Origin: Herpetosiphon sp. NSE202
GTDB taxonomy: Bacteria > Chloroflexota > Chloroflexia > Chloroflexales > Herpetosiphonaceae
Reading direction: 5' to 3'
Assembly (NCBI RefSeq): GCF_042688385.1
Contig: NZ_JBHUPY010000007.1
Coordinates: forward strand, 322,110-386,109
DNA length: 64,000 nt
Below are positions 1-64,000 of this stretch, in pieces; the first letter of the stretch is position 1; every line of letters starts with the position of its first letter. The position numbers were made by a program, and so were the translations under genes. The notes under the pieces are model-generated. The model was given only the letters and a program-made list of their open reading frames with translations. It searched no databases and was not told the DNA's origin.

Positions 1-707
1 GCAATTTGGCCAACCGTGGCTTCGTATTTCTTGGCAATCTGATCAAGTGTGCCGCCAGGCACGGTTAGTTTGCCAGCAGCCAACGGGAACCACGGAATAA
101 AGGCAATTTGTTGGGCTTCGCAAGCATCGACCATACTTTCCCATTCGTGGTCGCCAATGCTATAGCGATTTTGCACTGAAACGATTGGTACAACTTTTTG
201 AGCTTGGGCCAGTTGTTCATTGTTAACTTCGCTCAAGCCAATATGTCGAATCTTGCCTTCGTTGCGCAAATCGCTCAACGCGCCCAACGATTCTTCCAAA
301 GGCACTTCGGCATCGATGCGGTGCAATTGATAAAGGTCGATGCGCTCAAGTTTTAATTGGCGCAAGCTTTTTTCGAGCGAGATGCGCAAGTGTTCAGGCC
401 GCCCATTCGAGTACCAAATGTTTGGGCCGCCACGCAGCAAGCCGCCCTTGGTCGCAATCACCATATCTGATGAATATGGATGCAAGGCTTCGCCGATCAA
501 GCGTTCGCTCACATCGGGGCCATATGAATCAGCGGTATCGATAAAATTCACCCCAAGTTCGGCAGCGCGGCGCAAGACAGCCTTCGCTTGTTCGCGGTCG
601 TTTGGCTCGCCCCAAATTCCATCGCCAGTGATGCGCATCGCACCATAGCCCAACCGCCGAATTTCGAGATCGCCACCAAGCTTAAATGTTAGAGAACCGA
701 GGCTCAT
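1..707 (-). CDS. aldo/keto reductase family oxidoreductase; N-terminal part only, the C-terminus lies beyond the window start
   Basis: Minus-strand frame opens at ATG (complement 705-707) with GGAGG 6 nt upstream. It reads MSLGSLTFKLGGDLEIRRLGYGAMRITGDG...NFIDTADSYG...IATKGG...DLYQLHR, which contains the AKR IDTAxxYG signature. The frame stays open to position 1, so it is absent from the ORF track for lack of a stop. Confidence 0.8.
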   Translation of the reverse strand, partial: MSLGSLTFKLGGDLEIRRLGYGAMRITGDGIWGEPNDREQAKAVLRRAAELGVNFIDTADSYGPDVSERLIGEALHPYSSDMVIATKGGLLRGGPNIWYSNGRPEHLRISLEKSLRQLKLERIDLYQLHRIDAEVPLEESLGALSDLRNEGKIRHIGLSEVNNEQLAQAQKVVPIVSVQNRYSIGDHEWESMVDACEAQQIAFIPWFPLAAGKLTVPGGTLDQIAKKYEATVGQI

Positions 708-803
708 CGAGCTTCCTCCACAACACAATCAATACCGTTCAGTACGGAACTTCATCTATTGTACCCCCAAAAACCCTAAAATTCAGGCTTATCGCTGGGG
801 AAT

Positions 804-1439
804 TTAATCGATCAAGCGGGTGGCAATATCGGGAACTTGAAAAAAGACCTCGCGGGGCGCATACGGTGCAAAATCTTGGATGCGGCTCATGCCCCAACCA
901 ACCGCGCCAAAAGCCAATTGGGCTTGCTTAGCGGCTTCTGCATCGCGAATTTCGTCGCCAACACACAGAATTTTTTCGCGCTCGAGGTTTGCTTTGCGCA
1001 CAATTCGTTCAAAGCGCGCTCGTTTGCGCAAAATCGGCACACTACATTCATAAAACTCAATTACATTGGCTAAGGCATCGCCCAGCACATGGCGCACATT
1101 CTCCTCGCTATTGCTACTGACCACGCCCAAACGCACATCGGCGGCACTCAACTGAGCCAAAATTATTTCCATACCCTCAAACAGCTGAATCTGCCGAATA
1201 TTCTGAGCCGCTAGTTGGCGAACATGCCGAGCAATGAGTGGCACTTTCCACCAAGCAACCTGCATATAGTTCATCACCTCGCGCGGGCTGCGGCCCCGCA
1301 ATTCGCTAAATTCCTTCGGCGTAAGTTGACGAAATTTATATTTTTCGGCCACCCCGTTGATCGCCTTGACCAACCAAGGAATCGAATCGGCCAACGTGCC
1401 ATCAAAATCAAACAGAATCAATTCGTATTTTTTCATCAC
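804..1439 (-). CDS. HAD-superfamily hydrolase (phosphatase-like)
   Basis: 211-aa ORF. N-terminal LILFDFDGTLADS is HAD motif I (DxDGT); GDEIRD matches motif IV. Normal GC. Confidence 0.8.
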   Translation of the reverse strand: MMKKYELILFDFDGTLADSIPWLVKAINGVAEKYKFRQLTPKEFSELRGRSPREVMNYMQVAWWKVPLIARHVRQLAAQNIRQIQLFEGMEIILAQLSAADVRLGVVSSNSEENVRHVLGDALANVIEFYECSVPILRKRARFERIVRKANLEREKILCVGDEIRDAEAAKQAQLAFGAVGWGMSRIQDFAPYAPREVFFQVPDIATRLID

Positions 1440-1587
1440 ATCACACCACTAAAATTGCTCATTGCTAAGCATACCTTGTGCTGGGCTAGTTGCCAATTCG
1501 GATAAGGTTCAATCTGGATGGAAGCCTTAGAAGCATCATCCGAAAAGCTGAAATTATACTTCAGTACTTGGTATAATAGCCAGTATC

Positions 1588-2061
1588 ATGATTCAGAAGA
1601 GGCGTATATTTATGTCAAATAAACTATCAGTAAATACGGTAAATCGTCAACTAAAGGCAGCATTAAGTCGTTTATTAAGAAAAGATCTTTGTTTACTAAA
1701 GCAAGGACTTCATGAACGGACAATCGTTCACAAATTTGCTACCTATCTACAAATTAAATTTCCTGATTGGGATGTGGATGTTGAATATAACAGAAATATT
1801 AATGATATTAAAGAGATTGTTATAGATTTAGAAGAAAAGAGAATTATTCCTGATATTATCATCCATCATCGGCAAACACATGAAAATTTACTTGCAATTG
1901 AAGTTAAAGCGTTACAAAGGCCTAACCGCAAATCTATAGCTAAAGATAAGATAAAGCTTCAACGCTATAAAGATCAATTAGGCTATGATTATGCCTGTTT
2001 TATCTTATTCATCGTAAAAGATTCAACTAATCCTGAGCCTTATACCATTGAATGGATCTAA
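1588..2061 (+). CDS. orphan low-GC hypothetical protein with a PD-(D/E)xK nuclease-like motif
   Basis: 157-aa ORF in a strikingly AT-rich (about 30% GC) island. TATAAT at 1572-1577; an alternative start at 1612 has a GAAGAGG SD-like sequence. The protein contains IIPDIIIHH...LLAIEVKALQR, i.e. hPD...(E)xK with YraN/Hjc-like spacing. Confidence 0.6.
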   Translation: MIQKRRIFMSNKLSVNTVNRQLKAALSRLLRKDLCLLKQGLHERTIVHKFATYLQIKFPDWDVDVEYNRNINDIKEIVIDLEEKRIIPDIIIHHRQTHENLLAIEVKALQRPNRKSIAKDKIKLQRYKDQLGYDYACFILFIVKDSTNPEPYTIEWI

Positions 2062-2109
2062 GCATCCAAGATTTTGGGCACAGTTTGGGCCAAAGTTGCC
2101 AATGAAACC
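2055..2109. repeat. degenerate direct-repeat copy of the 3' end of the adjacent sensor kinase gene
   Basis: gatctaagcatccaagattttgggcacagtttgggccaaagttgccaatgaaacc is about 85% identical to 2279-2333, which encodes the kinase C-terminus (SLATLAQTVRNILDA on the minus strand). This copy carries an indel and no longer preserves the frame. Confidence 0.6.
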
Positions 2110-2278
2110 AGAATGTTTAACGGAGAGGCGCAGAGTGTTTTTTGCACGCGAAGCACCCAAAGTTTGGGAATTGGAACCCTAACAACAATCCAACAAACAA
2201 ACGTTAGGGGGTGTAGGGGGCTGAAAACCCCCGGCGTTTCCCTCCGGCGGAGGGACGGAAGGGTGGCGAACGATGCAA

Positions 2279-2333
2279 GATCTAAGCATCCAAGATATTG
2301 CGAACTGTTTGCGCTAAAGTTGCCAATGAAAAC
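2279..2333. repeat. direct-repeat partner; the authentic 3' terminus of the kinase gene
   Basis: gatctaagcatccaagatattgcgaactgtttgcgctaaagttgccaatgaaaacgg; see 2055-2109. Confidence 0.6.
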
Positions 2334-4438
2334 GGCTTGCTAAGCAACAACGGTTGCTGCGCAAATTGCTGTTGTTGGGCCAAACTATGTTCAGAATAGC
2401 CTGAAATAAACAAAATTTTGAGGCTTGGGTCACGCTCGCTCACCAGCTGGCCTAGCTCAAAACCACCCATTTGCGGCATAACCAGATCACTGATCAACAG
2501 CTTAATTGTGCCTGTAGCGTGAGCCTGCAAGACTTCCAAGGCAGCTGAGCCGTGAGCTGCTTCTAGCACCCGATAGCCCAAGCCTTGCAGCATGCGCACC
2601 AAAACCGCCCGCACCTGTGGCTCGTCCTCGCTGACCAAGATGGTTTCGTTGCCTCGAGGCAGGTTTTGGCTAGCATTTGGCGACTCAATGGCGGGCATTT
2701 GCTCCGAACGCGGCAAATAGATTTTGATTGTTGTGCCACGATCAACTTCACTATACAAACTAATATGGCCACCATGTTGTTTGATAATTCCATAACTGGT
2801 TGCCAAGCCCAAGCCAGTGCCTTCGTGATCGCTTTTGGTGGTAAAAAATGGCTCAAATGCGCGGCTTTGCACTGCTTGCGTCATTCCAACCCCGCTATCA
2901 CTTACTGCAAACACCACATACTGGCCAATCGGCACATCAACATGGCTACGCGCATAGGCTGCATCAACCACCAGATTATGGGTTTCAACCAACAAATGCC
3001 CACCATTGGGCATCGCATCGCGCGCATTGACCACAAGATTTAAAAGCACTTGCTCAATTTGGCCTGCATCAGCCACAACGACATCAATAGCAGGGTCAAG
3101 CACAGTTTTCCAGTGAATTGATTCAGGCAAGACGCGCTTAATTAATTTTTCCATGGCAATAATTAAATCGTTAAGATTAATGATTTTTGGTTGGAGCTGT
3201 TGCTTGCGGGCAAAGGTTAATAATTGACTTGTGAGTAATGCAGCGCGATTCGTTGCATGTTGAATTTCAGTTAATTCTTCGAGCACTGGCAAACCATGCT
3301 GAAAACTATCAATCGCCAGCGTGGTATAGCCACTAATTGCTGTTAGCAAATTATTAAAATCATGAGCTACACCACCAGCCAAGCGCCCAATACTTTCCAT
3401 CTTTTGAGCCTGAATTAATTGCATTTGCAATTGATTGCGATCAGTTCGATCTTCTGTATGCACCATAATTAAATCTGGCTCAATAAAAACATAGCTTACA
3501 TATAAATCTCTGAATTGCTCGCTAAATTTAAATTGATAGCGTAACTCTTGATGAATTGTACTTTTTGTCTGACAACAACGCTGAAAATGATCGATGATTT
3601 CCGGATCATGTTGATAGACAATTTTGGCTGATTGGTTGACAAATTTGGTAATTGTGCCTTGCGTGATGGCAATAGCTGCATCGTTGTAGCTTTCGAGAAT
3701 AAAATCATTATCAACCCAACGCCATGTATAGGTTGGAATCGGAATCCCAGCATATTGGGCGCGAAATTGGTTTTCGCTAGCGCTCAATTGGGCAACTGCC
3801 AAACGCTGTAAACTTGCCAAGCGATAGACTACGCCAGCAATCATAATCAAAAAGATCGACCAACCCACTAAGACCAACGAATAGCGTTCCGATTGGCGTT
3901 TAATCGCTATTTCCAAATCAAGATACAGCCGATTTTCCAACTGCTCTGCTTCTAACTCAAGTTGCGAGAAGGCGATACGCCGATCGATCGTGGTTTGAGC
4001 GTGATTTTGGGGGCGATTGAGATGCTGCAATAACAAGCCGCGAAAATTGGCTAAATCTTGGTGATATTGGCTGAGCGCTTGGGCCATGGGTGGGGCTGGC
4101 GGCAGCAATTGCTCAAATACGGCAACCGGATTTTGGCCTTGCTGCCAATCATCAACCGCCAAAATTGCCCAATCAAGGTAGGCGATTGCATCTTGGGCCA
4201 ACAAGGTTTGGTTGCCATTTAGCACTTGCTCGGCAATCAAATAGCCGCGTTGCATATTCAAGCGGGCTTGAGTCAGGCCATTGAATGCAGTAATTTGGGT
4301 TTGAATCATTGCGCGCATTTGGGCATAATTGGCCTGCAACAAGCCAATTGAAACCAAGGCCACGCTCAATAAGGCGATTAATGGGCGTAATTCTTTGCGC
4401 CGCAGCCAAGCCAAAGCCTTCATGAGCCATGCTCGCAC
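2282..4438 (-). CDS. hybrid sensor histidine kinase with a periplasmic sensor region, PAS-like segment, HisKA, HATPase_c and C-terminal receiver domain
   Basis: 718 aa. N-terminus has a TM helix, a roughly 180-aa extracytoplasmic region and a second TM helix. H-box VAHDFNNLLTAISGY; G-box GTGLGLATSYGI; C-terminal REC domain (ILVSEDE...LISDLVMPQMGG...). Overlaps the upstream SBP gene by 19 nt. Confidence 0.85.
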   Translation of the reverse strand: MRAWLMKALAWLRRKELRPLIALLSVALVSIGLLQANYAQMRAMIQTQITAFNGLTQARLNMQRGYLIAEQVLNGNQTLLAQDAIAYLDWAILAVDDWQQGQNPVAVFEQLLPPAPPMAQALSQYHQDLANFRGLLLQHLNRPQNHAQTTIDRRIAFSQLELEAEQLENRLYLDLEIAIKRQSERYSLVLVGWSIFLIMIAGVVYRLASLQRLAVAQLSASENQFRAQYAGIPIPTYTWRWVDNDFILESYNDAAIAITQGTITKFVNQSAKIVYQHDPEIIDHFQRCCQTKSTIHQELRYQFKFSEQFRDLYVSYVFIEPDLIMVHTEDRTDRNQLQMQLIQAQKMESIGRLAGGVAHDFNNLLTAISGYTTLAIDSFQHGLPVLEELTEIQHATNRAALLTSQLLTFARKQQLQPKIINLNDLIIAMEKLIKRVLPESIHWKTVLDPAIDVVVADAGQIEQVLLNLVVNARDAMPNGGHLLVETHNLVVDAAYARSHVDVPIGQYVVFAVSDSGVGMTQAVQSRAFEPFFTTKSDHEGTGLGLATSYGIIKQHGGHISLYSEVDRGTTIKIYLPRSEQMPAIESPNASQNLPRGNETILVSEDEPQVRAVLVRMLQGLGYRVLEAAHGSAALEVLQAHATGTIKLLISDLVMPQMGGFELGQLVSERDPSLKILFISGYSEHSLAQQQQFAQQPLLLSKPFSLATLAQTVRNILDA

Positions 4439-5295
4439 GCCTGGAGAATACTGGCAGTTGAACGATTGGGCAATTGTTCGCGCGCAAAACCAAACGGCGC
4501 AATCAAGCCATAATGTTCGTCGCTGCCAATAAATCCAAGCAACTGCTGATCGATTGCGCTGCGTAAATGGGTATCAGCAGGGCGCATCGCAAACGCCCCA
4601 TAGCCAATACTCAGATTACCATCGATGATTGGCGGCACAAATGGCTGAGCACGTTCAACCTGATTTGGCGCTTGCTGAACTAAGAGATCGACGCTAATGT
4701 CGGTTAAGGCTAAGCCATCGGCCCGCCCGGCGAGCACTGCCGCCAAGCCAGTTTGCACATCGGGCACAAATAATAATTGCTGAGCATCAATCCCAAGGAT
4801 TTGGGCGATTGTTGCTTCCTCAGCGCCGCGCATCACCGCCAACCACCGATCAGGTCGCCGAAAATCGCTAAAACTCTGAATACGCAGGGGATTGCCAAAC
4901 TGAACCAAGATCGCGGGACTCAGGGCAAAAGTTGGTTGACTAAAAGCCAACAGCTGGGCACGTTCGCAGGTAATAAACATGCCGCTAGCAATCAGATCAA
5001 ACTTGCCAGCCTGCAAGCCAGGAATTAAATCGGCCCACTCGGTCTGAACCCATTCAAGCTGAGGGATGCCTAAGCGCTGCATAACCCATGTCATTACCAC
5101 CGCCGCCTCGCCGTGCATCTCGCCGCTGGCACTACGATAAGCAAACGGAGCTTCGGGAGCATAGCCAATCCGGATCATGCCAGTGCGTTGGGCACGTTCT
5201 AAGGTTGTTTCCACCGGAGTTGTCAGCCACCAGATTAAAGCAGTGGTAACAATAATCAGCGTTAAACCAGCAAAGCTCCACCATGCTCGACGCAT
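4420..5295 (-). CDS. periplasmic substrate-binding protein (SBP_bac_3 / amino-acid ABC-type family), probably the ligand-binding partner of the downstream kinase
   Basis: 291 aa with an N-terminal signal/TM segment (WSFAGLTLIIVTTALIWWL). It has a type-II SBP-like two-lobe sequence pattern. Its 3' end overlaps the kinase start, indicating translational coupling. Confidence 0.75.
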   Translation of the reverse strand: MRRAWWSFAGLTLIIVTTALIWWLTTPVETTLERAQRTGMIRIGYAPEAPFAYRSASGEMHGEAAVVMTWVMQRLGIPQLEWVQTEWADLIPGLQAGKFDLIASGMFITCERAQLLAFSQPTFALSPAILVQFGNPLRIQSFSDFRRPDRWLAVMRGAEEATIAQILGIDAQQLLFVPDVQTGLAAVLAGRADGLALTDISVDLLVQQAPNQVERAQPFVPPIIDGNLSIGYGAFAMRPADTHLRSAIDQQLLGFIGSDEHYGLIAPFGFAREQLPNRSTASILQACEHGS

Positions 5296-5465
5296 GCCAA
5301 AACCTCCAGCGCAAGAGGTTGCAGCAAGCTCACCAATTGCGAACTGCGATCAGCGAGTCAAGCGCAAAGTGCCTGATACTATTGGGCTATAGTATAACGC
5401 AGCTAGTTGAGGATAGCACTAGTACTACGCCGTTATCCGTACTAAAGAACTAGTGCACAGAGCTG

Positions 5466-5506
5466 AGGCCAGCAAAAAGCCCGGACTCGTGTGAGTCCAG
5501 GCTTTG
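5466..5506 (-). terminator. putative intrinsic terminator downstream of the zinc-ribbon gene
   Basis: Inverted repeat cccggactc-gtgt-gagtccagg. On the minus strand the hairpin is followed by CTTTTTGCTG. Confidence 0.4.
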
Positions 5507-5539
5507 CTTATAAGAGTGAGGATTGATTCCCCAGGGTTC

Positions 5540-5950
5540 TTACCAGCGGTTCGAGCGTGATGATGATTGTTGGCTTTGGAAGCAATCGCGGCAGTAAACT
5601 GGCTTGTCGCCACGTGGTACGAATGGCACTTGTGCAGGGCCGCCACATGATGAACAGGTGGTGGTGTGCATTTCGCGTTGACCGCGATCTGAGCTGAAGC
5701 CACCACGATCTGAGCTGTAACCACCACGGTCTGAGCCATAGCTGCTGCGGCTGTAGCCACCACCGCCGCCACGGCTTGAGCTTTCGTAGCCACCGCCACC
5801 GCGATTTTGTTTGCGGGCTTGGCGGCAGTTTGAACAGCGAGTTGGCTCGTTGTCAAAGCCCTTTTGAGCGTAAAATTCTTGTTCGCCAGCGGTAAATACG
5901 AACTCGTTGCCACAATCGCGGCAGTTCAACGTCTTGTCGGTAAAGCTCAT
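5540..5950 (-). CDS. double zinc-ribbon (CxxC...CxxC) protein with a central Gly/Arg/Ser-rich RGG-like low-complexity linker
   Basis: 136 aa. N-terminal CRDCGNEFVFTAGEQEFYAQKGF...CSNCRQ and C-terminal CSSCGG...CRDCFQ, separated by (GGGGY/SSDRGG)n repeats. GGAGAAACAAGCTA precedes the ATG. The overlapping 5425-5913 ORF in the other frame is Ala-rich and judged spurious. Confidence 0.7.
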   Translation of the reverse strand: MSFTDKTLNCRDCGNEFVFTAGEQEFYAQKGFDNEPTRCSNCRQARKQNRGGGGYESSSRGGGGGYSRSSYGSDRGGYSSDRGGFSSDRGQREMHTTTCSSCGGPAQVPFVPRGDKPVYCRDCFQSQQSSSRSNRW

Positions 5951-6233
5951 TAGCTTGTTTCTCCAACTATGGTAAGGGATTCCAATTGTTTCAGGTTGGA
6001 GTCACGAAGCTCAGGGAAGAGATTGCATATCCACTCAGTCCGAGGTAATGTGAGGAACCAAACCATGTCAACGCAATCATTGTACCAAAACTATCTACAA
6101 TTTACAAGAGGCAAAATGTGCTTTTTTGCCACGAGTTTAATCATGCGGGGTAGCTAGGGGTGAAAAAGTGGTTAAACTATGGTGGCAAAGGGTAGGTAGC
6201 TAGTTAGCCCACCCTACCCTTTACCCAACATGC

Positions 6234-7370
6234 TTAGCTGCCGAAGATTTTGCTCCAGAAGCCACGCTCTTTTTGCTCGAAATGATCCATGCCCATGGTC
6301 TCGCCAAGTTTCTGGAACAGTTCGCGCTGGTCTTCGTTGAGTTTGGTTGGCACGCGCACTTTAACCACGACCATTTGATCACCACGGCGGCCTAAGTTGC
6401 GTCCCGATGAATCGATGTAGGGCACGCCTTTGCCGCGCAAGGTAAAGACTGTCCCATCTTGAGTGCCCGCTGGCACATTCAACGGCTCGTCGCCATCAAC
6501 GGTTGGCACGTTTAATTGTGCACCCAAGGCTGCTTGCACAATGTTAATTGGCAGTTGCAACAGAATATTGTTCTCTTCACGCACAAAGAAATCGTGTGGC
6601 TGCACCCGTAAATTAACATAGAGATCGCCAGCAGAGCCACCACTTGGCCCGCTATCGCCAGCACCACCAATTCGAATCCGCATGCCATCATCAACCCCAG
6701 CTGGTACGGTCAATTTGCGCTTGACGGTTTCACGAACGCGGCCTTCGCCGCGACAGGTTTTACATGGAATCGGAATAATCACGCCGCGCCCAGAACATTG
6801 ATCACAGGTGGTGACGGTGACCATATTCAGGAACGTGCGCACCCGCATCTCACCTGAGCCTTGGCATTTAGGACAGCGGGTTGGCTCGGTGCCAGGTTCA
6901 GCGCCGGTGCCGCCACAAGGCCCACACGATTCAAGCCGCCGGTAATCAAGCTCTTTTTCGGTGCCAAAAATTGCTTCTTCAAAGCTAATCACCAAATCGG
7001 CGCGTAAATCGGCTCCTTGGCGCGCGCCACCACGGTTGCCGCCGCGTGCACCTTGGCCAAAGAAGGCATCGAAGATGGTGCTAAATGGATCACCGCCAGC
7101 GCCACCAAAGCCCGAAAATGGGTCGAAGCCTTGGCCGCTACTGCCAGCGTGACCAAATTGATCGTACATGCGGCGCTTTTGATCGCTCGAAAGCACCTCG
7201 TAGGCTTCGGTTGCCTCTTTGAATTTGTTTTCGGCTTCTGCATTGCCGGGGTTGCGGTCGGGGTGATATTGCATGGCCAACTTGCGGTAGGCCTTTTTGA
7301 TCTCGTCAGGTGAGGCACTTTTGCCCACACCTAGTACTTCGTAGTAGTCGCGTTTTGCCTCAGTTGCCAT
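6234..7370 (-). CDS. dnaJ: molecular chaperone DnaJ
   Basis: J-domain (YYEVLGV...HPDRNP), G/F-rich region, four CxxCxGxG zinc-finger repeats and a C-terminal domain; 378 aa. Confidence 0.95.
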
Positions 7371-7615
7371 ACATATCCCTTATGTAGAAGGATGAAGGAT
7401 GAGGGATGAATTATGAACATCCCCAGCATCCACACCTTAGTTAATCTTGTAGAAGGATGAGGGATGAATTATGAACATCCCCAAACCTTTATACCTTAGG
7501 TTTGTAATGTAAGTTCTGCGCTTGATGTCTAAATTACATATTCAATAATAAAGAATGAAATAACCTTTCTAAATTCATAATTCGTCTATTTCATCCTTCA
7601 TAATTCATAATTCCG
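7371..7615 (-). promoter_or_regulatory. structured AT-rich dnaK-dnaJ intercistronic region with tandem and inverted repeats
   Basis: 245 nt at about 35% GC. Two tandem 35-42 nt repeats (gtagaagga[tgaagga]tgagggatgaattatgaacatcccca at 7384-7425 and 7449-7483), each holding a gggatg-N9-catccc hairpin. Complementary gaattatgaa / ttcataattc motifs lie near the dnaK stop (7588-7614). Confidence 0.4.
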
Positions 7616-9472
7616 TTAGAGTTCTACTTCGTCGGCGTTGCCTTGTTCTTGGCTGGAGGTTTCTGGCTCGATGCCAAAATCGGGTGCTGGCTTGAGCCGT
7701 TGCATTGCCACGCTCAATTCAGCAGTGCGATTGTTGATCGCTTCCATATCGTCGCCATCAAGCACCGCGCGCAGGGCCGCAATCCGATCTTCGACGGTGT
7801 TTCGAGCTGAGTAATCCACATTCTCATCTGCTTCGCGCAACATGCGATCGGCGGCGTAGATTACGCCATCGGCTTTGTTGCGAGTTGCAATTTGATCGCG
7901 ACGAAGGGCATCACTATCGGCGTGATCTTCAGCATCGCGAATCATCGAGGCAATTTCATCATCGTTTAGGCCCGATGATGGCGTGATGGTGATTTTTTGC
8001 TCTTTATTCGTCGCTTTATCGGTCGCGCTGACATTAACAATCCCATTGGCATCAATATCAAAAATAACTTCAATTTGCGGCACGCCACGCGGCGCGGCAG
8101 GAATGCCATCGAGGGTAAAGCGCGCCAACGATTTATTGTGACGGGCTTCAGCGCGTTCACCTTGCAACACATGAATTTCGACGCTATTTTGATTATCGCT
8201 CGCAGTTGAGAAAATTTGCGAGCGCTTGGTCGGAATCGTGGTGTTGCGATCAATCAGCGGAGTCATTACGCCGCCATAGGTTTCGATGCCCAAGGTTAAT
8301 GGCGTTACGTCAAGCAACAGCACATCGGTTACATCGCCCGAAAGCACGCCCGCCTGAATTGCCGCGCCAATCGCCACCACTTCATCGGGATTCACGCCTT
8401 TGTGTGGGTCTTTGCCAAAGAATTTTTTGACGGCTGCTTGCACAGCTGGCATGCGGGTTTGACCACCAACCAAAATCACTTCATCAACTTCGCTGGCCTT
8501 CAAACCAGCATCTTGCAAAGCGAGCTTGATTGGTTTGAGCGTGCGTTCGACCAAATCGGCGGTCAATTGCTCAAGTTTGGCGCGGGTTAAAGTCGTGTTC
8601 AAGTGTTTGGGGCCGCTAGCATCGGCGCTGATAAATGGAAGCGAAATATCGGTTTGCAGCACGCTCGAAAGTTCTTGCTTGGCCTTTTCGGCAGCTTCTT
8701 TCAAGCGTTGCAAGGCCATGCGGTCGCTGCGCAAATCGATATTATTTTCGCGTTGAAACTCACTTGCCAGCCAGTCGATAATCTTTTGATCGAAATCATC
8801 GCCGCCGAGGTGGGTATCGCCGTTGGTTGCGCGAACCTCGAATACCCCATCGCCAAGCTCCAAAATTGAAACGTCGAAGGTGCCGCCACCAAGGTCATAG
8901 ACGACAATTAATTCGTTGGTGTTGCGATCCAAGCCATAGGCCAAGGCGCTGGCGGTTGGCTCGTTGATGATGCGCAATACTTCGAGGCCAGCAATTTTGC
9001 CAGCATCTTTGGTCGCTTGACGCTGCGAATCATCAAAATAGGCCGGAACCGTAATCACAGCTTGGGTGACAGGCTCGCCCAAATAGGCTTCGGCATCGGC
9101 TTTGAGTTTTTGCAAAATCATGGCCGAAACTTCTTGGGGCGAATAATCGCGACCGCCCATCAAAACTCGCGCATCGCCATTGGGCGCGCTGGTCATGCGA
9201 TAGGGAATCAAATCTTTATCACGTTGAACGCTAGGATGATCTAATTTACGGCCAATAAAGCGCTTGACTGAGTAAATTGTATTTTCGGGATTGGTGACCG
9301 ATTGGCGCTTGGCCACTAAGCCAACCGTGCGTTCACCGTTTTTGCTCAAGGCGACAATTGAAGGCGTGGTGCGTGCGCCTTCAGCGTTGGGAATCACCAC
9401 CGCCTCGCCACCTTCCATGACCGCAACCACTGAATTGGTTGTTCCAAGGTCAATACCGATCACTTTACCCAT
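7616..9472 (-). CDS. dnaK: molecular chaperone DnaK (Hsp70)
   Basis: [18 protein letters not shown]...[10 protein letters not shown]...C-terminal EEVD-like end. The ORF-track start at 9505 is an upstream extension; the conserved N-terminus begins at ATG 9470-9472, preceded by GGAGCAATAGCAAT. Confidence 0.95.
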
Positions 9473-9497
9473 ATTGCTATTGCTCCACAGACAGCGA

Positions 9498-9556
9498 CAA
9501 AGCATCGTTAAGCGACAGCCACGAACGGCAGCGATGCCACTTATAACGATGCTTTG
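9498..9556 (-). promoter_or_regulatory. stable hairpin in the grpE-dnaK intergenic region, immediately 5' of the dnaK RBS
   Basis: caaagcatcgttaa (9498-9511) pairs with ttataacgatgctttg (9541-9556), giving a 13-bp stem around a roughly 30-nt loop. Confidence 0.4.
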
Positions 9557-9567
9557 CCTAGGTGCTC

Positions 9568-10083
9568 CTACTTGCCGACTTTGACGACCGTTGGACGCAA
9601 GACCCGTTCGCCGAGCTTGTAGCCGCGGCGCAATTCGGCCACGACTTTGTTTGATTGGGCTTCGTCGCCTTCTTCAAACATAATTGCTTCGTGAACATTG
9701 GGGTCGAATTCTTCATCAACGGCGGGAATTGGTTGCAGGCCAGCGCCCTCAAGCACCGTTTCAAATTTACGTTGTACTTGTTTAACGCCGCCAATCCACT
9801 GATTGTTTTCAATTTCAGCGGGAATTTGGCCCATCGCCAAGAGCAGGTCGTCGAGCACTGGAAGCAATTTCAACATCAAACCAGCGCTAGCATTGCGAAT
9901 CAACTCCTCGCGTTCGCTTTCGGTGCGGCGTTTGTAATTTTTGAAATCGGCAATTGCGCGCATCCAGTTGGTTTTATGTTCTTCAACTTCGCGTTCGAGC
10001 GTGGCGATCCGTTCGTTCAGGCTTTCTGCATCGCCTTCAGGATTGGTATCGTCAGTTGATTGTGCTTGCACTTCTTCCGTCAT
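9568..10083 (-). CDS. grpE: nucleotide exchange factor GrpE
   Basis: 171 aa with an N-terminal acidic coiled coil and a conserved GrpE C-terminal region (...[15 protein letters not shown]...VLRPTVVKV...). Confidence 0.9.
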
Positions 10084-10141
10084 GAGAACTCCATACCTCC
10101 GTAAAGATCAAATTTGTATTATCACAGTCTAGTGTGAGGCA

Positions 10142-11206
10142 CTATTCTGTTGGTTCTATTTTGCGTTCGCCGTATAAATCGCCCATCAGATCGCTCATAA
10201 CCCCAGCGATATAACGCACGCTAGAGATTGAGCGTGGATAGGCCATGCGGCGCGGCCCTAAAACTCCGACGACTCCGGCAACATCGCCATTAACTCCGTA
10301 GCGCGAAAGAATCACGCTATAATCGCGCAACTCATCGCGGCTATGCTCGCCGCCGATAATCACTTGCACGCCATCGGAGGCCAAAGCTTGGGGAATGAGC
10401 GATTCGAGCATCGTGCCGCCTTCGAGAATCGAAAGCACCTCGCGTACCCGCGTCACCTGGCCAAACTCTGGTTGATGCAGCATTTCAAGCAAGCCATCGT
10501 GATGAATTAATTCGTTGACATGCTCCTCGAATTGTTGCATTGCCCGCGCCACGCTCTCGATCACCAGCATTTCAAAACTGCTGAGCGGTGGCTGGGCCAC
10601 AGGCTGCGTCAACGCAAGCGCCGCAATCGCCTTGGCCGAAGCTTCATGACAAAGCTCGTTAATCCGGCCAGCGATTCTGCTAAGTTGCTCTTGGGTGGTG
10701 TTGGGGTCGGCGGGCAGCGTTTGTTGCTTAACCGAGCCTTCGTGCAACACCAACACCATCAACACCAAGGCATCGTTGATCGCAATCAATTCAATATGTT
10801 TAAAGCGACTTTCATAGGCGCGCGGTGGGGTAACCACGGCTGCGGTTTGGGCAGTTCGGGCCAAAACCGCTGCTGCCAAATGAATCCATTGGTTCAATTC
10901 CGAGCGGATTTGATAGAACTGATGTTGGATCATGCGCTGTTCTTGGGTGGAAAGCGCCGCCCGATCCATCAAATTTTCGACAAAGAAGCGATAGCCAGCA
11001 TCGGTGGGCAAGCGCCCTGCAGACGTATGCAAATGGGTCAAAAGGCCAGCATCTTCTAAGGCCGCCATTTCGTTGCGGACAGTTGCTGAGCTAACCCCTA
11101 AACTCCGCGCAAGATCTTGCGAGGCGACTGGTGTTGCCGTATCGATATATTGTTGGATCACTGCCTTAAGCACCCGTCGTCGCCGCTCATTGAGTTCTAG
11201 ATTCAT
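10142..11206 (-). CDS. hrcA: heat-inducible transcription repressor HrcA
   Basis: 354 aa. N-terminal winged helix ([70 protein letters not shown]) typical of HrcA. It is the first gene of the hrcA-grpE-dnaK-dnaJ operon. Confidence 0.9.
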
Positions 11207-11219
11207 CGCTCACCTCGCT

Positions 11220-11246
11220 TTAGCACTCTTGGCCGCCGAGTGCTAA
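11220..11246 (-). promoter_or_regulatory. CIRCE operator (HrcA binding site) upstream of hrcA
   Basis: Perfect match to the consensus: TTAGCACTC-ttggccgcc-GAGTGCTAA (N9 spacer), 14 nt upstream of the hrcA start. A -10-like TATAAC (complement of 11255-11260) lies just upstream on the transcribed strand. Confidence 0.85.
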
Positions 11247-11625
11247 CTCGGTAAGTTATAAGATTGGCGTGCTCGCCGCACGCCGCTGAATATTGTAACA
11301 CGCCGCGAAAGAGCTAGCAACGGGGCCACGCCAGCTCTTACATCGCTCTAACATTCAGCCAATTTAAACCAGTTGCGACTTAATCTCAAAAATTGGCTGA
11401 ATTTCCGTTAGAACTATATCGCAAGAACTATGCACATTTTGCCGAGAATCGGCTATAATCGCCAAACGCTATTGCAATATGATCATCAAGTGCTATGAGG
11501 AGGTTTCGAATTTGGGTCGGGGAGAAACTCTGCTGATTGAGGAGCAGGTAGCATCGGGGGGTCTGGCAACTCACCTTATAGCGTGATGCTGAATGTCAAT
11601 AGTTTTTAGTGTGTAAGGAAGGTCT

Positions 11626-14600
11626 ATGCGTTCGATGCGTATGCTGCGTTTGCTAGCAGCATTAATTGTGGTGAGCATGCTTCCATTGAGCCGAAGCAAC
11701 GCCCAAACTCCAACCACCAATGCCCCAATCAATCGCTTGCTCAACCAAGGAGCCAATCTTGCTCGCCACAGCCAAACAGGCTATGTGCGCTGGATTGGCG
11801 CGGCGGCAGGCACAACCCTCGATCAGCCAAGCGGCCTGAATCGAGCAGATACGGTTAATGTTGCCAACGCCTATGTGGCTGAATATGGCAGCTTGTTTGG
11901 CTTAGCTCAAGCCAGCGATGCAGCAGTTGCCAAAATGACCACCACCCAAGATGGTCGCCAAGTTGTGCGTTATCAACAACGCTACCAAGGCGTGCCAGTA
12001 GTAGCTGGTGAATTGCAAGTGCAATTGAACCAAGCAGGCGAATTGCTCAGCATGAATGGCGAAGTGTTGCCAAATCTCAATCTGAGCACCAGCGCCACAT
12101 TGAGCCAAGCCAACGCTAGCAGCATTGCCCAAAACTATGTTGCCGCCAAATACGATGCTAACACTGCCAACTTGAATGTGAGCAAAAACGAGCTTTCAAT
12201 TTACAACCCAGCCTTATTGGGTGGCACTGGTGTTCAAAAAAACAGCTTGGTTTGGTTGGTCACGGTTGAATCGGACACCAGCGAACCAATTCGCGAGTAT
12301 GTGTTTGTCAACGCCCATTCGGGCGAGATTAGCTTAGCCTTCAACCAAATTGGCTATGCCAAAAATCGCTTCGTCTGCGACGACGACAATGTAATTGATA
12401 ACGACAACACTCCCAATAATAACTGTGATGAAGCCAGCGAATATGTGCGTACCGAAGGCTCAGCTGCCAGTGGTGATGCAGATATTGATGCCGCCTACGA
12501 TTATTCGGGCGATACCTACGACTTCTACAACTTGTTCTTTGGCCGCAACAGCATCGACAACAACGGCATGAACTTGATTTCATTGGTCAAGCACTGCCCA
12601 CCTGGCGCTGGCTGTCCTTATGGCAATGCCTTCTGGAATGGCCGCCAAATGACCTATGGTGAAGGTTTTGCTGCTGCCGACGACGTGGTTGCCCACGAAT
12701 TGTCGCACGGCGTAACCGAATATACCTCAAACCTGTTCTACTACTTCCAATCAGGCGCAATCAACGAAGCCATGTCGGATATCTTCGGCGAATTCATGGA
12801 TCAAACCAATGGCAGCGCCGACGATGACGAAACCACTCGTTGGATTATGGGCGAAGATTTGGGCGGATTGCGTGATATGCAAGACCCACCGCAAGGCGGC
12901 CAGCCTGATAGCATGCTCAGCCCATTGTATGTGCTTGACGCAAGCTTGGCTGATAATGGTGGCGTGCACACCAACAGCGGGATTGCCAACAAGGCTTCCT
13001 ATCTGTTGACCGATGGCGACAGCTTCAACGGCCAAACGATCAACTCAATTGGCATCACCAAAACCGCACATTTATTCTATGAAACCCAAATTAGCTCGTT
13101 GACTTCGGGCAGCGACTATGCTGATTTAGCATCAGCTTTGCGCCAAGCTTGTAGCAGCCTGACTGGCGATCATGGGATTACGACAGCTGATTGTGCTGAA
13201 GTTAACAAAACCATTTTGGCCACCGAAATGGATTTGCAGCCAACCAACGCACCAGCCCCTGACATCAAAGCATGTAGCCCTGGCCAAACTCAGGTTAATG
13301 TTTTTGCCGATGATTTTGAAGCCTTGCCAAACACCAAATGGACTTCAAGCGCCTTGAGCGGCAGCAATGAAAGCTGGACGACCAATCCTGCTCAAATCGT
13401 TGGCGCATATGCAACCAGCGGCAATGGTTCGGCCACCAACGTCAATGGTGTGTATGGTGTGAATCAAGATGTTGAAGAATCGGCCTTCAGCCAAAATGCA
13501 GCTGTGACGGTTCCAGCCAATGGCTTTGCCCACTTCCGCCATGCCTACGATTTCTACTCGCCACTTGATGCTGGCGTGGTTGAATATAGCACCAACAACG
13601 GCAACAGCTGGCAATCGGCAGCAAACTTGTTTAGCTACAACGGGCCAAACAACATCGCTGCAGGCGGCGAATTTGCAGGCGAGCAAGCCTATGTTGGCAA
13701 CAGCAACGGCTACACCGCTAGCCGCTTGAATCTCTCAAGCTTGGCTGGCCAATCAGTTCGCTTCCGCTTCAAAGTGGCGCTTGGCGACAACCCAACCCCA
13801 AGCCGCTCGGTTACCTGGTCGATTGACGATTTCGCAATCTACAGCTGTAGCGGCGCAGTAACGCCAGCCGCACCAAGCCTGTTCGTCACCAGCGATGTCT
13901 TGGCCCAACAAGGCAAGATTAGCAGTGCTGTGATTGGGACGGCCTCTGATGATATTGATTTGGCTGGTTCGTTGGCCGTGAGCGTTGCTGGCGCGCCAGC
14001 AGGCTTGAACGTCAACGTCGCCAACCAAGCAGGCATCTTGAAAGCGACGGTCAATTGTGCTTGTGCCACCGAAGTTGGCAGCTACCCAATTACCGTAACC
14101 GTCCGCGACAGCGGCAACCGCACCGCTAGCCAAGTGTTCAATGTTGAAGTTGAAACCGCTGGCCAAAGCGTGATTGATGGTGGCTTTGAGCGCGGCGAGG
14201 GCTGGGAAGCCTTCTCAAGCTCGTTTGGCGACGTTTCACCGCCATTGTGTTTCTTGCCTGGCTGCGCTGGCGAGCCACGCACCGGCAATAGCTGGTTGCG
14301 CTTTGGCGCACGCGCTGGCAGCACCGAAACCGCGTTTGCAGAGCAAACCTTCACCTCAACCGCGAGCGACGCAACGCTTGAATTCTATCTTTCGATCTAT
14401 GAGCATAACGGTCGTGGCACGCAAGATTACGTCAAGCTCAGCATTGATGGCGAAGAAGTGTTCCGCGTCACCGATGCCAACACCGAATACGACAATGGCT
14501 ATGCCAAAGTGACGATTCCATTGACCGACCTTGAAGCAGGCGCGCATGTCTTGCGCTTCGATTCGGTCAATAATTCGACTGCGGAGATCATTCGCTTCAG

Positions 14601-14679
14601 CATTGACGACATCAGTTTGATTACTGAAACCAATCAATGCCGTGGCGTTGGCGTGTATCTGCCAGCCGTCACCAAATAA
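11626..14679 (+). CDS. secreted zinc metalloprotease, M4 (thermolysin) family, with a roughly 500-aa C-terminal extension
   Basis: 1017 aa. Signal peptide (MRSMRMLRLLAALIVVSMLPLSRSNAQ), propeptide-like region, HELSHGVTE (HExxH) and downstream NEAMSD (Glu third zinc ligand), then a long Ser/Thr/Gly/Asn-rich C-terminal region. TATAAT at about 11453 and a roughly 170-nt leader. Confidence 0.85.
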   Translation: MRSMRMLRLLAALIVVSMLPLSRSNAQTPTTNAPINRLLNQGANLARHSQTGYVRWIGAAAGTTLDQPSGLNRADTVNVANAYVAEYGSLFGLAQASDAAVAKMTTTQDGRQVVRYQQRYQGVPVVAGELQVQLNQAGELLSMNGEVLPNLNLSTSATLSQANASSIAQNYVAAKYDANTANLNVSKNELSIYNPALLGGTGVQKNSLVWLVTVESDTSEPIREYVFVNAHSGEISLAFNQIGYAKNRFVCDDDNVIDNDNTPNNNCDEASEYVRTEGSAASGDADIDAAYDYSGDTYDFYNLFFGRNSIDNNGMNLISLVKHCPPGAGCPYGNAFWNGRQMTYGEGFAAADDVVAHELSHGVTEYTSNLFYYFQSGAINEAMSDIFGEFMDQTNGSADDDETTRWIMGEDLGGLRDMQDPPQGGQPDSMLSPLYVLDASLADNGGVHTNSGIANKASYLLTDGDSFNGQTINSIGITKTAHLFYETQISSLTSGSDYADLASALRQACSSLTGDHGITTADCAEVNKTILATEMDLQPTNAPAPDIKACSPGQTQVNVFADDFEALPNTKWTSSALSGSNESWTTNPAQIVGAYATSGNGSATNVNGVYGVNQDVEESAFSQNAAVTVPANGFAHFRHAYDFYSPLDAGVVEYSTNNGNSWQSAANLFSYNGPNNIAAGGEFAGEQAYVGNSNGYTASRLNLSSLAGQSVRFRFKVALGDNPTPSRSVTWSIDDFAIYSCSGAVTPAAPSLFVTSDVLAQQGKISSAVIGTASDDIDLAGSLAVSVAGAPAGLNVNVANQAGILKATVNCACATEVGSYPITVTVRDSGNRTASQVFNVEVETAGQSVIDGGFERGEGWEAFSSSFGDVSPPLCFLPGCAGEPRTGNSWLRFGARAGSTETAFAEQTFTSTASDATLEFYLSIYEHNGRGTQDYVKLSIDGEEVFRVTDANTEYDNGYAKVTIPLTDLEAGAHVLRFDSVNNSTAEIIRFSIDDISLITETNQCRGVGVYLPAVTK

Positions 14680-14686
14680 CGGGAGG

Positions 14687-14728
14687 CCCTCACCCCCAGC
14701 CCCTCTCCCACTCAACGCGGGCGAGGGG
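14687..14728. repeat. half-copy (single arm) of the G-rich palindromic MITE/REP-like element family
   Basis: ccctcacccccagcccctctcccactcaacgcgggcgagggg is the reverse complement of the right arm found in the five full copies. Confidence 0.6.
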
Positions 14729-14770
14729 AGCACTGGTCTCGTGGTTAACCTGGTATATCATACGAATAAC

Positions 14771-14812
14771 CACAAAAGCGCCAGCTTGGCTTAGGCTAAG
14801 CTGGCGCTTTTG
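14771..14812. terminator. bidirectional intrinsic terminator between the convergent protease gene and paralog A0
   Basis: agcgccagctt-ggcttaggct-aagctggcgct (11-bp stem) is flanked by caaaa on the 5' side and ttttggttttta on the 3' side. Confidence 0.5.
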
Positions 14813-14816
14813 GTTT

Positions 14817-17117
14817 TTAGCGCCCAAATGCCGTCAAGGCGCGCTGGCTCAATAGTTCATCTGGCAGCGGAAACTGGGCAGTAAGCTGGCCATGGCTGCG
14901 CTCTTGAATCAAATTACCTGCCACCCCCACCAAAACCAGCGTTTCCGCATCGGCACTAACAACCGCATGATTATGCAATGGCAACTCATCGCTCCATTCC
15001 AAGGCCCCTGTTGCGGCGGCATAAACCCGATATTGCTTGCCGAGCACAGGCTGTTGCAAACTGCGTTGCCACCACAAGCGCGTGCCATCAGCCGACCAGC
15101 CGACAATTGGGGTGGTGGTTACCATCGGCCCACTTGGTTGTTGATCAAGCACGTGCCATGTTTGGCTAGCATGATCGTAACGCTGCAATTGAGCCATGCC
15201 CTGCGCCGAATCGACCGTCACGGCGGCCAAGGCTGAGCCATCGGGAGCGAAGGCAAGGGCATGGTCTGAGCTAAGCGGCAAACTGAGCGTGCTTGAGGTT
15301 TGGTTGGTTAAATCCCACCAAACCAGCTGTTGCTCAGTGGCAGTTTGACTTTGGCGATAGACCAAGGTTTGTTGGTTGGCACTAACCCACGTTTGCGGCT
15401 GATACGGCAATTCGGCCAACAGCTCAATTTTCGCTTGTTGGTTGAGTTTCATTGTGACAAAAAAAGACTTGCGGTTAACCATATTTGTTGGTTCATCGTG
15501 CAACAAGCCATAGATTGTTTGTGCCTGCCATGCAAGCGGCTCAAACTCTGGCGGATTAGCAAAAGAGACCATAGCTTGAATTAATGAATGCGGATTGGTC
15601 GTAAGATCCACATGAAATATCTGTGGGGCAAAGCGATAGGCTCCATTTGTAACAAGCAGTGCCTCTTGTCCATTAGGTGCAATTAAGCCATAGCTCGCAT
15701 ATGCTAAATCAGATTCTATCTTTGCATAATTAATTTCATGATGAGTTTGGGTTTGGGGATCATAGAGCCATAGTGTATCAGACGACTTGTCGCGGTAAAG
15801 CGCCAAAGCAGGGAGATTAGGCCGATTAATTAGTAAGCGTATATTAAGCTTTTCAATCTGTTGATCGCTCAGCACGGTTGAATAGATCGCGTATGTCGAG
15901 TTCCATTCTTCGGCTAAAAGTGCCATTTGATAGGCTGGTTGACTGGGTAACACCAGTTGGGTTGGTGATGGCTTCGCTATTGGCAAAGTCTCTGCTAAAC
16001 TAGGTTGTTCAGGCCAAAGCCACAACCGCTCAATACCTTCACCATAGCTTTGGTTCAGATCGAGCCATGTATGCTGCTGCGTAGCAGGATGCCAAAGATC
16101 AACAAAGTTGGTCATTTTGGTTTGCATTTCATAGGTATACCAATAGCCAGCTTGATAGCTAGGAACGAGGTTAATCCCTAGCCCAGAATGATAGTCTTCG
16201 AGTAATTGACCTGTTTTGAGGCTATACATTTGCCAATGATTATGTGGCGGATACTCATACCCAAACGCAATTTGATCGAGGTTAGGTGCAACTATCATAC
16301 TAAAGGGATCAAGTGCTAACGCTGGCGAAAGCTCAATCGTACGGATTGGCGAACCATCAAACGCATTCAACTCAATTACGGTTTGGCGATTGGCAAGCAC
16401 AAAAAGTCGTTGTTGGCTCGATGTGACTAAACCTTCAACGCTGGCCAAAGTTAAGTTGTGGTTGCGTGGTGCATACAGCCAAAGTTGATAACTATTGTGC
16501 GGTTGAAACCAAAAATCGCCAGTTGCGCTAAGCCAGCCTGATCTAATTGTTGAAACTTTCGTGAGGATTGTTTGCTCTAAAACGATCCCGTCACTTAATC
16601 GCACATGCAGCCAACCCATGGGCAGATCAAGTATTTTGCCACGCCGTCCATACACAATATAGACTCCTTGAGCATCCTGATCAAGAGTAACGAATGGATC
16701 AAGCGAGCCAAACAAATCGGGTGCGGCCACCTCCCACACGACCTTATTCTCTTCCAGATCAAACAAACACAATGTTTCATACTTAAAGCAAATCATCATT
16801 GAGGTGTTTGGAATCGCAGAAACTAGCCATGGTTCATACAAACGTTGGGCCGTTAACGTACCAGCCGTGGTTAGCCATGCATAATGCTTATCAAGCTCAG
16901 TTCCAGGCCGAGTTATCTTCATCAACACCCGCTCAGTGGTCGGTATGCTCAAGGCTTGGGTGGGCGTGGCAATTGGCTGGCTTGGGCTGGCTTGGGCTGC
17001 CGACGGCAAAGTTGGCGTAGCTTGCGGAATGACCGTTGGCGTGGACTGTTGCGCTTGGCAATTGCTCAACAACCCAACCAATACCCCCAATAAAAGCATT
17101 CGATAGACTTTTTGCAT
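14817..17117 (-). CDS. paralog A0 of the tandem family: large lipoprotein with beta-propeller (PD40/YVTN-like) repeats
   Basis: 766 aa. Lipoprotein signal MQKVYRMLLLGVLVGLLSNCQAQQ is nearly identical to that of 19624-21954. Pro/Thr/Ser-rich linker; repeated APDG/SADG motifs; the most divergent member. Confidence 0.75.
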   Translation of the reverse strand: MQKVYRMLLLGVLVGLLSNCQAQQSTPTVIPQATPTLPSAAQASPSQPIATPTQALSIPTTERVLMKITRPGTELDKHYAWLTTAGTLTAQRLYEPWLVSAIPNTSMMICFKYETLCLFDLEENKVVWEVAAPDLFGSLDPFVTLDQDAQGVYIVYGRRGKILDLPMGWLHVRLSDGIVLEQTILTKVSTIRSGWLSATGDFWFQPHNSYQLWLYAPRNHNLTLASVEGLVTSSQQRLFVLANRQTVIELNAFDGSPIRTIELSPALALDPFSMIVAPNLDQIAFGYEYPPHNHWQMYSLKTGQLLEDYHSGLGINLVPSYQAGYWYTYEMQTKMTNFVDLWHPATQQHTWLDLNQSYGEGIERLWLWPEQPSLAETLPIAKPSPTQLVLPSQPAYQMALLAEEWNSTYAIYSTVLSDQQIEKLNIRLLINRPNLPALALYRDKSSDTLWLYDPQTQTHHEINYAKIESDLAYASYGLIAPNGQEALLVTNGAYRFAPQIFHVDLTTNPHSLIQAMVSFANPPEFEPLAWQAQTIYGLLHDEPTNMVNRKSFFVTMKLNQQAKIELLAELPYQPQTWVSANQQTLVYRQSQTATEQQLVWWDLTNQTSSTLSLPLSSDHALAFAPDGSALAAVTVDSAQGMAQLQRYDHASQTWHVLDQQPSGPMVTTTPIVGWSADGTRLWWQRSLQQPVLGKQYRVYAAATGALEWSDELPLHNHAVVSADAETLVLVGVAGNLIQERSHGQLTAQFPLPDELLSQRALTAFGR

Positions 17118-17138
17118 AGCCTTCTTCCTCTCTGGCTC

Positions 17139-19574
17139 CTATGGTTGCGAATAGACATATTCAATAGTTGATAATTGCGATGAATAAATTGGCTCTAAAG
17201 CAGCGAATTTGGCCAACGGCAACCAGTGTTGATTGACCCGCTCTAGAACATACAGATCCTTGAACGTATCCAAAACTACGCGCTGGCCAAACCAATCACT
17301 TTTGCTTAGATTGAACGAATCAGCCAAGAGCAGCGCATGGCCAATTTGGCTGCTACGGCTAAACGTCAGCAAGCGCGAATTAATCATTTGATTGTCGGCA
17401 AGCAAGTAGTATTGACTATCACCCGACCATGTACCTTGAAAACTCTTCGACTGCGGCTGGCGCAGCAACTCCAAACCCGTTGCACTATCAAACATCAAGA
17501 GCGTGCCATAGTCCAAGGGATAGGTGCGCTCAAACAGCATAATCGTCTGGCCATCGGGCGCAATCTCAATTTTAAGCGCCTTGCTGGCACTGGTTGGCAT
17601 GAGCAATTGGGTCAGTTGGCTGACGATTGAATAGCGCTGAATTTGATCGTGGGGATCTTGATAGACAACAATTGGCGAGCCAACCGTATACCAAAGCTGC
17701 TGCACATCAGTCGAATCGAGCAAATCGGTGCCTTGGCTTGGATCATTGAATGCCGTTTGCCATAACAGATAGCTATCAGCACCAGAGTTCGAAGTAAGGC
17801 CAACAATCGTCAACTGGCGACCATCCCAATAGATTGGGGTTAAGTAGGTTGCGGCGGGCAGTTCGGCAAAAACACTCCTTTTGCCAGTTTGCAGATCAAG
17901 GGCAAGGCACCGATTGACCCGTGAACGTGTATTGCCATCGAAATAATAGCTATAGCAAAGCGCCACGCTGCGATTATCCGGCGCACTGACTCCCGCCACA
18001 TCACTCCACATTCGATTTTCGGCTGGTTCTAAATCAATAGTGATGGTAGTTTGGCTAGTAGGGTCAAATAGCGCCAAATCTTCATCATTAAGCCCAATCA
18101 GGAGCGGTGGTGCATGCTGCCGCGCAATGCTATAGCTATTTGCATGCTGCATCAATTCACTCCAGCCTTGAGGCCAAAGTTGCTTTATGCCCACACCATC
18201 ATTGGCCAATGCCAAAGGTTGATCTTCGACTGGCGCAGCAGCAAGCGGGGCATTCTCTGGCAGCGTTAGCCGTAAGGGTTCTAAGCGAGGAGTATCGACG
18301 ATGGGCAACAGGGAGAGCTTAGGAATAAGGGTAAACCTGCTATATTCTGGCTGCGTTGTTTCAGGTTGATGGACCGGTTCGATAGTTTGAGTTTGGTTGG
18401 TTGTCAGATCAATTGTTTCCAAGCTCCCATTGCGATTGAGCATAATTAAGCGTTGATCATCAAGAAAGCGAATGCGTTGGCTAAACCCAGTTTGATTCAG
18501 ATCTAGTGCTGCAAAGGCTAATAAGCGTTGCCAAAAGCCAAGCCCATTGCCAGCGCGATCGTAGGCAAAAATCTGCTGCGGTGAATCATAATCTTCGGAG
18601 GGGTCGATAATGACAACCACATAAGTGAGTTCGGGCGAAACCAGCATCTCCTGAATGCTAGTAGCGCGGGGTAAATGTAAAAATTCAGTTTGGTTGAGCG
18701 TTTGACGCGTGCGCAAATCGATTTCGCTGACCATGCCCGAACCAAAGACCAAGGCCCGCTGGCCGTCGGCGGCCACCGCAGCAAACTCAAGCTGACTAAA
18801 CCATGGTTCGGCAAAGCCTTCACTGGCAGCATCAAAGCCAAACAATTGACCGTCGGCCAAAAGCCATGGGCCAGCAGCGGTTGGCAAGACTTTGGGTTGT
18901 TGGCGCAGTAGCGGCGCTTGATATTGGCGCAATTCCAGACCACTGCGGCTATCCAGCCCACGCAAACGCACCGTCGCAGGCTGAAATGGGTCATTCGTGG
19001 CTTGCTTTTCGATTAACCAAACCACGTCCATAAACGGATCGTTGACCACATCCAAAATGCTGGTTTCAACGTGAGCTTGTTGGCTATAAATTGGCACTTG
19101 CCACAAACGCTGATCATCGCGCAAAGAACGGGCTTCGAGCCAGGCATAATTGCGCCCCAACAGCACTTCACGCTCGCGATCAATTGTGATTATCGGCTCT
19201 TGATCGATGAGCTTGCCTCGCGTTTGAGGCTGATTAACACCATCCCAGATTGTAAGTTCAGCCCCACTCCCAACCAACACGAGCTGCTGATCACCTAGAT
19301 CAAGCGTATCGCTGGTGGGAAGTGGCTGACTCGGCTGCGGCTGACTTGGCTGCGGCTGGGTTGCAATACTCGGGGTTACGATTGCTTCCGCAACCATGGT
19401 GGCGGTTGGAGCAGGTGCTGGGGGCGCTGGCGTTTGGGCCGCCAAAATCATGGCGATTAATAAGCCAATCCCAGCCAGCACCGGCAGAATTTGCCAGCGA
19501 CGGCCTGAACCGCCAATCTTGGCGCGCTGCGAATGTTCTTCCATCAGCAATACCTCTCGTAGGGTTGCCCTCAT
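17139..19574 (-). CDS. paralog A1: signal-anchored large beta-propeller-repeat protein
   Basis: 811 aa. Short cytoplasmic N-terminus plus TM (RRWQILPVLAGIGLLIAMILAA), PAPPAPAPT linker, conserved core LEARSLRDDQRLWQVPIYSQQAHVETSILDVVNDPF...KQATNDPFQPATVRLRGLDSRSG, APDGQ and WSGDS motifs, C-terminal ...YVYSQP. Confidence 0.75.
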   Translation of the reverse strand: MRATLREVLLMEEHSQRAKIGGSGRRWQILPVLAGIGLLIAMILAAQTPAPPAPAPTATMVAEAIVTPSIATQPQPSQPQPSQPLPTSDTLDLGDQQLVLVGSGAELTIWDGVNQPQTRGKLIDQEPIITIDREREVLLGRNYAWLEARSLRDDQRLWQVPIYSQQAHVETSILDVVNDPFMDVVWLIEKQATNDPFQPATVRLRGLDSRSGLELRQYQAPLLRQQPKVLPTAAGPWLLADGQLFGFDAASEGFAEPWFSQLEFAAVAADGQRALVFGSGMVSEIDLRTRQTLNQTEFLHLPRATSIQEMLVSPELTYVVVIIDPSEDYDSPQQIFAYDRAGNGLGFWQRLLAFAALDLNQTGFSQRIRFLDDQRLIMLNRNGSLETIDLTTNQTQTIEPVHQPETTQPEYSRFTLIPKLSLLPIVDTPRLEPLRLTLPENAPLAAAPVEDQPLALANDGVGIKQLWPQGWSELMQHANSYSIARQHAPPLLIGLNDEDLALFDPTSQTTITIDLEPAENRMWSDVAGVSAPDNRSVALCYSYYFDGNTRSRVNRCLALDLQTGKRSVFAELPAATYLTPIYWDGRQLTIVGLTSNSGADSYLLWQTAFNDPSQGTDLLDSTDVQQLWYTVGSPIVVYQDPHDQIQRYSIVSQLTQLLMPTSASKALKIEIAPDGQTIMLFERTYPLDYGTLLMFDSATGLELLRQPQSKSFQGTWSGDSQYYLLADNQMINSRLLTFSRSSQIGHALLLADSFNLSKSDWFGQRVVLDTFKDLYVLERVNQHWLPLAKFAALEPIYSSQLSTIEYVYSQP

Positions 19575-19623
19575 TGGAGCATACTATCGAACCTTCTCAC
19601 AATCATAGCAAACTATGCTGAGC

Positions 19624-21954
19624 TTATGGTTGCGGATATATATACACAATATTGAGCGGGCTGATCCTATAATTCGCAATTGTACTTAAGTGCTGCCAAC
19701 CAAGTTTGTCGCGCCTGAGCAGCGCGAGCGTATTAGCAACTTGCAGCACTACATGGCGAGCCGACCAATCGCTTCTGGCCCAACTTAGTGGTTGTGCAAC
19801 CTGGATTAACTCGCGCGCTTGGCCTTGCGCGTCGATCATTGCTAAACTTGAATTAACAATCTGCTCATGGTGGATTAGATACCATTGGCTATCGCCCGAC
19901 CAATGCCCTTGATAATTTTGCGCCATAGGATCGCGCCATAGCTCCAAGCCAGTCCTAGCATCGATCATTCGGGCAACCCCATAGCTAAATGGCAATTGCT
20001 GCTCGAACACCATAACCCGCTCGCCATTGGGTGCGATTTCAAGTTTAAGCGTATGGTTGGGGTTGGTCGCCAGCAGCAATTGGCGTTGCTGCGATTCGAT
20101 TGCATAGCTATACAGCTGATAATTCAGATCTTGATAGATGATCGTTGGCGAACCCAGCTTATACCAAAGTTGCTTGATTTCAGCAGTGTTGAGCAACCTT
20201 TGGGTTTGTGAACGATCCTCGGCCAAGGTTTGCCACAATCCATAAGCTTGATCACTATCTGGGTCGATGATGCCTGCCATGGTTAATTGACGACCATCCC
20301 AGTACATTGGAATGATTAAATTTGGCGCGGTTGGCATTTCACCAAAATCAGAGGTTTGGCCGGTTTGCAGATCAAGCGCAAGGCAGCGTTTCACCCGTGA
20401 ATCAGCTTTTGGCTCTGCATAATAGCGCGTGCAAATAACGACACTTTGATTATCGGACGCACTAACCGCGCCAAAATAATCCAAACAACACCGTTCATTT
20501 GTGCCCAAATTGAGGGTAATTGTGGTTTGGTTGGTTGGGTCATACAGATCGATACCAAAGTCTTGCACTGCCAGGATCAATGGTGGAGCATTCGAACGCG
20601 CAATCGTATGCCGAAATGGATCAACGATTGACGTATACGTGCCATCAGTTTTAATCTGGCGATATTCAGACCCAAGCCACCTCAAGAGCAAGGGTTGTGG
20701 CGCGGGTACGGGGCCAATCAGTTTGGTTTCTGGCTGGCTTAACGCTGCATCTGCAACCGCTGCTAGCTCTGGTTGAAAGAATGCTGGCAATAGATCGAGT
20801 TTGGGGATCACAATAAACCCATCAAATTGCGCAAACTGCTCACCATCAAGCCGATCGCTGGTTGCTAAAAACTGGTTCGATTTACCAGTTCGCAAATCAA
20901 AGAAATCGAGGTTGCCTGTCGATTCCAGCATTAAAAGCCGATGCTCATCGAGAAACTGAAGATAAAATTGGCTACCTGGCTCAGATCCGTCGTAGCCGTC
21001 AACCAACAACTTCCGCTCCCACGAGCCAACAATCTTACCTTCACGATCATAGGCCATAATCTGTTCTAAATTACTTGAGGAGCTATGTTCCAAGCCAATT
21101 AAAACAACATAGCTAAGATCTGCCGAAACCAACATTTGCCCAAGCCGATTGCGCTTTGGCATGGCTTCGAGGGTGGTTTGTTTGAGGATTTGCTTGGTTG
21201 CAAGATCAAGTTCTGTGATAATCCCATTGCTCAACGCTAATACTCGCTTGCCATCAGCTGCGACTTGGACAAACTCAACGCCACTTAATCTGGCTTCGCC
21301 AAAGCGCGCCTGATCCTGATCGAATGGCAATAACTGACCATCGGCCAAGAGCCACAAACCATATGCGGTTGGCAAAAGGCTGGGGTAAGCATTGACCAAT
21401 GGAGTCTCAAGCTGGCGCAAGGCTAGGCCACTGCGGCTATCCAGCCCGCGCAAACGCACCGTGGCTGGCTGAAATGGATCATTGGTCGCTTGTTTTTCAA
21501 TCAACCAAACTAGCTCATTAAACGGATCGTTGATCACATCTAAAATGGTGGTTTCGAACTGAGCTTGGCGGCTGATAATTGGCAGTTGCCACAAACGCTG
21601 ATTATCGCGCAACGAACGAGCTTCAAGCTGATAGGTATACTGGATAATCACAACTTCGCGTTCAGGATCAAGAGTTAACGCATAGCTTATGTCTACTGAA
21701 TCATGCGCCGTACCACGCGCTTTGAGCGGTTTGCGGCCATCCCAAAGGAACATATACCGATCAGAATCGATAAATAAAACATGGTTACCACCGAGATCAA
21801 CCCCAGCGCCGCCAAGACTTGCCCCGTTTGGCGTGGCGGAAACAGTGGGCGTAGTTGGCGATTGCTGGGCTGCTTGGCAATTGCTCAAGAGCGCTATCAA
21901 TCCGCCGAGCAAAAGCATTCGATACACCTTCTGCATAACTTCCTCATTCATCAA
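19624..21954 (-). CDS. paralog A2: lipoprotein form
   Basis: 776 aa. ...MQKVYRMLLLGGLIALLSNCQAAQQ lipobox (the start may be the internal MQKVYRM at 21936). Same conserved core as A1 and A3; C-terminal ...VYIYPQP. Confidence 0.75.
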   Translation of the reverse strand: MMNEEVMQKVYRMLLLGGLIALLSNCQAAQQSPTTPTVSATPNGASLGGAGVDLGGNHVLFIDSDRYMFLWDGRKPLKARGTAHDSVDISYALTLDPEREVVIIQYTYQLEARSLRDNQRLWQLPIISRQAQFETTILDVINDPFNELVWLIEKQATNDPFQPATVRLRGLDSRSGLALRQLETPLVNAYPSLLPTAYGLWLLADGQLLPFDQDQARFGEARLSGVEFVQVAADGKRVLALSNGIITELDLATKQILKQTTLEAMPKRNRLGQMLVSADLSYVVLIGLEHSSSSNLEQIMAYDREGKIVGSWERKLLVDGYDGSEPGSQFYLQFLDEHRLLMLESTGNLDFFDLRTGKSNQFLATSDRLDGEQFAQFDGFIVIPKLDLLPAFFQPELAAVADAALSQPETKLIGPVPAPQPLLLRWLGSEYRQIKTDGTYTSIVDPFRHTIARSNAPPLILAVQDFGIDLYDPTNQTTITLNLGTNERCCLDYFGAVSASDNQSVVICTRYYAEPKADSRVKRCLALDLQTGQTSDFGEMPTAPNLIIPMYWDGRQLTMAGIIDPDSDQAYGLWQTLAEDRSQTQRLLNTAEIKQLWYKLGSPTIIYQDLNYQLYSYAIESQQRQLLLATNPNHTLKLEIAPNGERVMVFEQQLPFSYGVARMIDARTGLELWRDPMAQNYQGHWSGDSQWYLIHHEQIVNSSLAMIDAQGQARELIQVAQPLSWARSDWSARHVVLQVANTLALLRRDKLGWQHLSTIANYRISPLNIVYIYPQP

Positions 21955-21957
21955 CGT

Positions 21958-24291
21958 CTATGGTTGTGGATAAACATAAATAACCTTAAAGACGTACAAC
22001 CAAGTGCTGCGTACAATGCCGCTGAAACTGGCCAACGCCAACCAATGCTGATCAATGCGCTCGACAAGATACAAATCAGCATTCAGTTGCAAGGCTAAAC
22101 GCTGGCCAAACCAATCGCTCTTGCGCAGCGTGAATTCATCAGCAAGCAGCAGTGATTCGCCCAACCGCCCTTGACGGCTCACACTAACCAAGCGTGAGTT
22201 AATCGCGTGGCTTTGGCCGATAAAGTAGACGTTACTATCGCCCGACCATTGGCCTTGAAATTGCCGCAACTGGTCGCGCCACAACTCCAAGCCCGTGCTG
22301 CTATCGAACATCAACAACGTGCCATAGCGCCAAGGGTAGCTTCGCTCAAACAGCATCATCGTTTGACCATCAGGCGCGATATCGATGCCAAGGGCCTTGG
22401 TATTACTGGTCGGCATCAGCATTTGGGCTTGGTGAGCCAAAATTGAATAGCTCTGAAGTTGATCGTCCCAATCGCGATAGACGACGGTGGGCGCACCAGC
22501 CATGTACCAAAGCTGGAGCATATCAGCCGAATCGAGCAAATGTGTGGCTTGGCTTGGCTCGTTGGCTGAGGCTTGCCACACCAAATAGCGATCATTCCCA
22601 AATCCAGGAGTGTAGCCAACAATCGTTGCCTGCTGCCCATCCCAGTAAATCGGTGTTAGGTAAGTTGCGTCGGGCAGCTCAGCAAAAATTCTGGTTTGGC
22701 CAGTTTGCAGATCGAAGGCAAGACATTGATTGAAGCGCGAATCTTCGTTCATATCGAAACGATAGCTGTAGCAGAGCAAAATACTGCGATTATCGGGCGC
22801 ACTGACCCCTTCCAAATCACTCCAACCCAGAACATTAGCAAGCTCCAAATCAAGGGTGATCGTCGTTTGGTTAGTCGGGTCAAGAATCTGCAAGCTTGCG
22901 TCTGCCCGCGCAATTAACAATGGCGCTGCATTCCAACGGGCAAGGCTATAGATATTCGCTTGCTGCCAAATGCCACGCAAACCTTCAGTCGTAAGCTGCC
23001 TGGTTTGCTCCTCGTCGTTCAGCAACGCCAAGGGTTGGACTGCTAACGGCACAGGCGCAAGCGGAGCCTTAGCCGCAATCGCGCTATCGACGGGTTTGAG
23101 CGCCGGTGGATCGACTGCTGGCATGAGCGAGCGCTTAGGAATAAGCGCAAAACTCGCATAATTTGGTTGCTCAGCCATAGGGCTAGTCGCCAGATCCATG
23201 AAGAAGCTTTGGTCGGTTGCCAGCTCGATAATTTCAAAGAGGTCAGTGTTATGCAGCAGGATTAAATGTTGATTATCGAGAAAGCGAATCCGTTGCCTAC
23301 CATCTCTATGCTCAGAATAATCCCCATAATAGACTAATGGGCGTTGCCACAAACCAAGCGGGTTGCCAGCCCGATCGTAGGCAAAAATCTCGAGCGCTGA
23401 ACCCAGGGTGTCGGAGCTATCGATAACCACAACTACAGTCTTGAGGTCAGGCGAAACTACTAGCTGTTGAAGCCGATCAAGCTGTGCTAGGTGCGAAAAT
23501 TCGGTTTGGTTGAGCGTTTGACGCTTGAGCAGATCGATCTCGCTGATTATGCCCGCGCCAAAAACCAGCGCCCGCTGCCCATCGGCTGCCACCGCAGCAA
23601 ACTCTAGTTGGCTAAAGAATGGTTCGCCAAAACCATCACGAGCTGCATCAAAGCCAAACAACTGGCCATCGGCCAAGAGCCATGGGCCAGCAGCGGTTGG
23701 CAAGACCTGCGGTTGTTCGTGTACCAACGGCGCTTGATACTGGCGCAATACCACGCCACTGCGGCTATCCAGCCCGCGCAAACGTACCGTTGCAGGCTGA
23801 AATGGGTCATTGGTGGTTTGTTTTTCCAGCAACCAGACCAGCTGCGCAAAAGGATCATGAACCACATCCACAATCGTGGTTTCGAATTGGGCTGCTTGGC
23901 TGTGAATGGGCACGTGCCATAAACGCTGATTATCGCGCAGCGAACGGGCTTCGAGCCAAACAGAATTGCGACTCAACAGCACCTCACGCTCGCGATCAAG
24001 TGTGATCGTCACATTCCAAGCGGCGAGCGTGCCTCTGGGTTCGGGCTGATTAACGCCATCCCAAAATTTAAGCTCCGCCTTGCTGCCAACCAATAAGAGC
24101 TGCTGATCGCCCAGCGGCGTACTTGGGGTTATGGCTGCCTGTTGCGTTGGCTCGGGCGCTGGCGATGCTGGAGTTTGGGTGGTTAACATCAGTGTGATCA
24201 ATAAACCAACCCCAGCCAGCACTGGCAATATGTACCAGTTGTGCCATGAACGACCAATTTTGGTGTGCTGCGAATGCTCTTCCATCAACAA
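21958..24291 (-). CDS. paralog A3: signal-anchored form
   Basis: 777 aa. MLMEEHSQHTKIGRSWHNWYILPVLAGVGLLITLML anchor; core about 75% identical to A1; C-terminal ...IYVYPQP. Only a 3-nt gap to A2. Confidence 0.75.
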   Translation of the reverse strand: MLMEEHSQHTKIGRSWHNWYILPVLAGVGLLITLMLTTQTPASPAPEPTQQAAITPSTPLGDQQLLLVGSKAELKFWDGVNQPEPRGTLAAWNVTITLDREREVLLSRNSVWLEARSLRDNQRLWHVPIHSQAAQFETTIVDVVHDPFAQLVWLLEKQTTNDPFQPATVRLRGLDSRSGVVLRQYQAPLVHEQPQVLPTAAGPWLLADGQLFGFDAARDGFGEPFFSQLEFAAVAADGQRALVFGAGIISEIDLLKRQTLNQTEFSHLAQLDRLQQLVVSPDLKTVVVVIDSSDTLGSALEIFAYDRAGNPLGLWQRPLVYYGDYSEHRDGRQRIRFLDNQHLILLHNTDLFEIIELATDQSFFMDLATSPMAEQPNYASFALIPKRSLMPAVDPPALKPVDSAIAAKAPLAPVPLAVQPLALLNDEEQTRQLTTEGLRGIWQQANIYSLARWNAAPLLIARADASLQILDPTNQTTITLDLELANVLGWSDLEGVSAPDNRSILLCYSYRFDMNEDSRFNQCLAFDLQTGQTRIFAELPDATYLTPIYWDGQQATIVGYTPGFGNDRYLVWQASANEPSQATHLLDSADMLQLWYMAGAPTVVYRDWDDQLQSYSILAHQAQMLMPTSNTKALGIDIAPDGQTMMLFERSYPWRYGTLLMFDSSTGLELWRDQLRQFQGQWSGDSNVYFIGQSHAINSRLVSVSRQGRLGESLLLADEFTLRKSDWFGQRLALQLNADLYLVERIDQHWLALASFSGIVRSTWLYVFKVIYVYPQP

Positions 24292-24323
24292 TCCTCTCAG
24301 GGTATACAGTTTTACGCATTGGC

Positions 24324-24419
24324 TTAGCGGGGATACACATAGCGTACCCTGCTTCTAGGCGTGGCTTCGAGTTGGATGCGCCAAGCAAGCTCCCAATCTG
24401 CATCAGTTAGCTCAAATTG
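24324..24419 (-). pseudogene. out-of-frame remnant of the canonical C-terminus of the family, downstream of truncated paralog B1
   Basis: Minus-strand translation gives QFELTDADWELAWRIQLEATPRSRVRYVYPR*. This aligns with the C-termini of B2 (...QIDWRISEDVGLSEEIYYVYPR*) and B3 (...TEWRMAPMEINIETIRYLYPR*) but is in a different frame from the B1 ORF, which ends at 24412. Confidence 0.55.
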
Positions 24420-25932
24420 GGCAATCGGTTGGCGGCGCTAAAGGCGCAGGAGTTGCCAAAGAGTCAAGCACATAATTTGGCGTGGGCGTTGGGTCGACTA
24501 TTGCGTGAAACGCTGGGCCTAAAGGCTCAACCGCTGCCCCAACGACTTCGCCCAGCCAATAAATCTGTTGGGTATGCGCTTCAATCGGAGCTACGAAACT
24601 CTCAGTTGTGTCGGTTGAGCTATTCCAGCGATACACCAACGAGTGGTAAAAAAGCAGCTCTACGCTGGTCGGCGCTTCAAGCCATTGGTCAGCAATGCTT
24701 GCTGGGTAAAATAAGGTAGACGAATTCTGAAAACGCCGTGTTTGCAGTTCACCATCGGTTAATCGGTAGACCGAATAGTAATTCCGCTGTTGATTAATAT
24801 CGACTTCTTTTGCATTTGTATCACTCTTAACCAGCAACATGGTCTGATCAAGCGCTAAGATACTCCCGAATATCTCGCCCTTGATCGGTTGCTTTAAGCG
24901 CACTCTGCGCTCGGCCCCAGTCGCCCAATTGATCAAGCCCAGCTCGTCGCTAGTGCGAAAAATAGCCAATTCAGTTTGTTGGCCATCGCCCATAAGCGTG
25001 TTGTTGTAGCTCATTCCAAAGCTGGTCTGCAGGTTGGTCGCCGTGTCTAAGCGATAGAGTTGGCGCTGCTGCACAAACCAAATCTGGCCAGCAGCGGTCA
25101 CCACTGGCGCGCTATCCGGCTGAAACTGAAGATCGTTGCTTGGAGCTAACGCCCGACCATCAGCCAAGGCCAAATAGCTTAAGTGCCAAAGATTGGGCTG
25201 TTCGCCTTGCTCAAGCAAATACATGCCAGTTTTGGCCTGATCAAGCGCAAGCTTGCCGCCAAATTGATTGGGCAATAGCTGGTAGCGCCAGCGCTCACGC
25301 TTGCTCAGCAAATCGATTGCAATCAATTGCCGATTGCGGGGGATCAGCACAGTTTGCTGGGCTGGCAACAGCGCAACCAAGCCCTCGCTATTGGCATCAA
25401 TCGCAGCAATTGGCACTAATTGATTGGGATCGGCACGGTTCAAATAAACCTGCGAGCCAGCAGTATCGCGATTGATTAGATAGATATGGCGCTCAAACGC
25501 AGGTTCTGGAATTGCGGTTACAGTTGGCAATGGCGAAGCAGTGGCAAAAATAGCACGGGTCGCGACCGCCAGCGGAACAGCATCTGGCTTAATCGGTTCG
25601 GGCTTAATCAGCTCAGGGTCAAGCGTGGCTAGTGGGCCAAGTTGGTTGATTGGCAGCGCTGTGCGAGCTTGAGCACTTGGCGTGGCACGAGGAGTTGTGC
25701 TTGGAAATAGAACAATCGTGGCGGTCGGGCTGGGTTTAATCGTGGGCGAGGCAGCAAGCGCCACGGCTGTTGGCTGCTTGGTAGGGCTAGGTTGGGCTTG
25801 ATCAACAGCGCTTAAACCAAACAGCATACGCAGAACTAAGCCAAGCCCAATTACTGTGCAACTCAGCAGCAAAACCTGCCAACGGCGCACGTCATTACGA
25901 GCCTTGGCGGCAGAACGATCATCCATCAGCAA
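24412..25932 (-). CDS. paralog B1: internally deleted, frameshifted derivative (possible pseudogene) of the B-type members
   Basis: 506 aa. Anchor RRWQVLLLSCTVIGLGLVL. Collinear with the N-terminal roughly 480 aa of B2 and B3 up to ...YWLGEVVGAAVEPLGPAFHAIVDPTPTP, then terminates. The roughly 400-aa C-terminal domain seen in B2 and B3 is missing except for the out-of-frame tail at 24324-24419. Confidence 0.6.
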   Translation of the reverse strand: MLMDDRSAAKARNDVRRWQVLLLSCTVIGLGLVLRMLFGLSAVDQAQPSPTKQPTAVALAASPTIKPSPTATIVLFPSTTPRATPSAQARTALPINQLGPLATLDPELIKPEPIKPDAVPLAVATRAIFATASPLPTVTAIPEPAFERHIYLINRDTAGSQVYLNRADPNQLVPIAAIDANSEGLVALLPAQQTVLIPRNRQLIAIDLLSKRERWRYQLLPNQFGGKLALDQAKTGMYLLEQGEQPNLWHLSYLALADGRALAPSNDLQFQPDSAPVVTAAGQIWFVQQRQLYRLDTATNLQTSFGMSYNNTLMGDGQQTELAIFRTSDELGLINWATGAERRVRLKQPIKGEIFGSILALDQTMLLVKSDTNAKEVDINQQRNYYSVYRLTDGELQTRRFQNSSTLFYPASIADQWLEAPTSVELLFYHSLVYRWNSSTDTTESFVAPIEAHTQQIYWLGEVVGAAVEPLGPAFHAIVDPTPTPNYVLDSLATPAPLAPPTDCPI

Positions 25933-26081
25933 ACCCTCTCACTCGTGCTTGACCATGGGGAATAGTACGATCAAGCCTAGCGTAAGCGTCATGGGTTGCA
26001 CAATGATAGCAAGCTGATGCCAAGCTGAGTCGGGGGCTGAGGATCATAACCTGTGATCCAATCCCCAGCCCCTCTATTCAA

Positions 26082-28784
26082 TTAACGTGGATACACATAA
26101 TAAATCTCTTCGGAAAGGCCAACATCCTCGCTAATCCGCCAATCAATCTGCAATGCTTGGCCATCCCAGCTAAGTTGTTCAAGGCTTGGTTGCCACAAAT
26201 GCTGGGCCAGTAGCGTTTTGCCATCGTTATACAAGGCTACTGGTTTTTTGAGCGGATCACGCTTTGTACTAAATACGAGGCTTGGTTGTTGGGCGTTATA
26301 AACGCCAAGCCGTTGTTCGCGGACAATATTCCCAAAATCCAGCAACAACCAACGGCCATCAGGCGACCATAAAAATGGGCTTTCGCTACTCTCGGAATAC
26401 GCGCCTGAATCTAGTTGATACCAGCGTTGCTGCTCAAGCTGGTATAAGGCCGGAGCACTACTGCCATCAGCTGTTGGCAACATAAAAGCAAAGCTATTGC
26501 CTTCGGGCGAAAAACTCAGCGCATCGGCGGCTAATGGCAGCAAGGGCAGAGCAATATCGTGGCTCTGCTGCTTAACCAAATCGAGCACTCGCAGCAGCAT
26601 CGTTTTATTAGCAGCCGCCAGCGGGTAGATGAGCCAGCGTTGATTGGGCGCAACATACACCCGGGCCAGAATCGCATTGCTCACATCAGGAATGTTGGCC
26701 ACAATCGCGGGAATTTCAGCGATTTTTTCGGCTTGGAATGGCGGCCCGAGCTGCACCCGCCAAAGCGGTTGCGGGTTTTTGCTGGTTTGCAGAAAATAGA
26801 TGCTATCGCCTTGCCAAGCAAGTGGCTTAGCCCATTTCAATTCTGGCCAGGTGCGTGAATCGGCGAGCACATTCCATTCGCCAGTTTGGGTATTGATTTG
26901 CAGCAGTTGACTTGCCCCGATAAATTGATCGTTGCTGCGCATATCTTGGCCTACCACCACCATGCTTTGATAATTTGGCGCAAGCATGCTGTCGATAAAA
27001 CTTTCGTCGTTCAGAATCTTTTCAAATTTCCATTCGACAATTTGCTGGCTCACCGGATCAAGCAATTGCCATGTTGTTAATTTGGGGTGTTGCAGCACTA
27101 AGGGCGGCTGATTATAGCGCTCAAACAGCCTAGCGCCTTCCTCAACCAATACTTCAAGCGTTTGATCAGACGATAGCCGTTGCAAGCGTAAATCTAGGCC
27201 AAGCCGATCGCCAAAAATTGCCACTGGCTGAATGCTTGGAGGCTGAATCGTTGGCAAATTCGGCTGATCATACATTGGCACCATGGTTGGTAATGGGGTA
27301 ACCGCCGCTTGATATTCGCTATTCGCCAGATTAATCGCCGGGCCAGCGATCTCACCCAGCCATGCGATGCGATGATCGCCCCACACTGAAGCCGGAACAA
27401 CCTCGGTCAAGCTATTGGTTGCTACATTCCAACGGCTAACCAACCGCTGCTCACGCTCCCAATCGAAGCTTGAGATGAACCATTGATCGGCAGTTATGCC
27501 GGGATAGATTGAGCTAAGGCTGTCAAATTCGCTAATCCCAAGCAACTGCCCAGTTCGCAGGTTGTAGACCGAGCTGAAATACCGATCGTCAACGCGTGGA
27601 TCATCGCTACTGATCATGCTCTTAACCACCAAGGTTTGTTGGTTATGCGAGAACATGGCGCTGAGCAGATTGCCTTGAAACGGCGGATTTAATGCTACTT
27701 GCTGCTCATTGCCACTCGCCCAATCGATCAGGCTCAACGTGGTTGGTGCACGAAACACGCCTAAGAATGGTTGTGTGCCATCACCAACAATCTCATTCTT
27801 ATTAAGCGCACCAACATCGCGTTTAGCCATGGTTATGGGGTCAAATTGAAACAGTTTATCCTCTTCGATGCCCCAAATCTTGCCATCGCTGGTCATGATA
27901 TGGCTATGGCCTGGGAGAGTTAATGAGCTTGGGCCAGCAAGCAGTTGAGCATCCTGAATTGTGTGATGGCTCCACGCCCAACTTGCATCAACGCTACTCT
28001 GATCAAGCACATAGACCCCGCTGCCAGTTTGATCGATCGTCAGCATCGCTTTATGTTCATACTGGTTTTTGGGCAATAATTGCATACTCCAACGCGGCTG
28101 GCCCGTTTTGATGTCAATTGCAAATAAGCTTTGATTGCGCGGCAGCAGCAAGGTTTGTTGCTCGGGCAACAGTGCCATAAAGCTTGCTGCATACTCATCG
28201 ACGGTCGCAATTGGCACAAAGCCTGTGGCCGCAACTCGTACCAATTGATATTGCTCTGTATCAGCACGCACAATAATTGCATAGCTATGAGTTTGGCCAA
28301 CTGGCGTAGCTTGCGCAGTGAGGGTTGGCAACGGCGTAGGCGTTTGAAGCCCAAGCGTTGCTGCGGGAATCGTCGTTGTTGGTTGTTGAATAACGGGCAC
28401 AATCGTTGGCAACAACTCAGCATCATGCAGATCCTTGGTTGGAACGCTGGTGAATGCTGGCTCAATCGTCGCTAAGCGAAACTCGCCTGGGTCTGCTGGC
28501 AAAACTTGGATTGGCGGCGCTGATTGCTCTGGTTGCCAGGCAGGAAATGGTGCAGCGATCAAGGTCGGGCTAGGTTGAATACTTGGCGTAGCTGAACCAA
28601 GCAAGGCCACCGCACTCGCTTCAACATGCGCTTCATCAAGCGTACTTGGCATGAATGTGAGCACCAGCATCAAGCCAATTAAGCCCAGCGCACCAAGCAC
28701 TGGCAATACCCGCCACCAATTACGATCCTTGCTCAGTTTCACTCGTTCCCGTTGTGGTTGCATCGATATTGCTCCTCTATTCAA
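26082..28784 (-). CDS. paralog B2: signal-anchored two-domain beta-propeller-repeat protein
   Basis: 900 aa. MQPQRERVKLSKDRNWWRVLPVLGALGLIGLMLVLT anchor (an alternative start lies at 28763). The C-terminal domain carries LWSPDGRWLL (PD40 motif) and ends ...YYVYPR. Confidence 0.75.
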   Translation of the reverse strand: MNRGAISMQPQRERVKLSKDRNWWRVLPVLGALGLIGLMLVLTFMPSTLDEAHVEASAVALLGSATPSIQPSPTLIAAPFPAWQPEQSAPPIQVLPADPGEFRLATIEPAFTSVPTKDLHDAELLPTIVPVIQQPTTTIPAATLGLQTPTPLPTLTAQATPVGQTHSYAIIVRADTEQYQLVRVAATGFVPIATVDEYAASFMALLPEQQTLLLPRNQSLFAIDIKTGQPRWSMQLLPKNQYEHKAMLTIDQTGSGVYVLDQSSVDASWAWSHHTIQDAQLLAGPSSLTLPGHSHIMTSDGKIWGIEEDKLFQFDPITMAKRDVGALNKNEIVGDGTQPFLGVFRAPTTLSLIDWASGNEQQVALNPPFQGNLLSAMFSHNQQTLVVKSMISSDDPRVDDRYFSSVYNLRTGQLLGISEFDSLSSIYPGITADQWFISSFDWEREQRLVSRWNVATNSLTEVVPASVWGDHRIAWLGEIAGPAINLANSEYQAAVTPLPTMVPMYDQPNLPTIQPPSIQPVAIFGDRLGLDLRLQRLSSDQTLEVLVEEGARLFERYNQPPLVLQHPKLTTWQLLDPVSQQIVEWKFEKILNDESFIDSMLAPNYQSMVVVGQDMRSNDQFIGASQLLQINTQTGEWNVLADSRTWPELKWAKPLAWQGDSIYFLQTSKNPQPLWRVQLGPPFQAEKIAEIPAIVANIPDVSNAILARVYVAPNQRWLIYPLAAANKTMLLRVLDLVKQQSHDIALPLLPLAADALSFSPEGNSFAFMLPTADGSSAPALYQLEQQRWYQLDSGAYSESSESPFLWSPDGRWLLLDFGNIVREQRLGVYNAQQPSLVFSTKRDPLKKPVALYNDGKTLLAQHLWQPSLEQLSWDGQALQIDWRISEDVGLSEEIYYVYPR

Positions 28785-28949
28785 TCATGAGTGGCTATAG
28801 GCTATGGGCTTTGGGAACCGCGAAGCACACGAAGGTTTCCTTTTTTAGCCACGAATTGCCCGAAGCATAGATTGTAGTCACAGATTTTTTGCCTTCTGCC
28901 TTTTGCCTTTTGCCTTCATCCCCGATCCCCAACCCCCGATCCCCAACCC

Positions 28950-31613
28950 TCAACGCGGATACAGATAGCGAATCGTCTCAATATTGATTTCCATTGGAGC
29001 CATGCGCCACTCAGTTTGCCATTCTTGCTCCCGCCATGTCAACTGGGTAAAGGCCGGATTCCAAGGTTGGCCAGTTATGAGCGTTTTTCCATCGTTATCT
29101 AAGGCTAATAATCGATGCTCAGTCGGCTCAATCTGCGAACGCAAAGCTAGGCTTGGTTGCTGCGTATTATAGATGCTCAGGCGACGTTTAAGCCCAACAT
29201 AACCAAAATTCACCGCTAGCCACTTACCATCAGGCGACCATAAAAACTGGTCTTGGCTATGAGCATAAAAGCCTGCATCAAGCTGATACCAGCGTTGCTG
29301 CGCAAATTCATACAAGCCAACATAGTGATCATGCTTGGGGTTCAAGCTTGGTAGAATTAACCCAAAACGCTCACCATCGGGCGCAAAGCTCAAGCCCACC
29401 AGATCGATCAATGGCAGCGTCAATTCATGGCTTTGTTGCGCGACCAAATCGAGCACCTTCACCAACATGGTTTGCTTATTCGCCGTTGCCAGGGGATAGA
29501 GCAACCAGCGTTGGTTGGGAGAAACAATGATCCTGGCATAGATTGGGGCACTTGTAACTGCTGGATCATTGGCAACAACGCTGGGAATTTCGGCCAGTTT
29601 TGTGGCTTGAAACGGTGGGCCTAATTGCACCCGCCAAAGCACCTGCGGGTTCGGCCCAGCTTGGAGAAAATAAGCGCTATCGCCGTGCCATGCAATTGGT
29701 TTAGCCCATTGCAACTCAGGCCATGTCCTTGAATCAGCGAGAATATTCCATGCGCCGGTTTGCACATTAATCTGAACTAACTGACTGGAGCCAGTAAATT
29801 GATCACTGCGCTGTAAATCTTGGCCCACAATCACCAGCAAGCTGCGATAATCGGGTGCCAGCAAGGGGTCAAAATCCAACTCACCAGTACTAACAATTTT
29901 TTCAAATTGCCATTCCACAGTTCGTTGGGTGCTTAGGTCGAGCATTTGCCACTGGCGTGATTGGGGGCGTTGTAGCACTAAGGGCAACTGATTGTAACGC
30001 GGAAACGTGCGCACCACAAAATCGGCAAGTAACTCCGTGTGCAAGTCGCTATCGATCCGCTGAATGCCACCGTTAGCAGCAATCAAGGCCACGGGCTTGG
30101 TCGTAGCAGGCACGATCGTTGGCAAAGCTGTCTGTTCATAGATCGAAACAGGGCTAGGCAAGGGCGTAACCGCTGCTTGAAATTCACTTGCAAGCGGTTC
30201 AATTGGCACACCGCTAACCTCGCCAAGCCACAGAATGCCATTATCGCCAATGATCGTTGGCTCAACCACTTGGGTCAACGTATTGGTTGCCATATTCCAA
30301 AGGCTAAGATCGCGTTTGGAACTCACATAATCAGGCGTGATTACTAACCATTGATCGGCACTATTGGTTGGATAGAGGCTGCTAAACATATCATGCTTGA
30401 TCGTGGCAATCAATCGGCCAGTTTGCAGATCATAGGCTAAATAGTCATCATTTGCGCTGAACGAACTGGTAGGCGGAGCCGCACTATCAATAACTAAGAT
30501 CGTTTGATCGTTGGATAAAAAGCCTGCTCTGGGCATCCACTCAAATGGGCTTGCGTCTAATTCAACTGAACGCTCATCGCCAGTTGCCCAATTGATCAGG
30601 CTCAATGTTGTTGGGCTACGAAATACGCCCAATAACGGTTGGCTGCCATCGCCCAAAATTGTAGCATTGGAGAGTGAACCAAATTCTTGGTAGGCTTGGG
30701 TTGCAGGGTCATAGTGAAATAGGGTTTCCGGTGTGGAAAACCAAATATGGCCAGTGCTAGTGCGCAACAGTTGATCAACTGCTGGCAATTTAAAATTTTG
30801 GGCTGGTTGCAGCAAAATTCCATCATTCAACCCAAGGTGACTTAAACGCCAGGTCATCGTTGCTTGATTAATTTCAATCAGATAGACCCCAGTGCCAGCC
30901 TGATCAAGCGTCAAGTGACTTGTATAATCAAGCGCCGTTTTGGGCAACAAACCATAGCGCCATAGTTCGCGACCAGTCGCCAAATCAAGCGCAACCAATT
31001 GCTGATTGCGCGGAATCAAGACACGTTGTTGCGCAGGCAACAAGGCCATAAAGCGGTCGGCATAGGCATCAACGGCAGCAATCGAAACCAAATTATTGGA
31101 GTCGATTCGCACGAGGTTATGGCCCGCAGGATTATGCACAATCGCATAGCGCTGACTTTGGCTGGCTGGCGTTGAGCGCGCAGTTGGCGCTGGCAACGGC
31201 GTAACGGTTGCGGCTGGTAGATTGGTTGGTGCTGGCTCAATCACTGGCACAATCGTAGGTAAGCGAGTCGGATCACCGGGCAAATTAGGAGGAACGGTTG
31301 TCAGCGCAAGTTCTGGTTGCACCGTCACCAAACGAATCTCGCCCAGTTTATCGGGCACGAGCCGAATTGATGGTGGCTCTGTAGGGCGGGTAGGAAACGG
31401 CGCAGCAATCAAGGTCGGGCTAGGTTGAATACTTGGCGTTGGCGAGCCAAGCAAGGCCACAGCGCTTGGTTCAATTGGTGGCGCATCAGGCTCATTGGGC
31501 ATCAATGTCAGCGCCAGCATCAAACCAATTAAGCCCAGCGCCCCCACCACTGGCAACACCCGCCACCAATTGCGATCCTTGCCAAGTTTGACTCGCTCTC
31601 GTTGTGGTTGCAT
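28950..31613 (-). CDS. paralog B3: signal-anchored two-domain beta-propeller-repeat protein
   Basis: 887 aa. N-terminus MQPQRERVKLGKDRNWWRVLPVVGALGLIGLMLALT is nearly identical to B2. FLWSPDGKWLAV and SFAPDGERF motifs; C-terminal ...RYLYPR. The 5' flank is duplicated with that of B2. Confidence 0.75.
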   Translation of the reverse strand: MQPQRERVKLGKDRNWWRVLPVVGALGLIGLMLALTLMPNEPDAPPIEPSAVALLGSPTPSIQPSPTLIAAPFPTRPTEPPSIRLVPDKLGEIRLVTVQPELALTTVPPNLPGDPTRLPTIVPVIEPAPTNLPAATVTPLPAPTARSTPASQSQRYAIVHNPAGHNLVRIDSNNLVSIAAVDAYADRFMALLPAQQRVLIPRNQQLVALDLATGRELWRYGLLPKTALDYTSHLTLDQAGTGVYLIEINQATMTWRLSHLGLNDGILLQPAQNFKLPAVDQLLRTSTGHIWFSTPETLFHYDPATQAYQEFGSLSNATILGDGSQPLLGVFRSPTTLSLINWATGDERSVELDASPFEWMPRAGFLSNDQTILVIDSAAPPTSSFSANDDYLAYDLQTGRLIATIKHDMFSSLYPTNSADQWLVITPDYVSSKRDLSLWNMATNTLTQVVEPTIIGDNGILWLGEVSGVPIEPLASEFQAAVTPLPSPVSIYEQTALPTIVPATTKPVALIAANGGIQRIDSDLHTELLADFVVRTFPRYNQLPLVLQRPQSRQWQMLDLSTQRTVEWQFEKIVSTGELDFDPLLAPDYRSLLVIVGQDLQRSDQFTGSSQLVQINVQTGAWNILADSRTWPELQWAKPIAWHGDSAYFLQAGPNPQVLWRVQLGPPFQATKLAEIPSVVANDPAVTSAPIYARIIVSPNQRWLLYPLATANKQTMLVKVLDLVAQQSHELTLPLIDLVGLSFAPDGERFGLILPSLNPKHDHYVGLYEFAQQRWYQLDAGFYAHSQDQFLWSPDGKWLAVNFGYVGLKRRLSIYNTQQPSLALRSQIEPTEHRLLALDNDGKTLITGQPWNPAFTQLTWREQEWQTEWRMAPMEINIETIRYLYPR

Positions 31614-31685
31614 CGAAATTCTTCCTCTCTATTCAATCATGAGTGGCGATGGGCTATGGGCTTTTGGCGTTAACCATAGCCTGAT

Positions 31686-31788
31686 CCCCTCACCCCCTAG
31701 CCCCCTCGCCCGCCCACGGGCGAGGGGGAACCACGCGGCACTTACTCCCCTCGCCCGCGTTCAGTGGGAGAGGGGCTGGGGGTGAGGG
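31686..31788. repeat. full copy (B) of the nested-palindromic G-rich MITE/REP-like element
   Basis: Left arm cccctcaccccctagccccctcgcccgcccacgggcgaggggg, spacer, then right arm cccctcgcccgcgttcagtgggagaggggctgggggtgaggg. The arms are mutual reverse complements. Confidence 0.7.
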
Positions 31789-31878
31789 CATGCTACTTAT
31801 TCCCAATCTAATGAACCCACATATAGCCGATAGCTCATAGCCCGATCCCCGATCCCCGATCCCCAGCCTCCATTCGCC

Positions 31879-32730
31879 TTACAAGCCTGCAAACAAATCG
31901 TGCTCGTGGCCGTTGGGGGCTGGCACAACCCGACTAAATTGCTCGCGGCCAAGAAAGCGCTGACGCAACAAACGTGGCAGTTTAAAGCTCAGCGCCATTT
32001 GGCCAAGTTGGCTGCGATGAGCCTGCCAAGCAGCAACTTTTTGGTCAATCACACTTGAGCAATCAACACTGGCGGTTGGCGGATTAACCGCATCCAAGAT
32101 CTTTACAAAATCAACATCGCCATTATTGCCACCCTTACGTGGGTCGCGGCCCGAAAGTCGCCATGCCCGCACCATCAATTTAATCATCAAGGGATTAAAG
32201 GTCGAGTAATAGAGTTTGCGCGGAGTCCAAGTTGGCAAGCCAGCATCAAGTTGTTCGGGCAACCACGAGCCAGCGCCAGCGCGCTCGAAGGCCATATGGG
32301 TCGCATGGTGGATGGCAATATGATCGGGATGGCCATAGCCGCCATATTCATTAAAGGTAATCACCACCTGTGGTTGAATTGCTCGAATTGCGGCGGTTAT
32401 TTTGGCGGCAACTGCTTCGACCGGGGCTTGCACCAAAGCTTCGGGGTGCTCGTTAGCGGGCGTGTTAGCCATACCCGAATCACGATAATTTAAAAAGTGA
32501 TAGGCGGCCAAACCCATCGCATTAGCTGCATCGCCCAACTCGGTTGCCCGCAGCGTAGCAATATCGCCGTAGCCATGCAACAAACTTTGGTCAACATCGC
32601 CAGCCTCGCCACGGGTGGCACAAATATAATGCACACTAACCCCGTGATGGGCATAATAGGCAATCGTGCCAGCGTTGCCAAAACTCTCGTCATCGGGGTG
32701 AGCATAGACAAACAGCAAGCGGCGGGTCAT
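31879..32730 (-). CDS. PIG-L / LmbE family N-acetylglucosaminyl deacetylase
   Basis: VYAHPDDE (LmbE motif), HPDH and a Zn-binding His/Asp pattern. The ORF-track start at 32874 is probably an extension; the likely start is MTRRLLFVYAHPDDE at 32730. Confidence 0.75.
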   Translation of the reverse strand: MTRRLLFVYAHPDDESFGNAGTIAYYAHHGVSVHYICATRGEAGDVDQSLLHGYGDIATLRATELGDAANAMGLAAYHFLNYRDSGMANTPANEHPEALVQAPVEAVAAKITAAIRAIQPQVVITFNEYGGYGHPDHIAIHHATHMAFERAGAGSWLPEQLDAGLPTWTPRKLYYSTFNPLMIKLMVRAWRLSGRDPRKGGNNGDVDFVKILDAVNPPTASVDCSSVIDQKVAAWQAHRSQLGQMALSFKLPRLLRQRFLGREQFSRVVPAPNGHEHDLFAGL

Positions 32731-32945
32731 TGGCGCAGTATTCAGCCAATGCGATTCAATCCCATAAGCGCGCAGATCGCATGGAAAATGCATGGGAGCG
32801 TTCCTCACACAAACAATAGGTATGGTCGGACGCTTTGGGCTGTTTGTCAAGAACGTGGCAATATTGGCCTGCAACGTATACCAAGCCTATAGTATACTTA
32901 AGCTACGCTGTTCTCCAACTAATCTAGCTTCGTTCCGGCCCAACA

Positions 32946-35366
32946 TTGCTCAATTACGCTAGTTTCGTTCATCCTATGGTGAGAGTTATGCATTGGTGCT
33001 CGTTGATTCCAAGCACATTAAGCGATGCTCAAGCACGCCAACAGTTATTGCTGGTGATGCTGAGGGGTGTCTTTTTTGTTTTTACGCCCGTTCAAATTCT
33101 GTTAAGTTTGATGCAGGCAAGCATTAGCTGGCCCCGCCTAGCAGTCATTGGGGTGGTCAATCTGATCTGTGTTTGGCTCTGGAGCTTAGTCAAACGCAAC
33201 CAGCTTGATCACGCAGCCAAGCTGTTTGTTGGCTTATTTTGGCTAGTATTTAGCGGTTTGATGCTCACCACTGGCGGAATTGCGTCGCCTTCGATCATTG
33301 CCTATTTTTTTGTTATTTTTGCTGCCAGCTTTTTGCTCAGCGAACGCGCTAGCTTGCTGGTTGCCCTGCTCAGTTTAGGTGTAACTTTAGCCGCAGTAGT
33401 GCTCGAAAGCCAGCAACTGCTGCCAAAGCCATTAATTGTTTATACGCCATTTTCGCGCTGGCTCAGCTATAGTTTTTACTTTGGCTTGATGCTGGTTTTT
33501 CAAATTGTCAGTGGGCGCTTGGTTTATAACGCCTTGCAAAAAGCCCAAACTGAGTTGAACGAACGCCAACGAATCGAAGCTGAATTACGCCATTCTGAAG
33601 CCCAATATCGCCTACTTTTCGAAACTACGCCAATTGGGATTGGTATGGCCAAAATGGATGGCACAGTCATCGCGGTCAATCCAACTGGCAGCCACATGCT
33701 GGGCTATAGCAATGAAGAATTTATGCAATTCAAGCTCGAACAGTTGTATGCTTATCCCAATCAGCGTGCCGACATCATTCAAATGGCCCAACAACACGGC
33801 AAAATTCGCGATTTTGAAATGGCGTTTCGCCACCGTGATGGTGATTTAGTGTGGGCCTTGGTCAATGTTGATCTGCAATCGATCAACGATGAGTTGGTGA
33901 CCATTTCGACCTTGCGCGACATTACCGGCCAACGCACTGCTGAACAGGCTTTACGTACCAACGAGGCTCGTTTTCGCGCAATGTTTGAGCACGCAGCAAT
34001 TGGCATTGTCCTAATTGATACCAATGGTGTGGCCTTCCGCGCCAACCCGACCGCCTGTATGTTGTTCAATTTTAGCGAACGCGATTTGCAACACGAGCCG
34101 TTTATCAACTTTACCCATCCCGATGACCGTGAATTTGAAATGAGCTTAAACCAAGAGTTGCTTGCTGGGCAGTGCGATTCGTATCAAATTGAAAAACGCT
34201 TTTTACGCTCCGATGGCGGGATTGTGTGGGGTCGTTTGTGTGCCTCGTTGGTGCAAGATAGCGACGATAACCCACTCTTTACCATCGCCATGATCGAGGA
34301 TCTTAGCTCATACAAAGCAACCCGTGAGCAGCTCGACCTGCAAATGCAAACCCTCACTGCGCTCTACTATAGCTCGCAACGCTTAACCACCAAGCTCAAA
34401 GTCGAAGAACTGGCCCGCGATGTTGCGGATAGCTGTGTTAATATTTTTGGCGCGCAACGGGCTTGGCTCACGCTCAATCAAAGCGATCAATTGCTTGACC
34501 ACACCAATCACAACGACCCGCAGCTCCCAAGCATCCAAATTGAAATAGAAACAGTCGAGCCGCTTGACGACAGTGTTAGCCAGACCATGGCTTTTCCATT
34601 GGTCAGCCATAATCACACCTTTGGCATGCTCAATTTGCAAAGCAACCAAGCCGATTTCTTTCAAGCTGAACGCAACGATATGCTGCAAACCTATGCCAGC
34701 CAAGTTGCCGCCGCCTTGGATAATGCGCTGCTCTTCCAGCATTTGCAACAGATCAATCATGAAGTTACCAGCGCCTACGATATGACGATTGAAGGCTGGT
34801 CGCGGGCCTTGGATCTGCGCGATCACGAGACCGAAGGCCATACCCAGCGCGTGACGTGGATGACCGAACAGCTTGCAGCAGCAATGGGCAAATTCAGCGC
34901 AGAGGAATTAATTCATGTGCGGCGCGGCGCGTTGCTCCACGATATTGGCAAAATGGGCGTGCCCGATGCAATTTTGCACAAGCCAGGCCCGCTCGATGAT
35001 GATGAATGGGTGATTATGCGCCGCCATCCAGTCTATGCCTACCAGTTACTCGCGCCAATTCTCTATTTGCAAGGCTCGCTCGATATTCCGCATTATCATC
35101 ATGAACGCTGGGATGGCACGGGCTATCCCAAGGGCTTGCAAGCAGAAGCGATTCCCTTGGCTGCACGGGTGTTTGCCGTGGTCGATGTTTGGGATGCCTT
35201 GCGCTCTGATCGTCCGTATCGCAAGGGCTGGTCGGATCAGCGGATTATGGAATATCTCGCAACGGAATCGGGCAAGCATTTTGATCCAATGGTGGTTGAG
35301 GTATTTTTGCAATTGCTTAAAACTATGAGCGTTGCCGAGGTACGCAACCCAGTCAGCGAGCAATGA
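32946..35366 (+). CDS. membrane-associated PAS/PAC-GAF sensor fused to an HD-GYP c-di-GMP phosphodiesterase domain
   Basis: 806 aa. N-terminal multi-TM region, two PAS/PAC-like segments, a GAF-like segment, and C-terminal HDIGKMGVPD...HHERWDGTGYPKGL (the HD...GYP signature). Confidence 0.85.
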   Translation: MLNYASFVHPMVRVMHWCSLIPSTLSDAQARQQLLLVMLRGVFFVFTPVQILLSLMQASISWPRLAVIGVVNLICVWLWSLVKRNQLDHAAKLFVGLFWLVFSGLMLTTGGIASPSIIAYFFVIFAASFLLSERASLLVALLSLGVTLAAVVLESQQLLPKPLIVYTPFSRWLSYSFYFGLMLVFQIVSGRLVYNALQKAQTELNERQRIEAELRHSEAQYRLLFETTPIGIGMAKMDGTVIAVNPTGSHMLGYSNEEFMQFKLEQLYAYPNQRADIIQMAQQHGKIRDFEMAFRHRDGDLVWALVNVDLQSINDELVTISTLRDITGQRTAEQALRTNEARFRAMFEHAAIGIVLIDTNGVAFRANPTACMLFNFSERDLQHEPFINFTHPDDREFEMSLNQELLAGQCDSYQIEKRFLRSDGGIVWGRLCASLVQDSDDNPLFTIAMIEDLSSYKATREQLDLQMQTLTALYYSSQRLTTKLKVEELARDVADSCVNIFGAQRAWLTLNQSDQLLDHTNHNDPQLPSIQIEIETVEPLDDSVSQTMAFPLVSHNHTFGMLNLQSNQADFFQAERNDMLQTYASQVAAALDNALLFQHLQQINHEVTSAYDMTIEGWSRALDLRDHETEGHTQRVTWMTEQLAAAMGKFSAEELIHVRRGALLHDIGKMGVPDAILHKPGPLDDDEWVIMRRHPVYAYQLLAPILYLQGSLDIPHYHHERWDGTGYPKGLQAEAIPLAARVFAVVDVWDALRSDRPYRKGWSDQRIMEYLATESGKHFDPMVVEVFLQLLKTMSVAEVRNPVSEQ

Positions 35367-35400
35367 AAAACAGGCGAGCTAGCACACTAGCCCGCCTGTT
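35367..35400 (-). terminator. putative intrinsic terminator for the minus-strand DUF4097-like gene; also lies 3' of the convergent HD-GYP gene
   Basis: caggcgagctag-cacac-tagcccgcctg hairpin, followed on the minus strand by TTTTTCA. Confidence 0.4.
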
Positions 35401-35409
35401 GAGCAAATT

Positions 35410-36972
35410 TTAGCCTAATGCTTCGAGCAAGAGCGCTGCTTCGTCGGCGCTAATCTTGCCACTTTGCACCATCTTCAAAATCGCCAAGCGTTCTTGGGTT
35501 TTATCAACTGCTGGAGCTTCGGCTGCTGGAGTTTCAGCTGCTTGGGCAACAGGTGCGGCCTGCGCTGCAGCTGCTGCTTGCTCTGGCGTAATCCGCACGG
35601 TATCGCCGGTGTAGGCCACGTGTTGGCTTGATGATGATCCATCATCTTCACTAATCGAGACGCGATGTGGCGCATTTGGCGCTGCTGGTGGCGCTGGCGC
35701 ATTTGGCGCTGCTGGTGGCGCTGGCGGGCGTGGCGCATTTGGCCGAGCAACATTTTTCTCGATATTGCCCAAGGCTTGGCCAATCGCCTCGTAAGCGCGG
35801 CTAATGCCTTCATCAGCAGCTCGTTTGGCTTGCTCTTTCAAGCGCTCGATTCGCTCAGGGTCGAAACGATATTCGCGTTCGTTGATCCGCACGCTGACAC
35901 GTTCGGCGGCTTTGGCAGCCCGTTCAGCAGCGCGTTCGGTGGCTTGGCGGGCGCGTTCAGCAGCCTTTTCGCCCTTGCCACCATGCCAATCGCGGCTGAG
36001 TTCGCTGAATTGGGCGGCAATATCACGGCCCATCGAGGCTAGGTCATCGGTGAAATCGCGAATTGCGCGGTTGAAATCATCGCTCTTCCAATTCCAGTTG
36101 CCGCCCCAATTGCCGCTGCCCACGCTCTTCGATTGGCCTGCTGCCGCAGCGCCACGAATGCTCAAATCGCCTTGTACATTGACTTCGAGCCGAGCCGAGC
36201 CATTGCCCCAGGTCAGGCTAATGCCACCAGGCTCACGGTCGGCCATGCCGGAAACATCGCCTTGCACAAAGCCGTTGACGGTCAAATTGGCATCGTCGGT
36301 AACTTCCAAAATCAGATCGCCACTCGCATTGGCGTGATAGACGTGCTCAGGGAACCAATTGACACCTAATTTCAAATCGCCATCAACGTGAATTGGCGCA
36401 AGGCTCTTGATTAGGCCACGCAAGGTTGCATCGCCACTCACCCGAGTAACTGCCACATCACCAGTAATATCGCTAGCGCTCAAATCGCCATGAATATTGC
36501 TAATCGTCAGGTTATGCACTTGGCCGATTTTTGCATCGCCATTGACATTTTTGACTACCACAGTATCAGCGTTCTCATAGATTTTGAGATCGCCATCAAT
36601 GTTGGCGATGGTAATGTTGGCGCTTTTGGTTAATACCGCATCGCCCTGCACCGAAGCACCTTCGAAGGTTTGCACATCGCGAATATTAAGATCGCCTTCA
36701 ATTTGGCGGGTGTGAACTGCCGCAATCCCACTAATATCCAGGTCGCCTTGCACTACTTCTAGGGTCAAGGTTGTGCCATGGGGCAAGCGCAATTCCAAAT
36801 CATCGGAGCAGCGCTCGATCGAAAGATGGCCTTCTTGGGCGCGAAAACTAATCTCATCTTCAGCAACATCAAACCAGGCTTCGGCGAGATCGTGGGCAAT
36901 AACCCGTAAGTTTCCTTCACAAATGCGAACCGCCACGGTTGGATTCGTACCAATATTAATACGTTGTTGCAT
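35410..36972 (-). CDS. DUF4097-like (toast-rack / putative adhesin beta-strand repeat) protein with a Pro/Ala-rich linker and a C-terminal SHOCT/DUF1707-like peptide module
   Basis: 520 aa. Many GDLxI / GDAxL beta-strand repeats (VVQGDLDISG, ANIDGDLKIY, NVNGDAKIG...), then a coiled ERAAERAAKAAER segment, a PAPPAAPNAPAPPAAPNAP linker, and a C-terminal QERLAILKMVQSGKISADEAALLLEALG. Confidence 0.7.
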   Translation of the reverse strand: MQQRINIGTNPTVAVRICEGNLRVIAHDLAEAWFDVAEDEISFRAQEGHLSIERCSDDLELRLPHGTTLTLEVVQGDLDISGIAAVHTRQIEGDLNIRDVQTFEGASVQGDAVLTKSANITIANIDGDLKIYENADTVVVKNVNGDAKIGQVHNLTISNIHGDLSASDITGDVAVTRVSGDATLRGLIKSLAPIHVDGDLKLGVNWFPEHVYHANASGDLILEVTDDANLTVNGFVQGDVSGMADREPGGISLTWGNGSARLEVNVQGDLSIRGAAAAGQSKSVGSGNWGGNWNWKSDDFNRAIRDFTDDLASMGRDIAAQFSELSRDWHGGKGEKAAERARQATERAAERAAKAAERVSVRINEREYRFDPERIERLKEQAKRAADEGISRAYEAIGQALGNIEKNVARPNAPRPPAPPAAPNAPAPPAAPNAPHRVSISEDDGSSSSQHVAYTGDTVRITPEQAAAAAQAAPVAQAAETPAAEAPAVDKTQERLAILKMVQSGKISADEAALLLEALG

Positions 36973-36984
36973 CGCTCAGACTCC

Positions 36985-37347
36985 TTATTCAACCACAATT
37001 TCAATACGTTCGCCGTCTTCAAGATCTTCCATATCAACGATTTTGCCAGTCATACCGCCGCGAATTGCTTCCAACATTTCGTCAAAGTTAAGCGTCGTAT
37101 GTTTGTTGGAAGCAAAGCGTGCACCGAGTTTCAAGCCAATGCTAATCAAGCCAACTGGAATATTGACATTGATTTTGTGATGGTTGGACTTCAAATCGGT
37201 TACCCGAATGCGCACCCATTGAGCACGCACTGGGCGAGAAATTCGATTGTTTGGCTCCATCACGCCAAGCAAACGTGCGCCTTCTTCGGCAGTCAATTGG
37301 CCATTTTCAATCAGGCGCAAAATGCGCATGCGTTCTTCGGTTGCCAT
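36985..37347 (-). CDS. small protein carrying the same N-terminal EERMRILRLIENGQLTAEEGARLL module
   Basis: 120 aa. Separated by 12 nt from the downstream DUF4097-like gene and by 11 nt from the upstream DUF2089-like gene, so a three-gene operon is likely. Confidence 0.6.
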   Translation of the reverse strand: MATEERMRILRLIENGQLTAEEGARLLGVMEPNNRISRPVRAQWVRIRVTDLKSNHHKINVNIPVGLISIGLKLGARFASNKHTTLNFDEMLEAIRGGMTGKIVDMEDLEDGERIEIVVE

Positions 37348-37358
37348 TGAATACCTTC

Positions 37359-37718
37359 CTAGCCTTGCAGCAGTTTGAGCGCTTCTTCAGCACTCAGTTC
37401 GCCGGTTTCAAGTTGCCGCAACACCTCGCGCGAATCAGGTCGCGAAATTGAGGGCGGCGCACCCAAAGCAGCAGCGATTTCGTCCATGCGCATTCGCGCT
37501 GTCGTATACGACACATTCAACGAGCCTGCGACTTGGTTGACGTTGCCCCGATGTTGGGCCAAGAGTTCCACAAAGCTGAGTTGTTCGCGGGTCAAACGTC
37601 CCAAGCGCCCGAGCGTAAATTGGCCTTCAATCGCCGTGTTGCAAATTGCACATTCCAACCGAGTGCTGGTGAGTTCGCCCATACAAACTGGACATTGAGT
37701 CAAGATAGGATTCATCAA
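37359..37718 (-). CDS. DUF2089-like zinc-ribbon plus HTH protein, putative regulator of the triad
   Basis: 119 aa. N-terminal CPVCMGEL...CAICN zinc ribbon, a central HTH-like segment (LSFVELLAQHRGNVNQVAGSLNVSYTTARMRMDEI), and C-terminal LRQLETGELSAEEALKLLQG. An AT-rich promoter region with TTGACA lies upstream. Confidence 0.65.
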   Translation of the reverse strand: MMNPILTQCPVCMGELTSTRLECAICNTAIEGQFTLGRLGRLTREQLSFVELLAQHRGNVNQVAGSLNVSYTTARMRMDEIAAALGAPPSISRPDSREVLRQLETGELSAEEALKLLQG

Positions 37719-37840
37719 TACCTCGCGAAGTATCAGTTCATCTACGAAAAAGTGTAACCTATCCTGATAATAATTGTCAATCTATCTTATATTAATTTTA
37801 GATTAGAAAGTTTTAGCTAAAAAATGGCTGGTATTAAGAT

Positions 37841-38022
37841 CCCCTCACCCCAACCCCTCTCCCGCCCAGCAGGCGAGGGGCTTTAACCGCGTGGTTCTCT
37901 CCCAATTCCTTGGTGCATCACGGATGCTCTCCCTCGCCCGCATTCAGTGGATGACGAAACTTCAACTATTTCGCTCCCCCTCGCCCGCGTTCAGTGGGAG
38001 AGGGGGCTGGGGGGTGAGGGAA
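37841..38022. repeat. full copy (C) of the MITE/REP-like element, with an internal partial duplication of the right arm
   Basis: cccctcaccccaacccctctcccgcccagcaggcgagggg ... ccctcgcccgcattcagtgg ... cccctcgcccgcgttcagtgggagagggggctggggggtgaggg. Confidence 0.7.
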
Positions 38023-38122
38023 TAAACCAAAATGAGACCTTCGATCGACTTGTTTTGAGGCCTAGAACAGGTATAATGGCAAAACATTTGAGCGACATCG
38101 AGCTTGCTAGCGAGGAGCATCT

Positions 38123-40906
38123 GTGGAACCGATATATATCGCCTTGGACTTGGAAACAACTGGCTTAGAACCAGGGCGCGATGAGATTATTGAAGTTGGG
38201 GCCGTTAAATTTCGTGGCAACGAGGTTCTCGAAACCTACCAAACCTTGGTCAAACCCAAACAGGTGCTACCAATCAAAATTGCTCGTTTAACTGGCATCG
38301 ATGCTCACGAATTAACCACCGCGCCAAGCTTTAATAGCATTGGTGGCCAAGTAGCCAAATTTCTCAAAAGCTATCCAATTATTGGTCATTCGGTTGATGG
38401 TGATTTGCGCTTTTTGCAGCAACAAGGGCTAAAAGTCACCCAGCCGCATTACGATACCTTCGATTTGGCGACCTTGTTGATTCCGCAATTGCCCAATTAT
38501 TCGCTTTCAACGATCGCCGAACATTTGCAAATTGCCCATCCTGATGCCCACCGCGCTTTGGCCGATGCCGAAGCGAGTCGCTTGGTGTTTACTGCGTTGC
38601 TCGATAAATTGGCTGAATTATCGGCTGCCGAATTGCATAACATCGCTCAAACTACCCAAAAATTGCAATGGCCGCTGGCTAAATTATTTGGCGAAATTGC
38701 CAAACGCCGCGTGCAAACGGTCTGGCAAGCACCAATTGAATTTCAGCCCAAACCAATTGTGCGTCCGATTGCGCTTGAACCAACTGGCAACCAACAATTG
38801 CTCGATAGCCAAGCGATTGGCGCAATGTTCGGGGCCGAAGGTGGCTTTAGCCGCATGTTTCCTGGCTACGAGCCACGCCAACCACAAATCGAAATGACGG
38901 TTGCTATCGCCGAAGCGCTCAATCAAGGCGATACCTTGATGATCGAAGCGCCAACCGGCACGGGCAAAAGCTTGGCCTACCTCGTGCCCGCCGCCCAATG
39001 GGCACGCCAACGCGGCGAACGGGTTGTCATCTCGACCAACACGATTAACTTGCAAGATCAGCTGTGTTCCAAAGATATTCCGACTGTGCAAGCGCTCTTG
39101 GCAGAGCATCCCGACCAAGCACCAGCGTTGCGCGCCGTGCAGCTCAAAGGTCGCAGCAACTACCTATGTTTGAAGCGCTACGAAGCCTTTCGCGCCCAAC
39201 CAGACCACAACGAAGATCAAACCCGTGGCTTGTTGAAGTTGCAACTGTGGTTGCCATCAACCAACAACGGCGACCGCTCGGAATTAATGCTGATTCAAGG
39301 CGAACAGCAGGTTTGGAATAATGTTAATGTTGATCCCGACCAATGTTTGCGCCAACGCTGCTCGCTCTACAACGAATGTTTCTTCTTCAAGGCCCGCGCT
39401 GAGGCCGAAAACGCCCATATTGTGGTTGCCAATCATGCCTTGTTGATGGCCGATGTTAAATCGCCTGGCATTTTGCCACGCTACGATCATTTGATTATCG
39501 ACGAAGCGCATAACCTCGAAGATGTTGCCACCGACCAATTGGGCTTTCGGATTTCGCAACACAGCTTAAACAGCTTGCTCAACGATATGCACAGCACAGG
39601 CGGCGCACGTTTAGCGAGCGGCGTGCTCAACGAGTGGCCGCAACTCTTCCGTTTGAGCACGGTCGACCATAAAGAGCAACGCAAACTCGAAGATATTAGC
39701 GCCGATGTGCGCCCGAATGTTGAAAAAGCCCGCGATGCAGCCCAACAATTGTTCAGCATTTTCAACGATATTATGGCCAAAGATCGCAGCGTAACCCAAT
39801 ACGATCCTCAATTGCGCATCACTACCAAAATTCGCCGCCATGCTGAATGGAGCCAAGTTGAGCAAACATGGGAAAATTTGAGCATTAATTTGCGCAAAAT
39901 TGGCGATGGTTTTGGCAAACTCCAAGCAATTTTGGATAATCTCGAAGGCCGCGATATTAATGGCTACGACGATTTGGTGATGCGGGTCAAGGGCATTGTC
40001 AATGCCTGCGGCGAATTACAACGCCAATTTGATCTGGTGATTTATGGCAACGAAGAGACCGTGGCCTGGCTCACCGCCGATCAACGCCGCCGCGAATTGT
40101 TGGTCCAAGCAGCGCCAATTCATGTTGGGCCGTTGCTCACCGAAGATCTTTGGATGAAGAAACGGGCCAATATTTTGGTTTCAGCCACGCTTTCGGTCAG
40201 TAATAGCTTCGATTACCCCAAGCAACGCTTGGGCTTAGATGAAGCCACAGCCATGCAGCTCGATTCGCCATTCGATTACAGCAAATCGACCTTAATCTAT
40301 TTGCCAACCGATATGCCCGAACCCAATGAGCGCAATTATCAACGCGCCATGGAAGACGCATTAATTAATTTATGTAAAGCGACTGGTGGCCGCACCTTAG
40401 CCTTGTTCACCGCCAATACATCGCTACGCCAAACCTACCATGGCATTAGCGAAAGCCTTGAGCAAGCGGATATTTCGACTTTAGCGCAAGGCATGGATGG
40501 CTCGCGGCGTTCGTTGATCCAACGCTTCAAATCTGACCCACGCACGGTTTTGTTGGGTACAGCCTCGTTTTGGGAAGGCGTGGATGTGGTTGGTGATGCC
40601 TTGAGCGTGTTGGTGATTACCAAGTTGCCCTTCAGCGTGCCCAACGACCCAGTGTTTTCGGCGCGATCCGAGGGGTTCGACGATGCTTTTGCTGAATACT
40701 CAGTGCCGCAAGCGATTTTGCGCTTCAAACAAGGCTTTGGCCGCCTCATTCGCTCCAAAGATGATCGCGGGATTGTGGTGGTGCTTGATCGGCGCTTGCT
40801 CAGCAAAAACTATGGTCGCCAATTCCTCGAATCATTGCCCGATTGCACCGTGCAGCGCAAGCCGCTTTCTGAGCTCGCAACTACTGCGGCCCGCTGGTTG
40901 GTTTAA
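38123..40906 (+). CDS. dinG: DinG-family ATP-dependent helicase with an N-terminal DnaQ-like 3'-5' exonuclease domain
   Basis: GTG start with GAGGAG 5 nt upstream. N-terminal IALDLETTGL (Exo I motif); Walker A APTGTGKSLAYL; DEAH box IIDEAHN; a Cys-rich segment (FeS-like CLKRYEAF...CSLYNECFFF); C-terminal helicase motifs. 927 aa. Confidence 0.85.
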   Translation: MEPIYIALDLETTGLEPGRDEIIEVGAVKFRGNEVLETYQTLVKPKQVLPIKIARLTGIDAHELTTAPSFNSIGGQVAKFLKSYPIIGHSVDGDLRFLQQQGLKVTQPHYDTFDLATLLIPQLPNYSLSTIAEHLQIAHPDAHRALADAEASRLVFTALLDKLAELSAAELHNIAQTTQKLQWPLAKLFGEIAKRRVQTVWQAPIEFQPKPIVRPIALEPTGNQQLLDSQAIGAMFGAEGGFSRMFPGYEPRQPQIEMTVAIAEALNQGDTLMIEAPTGTGKSLAYLVPAAQWARQRGERVVISTNTINLQDQLCSKDIPTVQALLAEHPDQAPALRAVQLKGRSNYLCLKRYEAFRAQPDHNEDQTRGLLKLQLWLPSTNNGDRSELMLIQGEQQVWNNVNVDPDQCLRQRCSLYNECFFFKARAEAENAHIVVANHALLMADVKSPGILPRYDHLIIDEAHNLEDVATDQLGFRISQHSLNSLLNDMHSTGGARLASGVLNEWPQLFRLSTVDHKEQRKLEDISADVRPNVEKARDAAQQLFSIFNDIMAKDRSVTQYDPQLRITTKIRRHAEWSQVEQTWENLSINLRKIGDGFGKLQAILDNLEGRDINGYDDLVMRVKGIVNACGELQRQFDLVIYGNEETVAWLTADQRRRELLVQAAPIHVGPLLTEDLWMKKRANILVSATLSVSNSFDYPKQRLGLDEATAMQLDSPFDYSKSTLIYLPTDMPEPNERNYQRAMEDALINLCKATGGRTLALFTANTSLRQTYHGISESLEQADISTLAQGMDGSRRSLIQRFKSDPRTVLLGTASFWEGVDVVGDALSVLVITKLPFSVPNDPVFSARSEGFDDAFAEYSVPQAILRFKQGFGRLIRSKDDRGIVVVLDRRLLSKNYGRQFLESLPDCTVQRKPLSELATTAARWLV

Positions 40907-40907
40907 A

Positions 40908-41075
40908 TTCCCTCACCCCAACCCCTCTCCCGCCCAGCGGGAGAGGGGCTTTTCATATGTTCTTGCACAATTCCAAGGGTCAGCTCCCCTCGCCCGCGCC
41001 GTGGGAGATTGGTAAACAAGGGTCGGCTCCCCCTCGCCCGCGTCCAGTGGGAGAGGGGGTTGGGGGGTGAGGGAA
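40908..41075. repeat. full copy (D) of the MITE/REP-like element, exactly filling the gap between the convergent dinG and PBP genes
   Basis: ttccctcaccccaacccctctcccgcccagcgggagagggg ... cccctcgcccgcgccgtgggag ... ccccctcgcccgcgtccagtgggagagggggttggggggtgagggaa. Confidence 0.7.
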
Positions 41076-41076
41076 C

Positions 41077-43935
41077 TTATTTCACGCTCAATACACTGAC
41101 GCTGCTGGTTACACGGTTGCCAGCTTGATCGATTGCTGTGGCGACAACGCGATAGGTTCCAGCTTGGGTTGGGCTAAAATCAAGGCTATAGGGCGCTTGA
41201 TCGCGCATAAACACCTCGCCATTGACCGTCCACTCAACCTTGGCAAGCTGGCGATCATCTTGGGCGTTGGCTTGAAACTGCACTGATTGGCCGCGCAAGG
41301 CCGTAGCTGGCACCGTGATGCTAATTGTTGGTGCAGTTCGATCAAGATAGATCGTGACTCGTTGCTCGTTCATGCCATTGCTTTGCTCAACCAACAAACG
41401 CAAACTATACTCGCCTTCGGGCAAGCCATCAGCATTCCAAATTGCCAACAAGCCATTGGAAATCCCGCCAAAGCCTTCGATAATCGTCGTCCAGCTGCTA
41501 GGATTCGCGCCAGTGCCCCAAGCAACCGTATAATCGCCAGCAGCGCTGCCGCGAATGCGAATTGGCGCGGCTAAGGCTGCACCATCTGTTGGCTCGATCA
41601 AGGCAATTGGAACATTGGCGTTGCCTGCATTGGTTGGATTCACCAAAGCACAAGGCTTGGTTGGCGGAGTTCCCAAGCCGCCAGTTTCGCCCCAATTGCC
41701 CGCCTCATCGGGATAGATTGCAAACACCCGATCTTCGCCTGGCTGGTCGGGCAAGGCCACACAATCGCCACTTGGGCCAACCCGAATCGTGCGATAGACA
41801 TTTTCGGTTTCGACTGGCTCAGTGCCATTAACAAAATATTCGCTGCGAATGTTGGGGCAGGCTTTCGATGGTTTGGTGCCAGTTGGAATACAAACTTCGT
41901 GCTCGGCAACATTCGCTGGTGGCGTAAATTGCTCGATTGGCAAGCCTTCGTGGAACTTGGTCATCAGGCGATTCCAAATCACGGCAGCACCAAATGAGCC
42001 AGGCACTGCATCCATTGGGCTATTATCGCTATTACCAACCCACGCGCCAATCACCACGCTCGGCGTATAGCCAACCGTCCAGCTATCACGGTCGTCGTCG
42101 GTCGTGCCGGTTTTGACCGCCGCAGGCCGATCGTTGGGCAATTCCATGGCATTGTCAGGCCCAAACATCCACTCGCGGGCTTGGTTATCGCTCAACATAC
42201 TTGAAACAATAAACGCCAAACCATTGCCATCTGGCCCCAAGGCTGGTTGGCTTGGTGGTTCGCTCCAAGCTTCGAGCACTTCGCCCCGCGTATTGACCAC
42301 CTTCAAAATCGTTGAGGCAGGTCGATAATTGCCCTCGTTGGCAAACACGCTGTAGGCAGTGGTCAATTCCATTAGGGTTACTTCGCCGCCGCCAAGCGCC
42401 AACGATAAACCATAGCGGGGGCGATCATCGAGGGTGCTGATGCCAACCCGCTGCATCAAACGCAAAAACTCATCAATACCCACATGATCGAGGGTTTTGA
42501 CCGCTGGCACGTTGAATGAATTGGCTAAGGCAACCCGAATCGAAACTGGCCCATGGAAATTACGATCATAATTTTTGGGCGCATAGACTTCGCCGCCAGC
42601 AAAGCGATATTCGGTGGGCACATCCCAAAGCACGCTGGCCGCCGTCCAATCGCGCATCATCGCCGCCGCATAGACAAACGGTTTGAGTGCCGAACCTGGT
42701 TGACGTTCGGCCAAAGCCACATTCACTTGGCCATCAATCGCCGCATTGTTGTAATCAGCCGAGCCGACCATCGCCAAGACTTGGTTGGTTTTGCGATCAA
42801 GCATCACTACCGCGCCGTTGGTTGCGTTTTGGGCAGTAATTTCGCTGACCCGTTGCTGCACCTCTTGCTGAGCGGTTGCCTGCCATTGCGGATCAAGCGT
42901 CGTGGTCACTCGCAAGCCGCCACGATAGAGCAATTCGGGGCCATAGCGCGCTTCAAGCAATTGGCGCACATAAAACACAAAGTGCGGTGCAGTTAAATTC
43001 ACTTGCGACGGCTTGACATACAATACTTCAGCAAAGGCTTGTTCAGCTTGCTGCTTGGTAATCATATTGTTGCGCACCATTGCTGCCAAGACGATCTCTT
43101 GGCGTTGTTTGGCGGCATCGGCATTAACCAAGGGATCAAGTTGCGATGGCGATTGAGGCAAGCCAGCCAACATCGCTGCTTGGGCCAAGCTTAAATCGCT
43201 CACGCTAACCCCAAAATAGGCTTGGGCAGCGGCCTCAGCGCCATAGGCATTATTGCCATAGGGAATTTCGTTCAAATACAAGGCCAAAATTTGATCTTTG
43301 GAATAGCGTTGGCTAATTTGATAGGCCAAAATTGCCTCGCGAATTTTGCGCTTGGGCGTTTGCTGGCCGCGTTCTTCTGGCGAAAGCAACACATTGCGCA
43401 CCAATTGCTGGGTAATCGTCGAAGCACCGCCTTGGCCAGTTTCTTGGTCGGTCAAATTGGCCAGCGCTGCACGGGCAATCGAAGGCAAATTAACCCCAGG
43501 ATTGGTATAGAAATTACTATCTTCGACCGCAATTGTGGCCTGTTTAAGATACTCGGAGAAGGCGCTGAACGGCACGACCGTGCGTTGGCCAGCGTTAGGA
43601 TCGAAAATCTCATACAGCAAGGTTGTGCCATCGCGGGCATAGAGTTTGGTGGTTTCAAAGGCGCGATGCGTGCCCAAATTATCAATCGAGGGCAAATTGC
43701 GGCTAAAATACCAATAGCCACCCAAGCCAGCTGCAAGGATGCAAAATACCCCAATCAGCAGCAGTTGCACCAAAAGAATCAGTGCTTTGAGCCACCATGG
43801 GCGCGCTTGACGGCGAGCAGCCCGCGCCGAACGCCGTTCCTGCCGAGTAGTTAATTGTGGTTGATCGCTGTTTGATTGTGCCATAGTCGTTTGGGGAATG
43901 GTCGCTGGGGAATGGGGGCTGGTTAAAATCAGCAT
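41077..43935 (-). CDS. class A penicillin-binding protein (glycosyltransferase GT51 plus transpeptidase) with a C-terminal Ig-like extension
   Basis: N-terminal TM; GT51 motifs (EDSNFYTNPGVN, GASTITQQLVRN); transpeptidase SxxK-like region and KTGTT. An alternative start is MAQSNSD at 43884. Confidence 0.85.
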   Translation of the reverse strand: MLILTSPHSPATIPQTTMAQSNSDQPQLTTRQERRSARAARRQARPWWLKALILLVQLLLIGVFCILAAGLGGYWYFSRNLPSIDNLGTHRAFETTKLYARDGTTLLYEIFDPNAGQRTVVPFSAFSEYLKQATIAVEDSNFYTNPGVNLPSIARAALANLTDQETGQGGASTITQQLVRNVLLSPEERGQQTPKRKIREAILAYQISQRYSKDQILALYLNEIPYGNNAYGAEAAAQAYFGVSVSDLSLAQAAMLAGLPQSPSQLDPLVNADAAKQRQEIVLAAMVRNNMITKQQAEQAFAEVLYVKPSQVNLTAPHFVFYVRQLLEARYGPELLYRGGLRVTTTLDPQWQATAQQEVQQRVSEITAQNATNGAVVMLDRKTNQVLAMVGSADYNNAAIDGQVNVALAERQPGSALKPFVYAAAMMRDWTAASVLWDVPTEYRFAGGEVYAPKNYDRNFHGPVSIRVALANSFNVPAVKTLDHVGIDEFLRLMQRVGISTLDDRPRYGLSLALGGGEVTLMELTTAYSVFANEGNYRPASTILKVVNTRGEVLEAWSEPPSQPALGPDGNGLAFIVSSMLSDNQAREWMFGPDNAMELPNDRPAAVKTGTTDDDRDSWTVGYTPSVVIGAWVGNSDNSPMDAVPGSFGAAVIWNRLMTKFHEGLPIEQFTPPANVAEHEVCIPTGTKPSKACPNIRSEYFVNGTEPVETENVYRTIRVGPSGDCVALPDQPGEDRVFAIYPDEAGNWGETGGLGTPPTKPCALVNPTNAGNANVPIALIEPTDGAALAAPIRIRGSAAGDYTVAWGTGANPSSWTTIIEGFGGISNGLLAIWNADGLPEGEYSLRLLVEQSNGMNEQRVTIYLDRTAPTISITVPATALRGQSVQFQANAQDDRQLAKVEWTVNGEVFMRDQAPYSLDFSPTQAGTYRVVATAIDQAGNRVTSSVSVLSVK

Positions 43936-44045
43936 ATTCCCGATCCCTGACCCCTAATCCCTGACCCCCACAAATAAATTTTGCGATAAAATTATAGCAT
44001 GCAGCCTACACCATTTTCGGTGATTATGCAGAAAGGATGTTTTGC

Positions 44046-45260
44046 ATGAAGCAACGCAGCATGCGTGTTTTGATTCCAGCATTTCTTATTCCACTAGGGC
44101 TTTGTATTCTGGGCAGTATCTTGATTTGGATTTTTGCGCCAAATGAGCAAGCAACTCCTGAGCAAAGTACAAATCCTAATACAACTCTGTCAGCTGAGCC
44201 AACGCCAGTTGCCGTCAGCCCGGTTAATACCACCCCAAGCAATGATCTTAGCGATGAGCAAGCTCGTATCGATTTGTACAAGCGGGTTGGGCCTGCTGTC
44301 GTGAGCATCGATACTGAAGTTGCTGGCGAAAGCAGCCAAGAAGTAACCCAAGAGGCGCTTGGCTCAGGCTTTTTGGTCGACGATCAAGGCCATATCGCCA
44401 CCAACAACCATGTCATCGAAGGCGCTACCCGCATTTTTGTCACCTTCTCCGATGGTCGCCAAGTGCCAGCAAGCTTGCGCGGCGCTGATCAAGATAACGA
44501 TATTGCGGTGATTAAGGTTGAGGCCGAGGAAGTAAGCAGCATCGCGCCCATGGTTTTTGGCAACTCGCGCGAGGTGCAAGTTGGCCAAGATACGATTGCA
44601 ATTGGCAATCCTTTTGGCTTGCAAAATACCATGACCTTGGGGATTGTCAGCGCGGTCGAAGGGCGTTCGTTGCCTGGGCGCACCTTGGCCAATGGCGGCC
44701 AATTTCGCATCAGCCGCATCATTCAGACCGACGCGGCCATTAACCCTGGCAATAGCGGCGGCCCTTTGCTCAACAGCAACGGCGAAGTGATTGGCATCAA
44801 TACCGCGATTCGGGTCAGCGATCCGACGGCTGCACCAGCCTTTGCTGGGGTTGGCTATGCTGTACCTGCAAATACGGTCAAAATCATTGTTGAAGATTTG
44901 ATTAAAACTGGCAAGCACGATTCGGCCTATTTGGGCGTGAGCATGCTCACGATTAGCTCGCAATTGGCGGAAGAATTGAAATTGCCAGTCAATCAAGGTG
45001 CACTCGTCACCAATGTGGTTGTCGATGGCCCCGCCGATCAGGCAGGCATTCGCTTGGGCACCAACAGCATCCAAGTTGAAGGCGCTGAATTGATTATTGA
45101 TAGCGATATTGTGACCGCCTTCAATGGCGAACGCATTCGCTCAAGCGACGATCTGATTGCTCATATCAACGATTCGCGGGTTGGCGATAAAGTTAATTTG
45201 ACGATTATTCGGGGTGAGCAAGAGCAAACAGTCGAGGTAACCTTGGGGGCACGCCCTTAA
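44046..45260 (+). CDS. HtrA/DegP-family serine protease (trypsin-like domain plus PDZ)
   Basis: Catalytic triad context NNHVI (His), DIAVIKV (Asp) and GNSGGPLLN (Ser); a C-terminal PDZ-like region. AAAGGA SD precedes ATG 44046; the ORF track begins at 44037. Confidence 0.85.
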   Translation: MKQRSMRVLIPAFLIPLGLCILGSILIWIFAPNEQATPEQSTNPNTTLSAEPTPVAVSPVNTTPSNDLSDEQARIDLYKRVGPAVVSIDTEVAGESSQEVTQEALGSGFLVDDQGHIATNNHVIEGATRIFVTFSDGRQVPASLRGADQDNDIAVIKVEAEEVSSIAPMVFGNSREVQVGQDTIAIGNPFGLQNTMTLGIVSAVEGRSLPGRTLANGGQFRISRIIQTDAAINPGNSGGPLLNSNGEVIGINTAIRVSDPTAAPAFAGVGYAVPANTVKIIVEDLIKTGKHDSAYLGVSMLTISSQLAEELKLPVNQGALVTNVVVDGPADQAGIRLGTNSIQVEGAELIIDSDIVTAFNGERIRSSDDLIAHINDSRVGDKVNLTIIRGEQEQTVEVTLGARP

Positions 45261-45384
45261 AACGCAGTGGTTAGCCCAATCTTATCACCCCAAGGGGTGA
45301 TCTTTCGAGATTCTGGATCGCGAGCCGTATCTTTTTTGCAGGCTGCACGGTTTCCCTTATGCCAGACCTCTCCACACAGCAAAC

Positions 45385-45420
45385 ACGGGCGGGTGCAATC
45401 GACTGATAGCACCCGCCCGA
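45385..45420. terminator. GC-rich hairpin between convergent genes, a putative bidirectional terminator
   Basis: cgggcgggtgc-aatcgactgata-gcacccgcccg (11-bp stem) followed by atgttttta. An additional hairpin atcacccc-aa-ggggtgat lies at 45286-45303, directly after htrA. Confidence 0.45.
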
Positions 45421-45425
45421 TGTTT

Positions 45426-46238
45426 TTAGCTATTAACCCATATCAGCCCACGTTGCTGTTGCATGGCTAAAAGCGCCAGATTACGGATAAACGCTAAACC
45501 CAATGCCTCAAACGCCACATTCGGAAAATATTCTGCGCGCAAATCTTGATTCCAAAATGTTTTTAGGGCTTGCTGCATCGCTTCTAAGCTTGGTTTGATC
45601 GCTGGTAGCTCAAGTTTTGATAGGTGGTAGGCTAAACGTGCAGTTTCTGCTGGATCAAGCCAGCCATGAATCCCTTCTGCTGAGCCACCCCAACCATAGC
45701 CAATAACCCAGCCCCGTTGGCCCAAACGATTCAATAATTGATAGGCTGGATGTGCAGGCTCCATGCCTTGTTGCTCCAACCAAGCCTGATAAAAGCGCAT
45801 GGTAACGGTGCGCCCAACAAACATGCTTGGCCCTAAACACAGCAGATCAACAACTTCAGCGAAGAGCAACATCAGATCATCAGCCACGCCCTGCTGCCGA
45901 CTCGTGTGCAGCGGACATTGATTGATCTCAACACAGTTGCTTGAACGACAAGCACGCTCTTTCCATTCGACAAACCATGCTTTAGCGCTTTGATGCTGGC
46001 CATTCCAAGCCCAATCGTGATCAAGGTAGCTGCAATGCGCTTGGAAATCAGCGCCATGCAAAAATTTAGCCGCATAGTGCTCACGATAGGCAGGAAGCAT
46101 CACGTTATTGCTGCCCTGAATAATCGCGCCCAGCCATGGGGCCGCAACGCCCGTTTTGATAAAGGCTTGGATAGCGGGCACAACCAATTCACGATAAACC
46201 TGATAATCAAAAAGATGTACCTCTGCATCAGATCCCAT
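45426..46238 (-). CDS. hypothetical protein with no recognisable domain
   Basis: AAGGAG RBS 6 nt upstream of ATG 46238 (MGSDAEVHLFDYQ...); the ORF-track extension to 46358 is unlikely. 270 aa, Trp- and His-rich. Confidence 0.55.
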   Translation of the reverse strand: MGSDAEVHLFDYQVYRELVVPAIQAFIKTGVAAPWLGAIIQGSNNVMLPAYREHYAAKFLHGADFQAHCSYLDHDWAWNGQHQSAKAWFVEWKERACRSSNCVEINQCPLHTSRQQGVADDLMLLFAEVVDLLCLGPSMFVGRTVTMRFYQAWLEQQGMEPAHPAYQLLNRLGQRGWVIGYGWGGSAEGIHGWLDPAETARLAYHLSKLELPAIKPSLEAMQQALKTFWNQDLRAEYFPNVAFEALGLAFIRNLALLAMQQQRGLIWVNS

Positions 46239-46397
46239 CTGCTTCTCCTTTCTAGCCGAGCAACCAATCACAAAAATTTGCCTAGCTTTTGGCGATTCTC
46301 GCGCTATAATTAAACACTCAAACGTCGCAACCTTGATCAGCCCAACGCCCAATTCCACCCTACGCGAAAACCCCTAACTAGCATCCTGGAGTTCATT

Positions 46398-48599
46398 ATG
46401 CAGCATCTCCCCCAGTATTCGACCAGTTTAATTGGCCGCAGCCGCGTCGTTGCCGCCCTCGCTGACCTATTTCAACAGCAAGCTCAGCGCTTAGTTAGTT
46501 TGATTGGAGCCAGCGGCACTGGCAAAACGCGGCTTGGGCTTGAAGCTGCCGAAACTATTCGCGATAGTTTTGTTGATGGCTGCTACTTTATCAATCTTGC
46601 CCCAGTTGATGATGCTGTGTTTGTGCTGCCAACGATTGCCCACACTTTGGGCGTGCATGAAACCGCCAATCAATCGTTGCTTGATAGTTTGATTAATTTT
46701 TTGCAGGGCAAGCGGGTGTTGTTAATGCTCGATAATTTCGAGCAGGTTAAACAAGCTGCGACTGAGCTAAATCTCTTGATCGAAGGCACCGATCAAGCCC
46801 AATTTATGGTAACTAGCCAAGTGGCCTTGGGCTTGGCGAATGAATATGAGTTCAATGTGCCGCCGCTGGAAGTGCCCGACCAAGCGCAGCTGCCTGCAAG
46901 TGAATTATTGGCATATTCAGCAATTAGCTTGTTTGTTGATCGAATGCAAGCGATCCAGCCGCGCTTTGTGTTGAGCGATACCCAAGCCAAAGCTGTGGTC
47001 GAAATTTGTCGGCTGGTGCATGGCTTGCCCTTGGCGATTGAATTAATTGCCGCTCATAGCTCAGCGCTCTCACCAAGCGACTTATTGCTTTTGGTCCGCA
47101 ACTATTTGGCTCTAGGGCGCGGCGCAACGATTGCCAAACCAAGCAGACATCATGTGCTTTATCCAGTGCTCGATTGGTGCTTTAGCCGTTTATCTGCGCC
47201 CCAACAAACCTTATTTAGTCGCTTGGGAGCCTTTAATGGCGGTTTTTCCAGCGATGCGGTGATGGCGCTGTACCAAACCGCAGGCGAATTTCCCACAGCG
47301 GTTGATTCGGGGCTTGCCAGTTTGCAGCAAAAACATTTGCTGTTGCAAGAAACAATGCCTGGCCAACAGCCACGCTACATCATGCTCGATGCAGTGCGTA
47401 AATATGCCCATCAGCGTTTGCGCAAACGCAAAGAGGCCCAGCAAATCGAACTTTATCACGCCACCTACTACCGCGATTTGAGCGTGAGCGCCAAAGAAGA
47501 GTTGGGCGGCCCCAACAACGAATTCTGGACCAATCGGCTGCTCAGCGAGATTCATAATATTCGGGCGGCGCTGCAATGGGCCTTGAGCCACAACCAAGCG
47601 AATCTGGCCTTGCAACTCAGCAGCAATTTGGTGCGCTTTTGGATTCGCCAAGGCTACTTAAGCGAAGGCCGGCGCTGGATCAGTACCGCATTGGAACAGC
47701 AAACCAATGCCGAGCCAGCGACGGTGCGCACAGGTTTGGCTTCAGTCGGCGCGATCGCTTGGGTTCAAGGCAGTTATCGTGAGGCCAATACCTATCTCGA
47801 AACCGCCTTAGCAATTGAATCAACTAATCAGCATGAAACCGCCCGTTTGCTCAATACCTTGGGTTTGGTAGCCTACAACCAAGGACTTCACGAGCAAGCT
47901 AGTGCCTATTTTGAGCAAACCTTAGCCCTCTATCTAGAACTCTATCGAGAACGTGATGATCAAGCAATGATTGGAATTACGCTCAACAATCTGGGCTTGA
48001 TCGAAATTGATCGCGGCAATTTAGCGGCGGCGCGCCAAATTTATGCTGAAGTTTTAGCCCTTCTTCGCCCAGCCAATAACCCGTTTAATCTCATCATGCC
48101 GCTGAGCAACCTTGGCTTGATCGCGATTCTCGAAGAACGCTATGCTGAGGCCGAGCCATTGCTCGAAGAAGGCTTGGCGCTTTGCCGCGCGCATCGCGAT
48201 TACAACGGCTTAGGCTATTTTCTGACCAACTTAGCTGCCTGTTTGGCTGGCCAAGGCCGCTTTGAGCGTGCGCGCGATTGTTTGATTGAAGCCTTGGTTG
48301 TGCGTAACAATGCACAATCACAAAGTGGCATCGTGGAGGGAGCCAAAACCGCCAGCGAAATCTTGCTTAAGGCTGGCTTGGCGGAAGCGGCAGCACTGGC
48401 ATGGGGCTATGCCAGCGCCAGATTTGCCGAACTGCAAGCAAATCCAGTTTGGTACGACGAGCGCCAACAAACCATGATCGAAACTGGATTAACCACGACT
48501 CTTGGCAGTGAGCGCTTTGCAAGCCTCAAACACACTGGCGCGCAACAAACGATCGACGAGCTGATTAATCTGCTGCAAACTGCGAAGTTTATGCAGTAA
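46398..48599 (+). CDS. STAND-class P-loop NTPase (NB-ARC-like) fused to C-terminal TPR repeats, with no N-terminal effector or DNA-binding domain
   Basis: 733 aa. Walker A GASGTGKT at residues 37-44; Walker B hhhhLDN (VLLMLDNFEQ); a winged-helix-like middle region; a C-terminal roughly 350 aa of TPR-like repeats (LNTLGLVAYNQGLHEQA, LNNLGLIEIDRGNLAAA, LSNLGLIAILEERYAEA...). Confidence 0.75.
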   Translation: MQHLPQYSTSLIGRSRVVAALADLFQQQAQRLVSLIGASGTGKTRLGLEAAETIRDSFVDGCYFINLAPVDDAVFVLPTIAHTLGVHETANQSLLDSLINFLQGKRVLLMLDNFEQVKQAATELNLLIEGTDQAQFMVTSQVALGLANEYEFNVPPLEVPDQAQLPASELLAYSAISLFVDRMQAIQPRFVLSDTQAKAVVEICRLVHGLPLAIELIAAHSSALSPSDLLLLVRNYLALGRGATIAKPSRHHVLYPVLDWCFSRLSAPQQTLFSRLGAFNGGFSSDAVMALYQTAGEFPTAVDSGLASLQQKHLLLQETMPGQQPRYIMLDAVRKYAHQRLRKRKEAQQIELYHATYYRDLSVSAKEELGGPNNEFWTNRLLSEIHNIRAALQWALSHNQANLALQLSSNLVRFWIRQGYLSEGRRWISTALEQQTNAEPATVRTGLASVGAIAWVQGSYREANTYLETALAIESTNQHETARLLNTLGLVAYNQGLHEQASAYFEQTLALYLELYRERDDQAMIGITLNNLGLIEIDRGNLAAARQIYAEVLALLRPANNPFNLIMPLSNLGLIAILEERYAEAEPLLEEGLALCRAHRDYNGLGYFLTNLAACLAGQGRFERARDCLIEALVVRNNAQSQSGIVEGAKTASEILLKAGLAEAAALAWGYASARFAELQANPVWYDERQQTMIETGLTTTLGSERFASLKHTGAQQTIDELINLLQTAKFMQ

Positions 48600-48605
48600 G
48601 CAATG

Positions 48606-49190
48606 TTATGGGTGATAATTTAATGTTGTGCCATCAGCAAGCCAGCGACAACGATTCCATTTGGCTTTAATTGCTGCGACTTTTGGCTTATTAGGCACAT
48701 ATTCAGCATCCTGAATAAAATAAGCCCCAGTTGCATAGCATTCTTCGATTGCCGCCAACATCGTCGTTAATGAATCATAGATCTGTGCAGAACTATGATG
48801 GCAGAACCAGATTGAGCCATAAGCATCACGGGTTGCATCCATTTGAACCATATAGTATTCGCCCATAAAATCAAATAATGGGAATAAAAATGGTTCATAG
48901 GCTTCAGATCCAATTTCTCGATTGGTTTACATCAAGTCCTGATAAATTTGATAAGCAGCTTCGATCGAGAGAAAGTGATGATAATAGAATAATTGGGTAT
49001 CTTCATTATTCGTTCCGTTATGCCAGGCATAGAGTTCGAGAATCTCTGCTGGTAGAAGAAACGGTATCACACTGGCAATTTGTTCAGGGCTATAGGCTGG
49101 CTGTAAGGCAGTTAATAATTCAGGATCAACTTGCGCCGTATAGTTGGTAATTGATTCAAGCAACTGTTGAATACTTGCTGTTTGCGCCAT
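48606..49190 (-). pseudogene. SUKH (SMI1/KNR4)-family gene interrupted by a single in-frame TAA, either a pseudogene or a split gene
   Basis: Two ORFs (49190-48930 MAQTASIQQLL...QIYQDLM* and 48866-48606 MGEYYMVQMDATRDAYGSIWFCHH...) lie in the same frame, separated only by TAA (complement of 48927-48929) plus 60 nt that encode TNREIGSEAYEPFLFPLFDF. The junction reconstructs the SUKH core motif. Confidence 0.55.
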
Positions 49191-49191
49191 A

Positions 49192-50070
49192 CTAGATCTC
49201 AACCTCCAGCGTTTGCATAACTTTGGCCTGCCCACCAGCCAATAAACTCTGAATTGCTCCATCAGCCAGTTTGATTTGCACTTCGATCACGCTTGGCGAA
49301 GCTGGTTGCATCAGCCAACCTTGCTCGATCAAAAAGTTGGTTTGCTGCAAGCCTAGTTTATCGTACAAATAACAGGCCAGCGGGCCAGCAGCCATGCCAG
49401 TGCCTGCCTCCTCGCGAATGCCATAGCGCGGCGCGAACATACGCGTGCCCGCCGAGCGGCCAGCCTGTTTGGTCGCGGGCGTAAACACATAGTAGCCAAT
49501 CAAATCGAGTTGCTCGCTGATGTGTTGGATTTGCACAAAATTTGGTTGCAATTCGGCAAGGGTTTGCTCGCTCGCCAGCCCAATAATCAAAAAGCTATTG
49601 CCGGTATTGACCAAGGTTGGCAAACTCCCGCTCAGCAAGGCATCGCTGCCGAGATTGAGCGATTGCAAGGCTTGTTGCGCGATGGAGTCGCTTAGCTCAA
49701 ACTGCTGGTAGCGCGGTGCTACTTGCTGCATAAAAGCCTGATCATCAGCCACAATAATCTCGCGCAGCCCATCGATGGTTTCTTTGGAAAGCTGGCCCGC
49801 AGGCACGCGTTTGAGCTGGCGCAAAAGGCTAAATGTGGCGATTGTGGCGTGGCCGCAATGGGCAATTTGGCGAGTTGGGGTAAAAAATTCAAGTTTAATC
49901 GTGGCAACATCCGATGCGCTGACAAAGGCTGTTTCCGATAAACCAACCTGCTGCGCAACCGCCAATTTCTGTTCGGTCGTTAGGCCATCGGCCTGCAACA
50001 CGACCCCTGCTGGATTTCCGCCGCGAGCGCCATCAATAAACGCATTGACAATCTGAACTTCAAGCTGCAT
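49192..50070 (-). CDS. PhzF-family (phenazine biosynthesis-like) isomerase
   Basis: N-terminus QIVNAFIDGARGGNPAGVVL and the GLSETAFV motif typical of PhzF/YHI9; 293 aa. Its stop lies 2 nt from the SUKH-like start, suggesting translational coupling. Confidence 0.8.
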   Translation of the reverse strand: MQLEVQIVNAFIDGARGGNPAGVVLQADGLTTEQKLAVAQQVGLSETAFVSASDVATIKLEFFTPTRQIAHCGHATIATFSLLRQLKRVPAGQLSKETIDGLREIIVADDQAFMQQVAPRYQQFELSDSIAQQALQSLNLGSDALLSGSLPTLVNTGNSFLIIGLASEQTLAELQPNFVQIQHISEQLDLIGYYVFTPATKQAGRSAGTRMFAPRYGIREEAGTGMAAGPLACYLYDKLGLQQTNFLIEQGWLMQPASPSVIEVQIKLADGAIQSLLAGGQAKVMQTLEVEI

Positions 50071-50196
50071 GTGGTTCCTCAATCAACACAAGAATTTTAA
50101 AATGAGTATACATCAAACGCACGCAGCCACGCCGATCTAGCCTGCGGCGCTAATCGGCGTGCGGCAATCTCCATTTTGAAGCTAGGTGGGTTTTGG

Positions 50197-52281
50197 CTAA
50201 TGGCGGGTTTTGGTGGACGAAACGCTATTGATTGTGCGTTGCAAATCGCTGAGTGTAAATGGTTTTTGCAAAAAGCCAGCCAAACCGTCATTCAACAAGG
50301 GATCAAGCATCGAATCGACGCTATAGCCACTCATTAACACAATCGACACATCGTTGCGAATGGCGCGCAAGCCATGGGCCGTATCGATGCCATTAAAGTG
50401 GGGCATCGTCAGATCGAGCAACACCAACTGATATTCGTTGGCATGCTCGCGAAAGGCCTTAATTGCACTCTGGCCATCACCAAATCCGCGCACAGTTAGG
50501 CCTAAACGTTGCAGCATGCGCTCAGTGACCATCCGAACTGCTGGTTCATCGTCGATCAGCATAACCAGATTGTGCACTGATTGAACAACATCGTTCGATG
50601 CTGCGGGGGTTGGCTGTAAAATCGAATGTGGTGGTAATAACACCGTAACCTCCGTTCCCATTTGGGGTTGGCTCCACACGGCAATCGAGCCATGATGAGC
50701 GCGTACCATGCCTAAGACTGCGGCTAAGCCAAGCCCGCGTCCGGCAAATTTTGTGCTGAAATAGGGATCAAACATCAGCCCTTGGGTGTGGGCATCCATG
50801 CCAACGCCGTTATCACGAATACTCAGGGTGATATAGCTGCCTGCGGGAAGTTTGGGCAAGCCAGTAGCGGTATGCGGAGCTTGAGCATAGGTTTGGAGCT
50901 TGCTGGTAATTTGAATTGCGCCAAACCGATGATCGATCGCCTCAATACTATTTTTGAAGATACTCAAGATGATTTGGTTCATTTGATTAACATCGCCCTT
51001 GAGTAGCCCCAATTGATCATCAAGCTCATAGGTTATGTTGGTCGTCGGGTGCGCCTGCTCACTAAACGTCGGGGTTAGCTCACGCAGTTGCGCATTCAGA
51101 TCGACAGGACTACTGACAAAGAGGCTGCTTCCGGTATAGGCGACAATTTGCTGGGTTAGCTCTGTAGCACGAATTGCGAGGGCTTCGATCTCTTGCAGTT
51201 GCTGGTAGATTGGGTGGGTTGGAATGAGATCGAGCAATCCTAGGCTAACATTGCCCCGAATGCCCATCAAAATATTATTGAAATCGTGGGCAATTCCGCC
51301 GGCGAGCAGGCCAAGACTTTTGCGTTTTTCGCGTTCGTTGGCAAGTTGTTGGGCAGCTTCACGTTGTTGGATGGCCGTATGATCGCGAATTACTATCTGT
51401 ACCGCTGAGTTACCAGCAAAAGTTATGGGAATAATCGTCAACCTTAGGGGGATTTCTGAGCTTTTAGTTGGGTCGTAGCGCAGTTCATGGCTCAGCGGCT
51501 GTTTGGTTGCCAGTGCTTGCTCAAACAGTTTTTGCACGGTATTCGAGCTTGGTTCAAGCATGCGCGCGAGATCGCTACCAAGAATTTGATAGCAGTTTTC
51601 AAAGCCAAGCAAGGCGATGCCAATCGCATTGATATAGACAATTCGGCCTGCCTGTTGTACCACAATCCCATCGGGCATGGCATCGAGCATGGCCCGATAA
51701 TGTTGGTCAATCAGGCTATTTGGTCGCCAGAGCGCCGCTTGACCAAGCGCATTGCTCACTTGGCGACACACATTGATCAACAGTGCAGCATCTGCTTGAT
51801 TAAAGGTATCAACGATGCTCTCAATCATCAACACGCCCAATAATTGCTGTCCAACCATCAGGGGAACGCAAATCGACGATTGGATATGCGGATGACTGCG
51901 AATAAAATCGGGATCTTGATCAACATAGGCCACCAAATAGGCTTGTTTGGTGCGAGCGCAACGGCCAACAATCCCCTGTTGAAAGCTCAATTGCTCAGGA
52001 TTATGGCCAAAACCATGCTGGCATTGGAGTTGCAGCATATCGGTGTGCGCTGCATAAATGCAAATGAAACTATTCGCAAAGCGCTCAGCAAGCACCGTTA
52101 CAAGCTGGCGATAGAGCATATCCAACGGCAAGTTTTGACCTAAAATTGATTCAATCTGTTCCAGCAGTCCATTACGATCAACGTCGGGCTGAACAGCGTC
52201 GGCGGCATATTCATATTCATGGCGAGCAGGATTAGGATGTGGGGCTACAGTCGGCTGTTCGCTGGCGTGGTGCGAGTCCAT
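50197..52281 (-). CDS. hybrid sensor histidine kinase (GAF, PAS, HisKA, HATPase_c, C-terminal REC)
   Basis: Start chosen at ATG 52281 (GGGAGGACGT upstream; MDSHHASEQ...). H-box IAHDFNNILMGIRGN; G-box GRGLGLAAVLG; C-terminal receiver (LIDDEP...VLLDLTMPHFNG). Confidence 0.8.
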   Translation of the reverse strand: MDSHHASEQPTVAPHPNPARHEYEYAADAVQPDVDRNGLLEQIESILGQNLPLDMLYRQLVTVLAERFANSFICIYAAHTDMLQLQCQHGFGHNPEQLSFQQGIVGRCARTKQAYLVAYVDQDPDFIRSHPHIQSSICVPLMVGQQLLGVLMIESIVDTFNQADAALLINVCRQVSNALGQAALWRPNSLIDQHYRAMLDAMPDGIVVQQAGRIVYINAIGIALLGFENCYQILGSDLARMLEPSSNTVQKLFEQALATKQPLSHELRYDPTKSSEIPLRLTIIPITFAGNSAVQIVIRDHTAIQQREAAQQLANEREKRKSLGLLAGGIAHDFNNILMGIRGNVSLGLLDLIPTHPIYQQLQEIEALAIRATELTQQIVAYTGSSLFVSSPVDLNAQLRELTPTFSEQAHPTTNITYELDDQLGLLKGDVNQMNQIILSIFKNSIEAIDHRFGAIQITSKLQTYAQAPHTATGLPKLPAGSYITLSIRDNGVGMDAHTQGLMFDPYFSTKFAGRGLGLAAVLGMVRAHHGSIAVWSQPQMGTEVTVLLPPHSILQPTPAASNDVVQSVHNLVMLIDDEPAVRMVTERMLQRLGLTVRGFGDGQSAIKAFREHANEYQLVLLDLTMPHFNGIDTAHGLRAIRNDVSIVLMSGYSVDSMLDPLLNDGLAGFLQKPFTLSDLQRTINSVSSTKTRH

Positions 52282-52364
52282 ACGTCCTCCCCAAATCAGG
52301 ATGGGACACAACGACAGAGTATAGAGGCATGGTTCCCGACAGTCTATAGTTCTTTTAGTGAGTC

Positions 52365-53573
52365 TTACCCATGACTTATTTCGCCCCACGCTTGTTGTAA
52401 GCGCATCGTAATTGCCTGCCAATCGTAGTTAGCGGCCACGAAGCTGCGCGCAGCAATGGCGAGGCGTTGCGCCAATTGGCGATCGTGGAGCAGTTTGAGG
52501 GTTGCTTGGGCAAATGCAGGGGGCGTATCGGCCAGCAAACAATGCTGATTTGGCACTAAGCCAGTTACGCCATCAGCGCCCATGGTGGTGGAAACGAGGG
52601 GAGTTTCGGTGGCCAAGGCTTCGAGCAATTTGAGCCGCACGCCGCCACCCATGCGCATTGGCAGCACAAACACCGCAGCTTGGTTGAAATAGGGCTGCAC
52701 GCTTGGCACATTTGGCATAATGTCGATCACGCCAGGCTGAGCCAGTTGCAACACCGCCGCAGTTGGTGCTCGCCCAACAATTACTAATTTGGTTGCTGGC
52801 CGTTCAGCGCGAATTAATGGCAGAACTTCCTGCACAAACCAGCGCAATGCATCGACGTTTGGCCGAAAATCTAAGCTACCAGTAAAAAGCAACGTATTCG
52901 GGTCGAATTCGCGGGGCTGGCTTGGGCTAAATTGCTGGCTATCAACGCCATTCGGAACCACATGCAGCTGCTTGGTAACGCCTATTTTTTGCAACATCGT
53001 GCGATCTTCTGGCGAAACCACATAGGTTTGATCAAGCTGGTTGCAAACCAGCCGTTCGTAGCGCGCCAATTTGCGCCATTGAATCGCCGAATAGAGCGCA
53101 GCATGCCAGCGCTTGGGCTGTTGGCGGTCGGTTTGGGCCGCACGTTGTTGCAACAGATATTCAGCATTCCATTGATCGAGGGTTGCGGGCACGCCCCAGC
53201 GTTGCGCTTGCAAAGCATATTGCGCCATTTCGATGCTTTCAGCTTGGACTAAATCGAAGCGATTGGTATTGAGCAAGCTGGCCAAGGCCGAGCGAAACAT
53301 CGCCGAAGGCGCGCGCAAGGCCATATCAGGCAACGGTGAAGCGAGCGTCGTCCAAGCGCGTTTGGCAAGGCTGCGTTGCGGCGCAGGAATCAACGTTAAG
53401 TGGCAATATTGATTGAGTGGTTGGGAGGCGGCACTAGCTTTATGGCTTGGCGAGAGGCTTAAACACCATAATTCATGCTGGCTGCTCAGCTCGCGCATCA
53501 GCTGAAACATGCGTTGGGTGCCACCACTATTGGCGGGGTAAGCAGGATATGGCGTGAGAAATAAAATCCGCAT
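52365..53573 (-). CDS. glycosyltransferase, GT4 family
   Basis: MRILFLTPYPAYPANSGGTQR N-terminus and a C-terminal GT4-like region; 402 aa. Confidence 0.75.
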   Translation of the reverse strand: MRILFLTPYPAYPANSGGTQRMFQLMRELSSQHELWCLSLSPSHKASAASQPLNQYCHLTLIPAPQRSLAKRAWTTLASPLPDMALRAPSAMFRSALASLLNTNRFDLVQAESIEMAQYALQAQRWGVPATLDQWNAEYLLQQRAAQTDRQQPKRWHAALYSAIQWRKLARYERLVCNQLDQTYVVSPEDRTMLQKIGVTKQLHVVPNGVDSQQFSPSQPREFDPNTLLFTGSLDFRPNVDALRWFVQEVLPLIRAERPATKLVIVGRAPTAAVLQLAQPGVIDIMPNVPSVQPYFNQAAVFVLPMRMGGGVRLKLLEALATETPLVSTTMGADGVTGLVPNQHCLLADTPPAFAQATLKLLHDRQLAQRLAIAARSFVAANYDWQAITMRLQQAWGEISHG

Positions 53574-53576
53574 AGG

Positions 53577-53993
53577 TTACTCTGGGGTATTACACAAAAA
53601 GAACTGACGATCGCGGCCTGCATGATAGGCAAATTGCTCGCCACCCACCTCTAACACCACGCGAAAACCAGGTGTAAGCACCGCCTTGCCAATCCCGCCA
53701 TTATCGGCACAGCCAAGATTGCTCGCAGGCCAGGTAACGGCTTCATCAACCAGCACCTTAATTTGCGCGCTAGAAGCACCAAATTGAGTCTGATGCAGGC
53801 TGATCACAGTTTGCGAGTTAATAGACTCAGGCCCACTGGTCATGACTGGCTCCTGAATAGTAACAAATGGTGGGTTAATCGGTGGTAAGCGTTGATCAAC
53901 ATTGCCACAGCCAAATAAAAGCCATGGGCTTGCCAGCAGAGCGATGGTACAATTGAGTCGCTGTCGCCAACGACGAGAGCATGGATTTTTCAT
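53577..53993 (-). CDS. small lipoprotein of unknown function
   Basis: 138 aa. Signal plus lipobox ...LLASPWLLFGCGN. It ends 3 nt before the GT4 start, consistent with an operon. Confidence 0.55.
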   Translation of the reverse strand: MKNPCSRRWRQRLNCTIALLASPWLLFGCGNVDQRLPPINPPFVTIQEPVMTSGPESINSQTVISLHQTQFGASSAQIKVLVDEAVTWPASNLGCADNGGIGKAVLTPGFRVVLEVGGEQFAYHAGRDRQFFLCNTPE

Positions 53994-54012
53994 AGCCCAA
54001 AGGATACCACAA

Positions 54013-54777
54013 ATGCGAAGTCATGCGATTGCCATTGCCAAAGCAGCAGGTCAAATTCTGCGCGATGGATTACGCAATGAGCGTCAAATTCAACATAAAA
54101 GTGCCAGCATTGATTTGGTGACCAATATCGATTTAGCCAGCGAAAAATTGATTGTCAGCAGCATCCACGAACACTTTCCCGAGCATCGGATTGTGGCCGA
54201 AGAATCAGGCGACGATGGCCGTAGCGCCGAATATTGCTGGGTGATCGATCCGCTTGATGGCACAACCAATTATGCCCACGGCTTTCCCTTCTTCGCGGTT
54301 TCAATCGCCTTGTTGCATAACAATCAACCAACAATCGGCGTGGTTTACGACCCCTGGCGCGATGAATGTTTTGTCGGCGAGCGCGGGGTTGGCGCATGGC
54401 TCAACGATCAACCATTGCATGTCACCAGCACCAACACGGTTGATGCAGCCTTGCTCAGCACTGGCTTTCCCTACACAATTCGCAGCAATCCCGATAACAA
54501 TATCGCTGAATTTACCAAGATTGTGCTCAAAGCCCAAGCAATTCGGCGCGGCGGGGCAGCGGCCTTAGATATTTGCTACGTGGCGGCTGGGCGTAGCGAA
54601 GGCCATTGGGAACTTGGCCTCAAGCCGTGGGATACCGCAGCAGCAGCGGTTATTTTGACTGAAGCTGGCGGCAAACTCAGCACATGGACTGGCGCAGAAT
54701 GGAATCCATGGATTGATCGCTTGGTGGCGACCAACGGCGCGGTGCATGCCGAGTTGGTTGGGCTGCTACAAGCTTAA
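54013..54777 (+). CDS. inositol monophosphatase family protein (SuhB/IMPase-like)
   Basis: Motifs VAEESG, WVIDPLDGTTNY and WDTAAA; AAGGA RBS before ATG 54013; the ORF-track start at 53902 overlaps the divergent lipoprotein gene. Confidence 0.8.
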   Translation: MRSHAIAIAKAAGQILRDGLRNERQIQHKSASIDLVTNIDLASEKLIVSSIHEHFPEHRIVAEESGDDGRSAEYCWVIDPLDGTTNYAHGFPFFAVSIALLHNNQPTIGVVYDPWRDECFVGERGVGAWLNDQPLHVTSTNTVDAALLSTGFPYTIRSNPDNNIAEFTKIVLKAQAIRRGGAAALDICYVAAGRSEGHWELGLKPWDTAAAAVILTEAGGKLSTWTGAEWNPWIDRLVATNGAVHAELVGLLQA

Positions 54778-54798
54778 TTCAATATTTTAGCCGACAAA

Positions 54799-54829
54799 GC
54801 TCTTGCGCGGTGCAAGAGCTTTTTTATTT
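54799..54829 (+). terminator. Rho-independent terminator of the IMPase gene
   Basis: gctcttgc-gcggt-gcaagagc (8-bp stem) followed by TTTTTTATTT. Confidence 0.65.
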
Positions 54830-55043
54830 CAACCAAGCCTAATCACCGGAAAAGCCGATAAAACACAATTCATGCGGCTGCTCGTTTTCGTAGGCAGTGA
54901 TGATAAAGCCTTGCCAGCGCTCGTGATGGTCTTAAATAGCCGACTCGTGGGCGATAATTTGGGCTTTGGTCGGGCGGGTCGTGCCAAAAATTTCGCGTTG
55001 GGCTATTAGACTATTTGTAATGGTTCATTTTAACGACGGTTTG

Positions 55044-55149
55044 CCCTCTCACCCCCTAGCCCCCTCTCCCGCCCGCGGGCGAGGGGGAACCGCTGAATCA
55101 GTGCTCCCCTCGCCCGCGTTTAGTGGGAGAGGGGCTGGGGGTGAGGGAA
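55044..55149. repeat. full copy (E) of the MITE/REP-like element
   Basis: ccctctcaccccctagccccctctcccgcccgcgggcgaggggg-aaccgctgaatcagtgct-cccctcgcccgcgtttagtgggagaggggctgggggtgagggaa. Confidence 0.7.
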
Positions 55150-55244
55150 TAACGTATTCAAGCTATTAAATTATTTGTTGTTCACGTTAAACTGTGCGAT
55201 CATCGAGCGTAATGGTGATGAGATTTTCACTCTGAGGAGTTTGC

Positions 55245-55817
55245 ATGCAGATTCAAGGGCAACGCTGTATGTTGCGCGATTGGCAGCTGAATGATTTGGC
55301 GCTTTGGGGCGATTGGCTACGGCCTGAACACGAGTGGCAACGTTGGGATGGCCCCTATTATCCAGGCCCAACGCTGGCTGAAATTCCAGAGTTGGTGGCC
55401 CAGAAGCGGGCAATAATTGAGGCCGCCGAATGGCCCAACCCACGCATGAATTTGGTGATCGCCGACCCAGCAACCGACCAATTGTTGGGCACAGTCACCA
55501 GCTATTGGGAAAGCATCGAGACCAACTGGCTGTGCTTGGGCATTGCGATTTACGATCCGGCGTGGTGGCAACGTGGGATTGGCCGCGAAGCCTTCGGCTT
55601 ATGGATCGATTATCAATTTGCTCAACGCCCGGAGCTTGTGCGGCTCGATTTGCGCACATGGTCGGGCAACCAGCGCATGGTCAAATTAGCAACTACGCTT
55701 GGTTTTCGCCAAGAAGCCTGTTTTCGCAAAGCGCGGATCGTCGAAGGCCACTATTACGATGGCTTAGGCTTTGGCATCTTGCGCGAGGAATGGCACGATT
55801 TTATTAAAAGCATGTAA
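55245..55817 (+). CDS. GNAT-family N-acetyltransferase
   Basis: 190 aa with an acetyl-CoA binding-type segment, QRGIGREAFGLWIDYQF. Confidence 0.7.
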   Translation: MQIQGQRCMLRDWQLNDLALWGDWLRPEHEWQRWDGPYYPGPTLAEIPELVAQKRAIIEAAEWPNPRMNLVIADPATDQLLGTVTSYWESIETNWLCLGIAIYDPAWWQRGIGREAFGLWIDYQFAQRPELVRLDLRTWSGNQRMVKLATTLGFRQEACFRKARIVEGHYYDGLGFGILREEWHDFIKSM

Positions 55818-55901
55818 AAATAGTTCTAAAGATCTATAGCCAATTCAGCCTAGCTCTGTGATAGTACCCTGCATCATTCTTTATTCTTCAGGAGTATTTG
55901 T

Positions 55902-56906
55902 ATGCAGGGTATTTCGGCTTGGTTGCGCGCAAACCAGCGTTGGGTCATTATTAGTGCGCTTATGTTTGGCTTGGTTGGTTCTGTTGCGGGACAAGCTCCA
56001 CAAACGATTGCTGGCGGCAGCATGAACTATCTGCCAGTTGTCATGTCCAACCCGCTGCTTGATATTCACAATCGCCAATCAGTGGTCAATTTTTATACCA
56101 ATTATTATAAAGTTGGCATGGCTACAGGCTGGACGGGCAATGCCAGCACCTGCACGCCTGGCACGACCAGCCAAGCCTTCCGCGACAATGTGCTAGCCCG
56201 CGTTAATTATTTTCGGCTTTTAGCAGGCATGGGCACTGTTACTTTTGATCCAGTGTTGAATGCCAAAGCGCAGCAAGCAGCCTTGATGATGAGCCGCAAC
56301 CGCACCCTCAACCACTATCCGCCAAGCACATGGCTGTGTTATACGGCCGAGGGCAAAGAAGCAGCTGGTAAATCAAATTTAGCTGGCGGAATTACGGCCA
56401 ATGGTGTTACCGCGATTGAGCTATATATGGACGATAGTGATGAGCCAACTGTGGGGCATCGGCGTTGGTTGCTGTACACGCCAACCCGCAAAATGGGCAC
56501 TGGCGATGTCGATGGCCAAAACGGCACAATTGACGCTAACAGTTTGTGGGTCGTTGGCAATACTGGCCCGCGCCCAGCCACCCGCACCGAATATATCGCT
56601 TGGCCGCCGGCAGGCTTTGTGCCATTTAGCCATGTCGTCAAACGCTGGTCATTTAGCTTGCCTAGCGCTAATTTCGCCAATGCAACGGTTACGATGCAAA
56701 AAGCCAATCAACCGCAAGCCACCACGATTGTTTCGCGCAGCAGTGGCAGCGGTGATAATGCACTTGTGTGGGATGTTGCAGGCTATATCCACTGGCCTGC
56801 GCCTGCAACCGACGTTACCTACACGGTCAATGTAAGCAATGTGGTGCATAACGGCCAAACGCGCTCATTTAGCTACCAAGTCACCGTAATTGACCCAAAT
56901 CGTTAG
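55902..56906 (+). CDS. secreted CAP-domain (SCP/PR-1-like, YkwD-type) protein, paralog 1
   Basis: Signal peptide; ...VNYFRLLAGMGTVTFDPVLNAKAQQAALMMSRNRTLNHYPP...GHRRWLLY, a bacterial CAP pattern. Confidence 0.65.
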   Translation: MQGISAWLRANQRWVIISALMFGLVGSVAGQAPQTIAGGSMNYLPVVMSNPLLDIHNRQSVVNFYTNYYKVGMATGWTGNASTCTPGTTSQAFRDNVLARVNYFRLLAGMGTVTFDPVLNAKAQQAALMMSRNRTLNHYPPSTWLCYTAEGKEAAGKSNLAGGITANGVTAIELYMDDSDEPTVGHRRWLLYTPTRKMGTGDVDGQNGTIDANSLWVVGNTGPRPATRTEYIAWPPAGFVPFSHVVKRWSFSLPSANFANATVTMQKANQPQATTIVSRSSGSGDNALVWDVAGYIHWPAPATDVTYTVNVSNVVHNGQTRSFSYQVTVIDPNR

Positions 56907-56979
56907 GGCAGATGGGCTATAGCCAAAATGCCAAATATTTGTCAAAATTCATTAACGAATCAATCAATGGAGGCATGGT

Positions 56980-58008
56980 ATGCAAGTGGCACACGACAGG
57001 CCGCGCAAGCGCTGGCTGGGTTTGGTTATTGCAAGTTTGGTGTTTTTGGGCATCGTTGCCCCGCTTGCAGCCCAAGAACCCCAAGCAATTACTGGTGGCA
57101 GCAAAACCTATTTTCCAGTCGTCACCTCGAACCCTGAGCTTGATATTCACAATCGCCAATCGGTTGTCAATTTTTATACCAATTTCTATTTGCCCAGCAA
57201 TAATGTTACCGATGGCTGGACTGGCAATCAAGCCACATGTGATGCTGGCACAACGAGCCAAGCCTATCGCGATGCGATTCTGCTACGGGTCAATTATTTT
57301 CGTAAAATGGCTGGCCTCGCCGCCGTCACCCTCAACGCAAGCTACAACAGCCAAGCTCAACAAGCAGCATTAATGATGAGTCGCAACAATAGCCTCAACC
57401 ACAATCCGCCAACCTCGTGGGCTTGTTATACCACCACTGGCAAAAATGCCGCTGGTAAATCGAATCTCTATTTAGGCCAACTCGGGCCAGGCGCAATCAC
57501 GGGCTATATGCTCGATCCTGGTGCTGGCAATAGCTCTGCTGGGCATCGGCGCTGGATTCTGTATCCCCAAACCAAATCGATTGGCACTGGCGATGTGCCA
57601 AGCCGCAGCGGCTACGCTGGCTCGAACGCCTTATATGTGATTACCAGCGATTTTGGCACAGCACGGCCTGCCACCCGCACCGAGTATGTGCCTTGGCCGC
57701 CTGAAGGTTTTGTGCCCTATCAAGTCGTGTTTGGGCGCTGGTCGTTCGCCTTGCATAATGGCAATTTTACCAATGCGACTATTAGCATGCGCCAAGGCAG
57801 CACGACGATTCCAGTTACCAAAGAAACCGTTGCCAATGGCTACGGCGAAAATACCATCGTTTGGATTCCGCAGGGCTATAACCATAGCTCAAGTTGGGGC
57901 AATCCGGGTGCAGACACAACCTACACAATTACAATTGGCAATGTGATTGTCAATTCGCAAACACTCAGCTTCACCTATAATGTGACCGTGATTAATCCAA
58001 ATCAATAG
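56980..58008 (+). CDS. secreted CAP-domain protein, paralog 2 (tandem duplicate)
   Basis: Collinear with 55902-56906: ...VNYFRKMAGLAAVTLNASYNSQAQQAALMMSRNNSLNHNPP...GHRRWILYPQ. Confidence 0.65.
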   Translation: MQVAHDRPRKRWLGLVIASLVFLGIVAPLAAQEPQAITGGSKTYFPVVTSNPELDIHNRQSVVNFYTNFYLPSNNVTDGWTGNQATCDAGTTSQAYRDAILLRVNYFRKMAGLAAVTLNASYNSQAQQAALMMSRNNSLNHNPPTSWACYTTTGKNAAGKSNLYLGQLGPGAITGYMLDPGAGNSSAGHRRWILYPQTKSIGTGDVPSRSGYAGSNALYVITSDFGTARPATRTEYVPWPPEGFVPYQVVFGRWSFALHNGNFTNATISMRQGSTTIPVTKETVANGYGENTIVWIPQGYNHSSSWGNPGADTTYTITIGNVIVNSQTLSFTYNVTVINPNQ

Positions 58009-58076
58009 TTACCTTTTCAAATTAAAATCGCCAATTCAGACCGACAGTAGCCATTGGTTGCTGTCGGTCGTGATCT

Positions 58077-59213
58077 ATGTTGGAGGTAGGTGTGGCTGCT
58101 AAAATTGCCTTTATTCGCAAGGGTCGCTGGCCGCTGGCCAATGTGCGAACTGCCGAAACCTTACGTACTCAATTTCCCGAATATGAACTGCGTGAGATCG
58201 ATTTAATTCCTATCATTCGTCGCAAGCCTGCACTGGTTGCATTAAACGGCTGGTGGACGTTACGTCAATACGCTGGCGATTTGGCCTTGCGTCGGCGCGG
58301 CCCCAAAGATGCCTTTTTAATTACCAGTTATATTTTTAAAGCTGTCAAGCATTTGGTTGCCGATTTGCTGCGCGATGATGAGTATGTATTCAGTTTTCAG
58401 ATGCAATCATTATTTGATGCCAGCGTGCCAAATATCCCTCATTTTGTCTATACCGACCATACCTTGTTGGCAAATCGCCAATATCCGGGCTTTAATCCAG
58501 CCTCACTCTATCACCCAGACTGGATGAAATTAGAGCCAACAATTTATCAAAATGCCAAGATAGTCTTTACACGTTCGAATCATGTTTCGCGTTCGTTGAT
58601 CGAGGATTATCATTGCGAGCCGGAGAAAGTGCGCTGTGTTTATGCTGGCAGCAATGCACCAGTCATCAGCGAAGCGCCAGATCCTGCGCGCTATGCTAGC
58701 CAAAATATCGTCTATGTTGGGATAGATTGGGAGCGCAAAGGTGGCCCCGAATTGCTGCAAGCCTTCGCCCAAGTGCGGGCGGTTTATCCCAATGCAACCC
58801 TGACAATCATCGGCGCAACCCCGCAAACCAACCAACCTGGCGTTGAGGTCATTGGGCGAATTCCGGTGGAGCAATTGCCGCAGTATTACCAACGAGCTGC
58901 CGTTTTTTGCATGCCCACCAAACTTGAGCCATTTGGGATCGTGACGATTGAAGCGATGAATTATTGGCTGCCGGTAGTTTCGACCAACCTTGGAGCCATG
59001 CCCGACTTTATTGAGCACGATCGCAATGGCTATTTGGTCGAGCCAGGCACCGTTGATCAACTAGCAACCGCCTTGATCAAGTTGGTCGGCGATCCTGAAC
59101 GCTGTCGGCGTTTTGGCGCGCGCAGTGTCGAAATTGCGGCCCGCTATCGCTGGGAAGCGGTCGGTTCGGCCATGCGCGAGGCGATTATCCAGAACATAGA
59201 GCATAGAGCATAG
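58077..59213 (+). CDS. glycosyltransferase, GT4 family
   Basis: The C-terminal ...CMPTKLEPFGIVTIEAMNYWLPVVSTNLG region matches the GT4 ExFG..E motif context. Confidence 0.7.
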   Translation: MLEVGVAAKIAFIRKGRWPLANVRTAETLRTQFPEYELREIDLIPIIRRKPALVALNGWWTLRQYAGDLALRRRGPKDAFLITSYIFKAVKHLVADLLRDDEYVFSFQMQSLFDASVPNIPHFVYTDHTLLANRQYPGFNPASLYHPDWMKLEPTIYQNAKIVFTRSNHVSRSLIEDYHCEPEKVRCVYAGSNAPVISEAPDPARYASQNIVYVGIDWERKGGPELLQAFAQVRAVYPNATLTIIGATPQTNQPGVEVIGRIPVEQLPQYYQRAAVFCMPTKLEPFGIVTIEAMNYWLPVVSTNLGAMPDFIEHDRNGYLVEPGTVDQLATALIKLVGDPERCRRFGARSVEIAARYRWEAVGSAMREAIIQNIEHRA

Positions 59214-59228
59214 AACATAGAACATAAA

Positions 59229-59699
59229 CCGCGAAGGACACGAAGAGCACGAAGGGCGAGGGGTCAGGAATTTGCTTTTAACGCAGAGGCGCAGAGAGTA
59301 AGGATTGGGAGCTGGGGATCAGGGGTCGGGACGCTTGGCTATCGGCTTTTGGCTGAAGGCTATGGGATTAGGAGCCGGGGGTCAGGGGTCGCTTACAAGG
59401 GTAGGTTGTTAAGATCCCCTCACCCCAACCCCTCTCCCGTGGCGCGGGCGAGGGGCTTTAACGTGCTGGTTCTCCCACAATTCCTTGGCGAAACATGGTC
59501 GGCTCCCCCTCGCCCGCGTTCAGTGGGAGAGGGGGTTGGGGGTGAGGGAACGCTCCACTGCCGACCAATCGCTCAAAACCTACCCTTGTAAGGTCAGGGG
59601 TCGGGGATCGGGACGCTTGGCTTTGGGCGAACGGAAGCATAATCCCCATAATCTGTGGCGAAAAAAACTCATCCTTCGCGATCTTCGCGTCCTTCGCGG
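59229..59699. repeat. roughly 470-bp multi-layer palindromic repeat region containing MITE copy F (59416-59550)
   Basis: Outer inverted repeat ccgcgaaggacacgaagagcacgaagg (59229-59255) versus ccttcgcgatcttcgcgtccttcgcgg (59673-59699). Inner perfect 16-bp inverted repeat cttacaagggtaggtt (59392-59407) versus aacctacccttgtaag (59577-59592). Direct repeats gggacgcttggct and G-rich (ggggtc/ggggatc) tracts. Core element copy F carries its own two arms. Confidence 0.6.
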
Positions 59700-59769
59700 T
59701 TTCAGCCATGCGTGAATCAAAACTCCCTAGCCCCTGAATCCTGCTCCCTGAACCCTCGGAAAATCATCA

Positions 59770-59800
59770 CTTGACAAACTGAAATCTGCCTGCTATGCTT
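59770..59800 (+). promoter_or_regulatory. candidate sigma-70-type promoter of the lysine/leucine-type operon
   Basis: TTGACA-17 nt-TATGCT. Confidence 0.3.
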
Positions 59801-59835
59801 CGGCGCAGAACTTTTGATTTGTGGAGTTTGTTGCT

Positions 59836-59922
59836 ATGTTCAGTCAACAATTGATTCTGAACTTGAAAAAACGCAGCGCAAAGAAGCCAGGCAGCGAGTC
59901 TGGTTTATTGCGTCGCGTCTAA
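59836..59922 (+). CDS. candidate Lys-rich leader peptide (28 aa)
   Basis: GGAG 9 nt upstream. MFSQQLILNLKKRSAKKPGSESGLLRRV*, with four Lys in eight residues. Followed at 59952-59984 by a terminator hairpin. Confidence 0.35.
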   Translation: MFSQQLILNLKKRSAKKPGSESGLLRRV

Positions 59923-59951
59923 ACAACACTCCACGCGCTCAATAAACTCAA

Positions 59952-59984
59952 GGCTCGCCGCCATAAACGGCGAGTCTTTTTTTG
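59952..59984 (+). terminator. intrinsic terminator / putative attenuator between the leader ORF and the LeuA-like gene
   Basis: ggctcgccg-ccataaa-cggcgagtc followed by TTTTTTTG. Confidence 0.5.
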
Positions 59985-60119
59985 TACCAAACGTCGGTTT
60001 TGAAAGGATTTTCCCATGGCCACACTCAAGCAACTTAAACGGATTAGCCATCTTCACCGCCCTGCGGCAGTTCGCCCTGAATTGTTCACCGGATGTTCTT
60101 GCGGAAGGATTGTGCTTTC

Positions 60120-61253
60120 ATGACCCGTCAGTTTGCAATTGTTGATACCACCTTGCGCGAAGGCGAACAATGGGCCAACGCCCACTTCAGCAGCGCAGAT
60201 CGCCTAGCCATCGCCAATTTGCTGGTTCAGTTTGGCGTTGAATACATCGAAATGACCTCGCCCTGCGCCTCGCCGCAAAGTGCGGCAGATTTGCGCAGCA
60301 TCGCAGCCTTGCCACTCGGCAATACCAAGCTGCTGACCCATACCCGTTGTAACCTTGAAGACGTACAGCTTGCTGCTGAATGTGGCGTTGCTGGCGTAAA
60401 TATCCTCTTTGGCACCTCACCCTATCTGCGCCAATGGAGCCATGGTCGCTCAATTGAAGCGATTTTGGCCGAAGTTGGCCCGGTTGTGCGTTTCCTCCAA
60501 GAACGGCAGATCGAAGTCCGTTTCTCCTGCGAAGATTCTTTCCGCACTCCCTTGCCCGATTTGTTGCGCGTCTACCAAGCTGTCGATTTGCTTGGCGTGC
60601 AGCGAGTTGGCATCGCCGACACCGTGGGCATTGCCACGCCGCGCGATGTTGAGCGCGTGGTTGGGGCGGTGCGGAATGCAGTTCGCTGCGACATTGAATT
60701 TCACGGCCACAACGATGGCGGCTGTGCAATTGCCAATGCCTATGCAGCACTCGAAGCAGGCGCAACTCACATCGACACAACGATTCTTGGCATTGGCGAA
60801 CGCAACGGCATCGCCGCCCTCAGCGGCCTGATTGCCCGCCTCTACCTCTCCGAACCTGAAAGTGTTGCAGGCTACGCCTTGCCAATGTTGGCCCAACTTG
60901 ATCACACAGTTGCGGCAATCTTGGGCATTCAAGTGCCGTTCAATGCCTGTATCACCAGCGAAACCGCCTTTGCTCACAAAGCAGGCCTGCATACCAAGGC
61001 AGTTTTGGCCAATCCCAGCACCTACGAAGCGATCGATCCCAATGCTTTTGGGCGTGAACGCAACGTGCTTATTGGCCATCGCCTAACTGGCCGCCATGCT
61101 TTGCAAAGCCGCGCTAACGCTCTCGGTTTGGAGCTGAGCGACAGCACGATCGTCGCACTTGCAGCCCAACTCAAAGCTGCCGCCGATGATCAGCCGTTGA
61201 CGCTCGACGAGGTGGATGCGCTGCTGCGCTCAAGCACCCTCCAAGCAGCCTAA
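60120..61253 (+). CDS. homocitrate synthase / 2-isopropylmalate synthase family enzyme (catalytic domain only, no C-terminal regulatory domain)
   Basis: AIVDTTLREGEQ N-terminus, the HxH metal motif (EFHGHND) and the TIM-barrel DRE-TIM pattern. 378 aa, the size typical of HCS/NifV-like enzymes rather than LeuA. GGAAGGA RBS. Confidence 0.8.
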   Translation: MTRQFAIVDTTLREGEQWANAHFSSADRLAIANLLVQFGVEYIEMTSPCASPQSAADLRSIAALPLGNTKLLTHTRCNLEDVQLAAECGVAGVNILFGTSPYLRQWSHGRSIEAILAEVGPVVRFLQERQIEVRFSCEDSFRTPLPDLLRVYQAVDLLGVQRVGIADTVGIATPRDVERVVGAVRNAVRCDIEFHGHNDGGCAIANAYAALEAGATHIDTTILGIGERNGIAALSGLIARLYLSEPESVAGYALPMLAQLDHTVAAILGIQVPFNACITSETAFAHKAGLHTKAVLANPSTYEAIDPNAFGRERNVLIGHRLTGRHALQSRANALGLELSDSTIVALAAQLKAAADDQPLTLDEVDALLRSSTLQAA

Positions 61254-61349
61254 CGATTTTTCGAGCAGGTAATTGAAATTGCTATTTCAATGCCTTGGCT
61301 TGCTATACCTTGATGTGCCATTTTTCAGCAATTTTTGGGAGTTTTTGCA

Positions 61350-62615
61350 ATGGGTCAGACATTTGCCGAGCAAATTTTGGGGCATGCTTCCGGTCGCAAC
61401 GACGTGCAAGCAGGCGATATGGTAGTAGTCAATGTCGATTTGGTGATGATGCACGATAGCCTCTCGCCAAGCATTATCGAGACCTTGCACAACGAATTGG
61501 GCGCTGAACACGTGTGGGATCGCGACAAAGTTGCGGTGGTCATCGACCACGTTGCGCCAGCCGCCACCGTGCGCCAAGCAGAACAACAACAACATGTGCG
61601 ACGTTGGGTCGCGCAACAAGGCATTTCGCATTTGTTTGATGTTGGGCGTGGCATCTCACACCCTGTTTTGATTGAAGAAGGCCTTGTGCAGCCGGGCATG
61701 CTGGTAGTTGGCAGCGATTCGCATAGCACTGGCTATGGCGCGGCGGCGGCATTTGGCTCCGGCATGGGCACAACCGACATCGCACTGGCGCTGGCGACAG
61801 GCCAAACATGGTTTCGGGTGCCAGAAACGGTGCGGGTTAATGCAGTTGGTAATTTTCAACCAGGCGTAAGCGTCAAAGATTTTGGCTTGTGGGCGGCGCG
61901 CACGCTACGAGCTGATGGCGCAACCTATCAAAGCGTCGAGTGGCACGGGGTTGATTTTCTTTCGTGGCGCGAACGCATGACCTTGGCAACCTTGTCGATC
62001 GAGGTCGGAGCCAAGGCCGGAATTGTTGCACCAACAGGCTTGGGCGCTGAACATCCAGTACCAGCGTGGTTGCGAGTCGAGAATGATGCAAGCTATAGCC
62101 GCGTGGTTGAATGCGATTTGAGCACCCTTGAACCCCAAGTCAGCGTGCCACATTATGTCGATAACGTGGTCAATTTGGCTGAGCTTGGGCGAGTCGCGGT
62201 CGATGTGGTTTATCTTGGCACCTGCACCAACGGCCACTACGAAGATATGGCCGCCGCCGCCAGCATTCTCAAGGGGCGGCGTTTGGCTCCGAATGTGCGC
62301 ATGATTGTGGTGCCAGCTTCGAGCGAAAGCCTGCACCGCGCCGCCAGCGATGGCACGTTGGCAACCTTAATTGCTGCAGGGGCGACGATCGGCACGCCTG
62401 GTTGTGGCGCATGCATTGGGCGGCATATGGGCGTGTTGGCTCCCGATGAGGTGTGTGTTTTTACTGGCAATCGCAATTTCCGCGGACGGATGGGCAGTCC
62501 AGGGGCCAACATCTACTTGGCCTCGCCCGAAGTAGCCGCCGCCACCGCCATCACCGGCTACATCACCCACCCGCGCAATGTGCTGCAAAGCACTGAGCAA
62601 GCAGTTTTCGCCTAA
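61350..62615 (+). CDS. 3-isopropylmalate dehydratase / homoaconitase large subunit (aconitase family)
   Basis: MGQTFAEQILGHASG...VVNVDLVMMHD...GSDSHS...CTNG...PGCGACIG, the Fe-S cluster Cys ligands. GGGAG RBS before ATG 61350. Confidence 0.85.
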   Translation: MGQTFAEQILGHASGRNDVQAGDMVVVNVDLVMMHDSLSPSIIETLHNELGAEHVWDRDKVAVVIDHVAPAATVRQAEQQQHVRRWVAQQGISHLFDVGRGISHPVLIEEGLVQPGMLVVGSDSHSTGYGAAAAFGSGMGTTDIALALATGQTWFRVPETVRVNAVGNFQPGVSVKDFGLWAARTLRADGATYQSVEWHGVDFLSWRERMTLATLSIEVGAKAGIVAPTGLGAEHPVPAWLRVENDASYSRVVECDLSTLEPQVSVPHYVDNVVNLAELGRVAVDVVYLGTCTNGHYEDMAAAASILKGRRLAPNVRMIVVPASSESLHRAASDGTLATLIAAGATIGTPGCGACIGRHMGVLAPDEVCVFTGNRNFRGRMGSPGANIYLASPEVAAATAITGYITHPRNVLQSTEQAVFA

Positions 62616-62643
62616 TTTTTGCAATTGCACAGGAGTCAGCACT

Positions 62644-63141
62644 ATGCCACGGATTTGGGTTTTTGGAAATGATGTCAACACCGACCAGATGGTTCCAGGC
62701 CGCTATGCCCCCTACATGCTGGGCGCAAACGACGATGTGCGGCGCTATGCCTTTATCGAAGCGCGGCCCGATTTCGCTCCCAATGTTCAGCCAGGCGATT
62801 TGATTATTGCTGGGCCAAATTTTGGCTGTGGCTCAAGCCGCGAGTATGCGCCCTTGGCCTTGAAGCGCTGCGGAGTTGGTGCAGTAATCGCTCCACTGTT
62901 TGCCCGCATTTTCTTCCGCAACGCCTTGAATTTGGGCATTCCCTGCTTTACCGCCGATATTCGCGAGCAAGTTGCCGATGGCGATGTTGTCGATTTTGAT
63001 TTGGCTGCTGGCATGATCAGTAACAATGGCAGCCAGATTCAATTGCCACCACCAGAAAGCTGGATGCGTGAAGTTTGGGCTGAAGGCGGAATTGTGCCGT
63101 TCTATCGTCGCCATGGTCGCTTTCCGACGACAGGAGCCTAA
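62644..63141 (+). CDS. 3-isopropylmalate dehydratase / homoaconitase small subunit
   Basis: MPRIWVFGNDVNTDQMVPGRY (LeuD-type N-terminus) and the GxNFGCGSSRE motif. AGGAG RBS. Confidence 0.8.
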   Translation: MPRIWVFGNDVNTDQMVPGRYAPYMLGANDDVRRYAFIEARPDFAPNVQPGDLIIAGPNFGCGSSREYAPLALKRCGVGAVIAPLFARIFFRNALNLGIPCFTADIREQVADGDVVDFDLAAGMISNNGSQIQLPPPESWMREVWAEGGIVPFYRRHGRFPTTGA

Positions 63142-63143
63142 GC

Positions 63144-64000
63144 ATGACCAGCTTGTGTTTGATTGCCGGCGATGGGATTGGCCGCGAAGTGGTGCAGGCA
63201 GCGCGTCAAGTGCTCGAAGCGTTGGCAGTTCCTGCTGAATTTGTTGAGGCCGAAGCAGGCTGGGAAACCTTCCAGCGCACTGGCAACGCCTTGCCCGAAC
63301 AGACTTTAGCCGCTGTCCAAGCGGCCAATGCAACCTTGTTTGGCGCGGTTAGCTCGCCATCGCAACGAGTTGCTGGCTATCGCAGCCCAATCGTTGGCAT
63401 GCGCAAAGCGCTTGATTTGTATGCCTGTGTGCGGCCAGTTCAAACGCCGCCGTTGGCCAATGCGCGGGCTGGAGTTAATTTGGTGGTGGTACGCGAAAAC
63501 ACCGAAGGGTTGTATAGCGGCCAAGAAACCCGCGAGGGCGATGAACGGGCAACAGCGCAACGGATTATCACGTGTGAAGCCAGCGAGCGGATTGTGCAAT
63601 GGGCAGTGCATTATGCTCAGCGCACTGGCCGCCGCAAAATCACCATCGTGCACAAAGCCAATGTGCTACGCGAAACCTGTGGTTTGTTCCGCGAAACCGC
63701 GCTGCGGGTGTTGTCCGATGCGCCCGATTTGCAGGTTGAAGAAATGTTGGTCGATAACGCAGCCTATCAATTGGCGCGTGCTCCCGAACGTTTTGAAGTG
63801 CTGGTTACCACTAATTTGTTTGGCGATATTCTCTCGGATGTAGCCAGCGTGTGGGGTGGCGGGCTGGGCTTAGCAGCATCGGCCAATTATGGCACCCGCA
63901 CGGCGGTGTTCGAGCCAGTGCACGGCAGCGCCCCAGATATTGCCGGCCAAGGCAGCGCTAATCCATTGGCAACGTTGAGCGCTAGCGTGCTGATGCTGGA
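63144..64000 (+). CDS. isopropylmalate / homoisocitrate dehydrogenase family enzyme (5' part; continues beyond the window end)
   Basis: AGGAG RBS. MTSLCLIAGDGIGREV...LFGAVSSP...NLFGDILSD, the beta-decarboxylating dehydrogenase signature. No stop in the window. Confidence 0.8.
   Translation, partial: MTSLCLIAGDGIGREVVQAARQVLEALAVPAEFVEAEAGWETFQRTGNALPEQTLAAVQAANATLFGAVSSPSQRVAGYRSPIVGMRKALDLYACVRPVQTPPLANARAGVNLVVVRENTEGLYSGQETREGDERATAQRIITCEASERIVQWAVHYAQRTGRRKITIVHKANVLRETCGLFRETALRVLSDAPDLQVEEMLVDNAAYQLARAPERFEVLVTTNLFGDILSDVASVWGGGLGLAASANYGTRTAVFEPVHGSAPDIAGQGSANPLATLSASVLML

Follow-up and report, generated by a model that had tools for sequence, protein, structure and literature searches.

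A probable lysine leader-peptide attenuator of the kind known from Thermus and a previously undescribed conserved upstream ORF precede the homocitrate synthase gene of Herpetosiphon

Results

Genes of the operon

The window, a 64,000-nucleotide stretch of DNA from Herpetosiphon sp. NSE202, ends within an operon on the forward strand, and the following genes were assigned:

60120-61253, + strand: homocitrate synthase (HCS), 377 amino acids, assigned from NCBIfam, domain and bit-score evidence
61350-62615, + strand: homoaconitase large subunit (NF001614, 547 bits; TIGR01343 hacA_fam, 512 bits against 386)
62644-63141, + strand: homoaconitase small subunit, 165 amino acids (equivalog NF010629, 251 bits against a cut-off of 229)
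63144-64000, + strand: homoisocitrate dehydrogenase-like gene, which runs off the window end (TIGR02088, 345 bits; AksF2, 320 bits)

The synthase carries HMGL-like and HCS_D2 domains. The first-pass annotation had described a LeuA-family enzyme of 378 residues without the C-terminal regulatory domain; the domain is indeed absent, but the protein is 377 residues long. It groups with homocitrate synthases, scoring 405 bits with the Schizosaccharomyces pombe HCS and 401 bits with the Thermus thermophilus HCS, against ≤134 bits with any solved isopropylmalate synthase. Among the NCBIfam models the homocitrate synthase model TIGR02146 scores best; its 409 bits fall marginally short of the cut-off of 413.6, yet lie far above all other models. 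An exact-sequence look-up of the window synthase returned no record. The likely start of the homoaconitase large subunit is the ATG at 61350, and the mechanical ORF begins at a TTG at 61335. For the dehydrogenase gene, incomplete at the window end, the best models were the isopropylmalate/isohomocitrate dehydrogenase subfamily TIGR02088, followed by the AksF homoisocitrate dehydrogenase. The NCBIfam models back homocitrate synthase, homoaconitase and homoisocitrate dehydrogenase, the enzymes of the α-aminoadipate lysine cluster that had been suggested from gene order in the first-pass annotation.

The lysW, X, Y, Z, J and K genes would fall past the window end, and the evidence for them comes from the loci of near-identical relatives. 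The LysW-pathway genes, on whose presence the lysine assignment had been made to depend, come directly 3′ of these genes, as part of the operon, in two species with synthases 97-99% identical to that of the window, H. aurantiacus and H. llansteffanensis. At related locus L001 (synthase 99% identical) LysW, LysX and LysY are present downstream, and at L002 a full-length dehydrogenase orthologue is directly followed by lysWXYZJK, with profile scores against cut-offs of 75/53 for LysW, 333/276 for LysX, 416/223 for LysZ and 451/363 for LysK.

Anatomy of the leader

Upstream of the synthase gene, a promoter, a short ORF (ORF1) and three RNA helices were located:

59771-59799, + strand: sigma-70-type promoter, TTGACA, 17 nt, TG-TATGCT (promoter scan, 10/12 matches plus the TG extension)
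59823-59826, + strand: Shine-Dalgarno sequence GGAG of ORF1, 9 nt 5′ of the ATG, read from the sequence
59836-59922, + strand: leader ORF1, 28 codons plus TAA, MFSQQLILNLKKRSAKKPGSESGLLRRV, from the sequence and the ORF scan
59866-59871, + strand: first Lys pair, K11-K12, AAA AAA, read from the sequence
59881-59886, + strand: second Lys pair, K16-K17, AAG AAG, abutting segment 1 on its 5′ side
59884-59906, + strand: segment 1:segment 2 hairpin (anti-antiterminator), CCAGGC (59887-59892) pairing with GUCUGG (59898-59903), -10.8 kcal/mol
59894-59958, + strand: antiterminator, arm GCGAGUCUGGUUUAUUG (59894-59910) pairing with CAAUAAACUCAAGGCUCGC (59940-59958), -28.3 kcal/mol
59950-59983, + strand: intrinsic terminator, 11 pairs (7 G-C) over 59950-59978, 7-nt loop, T7 at 59977-59983, -17.6 kcal/mol

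The TTGACA...TGCTATRCT arrangement of the promoter recurs in relatives L001-L003, L069 and L081-L083, and transcription would start near position 59806. The 28-codon ORF with clustered Lys codons that had been noticed in the first-pass annotation is present, and contains two Lys-Lys pairs, of which the second, K16-K17, presumably provides the regulatory codons. The terminator with its U7 tract was also recovered, but its stem is 11 bp rather than 9 bp and starts 27 nt past the stop codon rather than 30 nt. The fold of the leader RNA is more stable than that of shuffled sequences (z = -4.4). An alternative structure that could act as an antiterminator, for which the first-pass annotation had proposed a search, does exist and has comparative support; it occupies 9 of the 11 bases (59950-59958) of the 5′ arm of the terminator. 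Taken with the conserved Lys codons described below, ORF1, terminator and antiterminator support the earlier reading of this region as a lysine leader-peptide attenuator.

A further helix, between the Shine-Dalgarno region of ORF1 (59821-59833) and the sequence after its stop codon (59924-59934), shows in the window fold and has a counterpart in L003. It was rejected, since neither the window nor any of 15 relatives gave duplex energies better than those of shuffled sequences.

Conservation of the leader

A covariance model, R1, was built from non-Herpetosiphon Chloroflexota sequences only. R1 matched the window at 59844-59981 (31.2 bits, E ∼1e-5), and this was the sole significant match on both strands of the 64 kb. 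When the window and 83 related loci were searched, 56 matches were obtained, all on the operon strand, and each of the 55 copies outside the window heads a lysine operon. Among the matches are loci in which lysW, and not the synthase gene, is the first gene. Lys-rich leader ORFs equivalent to ORF1 were also found by the ORF scan in many of 80 loci. The conservation of this leader across Chloroflexota had been missed in the first-pass annotation.

The start and stop codons of ORF1 are kept in all lineages, the N-terminal half is free to vary, and the stop codon lies in or beside segment 2 in nearly all lineages. Some Chloroflexus leaders have no obvious Shine-Dalgarno sequence. In the 23-sequence alignments the second Lys pair is conserved as AAR AAR: the first two bases of each codon are (nearly) invariant, and the third is A or G. 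The Leu codons of ORF1, of which Herpetosiphon has 5 among 28, are not conserved in other lineages, in contrast to the Lys codons.

The comparison of the relatives supports the three helices by pairing counts, and the terminator additionally by compensatory changes. The segment 1:segment 2 pairing is found in 92-96% of cells (95.7% in the 56 sequences), against 20-51% with a slid partner. The lower stem of the terminator is 90.5% paired in the 56 sequences, with compensatory changes in 7 of 7 pairs. For the antiterminator the paired fraction is 77-78%, falling to 20-41% with a slid partner, and its 6-bp core is paired in >94% of cells. The core, GUCUGG:CCAGAC, pairs in 43-53 of the 56 sequences of other lineages and is almost invariant, and its covariation score was reached by 7-19 of 500 shuffles. 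The antiterminator of L003 is built from GCGGGUC/GACCCGC plus GCGUUUG/CAAACGC, that of the window from GCGAGUCU/AGGCUCGC plus UUUAUUG/CAAUAAA. Most of the support for the core comes from its conservation and from extensions particular to single lineages, and few compensatory changes add to it.

We considered whether the operon could belong to leucine biosynthesis, with a 2-isopropylmalate synthase as first enzyme and the five Leu codons of ORF1 as the sensor. The enzymes do come from the LeuA, LeuCD and LeuB superfamilies, and the Herpetosiphon ORF1 is rich in Leu. This LeuABCD assignment, the alternative named in the first-pass annotation, is nevertheless refuted, and the chance that it is correct is negligible: the synthase scores three times higher with homocitrate synthases than with isopropylmalate synthases and lacks the LeuA regulatory domain, the small subunit clears the NCBIfam homoaconitase equivalog, lysW-K lie directly downstream in close relatives, it is the Lys and not the Leu codons that other lineages conserve, and lysine riboswitches stand on orthologous operons.

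It could also be argued that the ORF1 region is not read by ribosomes at all, being a riboswitch, a protein-binding leader or a small RNA gene in which the Lys-rich ORF is incidental. Promoter and terminator would bound a transcript of ∼180 nt with a stable fold, the GUCUGG and CCAGAC motifs are conserved as nucleotides, and the Chloroflexus leaders that lack an obvious Shine-Dalgarno sequence would fit as well. We regard this as improbable. The Lys codons are kept as AAR with a wobble-position pattern, start and stop are retained where the N-terminal half varies, the stop codon keeps its place relative to segment 2, and the same layout is found in Thermus. Moreover, the leader has no Rfam match, E-values ≤10 included: nothing was found at gathering scores, and the best model at permissive E-values was an unrelated sRNA (24 bits against 50). 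The best Rfam leader family for the window was Thr_leader, with 15.7 bits against a gathering score of 55. No lysine riboswitch (RF00168) or T-box was detected in the window at gathering score, nor RF00168 at E ≤10.

Effect of a modelled ribosome on the leader fold

The fold of the window leader was computed with modelled ribosomes masking part of the RNA. With the A-site at K16 the minimum-energy fold changed from the terminator (11 of 11 pairs) to the antiterminator, with 8 of 8 antiterminator pairs formed and none of the 11 terminator pairs left, the antiterminator being the minimum-energy fold once positions 59866-59893 are masked. The terminator stayed intact with the ribosome at the stop codon, with the ribosome at K12, or with no ribosome. 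When the A-site was placed at K17 instead of K16 the terminator was still the minimum-energy fold, and hence the switch is sensitive to the footprint assumed. Equilibrium folds were also computed for 35 relatives: a ribosome at the stop codon left the terminator intact in all of them, and one at the last Lys pair removed it in 16 and not in the other 19. Since 19 of the 35 relatives keep their terminator despite a ribosome at the Lys pair, the switch would have to be kinetic, as in other attenuators. Equilibrium mask folding therefore supports the direction of the switch, but does not prove it.

From this anatomy we infer a ribosome-mediated transcription attenuator that reads the supply of lysyl-tRNA, as the first of two tiers of control. 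Transcription would begin near 59806, and a ribosome would translate the 28 codons of ORF1. When lysine is scarce, the ribosome is expected to wait at the AAG AAG codons (59881-59886), covering segment 1 (CCAGGC). Segment 2, GCGAGUCUGGUUUAUUG, would thereby become available for pairing with 59940-59958, a stretch that takes in most of the 5′ arm of the terminator, and with the antiterminator formed RNA polymerase would continue into the operon. With ample lysine, the ribosome would reach the stop codon, segments 1 and 2 would pair, the terminator at 59950-59983 would form, and transcription would stop.

A conserved micro-ORF before the homocitrate synthase gene

Between the terminator and the synthase gene lies a second short ORF (ORF2), which falls in the interval flagged in the first-pass annotation but is not mentioned there:

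60003-60008, + strand: Shine-Dalgarno sequence AAAGGA of ORF2, 7 nt 5′ of the ATG, read from the sequence
60016-60123, + strand: ORF2, 35 codons plus TGA, MATLKQLKRISHLHRPAAVRPELFTGCSCGRIVLS, its stop codon overlapping the HCS start (ATGA)
60061-60108, + strand: conserved core of ORF2, PAAVRPELFTGCSCGR in the window, with the family consensus TPRxxRPELFG(A/S)CQVR
60103-60109, + strand: HCS Shine-Dalgarno sequence GGAAGGA, inside the last core codons of ORF2 and 10 nt 5′ of the HCS ATG

ORF2 begins 33 nt past the terminator. Its family comprises 54 clusters of 31-65 amino acids, and its members are found at a single genomic position, always immediately 5′ of HCS and overlapping the HCS start, by ATGA in the window and by 4-17 nt elsewhere. 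Of 19 loci inspected, nearly all have a Shine-Dalgarno sequence before ORF2. The 16-residue core spans Chloroflexus, Oscillochloris, Herpetosiphon and many metagenomic lineages; the flanks are variable in sequence and length, the C-terminal one counting 4 to 14 residues. Between the conserved Arg codon and the HCS ATG the various lineages have 10-13 nt. The family has one or two conserved Cys residues, and Herpetosiphon reads FTGCSCGR where the consensus is FGxCQVR, the first Cys of the Chloroflexus motif being missing.

The frame of ORF2 is the sole one open in 22 of 22 sequences, a result that also rejects an antisense or alternative-frame gene as the source of the conservation. The invariant residues R, P, E, L and F are encoded by 4, 4, 2, 3 and 2 different codons, respectively, and the entropy of the core at codon positions 1, 2 and 3 is 0.63, 0.53 and 1.17. 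The core is clearly under purifying selection at the amino-acid level, as judged from these alignments. Its last four codons, TGT CAA GTG AGA, are conserved at the nucleotide level. RNAalifold found no consensus RNA structure in ORF2, and a conserved RNA element there was rejected on this ground. A frameshift fusion of ORF2 with the synthase was likewise rejected, because the frame offset differs by lineage, being +1 in Chloroflexus and +2 in the window.

ORF2 had no match at E ≤10 in Pfam and NCBIfam, the known arrest peptides and leader models included, and a literature search found no prior description of the motif. AlphaFold gave no confident fold (pLDDT 62.9, pTM 0.23, just a 4-residue helix), an outcome that does not discriminate between roles. 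The same lysine pathway is present without ORF2 in Anaerolineae, Caldilineae and Thermus, and Chloroflexia-like loci L004-L009 and L011 carry unrelated upstream ORFs at the place of ORF2.

Possible roles of ORF2

We propose that translated ORF2 acts as the second tier of control; the ORF and its conservation are described above, and the role would follow from its position. [quoted passage not shown] Translation of ORF2 would then have to affect that of the synthase, either by termination-reinitiation coupling or by occlusion. Because the amino-acid sequence is under selection, the peptide probably matters in its own right, in nascent or released form, and ORF2 could be a regulatory nascent peptide.

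ORF2 might be a coupling device only, in which its translation opens or feeds the HCS ribosome-binding site by termination-reinitiation and the peptide is irrelevant. The ATGA overlap in the window and the 4-17 nt overlaps elsewhere are as expected for such a device, as are the unrelated upstream ORFs that L004-L009 and L011 carry in the same place. This explanation is unlikely, since it accounts neither for the invariance of R-P-E-L-F with freely varying codons nor for the retention of the 16-residue core across Chloroflexus, Oscillochloris, Herpetosiphon and metagenomic lineages.

ORF2 might instead encode a free micropeptide acting in trans, for example by partnering or regulating an enzyme of lysine synthesis such as homocitrate synthase, with the overlap serving for co-expression only. 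The purifying selection at the amino-acid level, the Shine-Dalgarno sequence and start codon that ORF2 has of its own at nearly every locus inspected, the strict synteny with the synthase gene and the one or two conserved Cys would be in accord with this role. On the other side, just 16 residues are conserved, with 4 to 14 residues following them, the model holds no more than the short helix at low confidence (pLDDT 62.9, pTM 0.23), the first Cys of the Chloroflexus motif is missing in Herpetosiphon, and Anaerolineae, Caldilineae and Thermus manage the pathway without ORF2. We consider a trans-acting role rather doubtful.

A third possibility, likewise confined to the second tier, is that the ORF2 peptide senses a metabolite and arrests its own ribosome, as TnaC and SpeFL do: free lysine, or else an intermediate of the pathway, would be bound in the exit tunnel and cause a stall after ...RPELFGxCQVR. 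The stalled ribosome would block the HCS ribosome-binding site or alter the access of Rho, and this second layer would sense lysine itself. We put this forward tentatively. Selection falls on the 16-residue core peptide between variable N- and C-terminal flanks, and the family is confined to one genomic position with neither a conserved RNA structure nor a confident fold. Furthermore, in every lineage 10-13 nt separate the end of the core from the synthase ATG, and a ribosome pausing there would cover both the Shine-Dalgarno sequence and the start codon. Against an arrest peptide, ORF2 bears no likeness to known arrest peptides or NCBIfam leader models, the nucleotide conservation of TGT CAA GTG AGA may just reflect the Shine-Dalgarno region of the synthase, and Herpetosiphon deviates with FTGCSCGR for FGxCQVR. 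Stated as a family, ORF2 would be the founding member of a new group of regulatory nascent peptides (TPRxxRPELFGxCQVR) of Chloroflexales and Herpetosiphonales that pause the ribosome on the core, possibly in response to lysine or an intermediate of the α-aminoadipate pathway, and occlude the HCS Shine-Dalgarno sequence and start codon; we offer this as a speculative suggestion.

Discussion

The results suggest, with a probability of roughly 0.8, that the region studied is the 5′ control region of the α-aminoadipate/LysW lysine-biosynthesis operon of Herpetosiphon, and that it contains two control tiers. We conclude that: i) the window leader is probably a lysine attenuator of the kind known from Thermus, and ii) ORF2 is a previously undescribed conserved ORF.

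To our knowledge, lysine-sensing leader-peptide attenuators are rare, and that of Thermus is the only one characterised. The leader of the major lysine (α-aminoadipate) gene cluster of Thermus thermophilus is said to have been described as a leader-peptide attenuator by Tsubouchi et al. in J Biol Chem in 2005, and has reportedly been shown to be leader-peptide dependent. We recovered the Thermus leader from the sequence (L085/L086) as an ORF, MLAREKKLGRRGLG*, of 14 codons followed by a terminator; the layouts of Thermus and Oceanithermus are MLAREKKLGRRGLG and MKYREAKKLYAGGAG, with a terminator after each. The two systems share the pathway, with homocitrate synthase as the first gene, and the order of a sigma-70 promoter, a short ORF in which 6-8 codons separate a tandem Lys pair from the stop codon, and an intrinsic terminator. 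The logic would also be the same, stalling at the Lys codons favouring the antiterminator. However, the Chloroflexota element has its own motifs, AAR AAR CCGGAC ... GUCUGG ... CCAGAC, ORF1 of the window is twice as long and has two Lys pairs, and the synthase gene that directly follows the terminator in Thermus is separated from it by ORF2 in the window. R1 gave no match at E ≤0.01 in L085, L087 and L088, and there is no detectable sequence relation to the Thermus leader. This lowers the claim of homology, but not the claim of a like working. Literature searches found no earlier description of the Chloroflexota element.

With the trp, his, leu, thr and phe leaders of Proteobacteria the window leader shares the four segments (1:2, 2:3 and 3:4 pairings), regulatory codons that border segment 1 on its 5′ side, and a stop codon near segment 2. 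It differs from them in amino acid, phylum and sequence, and in having few regulatory codons: ORF1 leaders contain only two to four Lys codons, whereas the his and phe leaders have longer runs, which counts against the attenuator reading.

Other Chloroflexota have different devices in the same position. The RF00168 search placed a lysine riboswitch 5′ of the orthologous synthase in 9 related loci, and a T-box precedes the orthologous synthase in L061. These elements stand 5′ of orthologous HCS operons, presumably with the same lysine-dependent output, but there the RNA itself senses lysine or tRNA.

Conserved peptides are known for few bacterial upstream ORFs, several of which turned out to be sensors of small molecules. 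TnaC (tryptophan), SpeFL (ornithine) and the fungal arginine attenuator peptide resemble ORF2 in that a short upstream ORF is conserved in amino-acid sequence and not in RNA, and in that a paused ribosome would control the next gene, which belongs to an amino-acid pathway. They have no sequence similarity to ORF2. The distance from core to stop codon varies in the ORF2 family, and therefore any pause would be internal, unlike that of TnaC and the arginine attenuator peptide, which occurs at the stop codon.

If the nascent-peptide role proposed for ORF2 is true, two controls would act on the operon one after the other: the ORF1 attenuator, responding to the supply of lysyl-tRNA, and the ORF2 peptide, responding to a metabolite. 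As a short peptide under clear purifying selection, ORF2 is a candidate that can be tested directly. The Lys leader is a well-defined RNA motif missing from Rfam, where it could become a family. Within one phylum the same operon stands behind a leader peptide, a lysine riboswitch or a T-box, which lets the replacement of one mechanism by another be studied directly. The Lys-leader logic would be the dominant control of the α-aminoadipate/LysW operon across several classes of Chloroflexota.

Identity of the operon

The first-pass annotation had proposed a lysine cluster of the alpha-aminoadipate (AAA) pathway, with a leucine-type (LeuABCD) operon as the alternative. The LeuA-family protein that opens the operon (60120-61253; 377 aa, not the 378 aa given there) shares 99% identity with its counterpart in Herpetosiphon llansteffanensis and 97% with the protein of H. 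aurantiacus DSM 785, which places the window in a Herpetosiphon species. It carries an HMGL-like and an HCS_D2 post-HMGL domain, and, as had been stated, a domain search of the protein found no LeuA regulatory domain. Its top NCBIfam model was TIGR02146, homocitrate synthase (409 bits, slightly below the cut-off of 413.6; runner-up, 293). When compared with solved structures, the protein scored 405 bits with the homocitrate synthase of S. pombe, 401 bits with that of Thermus thermophilus, and 134 bits or less with all isopropylmalate synthases.

Genes downstream of the synthase in the window
Aconitase-family large subunit: hacA_fam, 512 bits
Aconitase-family small subunit: passes the homoaconitase equivalog NF010629, 251 bits (cut-off 229)
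Isopropylmalate/homoisocitrate-type dehydrogenase: gene incomplete at the window end

In the syntenic locus of H. aurantiacus the operon goes on with LysW, LysX, LysY, LysZ, LysJ and LysK. LysW, LysX, LysZ and LysK were above the lysine-pathway equivalog cut-offs, LysY only above that of the related ArgC model, and LysJ above that of a broader ArgD-family model. LysW (C-terminal EDWGE), LysX and LysY likewise lie downstream in H. llansteffanensis. The homocitrate-synthase scores, the missing regulatory domain, the homoaconitase equivalog and the Lys genes of the relatives exclude the leucine operon, and on gene content we assign the operon to the AAA/LysW lysine pathway, as proposed.

Anatomy of the leader

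Features of the window leader
59771-59799: sigma-70 promoter, TTGACA-17-TG-TATGCT (promoter scan)
59823-59826: GGAG before ORF1 (sequence inspection)
59836-59922: ORF1, Lys-rich leader of 28 codons, product MFSQQLILNLKKRSAKKPGSESGLLRRV (sequence inspection)
59866-59871 and 59881-59886: Lys pairs of ORF1 (sequence inspection)
59950-59983: intrinsic terminator with 11-pair stem, 7-nt loop and U7 tract (-17.6 kcal/mol)

The Lys-rich ORF and the terminator with its U7 tract had been noticed before and are present; the terminator, described with a 9-bp stem at 59952-59984, has 11 pairs and lies at 59950-59983. Folding of the leader RNA gave z = -4.4 against dinucleotide shuffles, and Rfam returned no match for the leader at gathering scores or permissive thresholds. 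In the minimum-energy fold of the window, the ORF1 Shine-Dalgarno region (59821-59833) is paired with 59924-59934, just past the ORF1 stop codon, a pairing that could limit the leader to one translation round. Its equivalent in the related locus L003 is GAGAGUUU/AAACUCUC. The energies of these duplexes were no better than those of shuffles in the window and in each of 15 relatives.

Between the glycosyltransferase gene and the lysine promoter, nested inverted repeats take up the spacer (59226-59702), which also contains direct repeats of the GGGGTCGGG type.

Inverted repeats of the spacer
59226-59260 and 59668-59702: 35-nt arms
59392-59407 and 59577-59592: 16-nt perfect arms
59416-59438 and 59525-59547: G/C-rich arms

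Upstream of the -35 box, the H. llansteffanensis and H. aurantiacus loci have a different sequence, so the spacer may be a mobile or REP-like insertion. Elsewhere in the window, two tandem paralogous genes (55902-56906 and 56980-58008; 334 and 342 aa) have signal-peptide-like N-termini and the common blocks IHNRQSVVNFYTN, MMSRN and GHRRW; their products look like secreted CAP/SCP-type proteins.

Conservation of the leader

Eighty loci encoding relatives of the synthase, the majority labelled Chloroflexota, were compared. Many have a short ORF directly upstream of the synthase that is Lys-rich at its end (for example ...KQSKRAKKPDxxSG, ...KQSKAKKPDAHVW or ...KSKKQKPD, each followed by the stop), and a stem-loop and T-run come after it. 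The nucleotide order is constant: AAR AAR, CCGGAC (segment 1), a few bases, and GUCUGG (segment 2), which usually extends into the leader stop codon. Since segment 3, CCAGAC, lies within the 5′ half of the terminator, GUCUGG has alternative partners, CCGGAC backwards or CCAGAC forwards. The alternatives follow the 1:2, 2:3, 3:4 scheme known from classical attenuators, i.e., anti-antiterminator, antiterminator and terminator.

In a MAFFT alignment of 23 leaders, with 3′ partners slid as the control, the "off" structure (1:2 hairpin plus lower terminator stem) was 90% paired (25-51% when slid) and the "on" structure (2:3) 78% (20-41% when slid). Bases 1 and 2 of the two Lys codons were invariant or nearly so and base 3 was A or G, a pattern that reads as a coding signature rather than a pairing signature. 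A covariance model, R1, was built from 23 leaders with every Herpetosiphon sequence left out. It gave a single significant match in the 64-kb window (59844-59981; 31.2 bits, E about 1e-5), and 56 matches, 55 of them beyond the window, when 83 related loci were added, all on the operon strand. In the model-derived alignment of the 56 sequences, segment 1:2 was 95.7% paired and the terminator 90.5%, with compensatory changes at 7 of 7 pairs. The six core antiterminator pairs were formed in 43-53 of the 56 sequences and unpaired in at most two; this core is nearly invariant, and therefore the helix is supported more by conservation than by covariation. In Herpetosiphonaceae the antiterminator is shifted, with GCGAGUCU pairing with AGGCUCGC and UUUAUUG with CAAUAAA in the window. 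The same two blocks in L003 are GCGGGUC/GACCCGC and GCGUUUG/CAAACGC; the bases differ on both arms and the pairing has been retained.

Two R1 matches, in L069 (4100-4500) and L024 (4318-4485), are found 5.7 kb ahead of the synthase gene, so that the element belongs to the lysine operon and not to the synthase gene. In both loci a Lys leader and terminator stand before lysW and the synthase gene is last in the operon, a different gene order in L069. The -10 box of L069 is only ∼10 nt ahead of the leader ATG, a spacing that hints at an almost leaderless ORF.

Modelled switch between the two structures

The ribosome was modelled as a 28-nt unpaired block imposed on the leader fold. With the A-site at K16 (59866-59893 masked), the minimum-energy fold was wholly different: the arm 59894-59910 paired with 59940-59958, and 8 of 8 tracked antiterminator pairs and 0 of 11 terminator pairs were formed. 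This antiterminator, an alternative structure of the kind the first-pass annotation had looked to, has an energy of -28.3 kcal/mol as an isolated element. In the window fold the terminator stayed intact when no ribosome was placed and when the A-site was put on K12 or the stop codon. It was likewise retained at K17, so the result depends on the assumed ribosome footprint. Among 35 relatives, placing the ribosome at the stop codon left the terminator intact in all 35, and placing it at the last Lys pair removed the terminator in 16. The remaining relatives have very stable terminators, so the choice would have to be kinetic, made during transcription, as in other attenuators.

These data establish the anatomy of the attenuator and its conservation and support the direction of the switch; we infer lysine-dependent termination. 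The attenuation layout proposed at first holds, with ORF1, the terminator, conserved 1:2 and 2:3 pairing and one R1 match in the window. As judged from sequence, this is a real lysine leader-peptide attenuator of an AAA/LysW operon.

A second upstream ORF

Features between the terminator and the synthase
60003-60008: AAAGGA before ORF2 (sequence inspection)
60016-60123: ORF2, 35 codons, ATG at 60016, 33 nt past the U-tract, product MATLKQLKRISHLHRPAAVRPELFTGCSCGRIVLS (sequence inspection)

The TGA of ORF2 overlaps the synthase ATG (ATGA, 60120-60123). Every locus from Herpetosiphon, Chloroflexus, Oscillochloris and Chloroflexaceae has ORF2, and its core reads (Y)TPRxCRPELFG(S/A)CQVR. ORF2 was absent where the terminator is ∼50 nt from the synthase gene (Anaerolineae, Caldilineae), and in Thermus. 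A profile search of 5.8 billion proteins gave 54 clusters, each of 31-65 aa, "hypothetical" and free of Pfam domains, and an exhaustive HMM search of 1.84 billion representatives gave 24 matches, every one of 31-62 aa; therefore the motif is not a fragment of a larger protein. Three divergent members were checked. Each lies directly upstream of, and overlaps by 14-23 nt, an HMGL-like plus HCS_D2 gene that is followed by aconitase subunits and a dehydrogenase, and is preceded by an ORF1 leader and terminator.

The invariant R, P, E, L and F of ORF2 are encoded by 4, 4, 2, 3 and 2 different codons, respectively, and the mean entropy at codon positions 1/2/3 is 0.63/0.53/1.17. RNAalifold found no consensus structure (-1.07 kcal/mol), and all other reading frames, on both strands, are interrupted. 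The pattern shows selection on the peptide. By contrast, the codons that end the core, TGT CAA GTG AGA, are near fixed at the nucleotide level; 10-13 nt separate them from the synthase ATG, so they also serve as its Shine-Dalgarno region. A frameshift fusion of ORF2 to the synthase is excluded by the frame offset, which varies among lineages. AlphaFold gave no confident fold (pLDDT 62.9, pTM 0.23).

Ribosomes on the 3′ part of ORF2 cover the synthase ribosome-binding site, and therefore ORF2 must affect synthase translation. We give roughly equal weight to three readings: a regulatory (arrest) nascent peptide or a free micropeptide, either of which accounts for the peptide conservation, and mere coupling, which leaves that conservation without explanation.

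Seven loci (L004-L009 and L011) have the ORF1 leader and terminator and, in the 100-190 nt preceding the synthase, a second ORF with a Shine-Dalgarno sequence of its own. This ORF runs into the synthase start and does not contain the RPELF core. Most of these ORFs have an S-K-R motif near the N-terminus, and those of L004, L007 and L008 an additional internal T-run. Chloroflexota-type lysine loci also occur in MAGs labelled Actinomycetota (L004), Gracilibacteria (L010), Proteobacteria (L035), Bathyarchaeia (L043) and Mariniblastus (L054); L004 and L010 carry the leader element, and L010 also an RPELF ORF2. Binning contamination or mislabelling seems a likelier cause than wide transfer.

Chloroflexia combine the attenuator with an undescribed upstream ORF that encodes a conserved peptide and overlaps the start of the first gene.

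Thermus and other lysine sensors

Thermus and Oceanithermus loci were recovered via their synthases. Upstream of the synthase, Thermus has TTGACA...TATATC, a 14-codon ORF (MLAREKKLGRRGLG, then the stop) and a terminator, a layout identical to that of the window; Oceanithermus has MKYREAKKLYAGGAG, its stop and a terminator. Nothing comparable was seen upstream of the Deinococcus maricopensis synthase. The Thermus leader is presumably the lysine attenuator that Tsubouchi and colleagues reportedly characterised experimentally in 2005. R1 had no match in the recovered loci, so common descent of the two leaders is not supported by sequence. Literature searches turned up no account of the Chloroflexota element, and NCBIfam has no leader-peptide model for it. 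The window leader is of the same kind as the Thermus attenuator, yet it is a distinct form, widely conserved in Chloroflexota and missing from Rfam. In one Thermus contig (L085:2777-3479) small zinc-ribbon LysW-like genes and lysX follow the synthase; in another with an identical synthase (L086), a HicA/HicB toxin-antitoxin pair separates the synthase and homoaconitase genes.

A lysine riboswitch (RF00168; 38-93 bits, gathering score 30) lies directly before the orthologous synthase in nine further loci, most of them from Limnocylindria or unclassified Chloroflexota MAGs.

Lysine riboswitches (RF00168) before the synthase
L022:2059-2244
L043:2486-2672
L070:1590-1775
L041:4803-4988
L032:4728-4909
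L037:1793-1975
L042:5312-5494
L050:161-343
L026:1-132

A T-box precedes the synthase at L061:8387-8638 (88.2 bits, slightly below the gathering score of 93; E = 6e-20), and GAA-C-AAG-A in the alignment suggests AAG (Lys) as its specifier. A similar-looking leader lies upstream of the synthase gene in L035. The riboswitch and T-box loci lend independent, sequence-based support to lysine sensing at the leader position. With riboswitch, T-box and leader peptide at one position, at least three different lysine sensors would therefore serve the same operon within one phylum.
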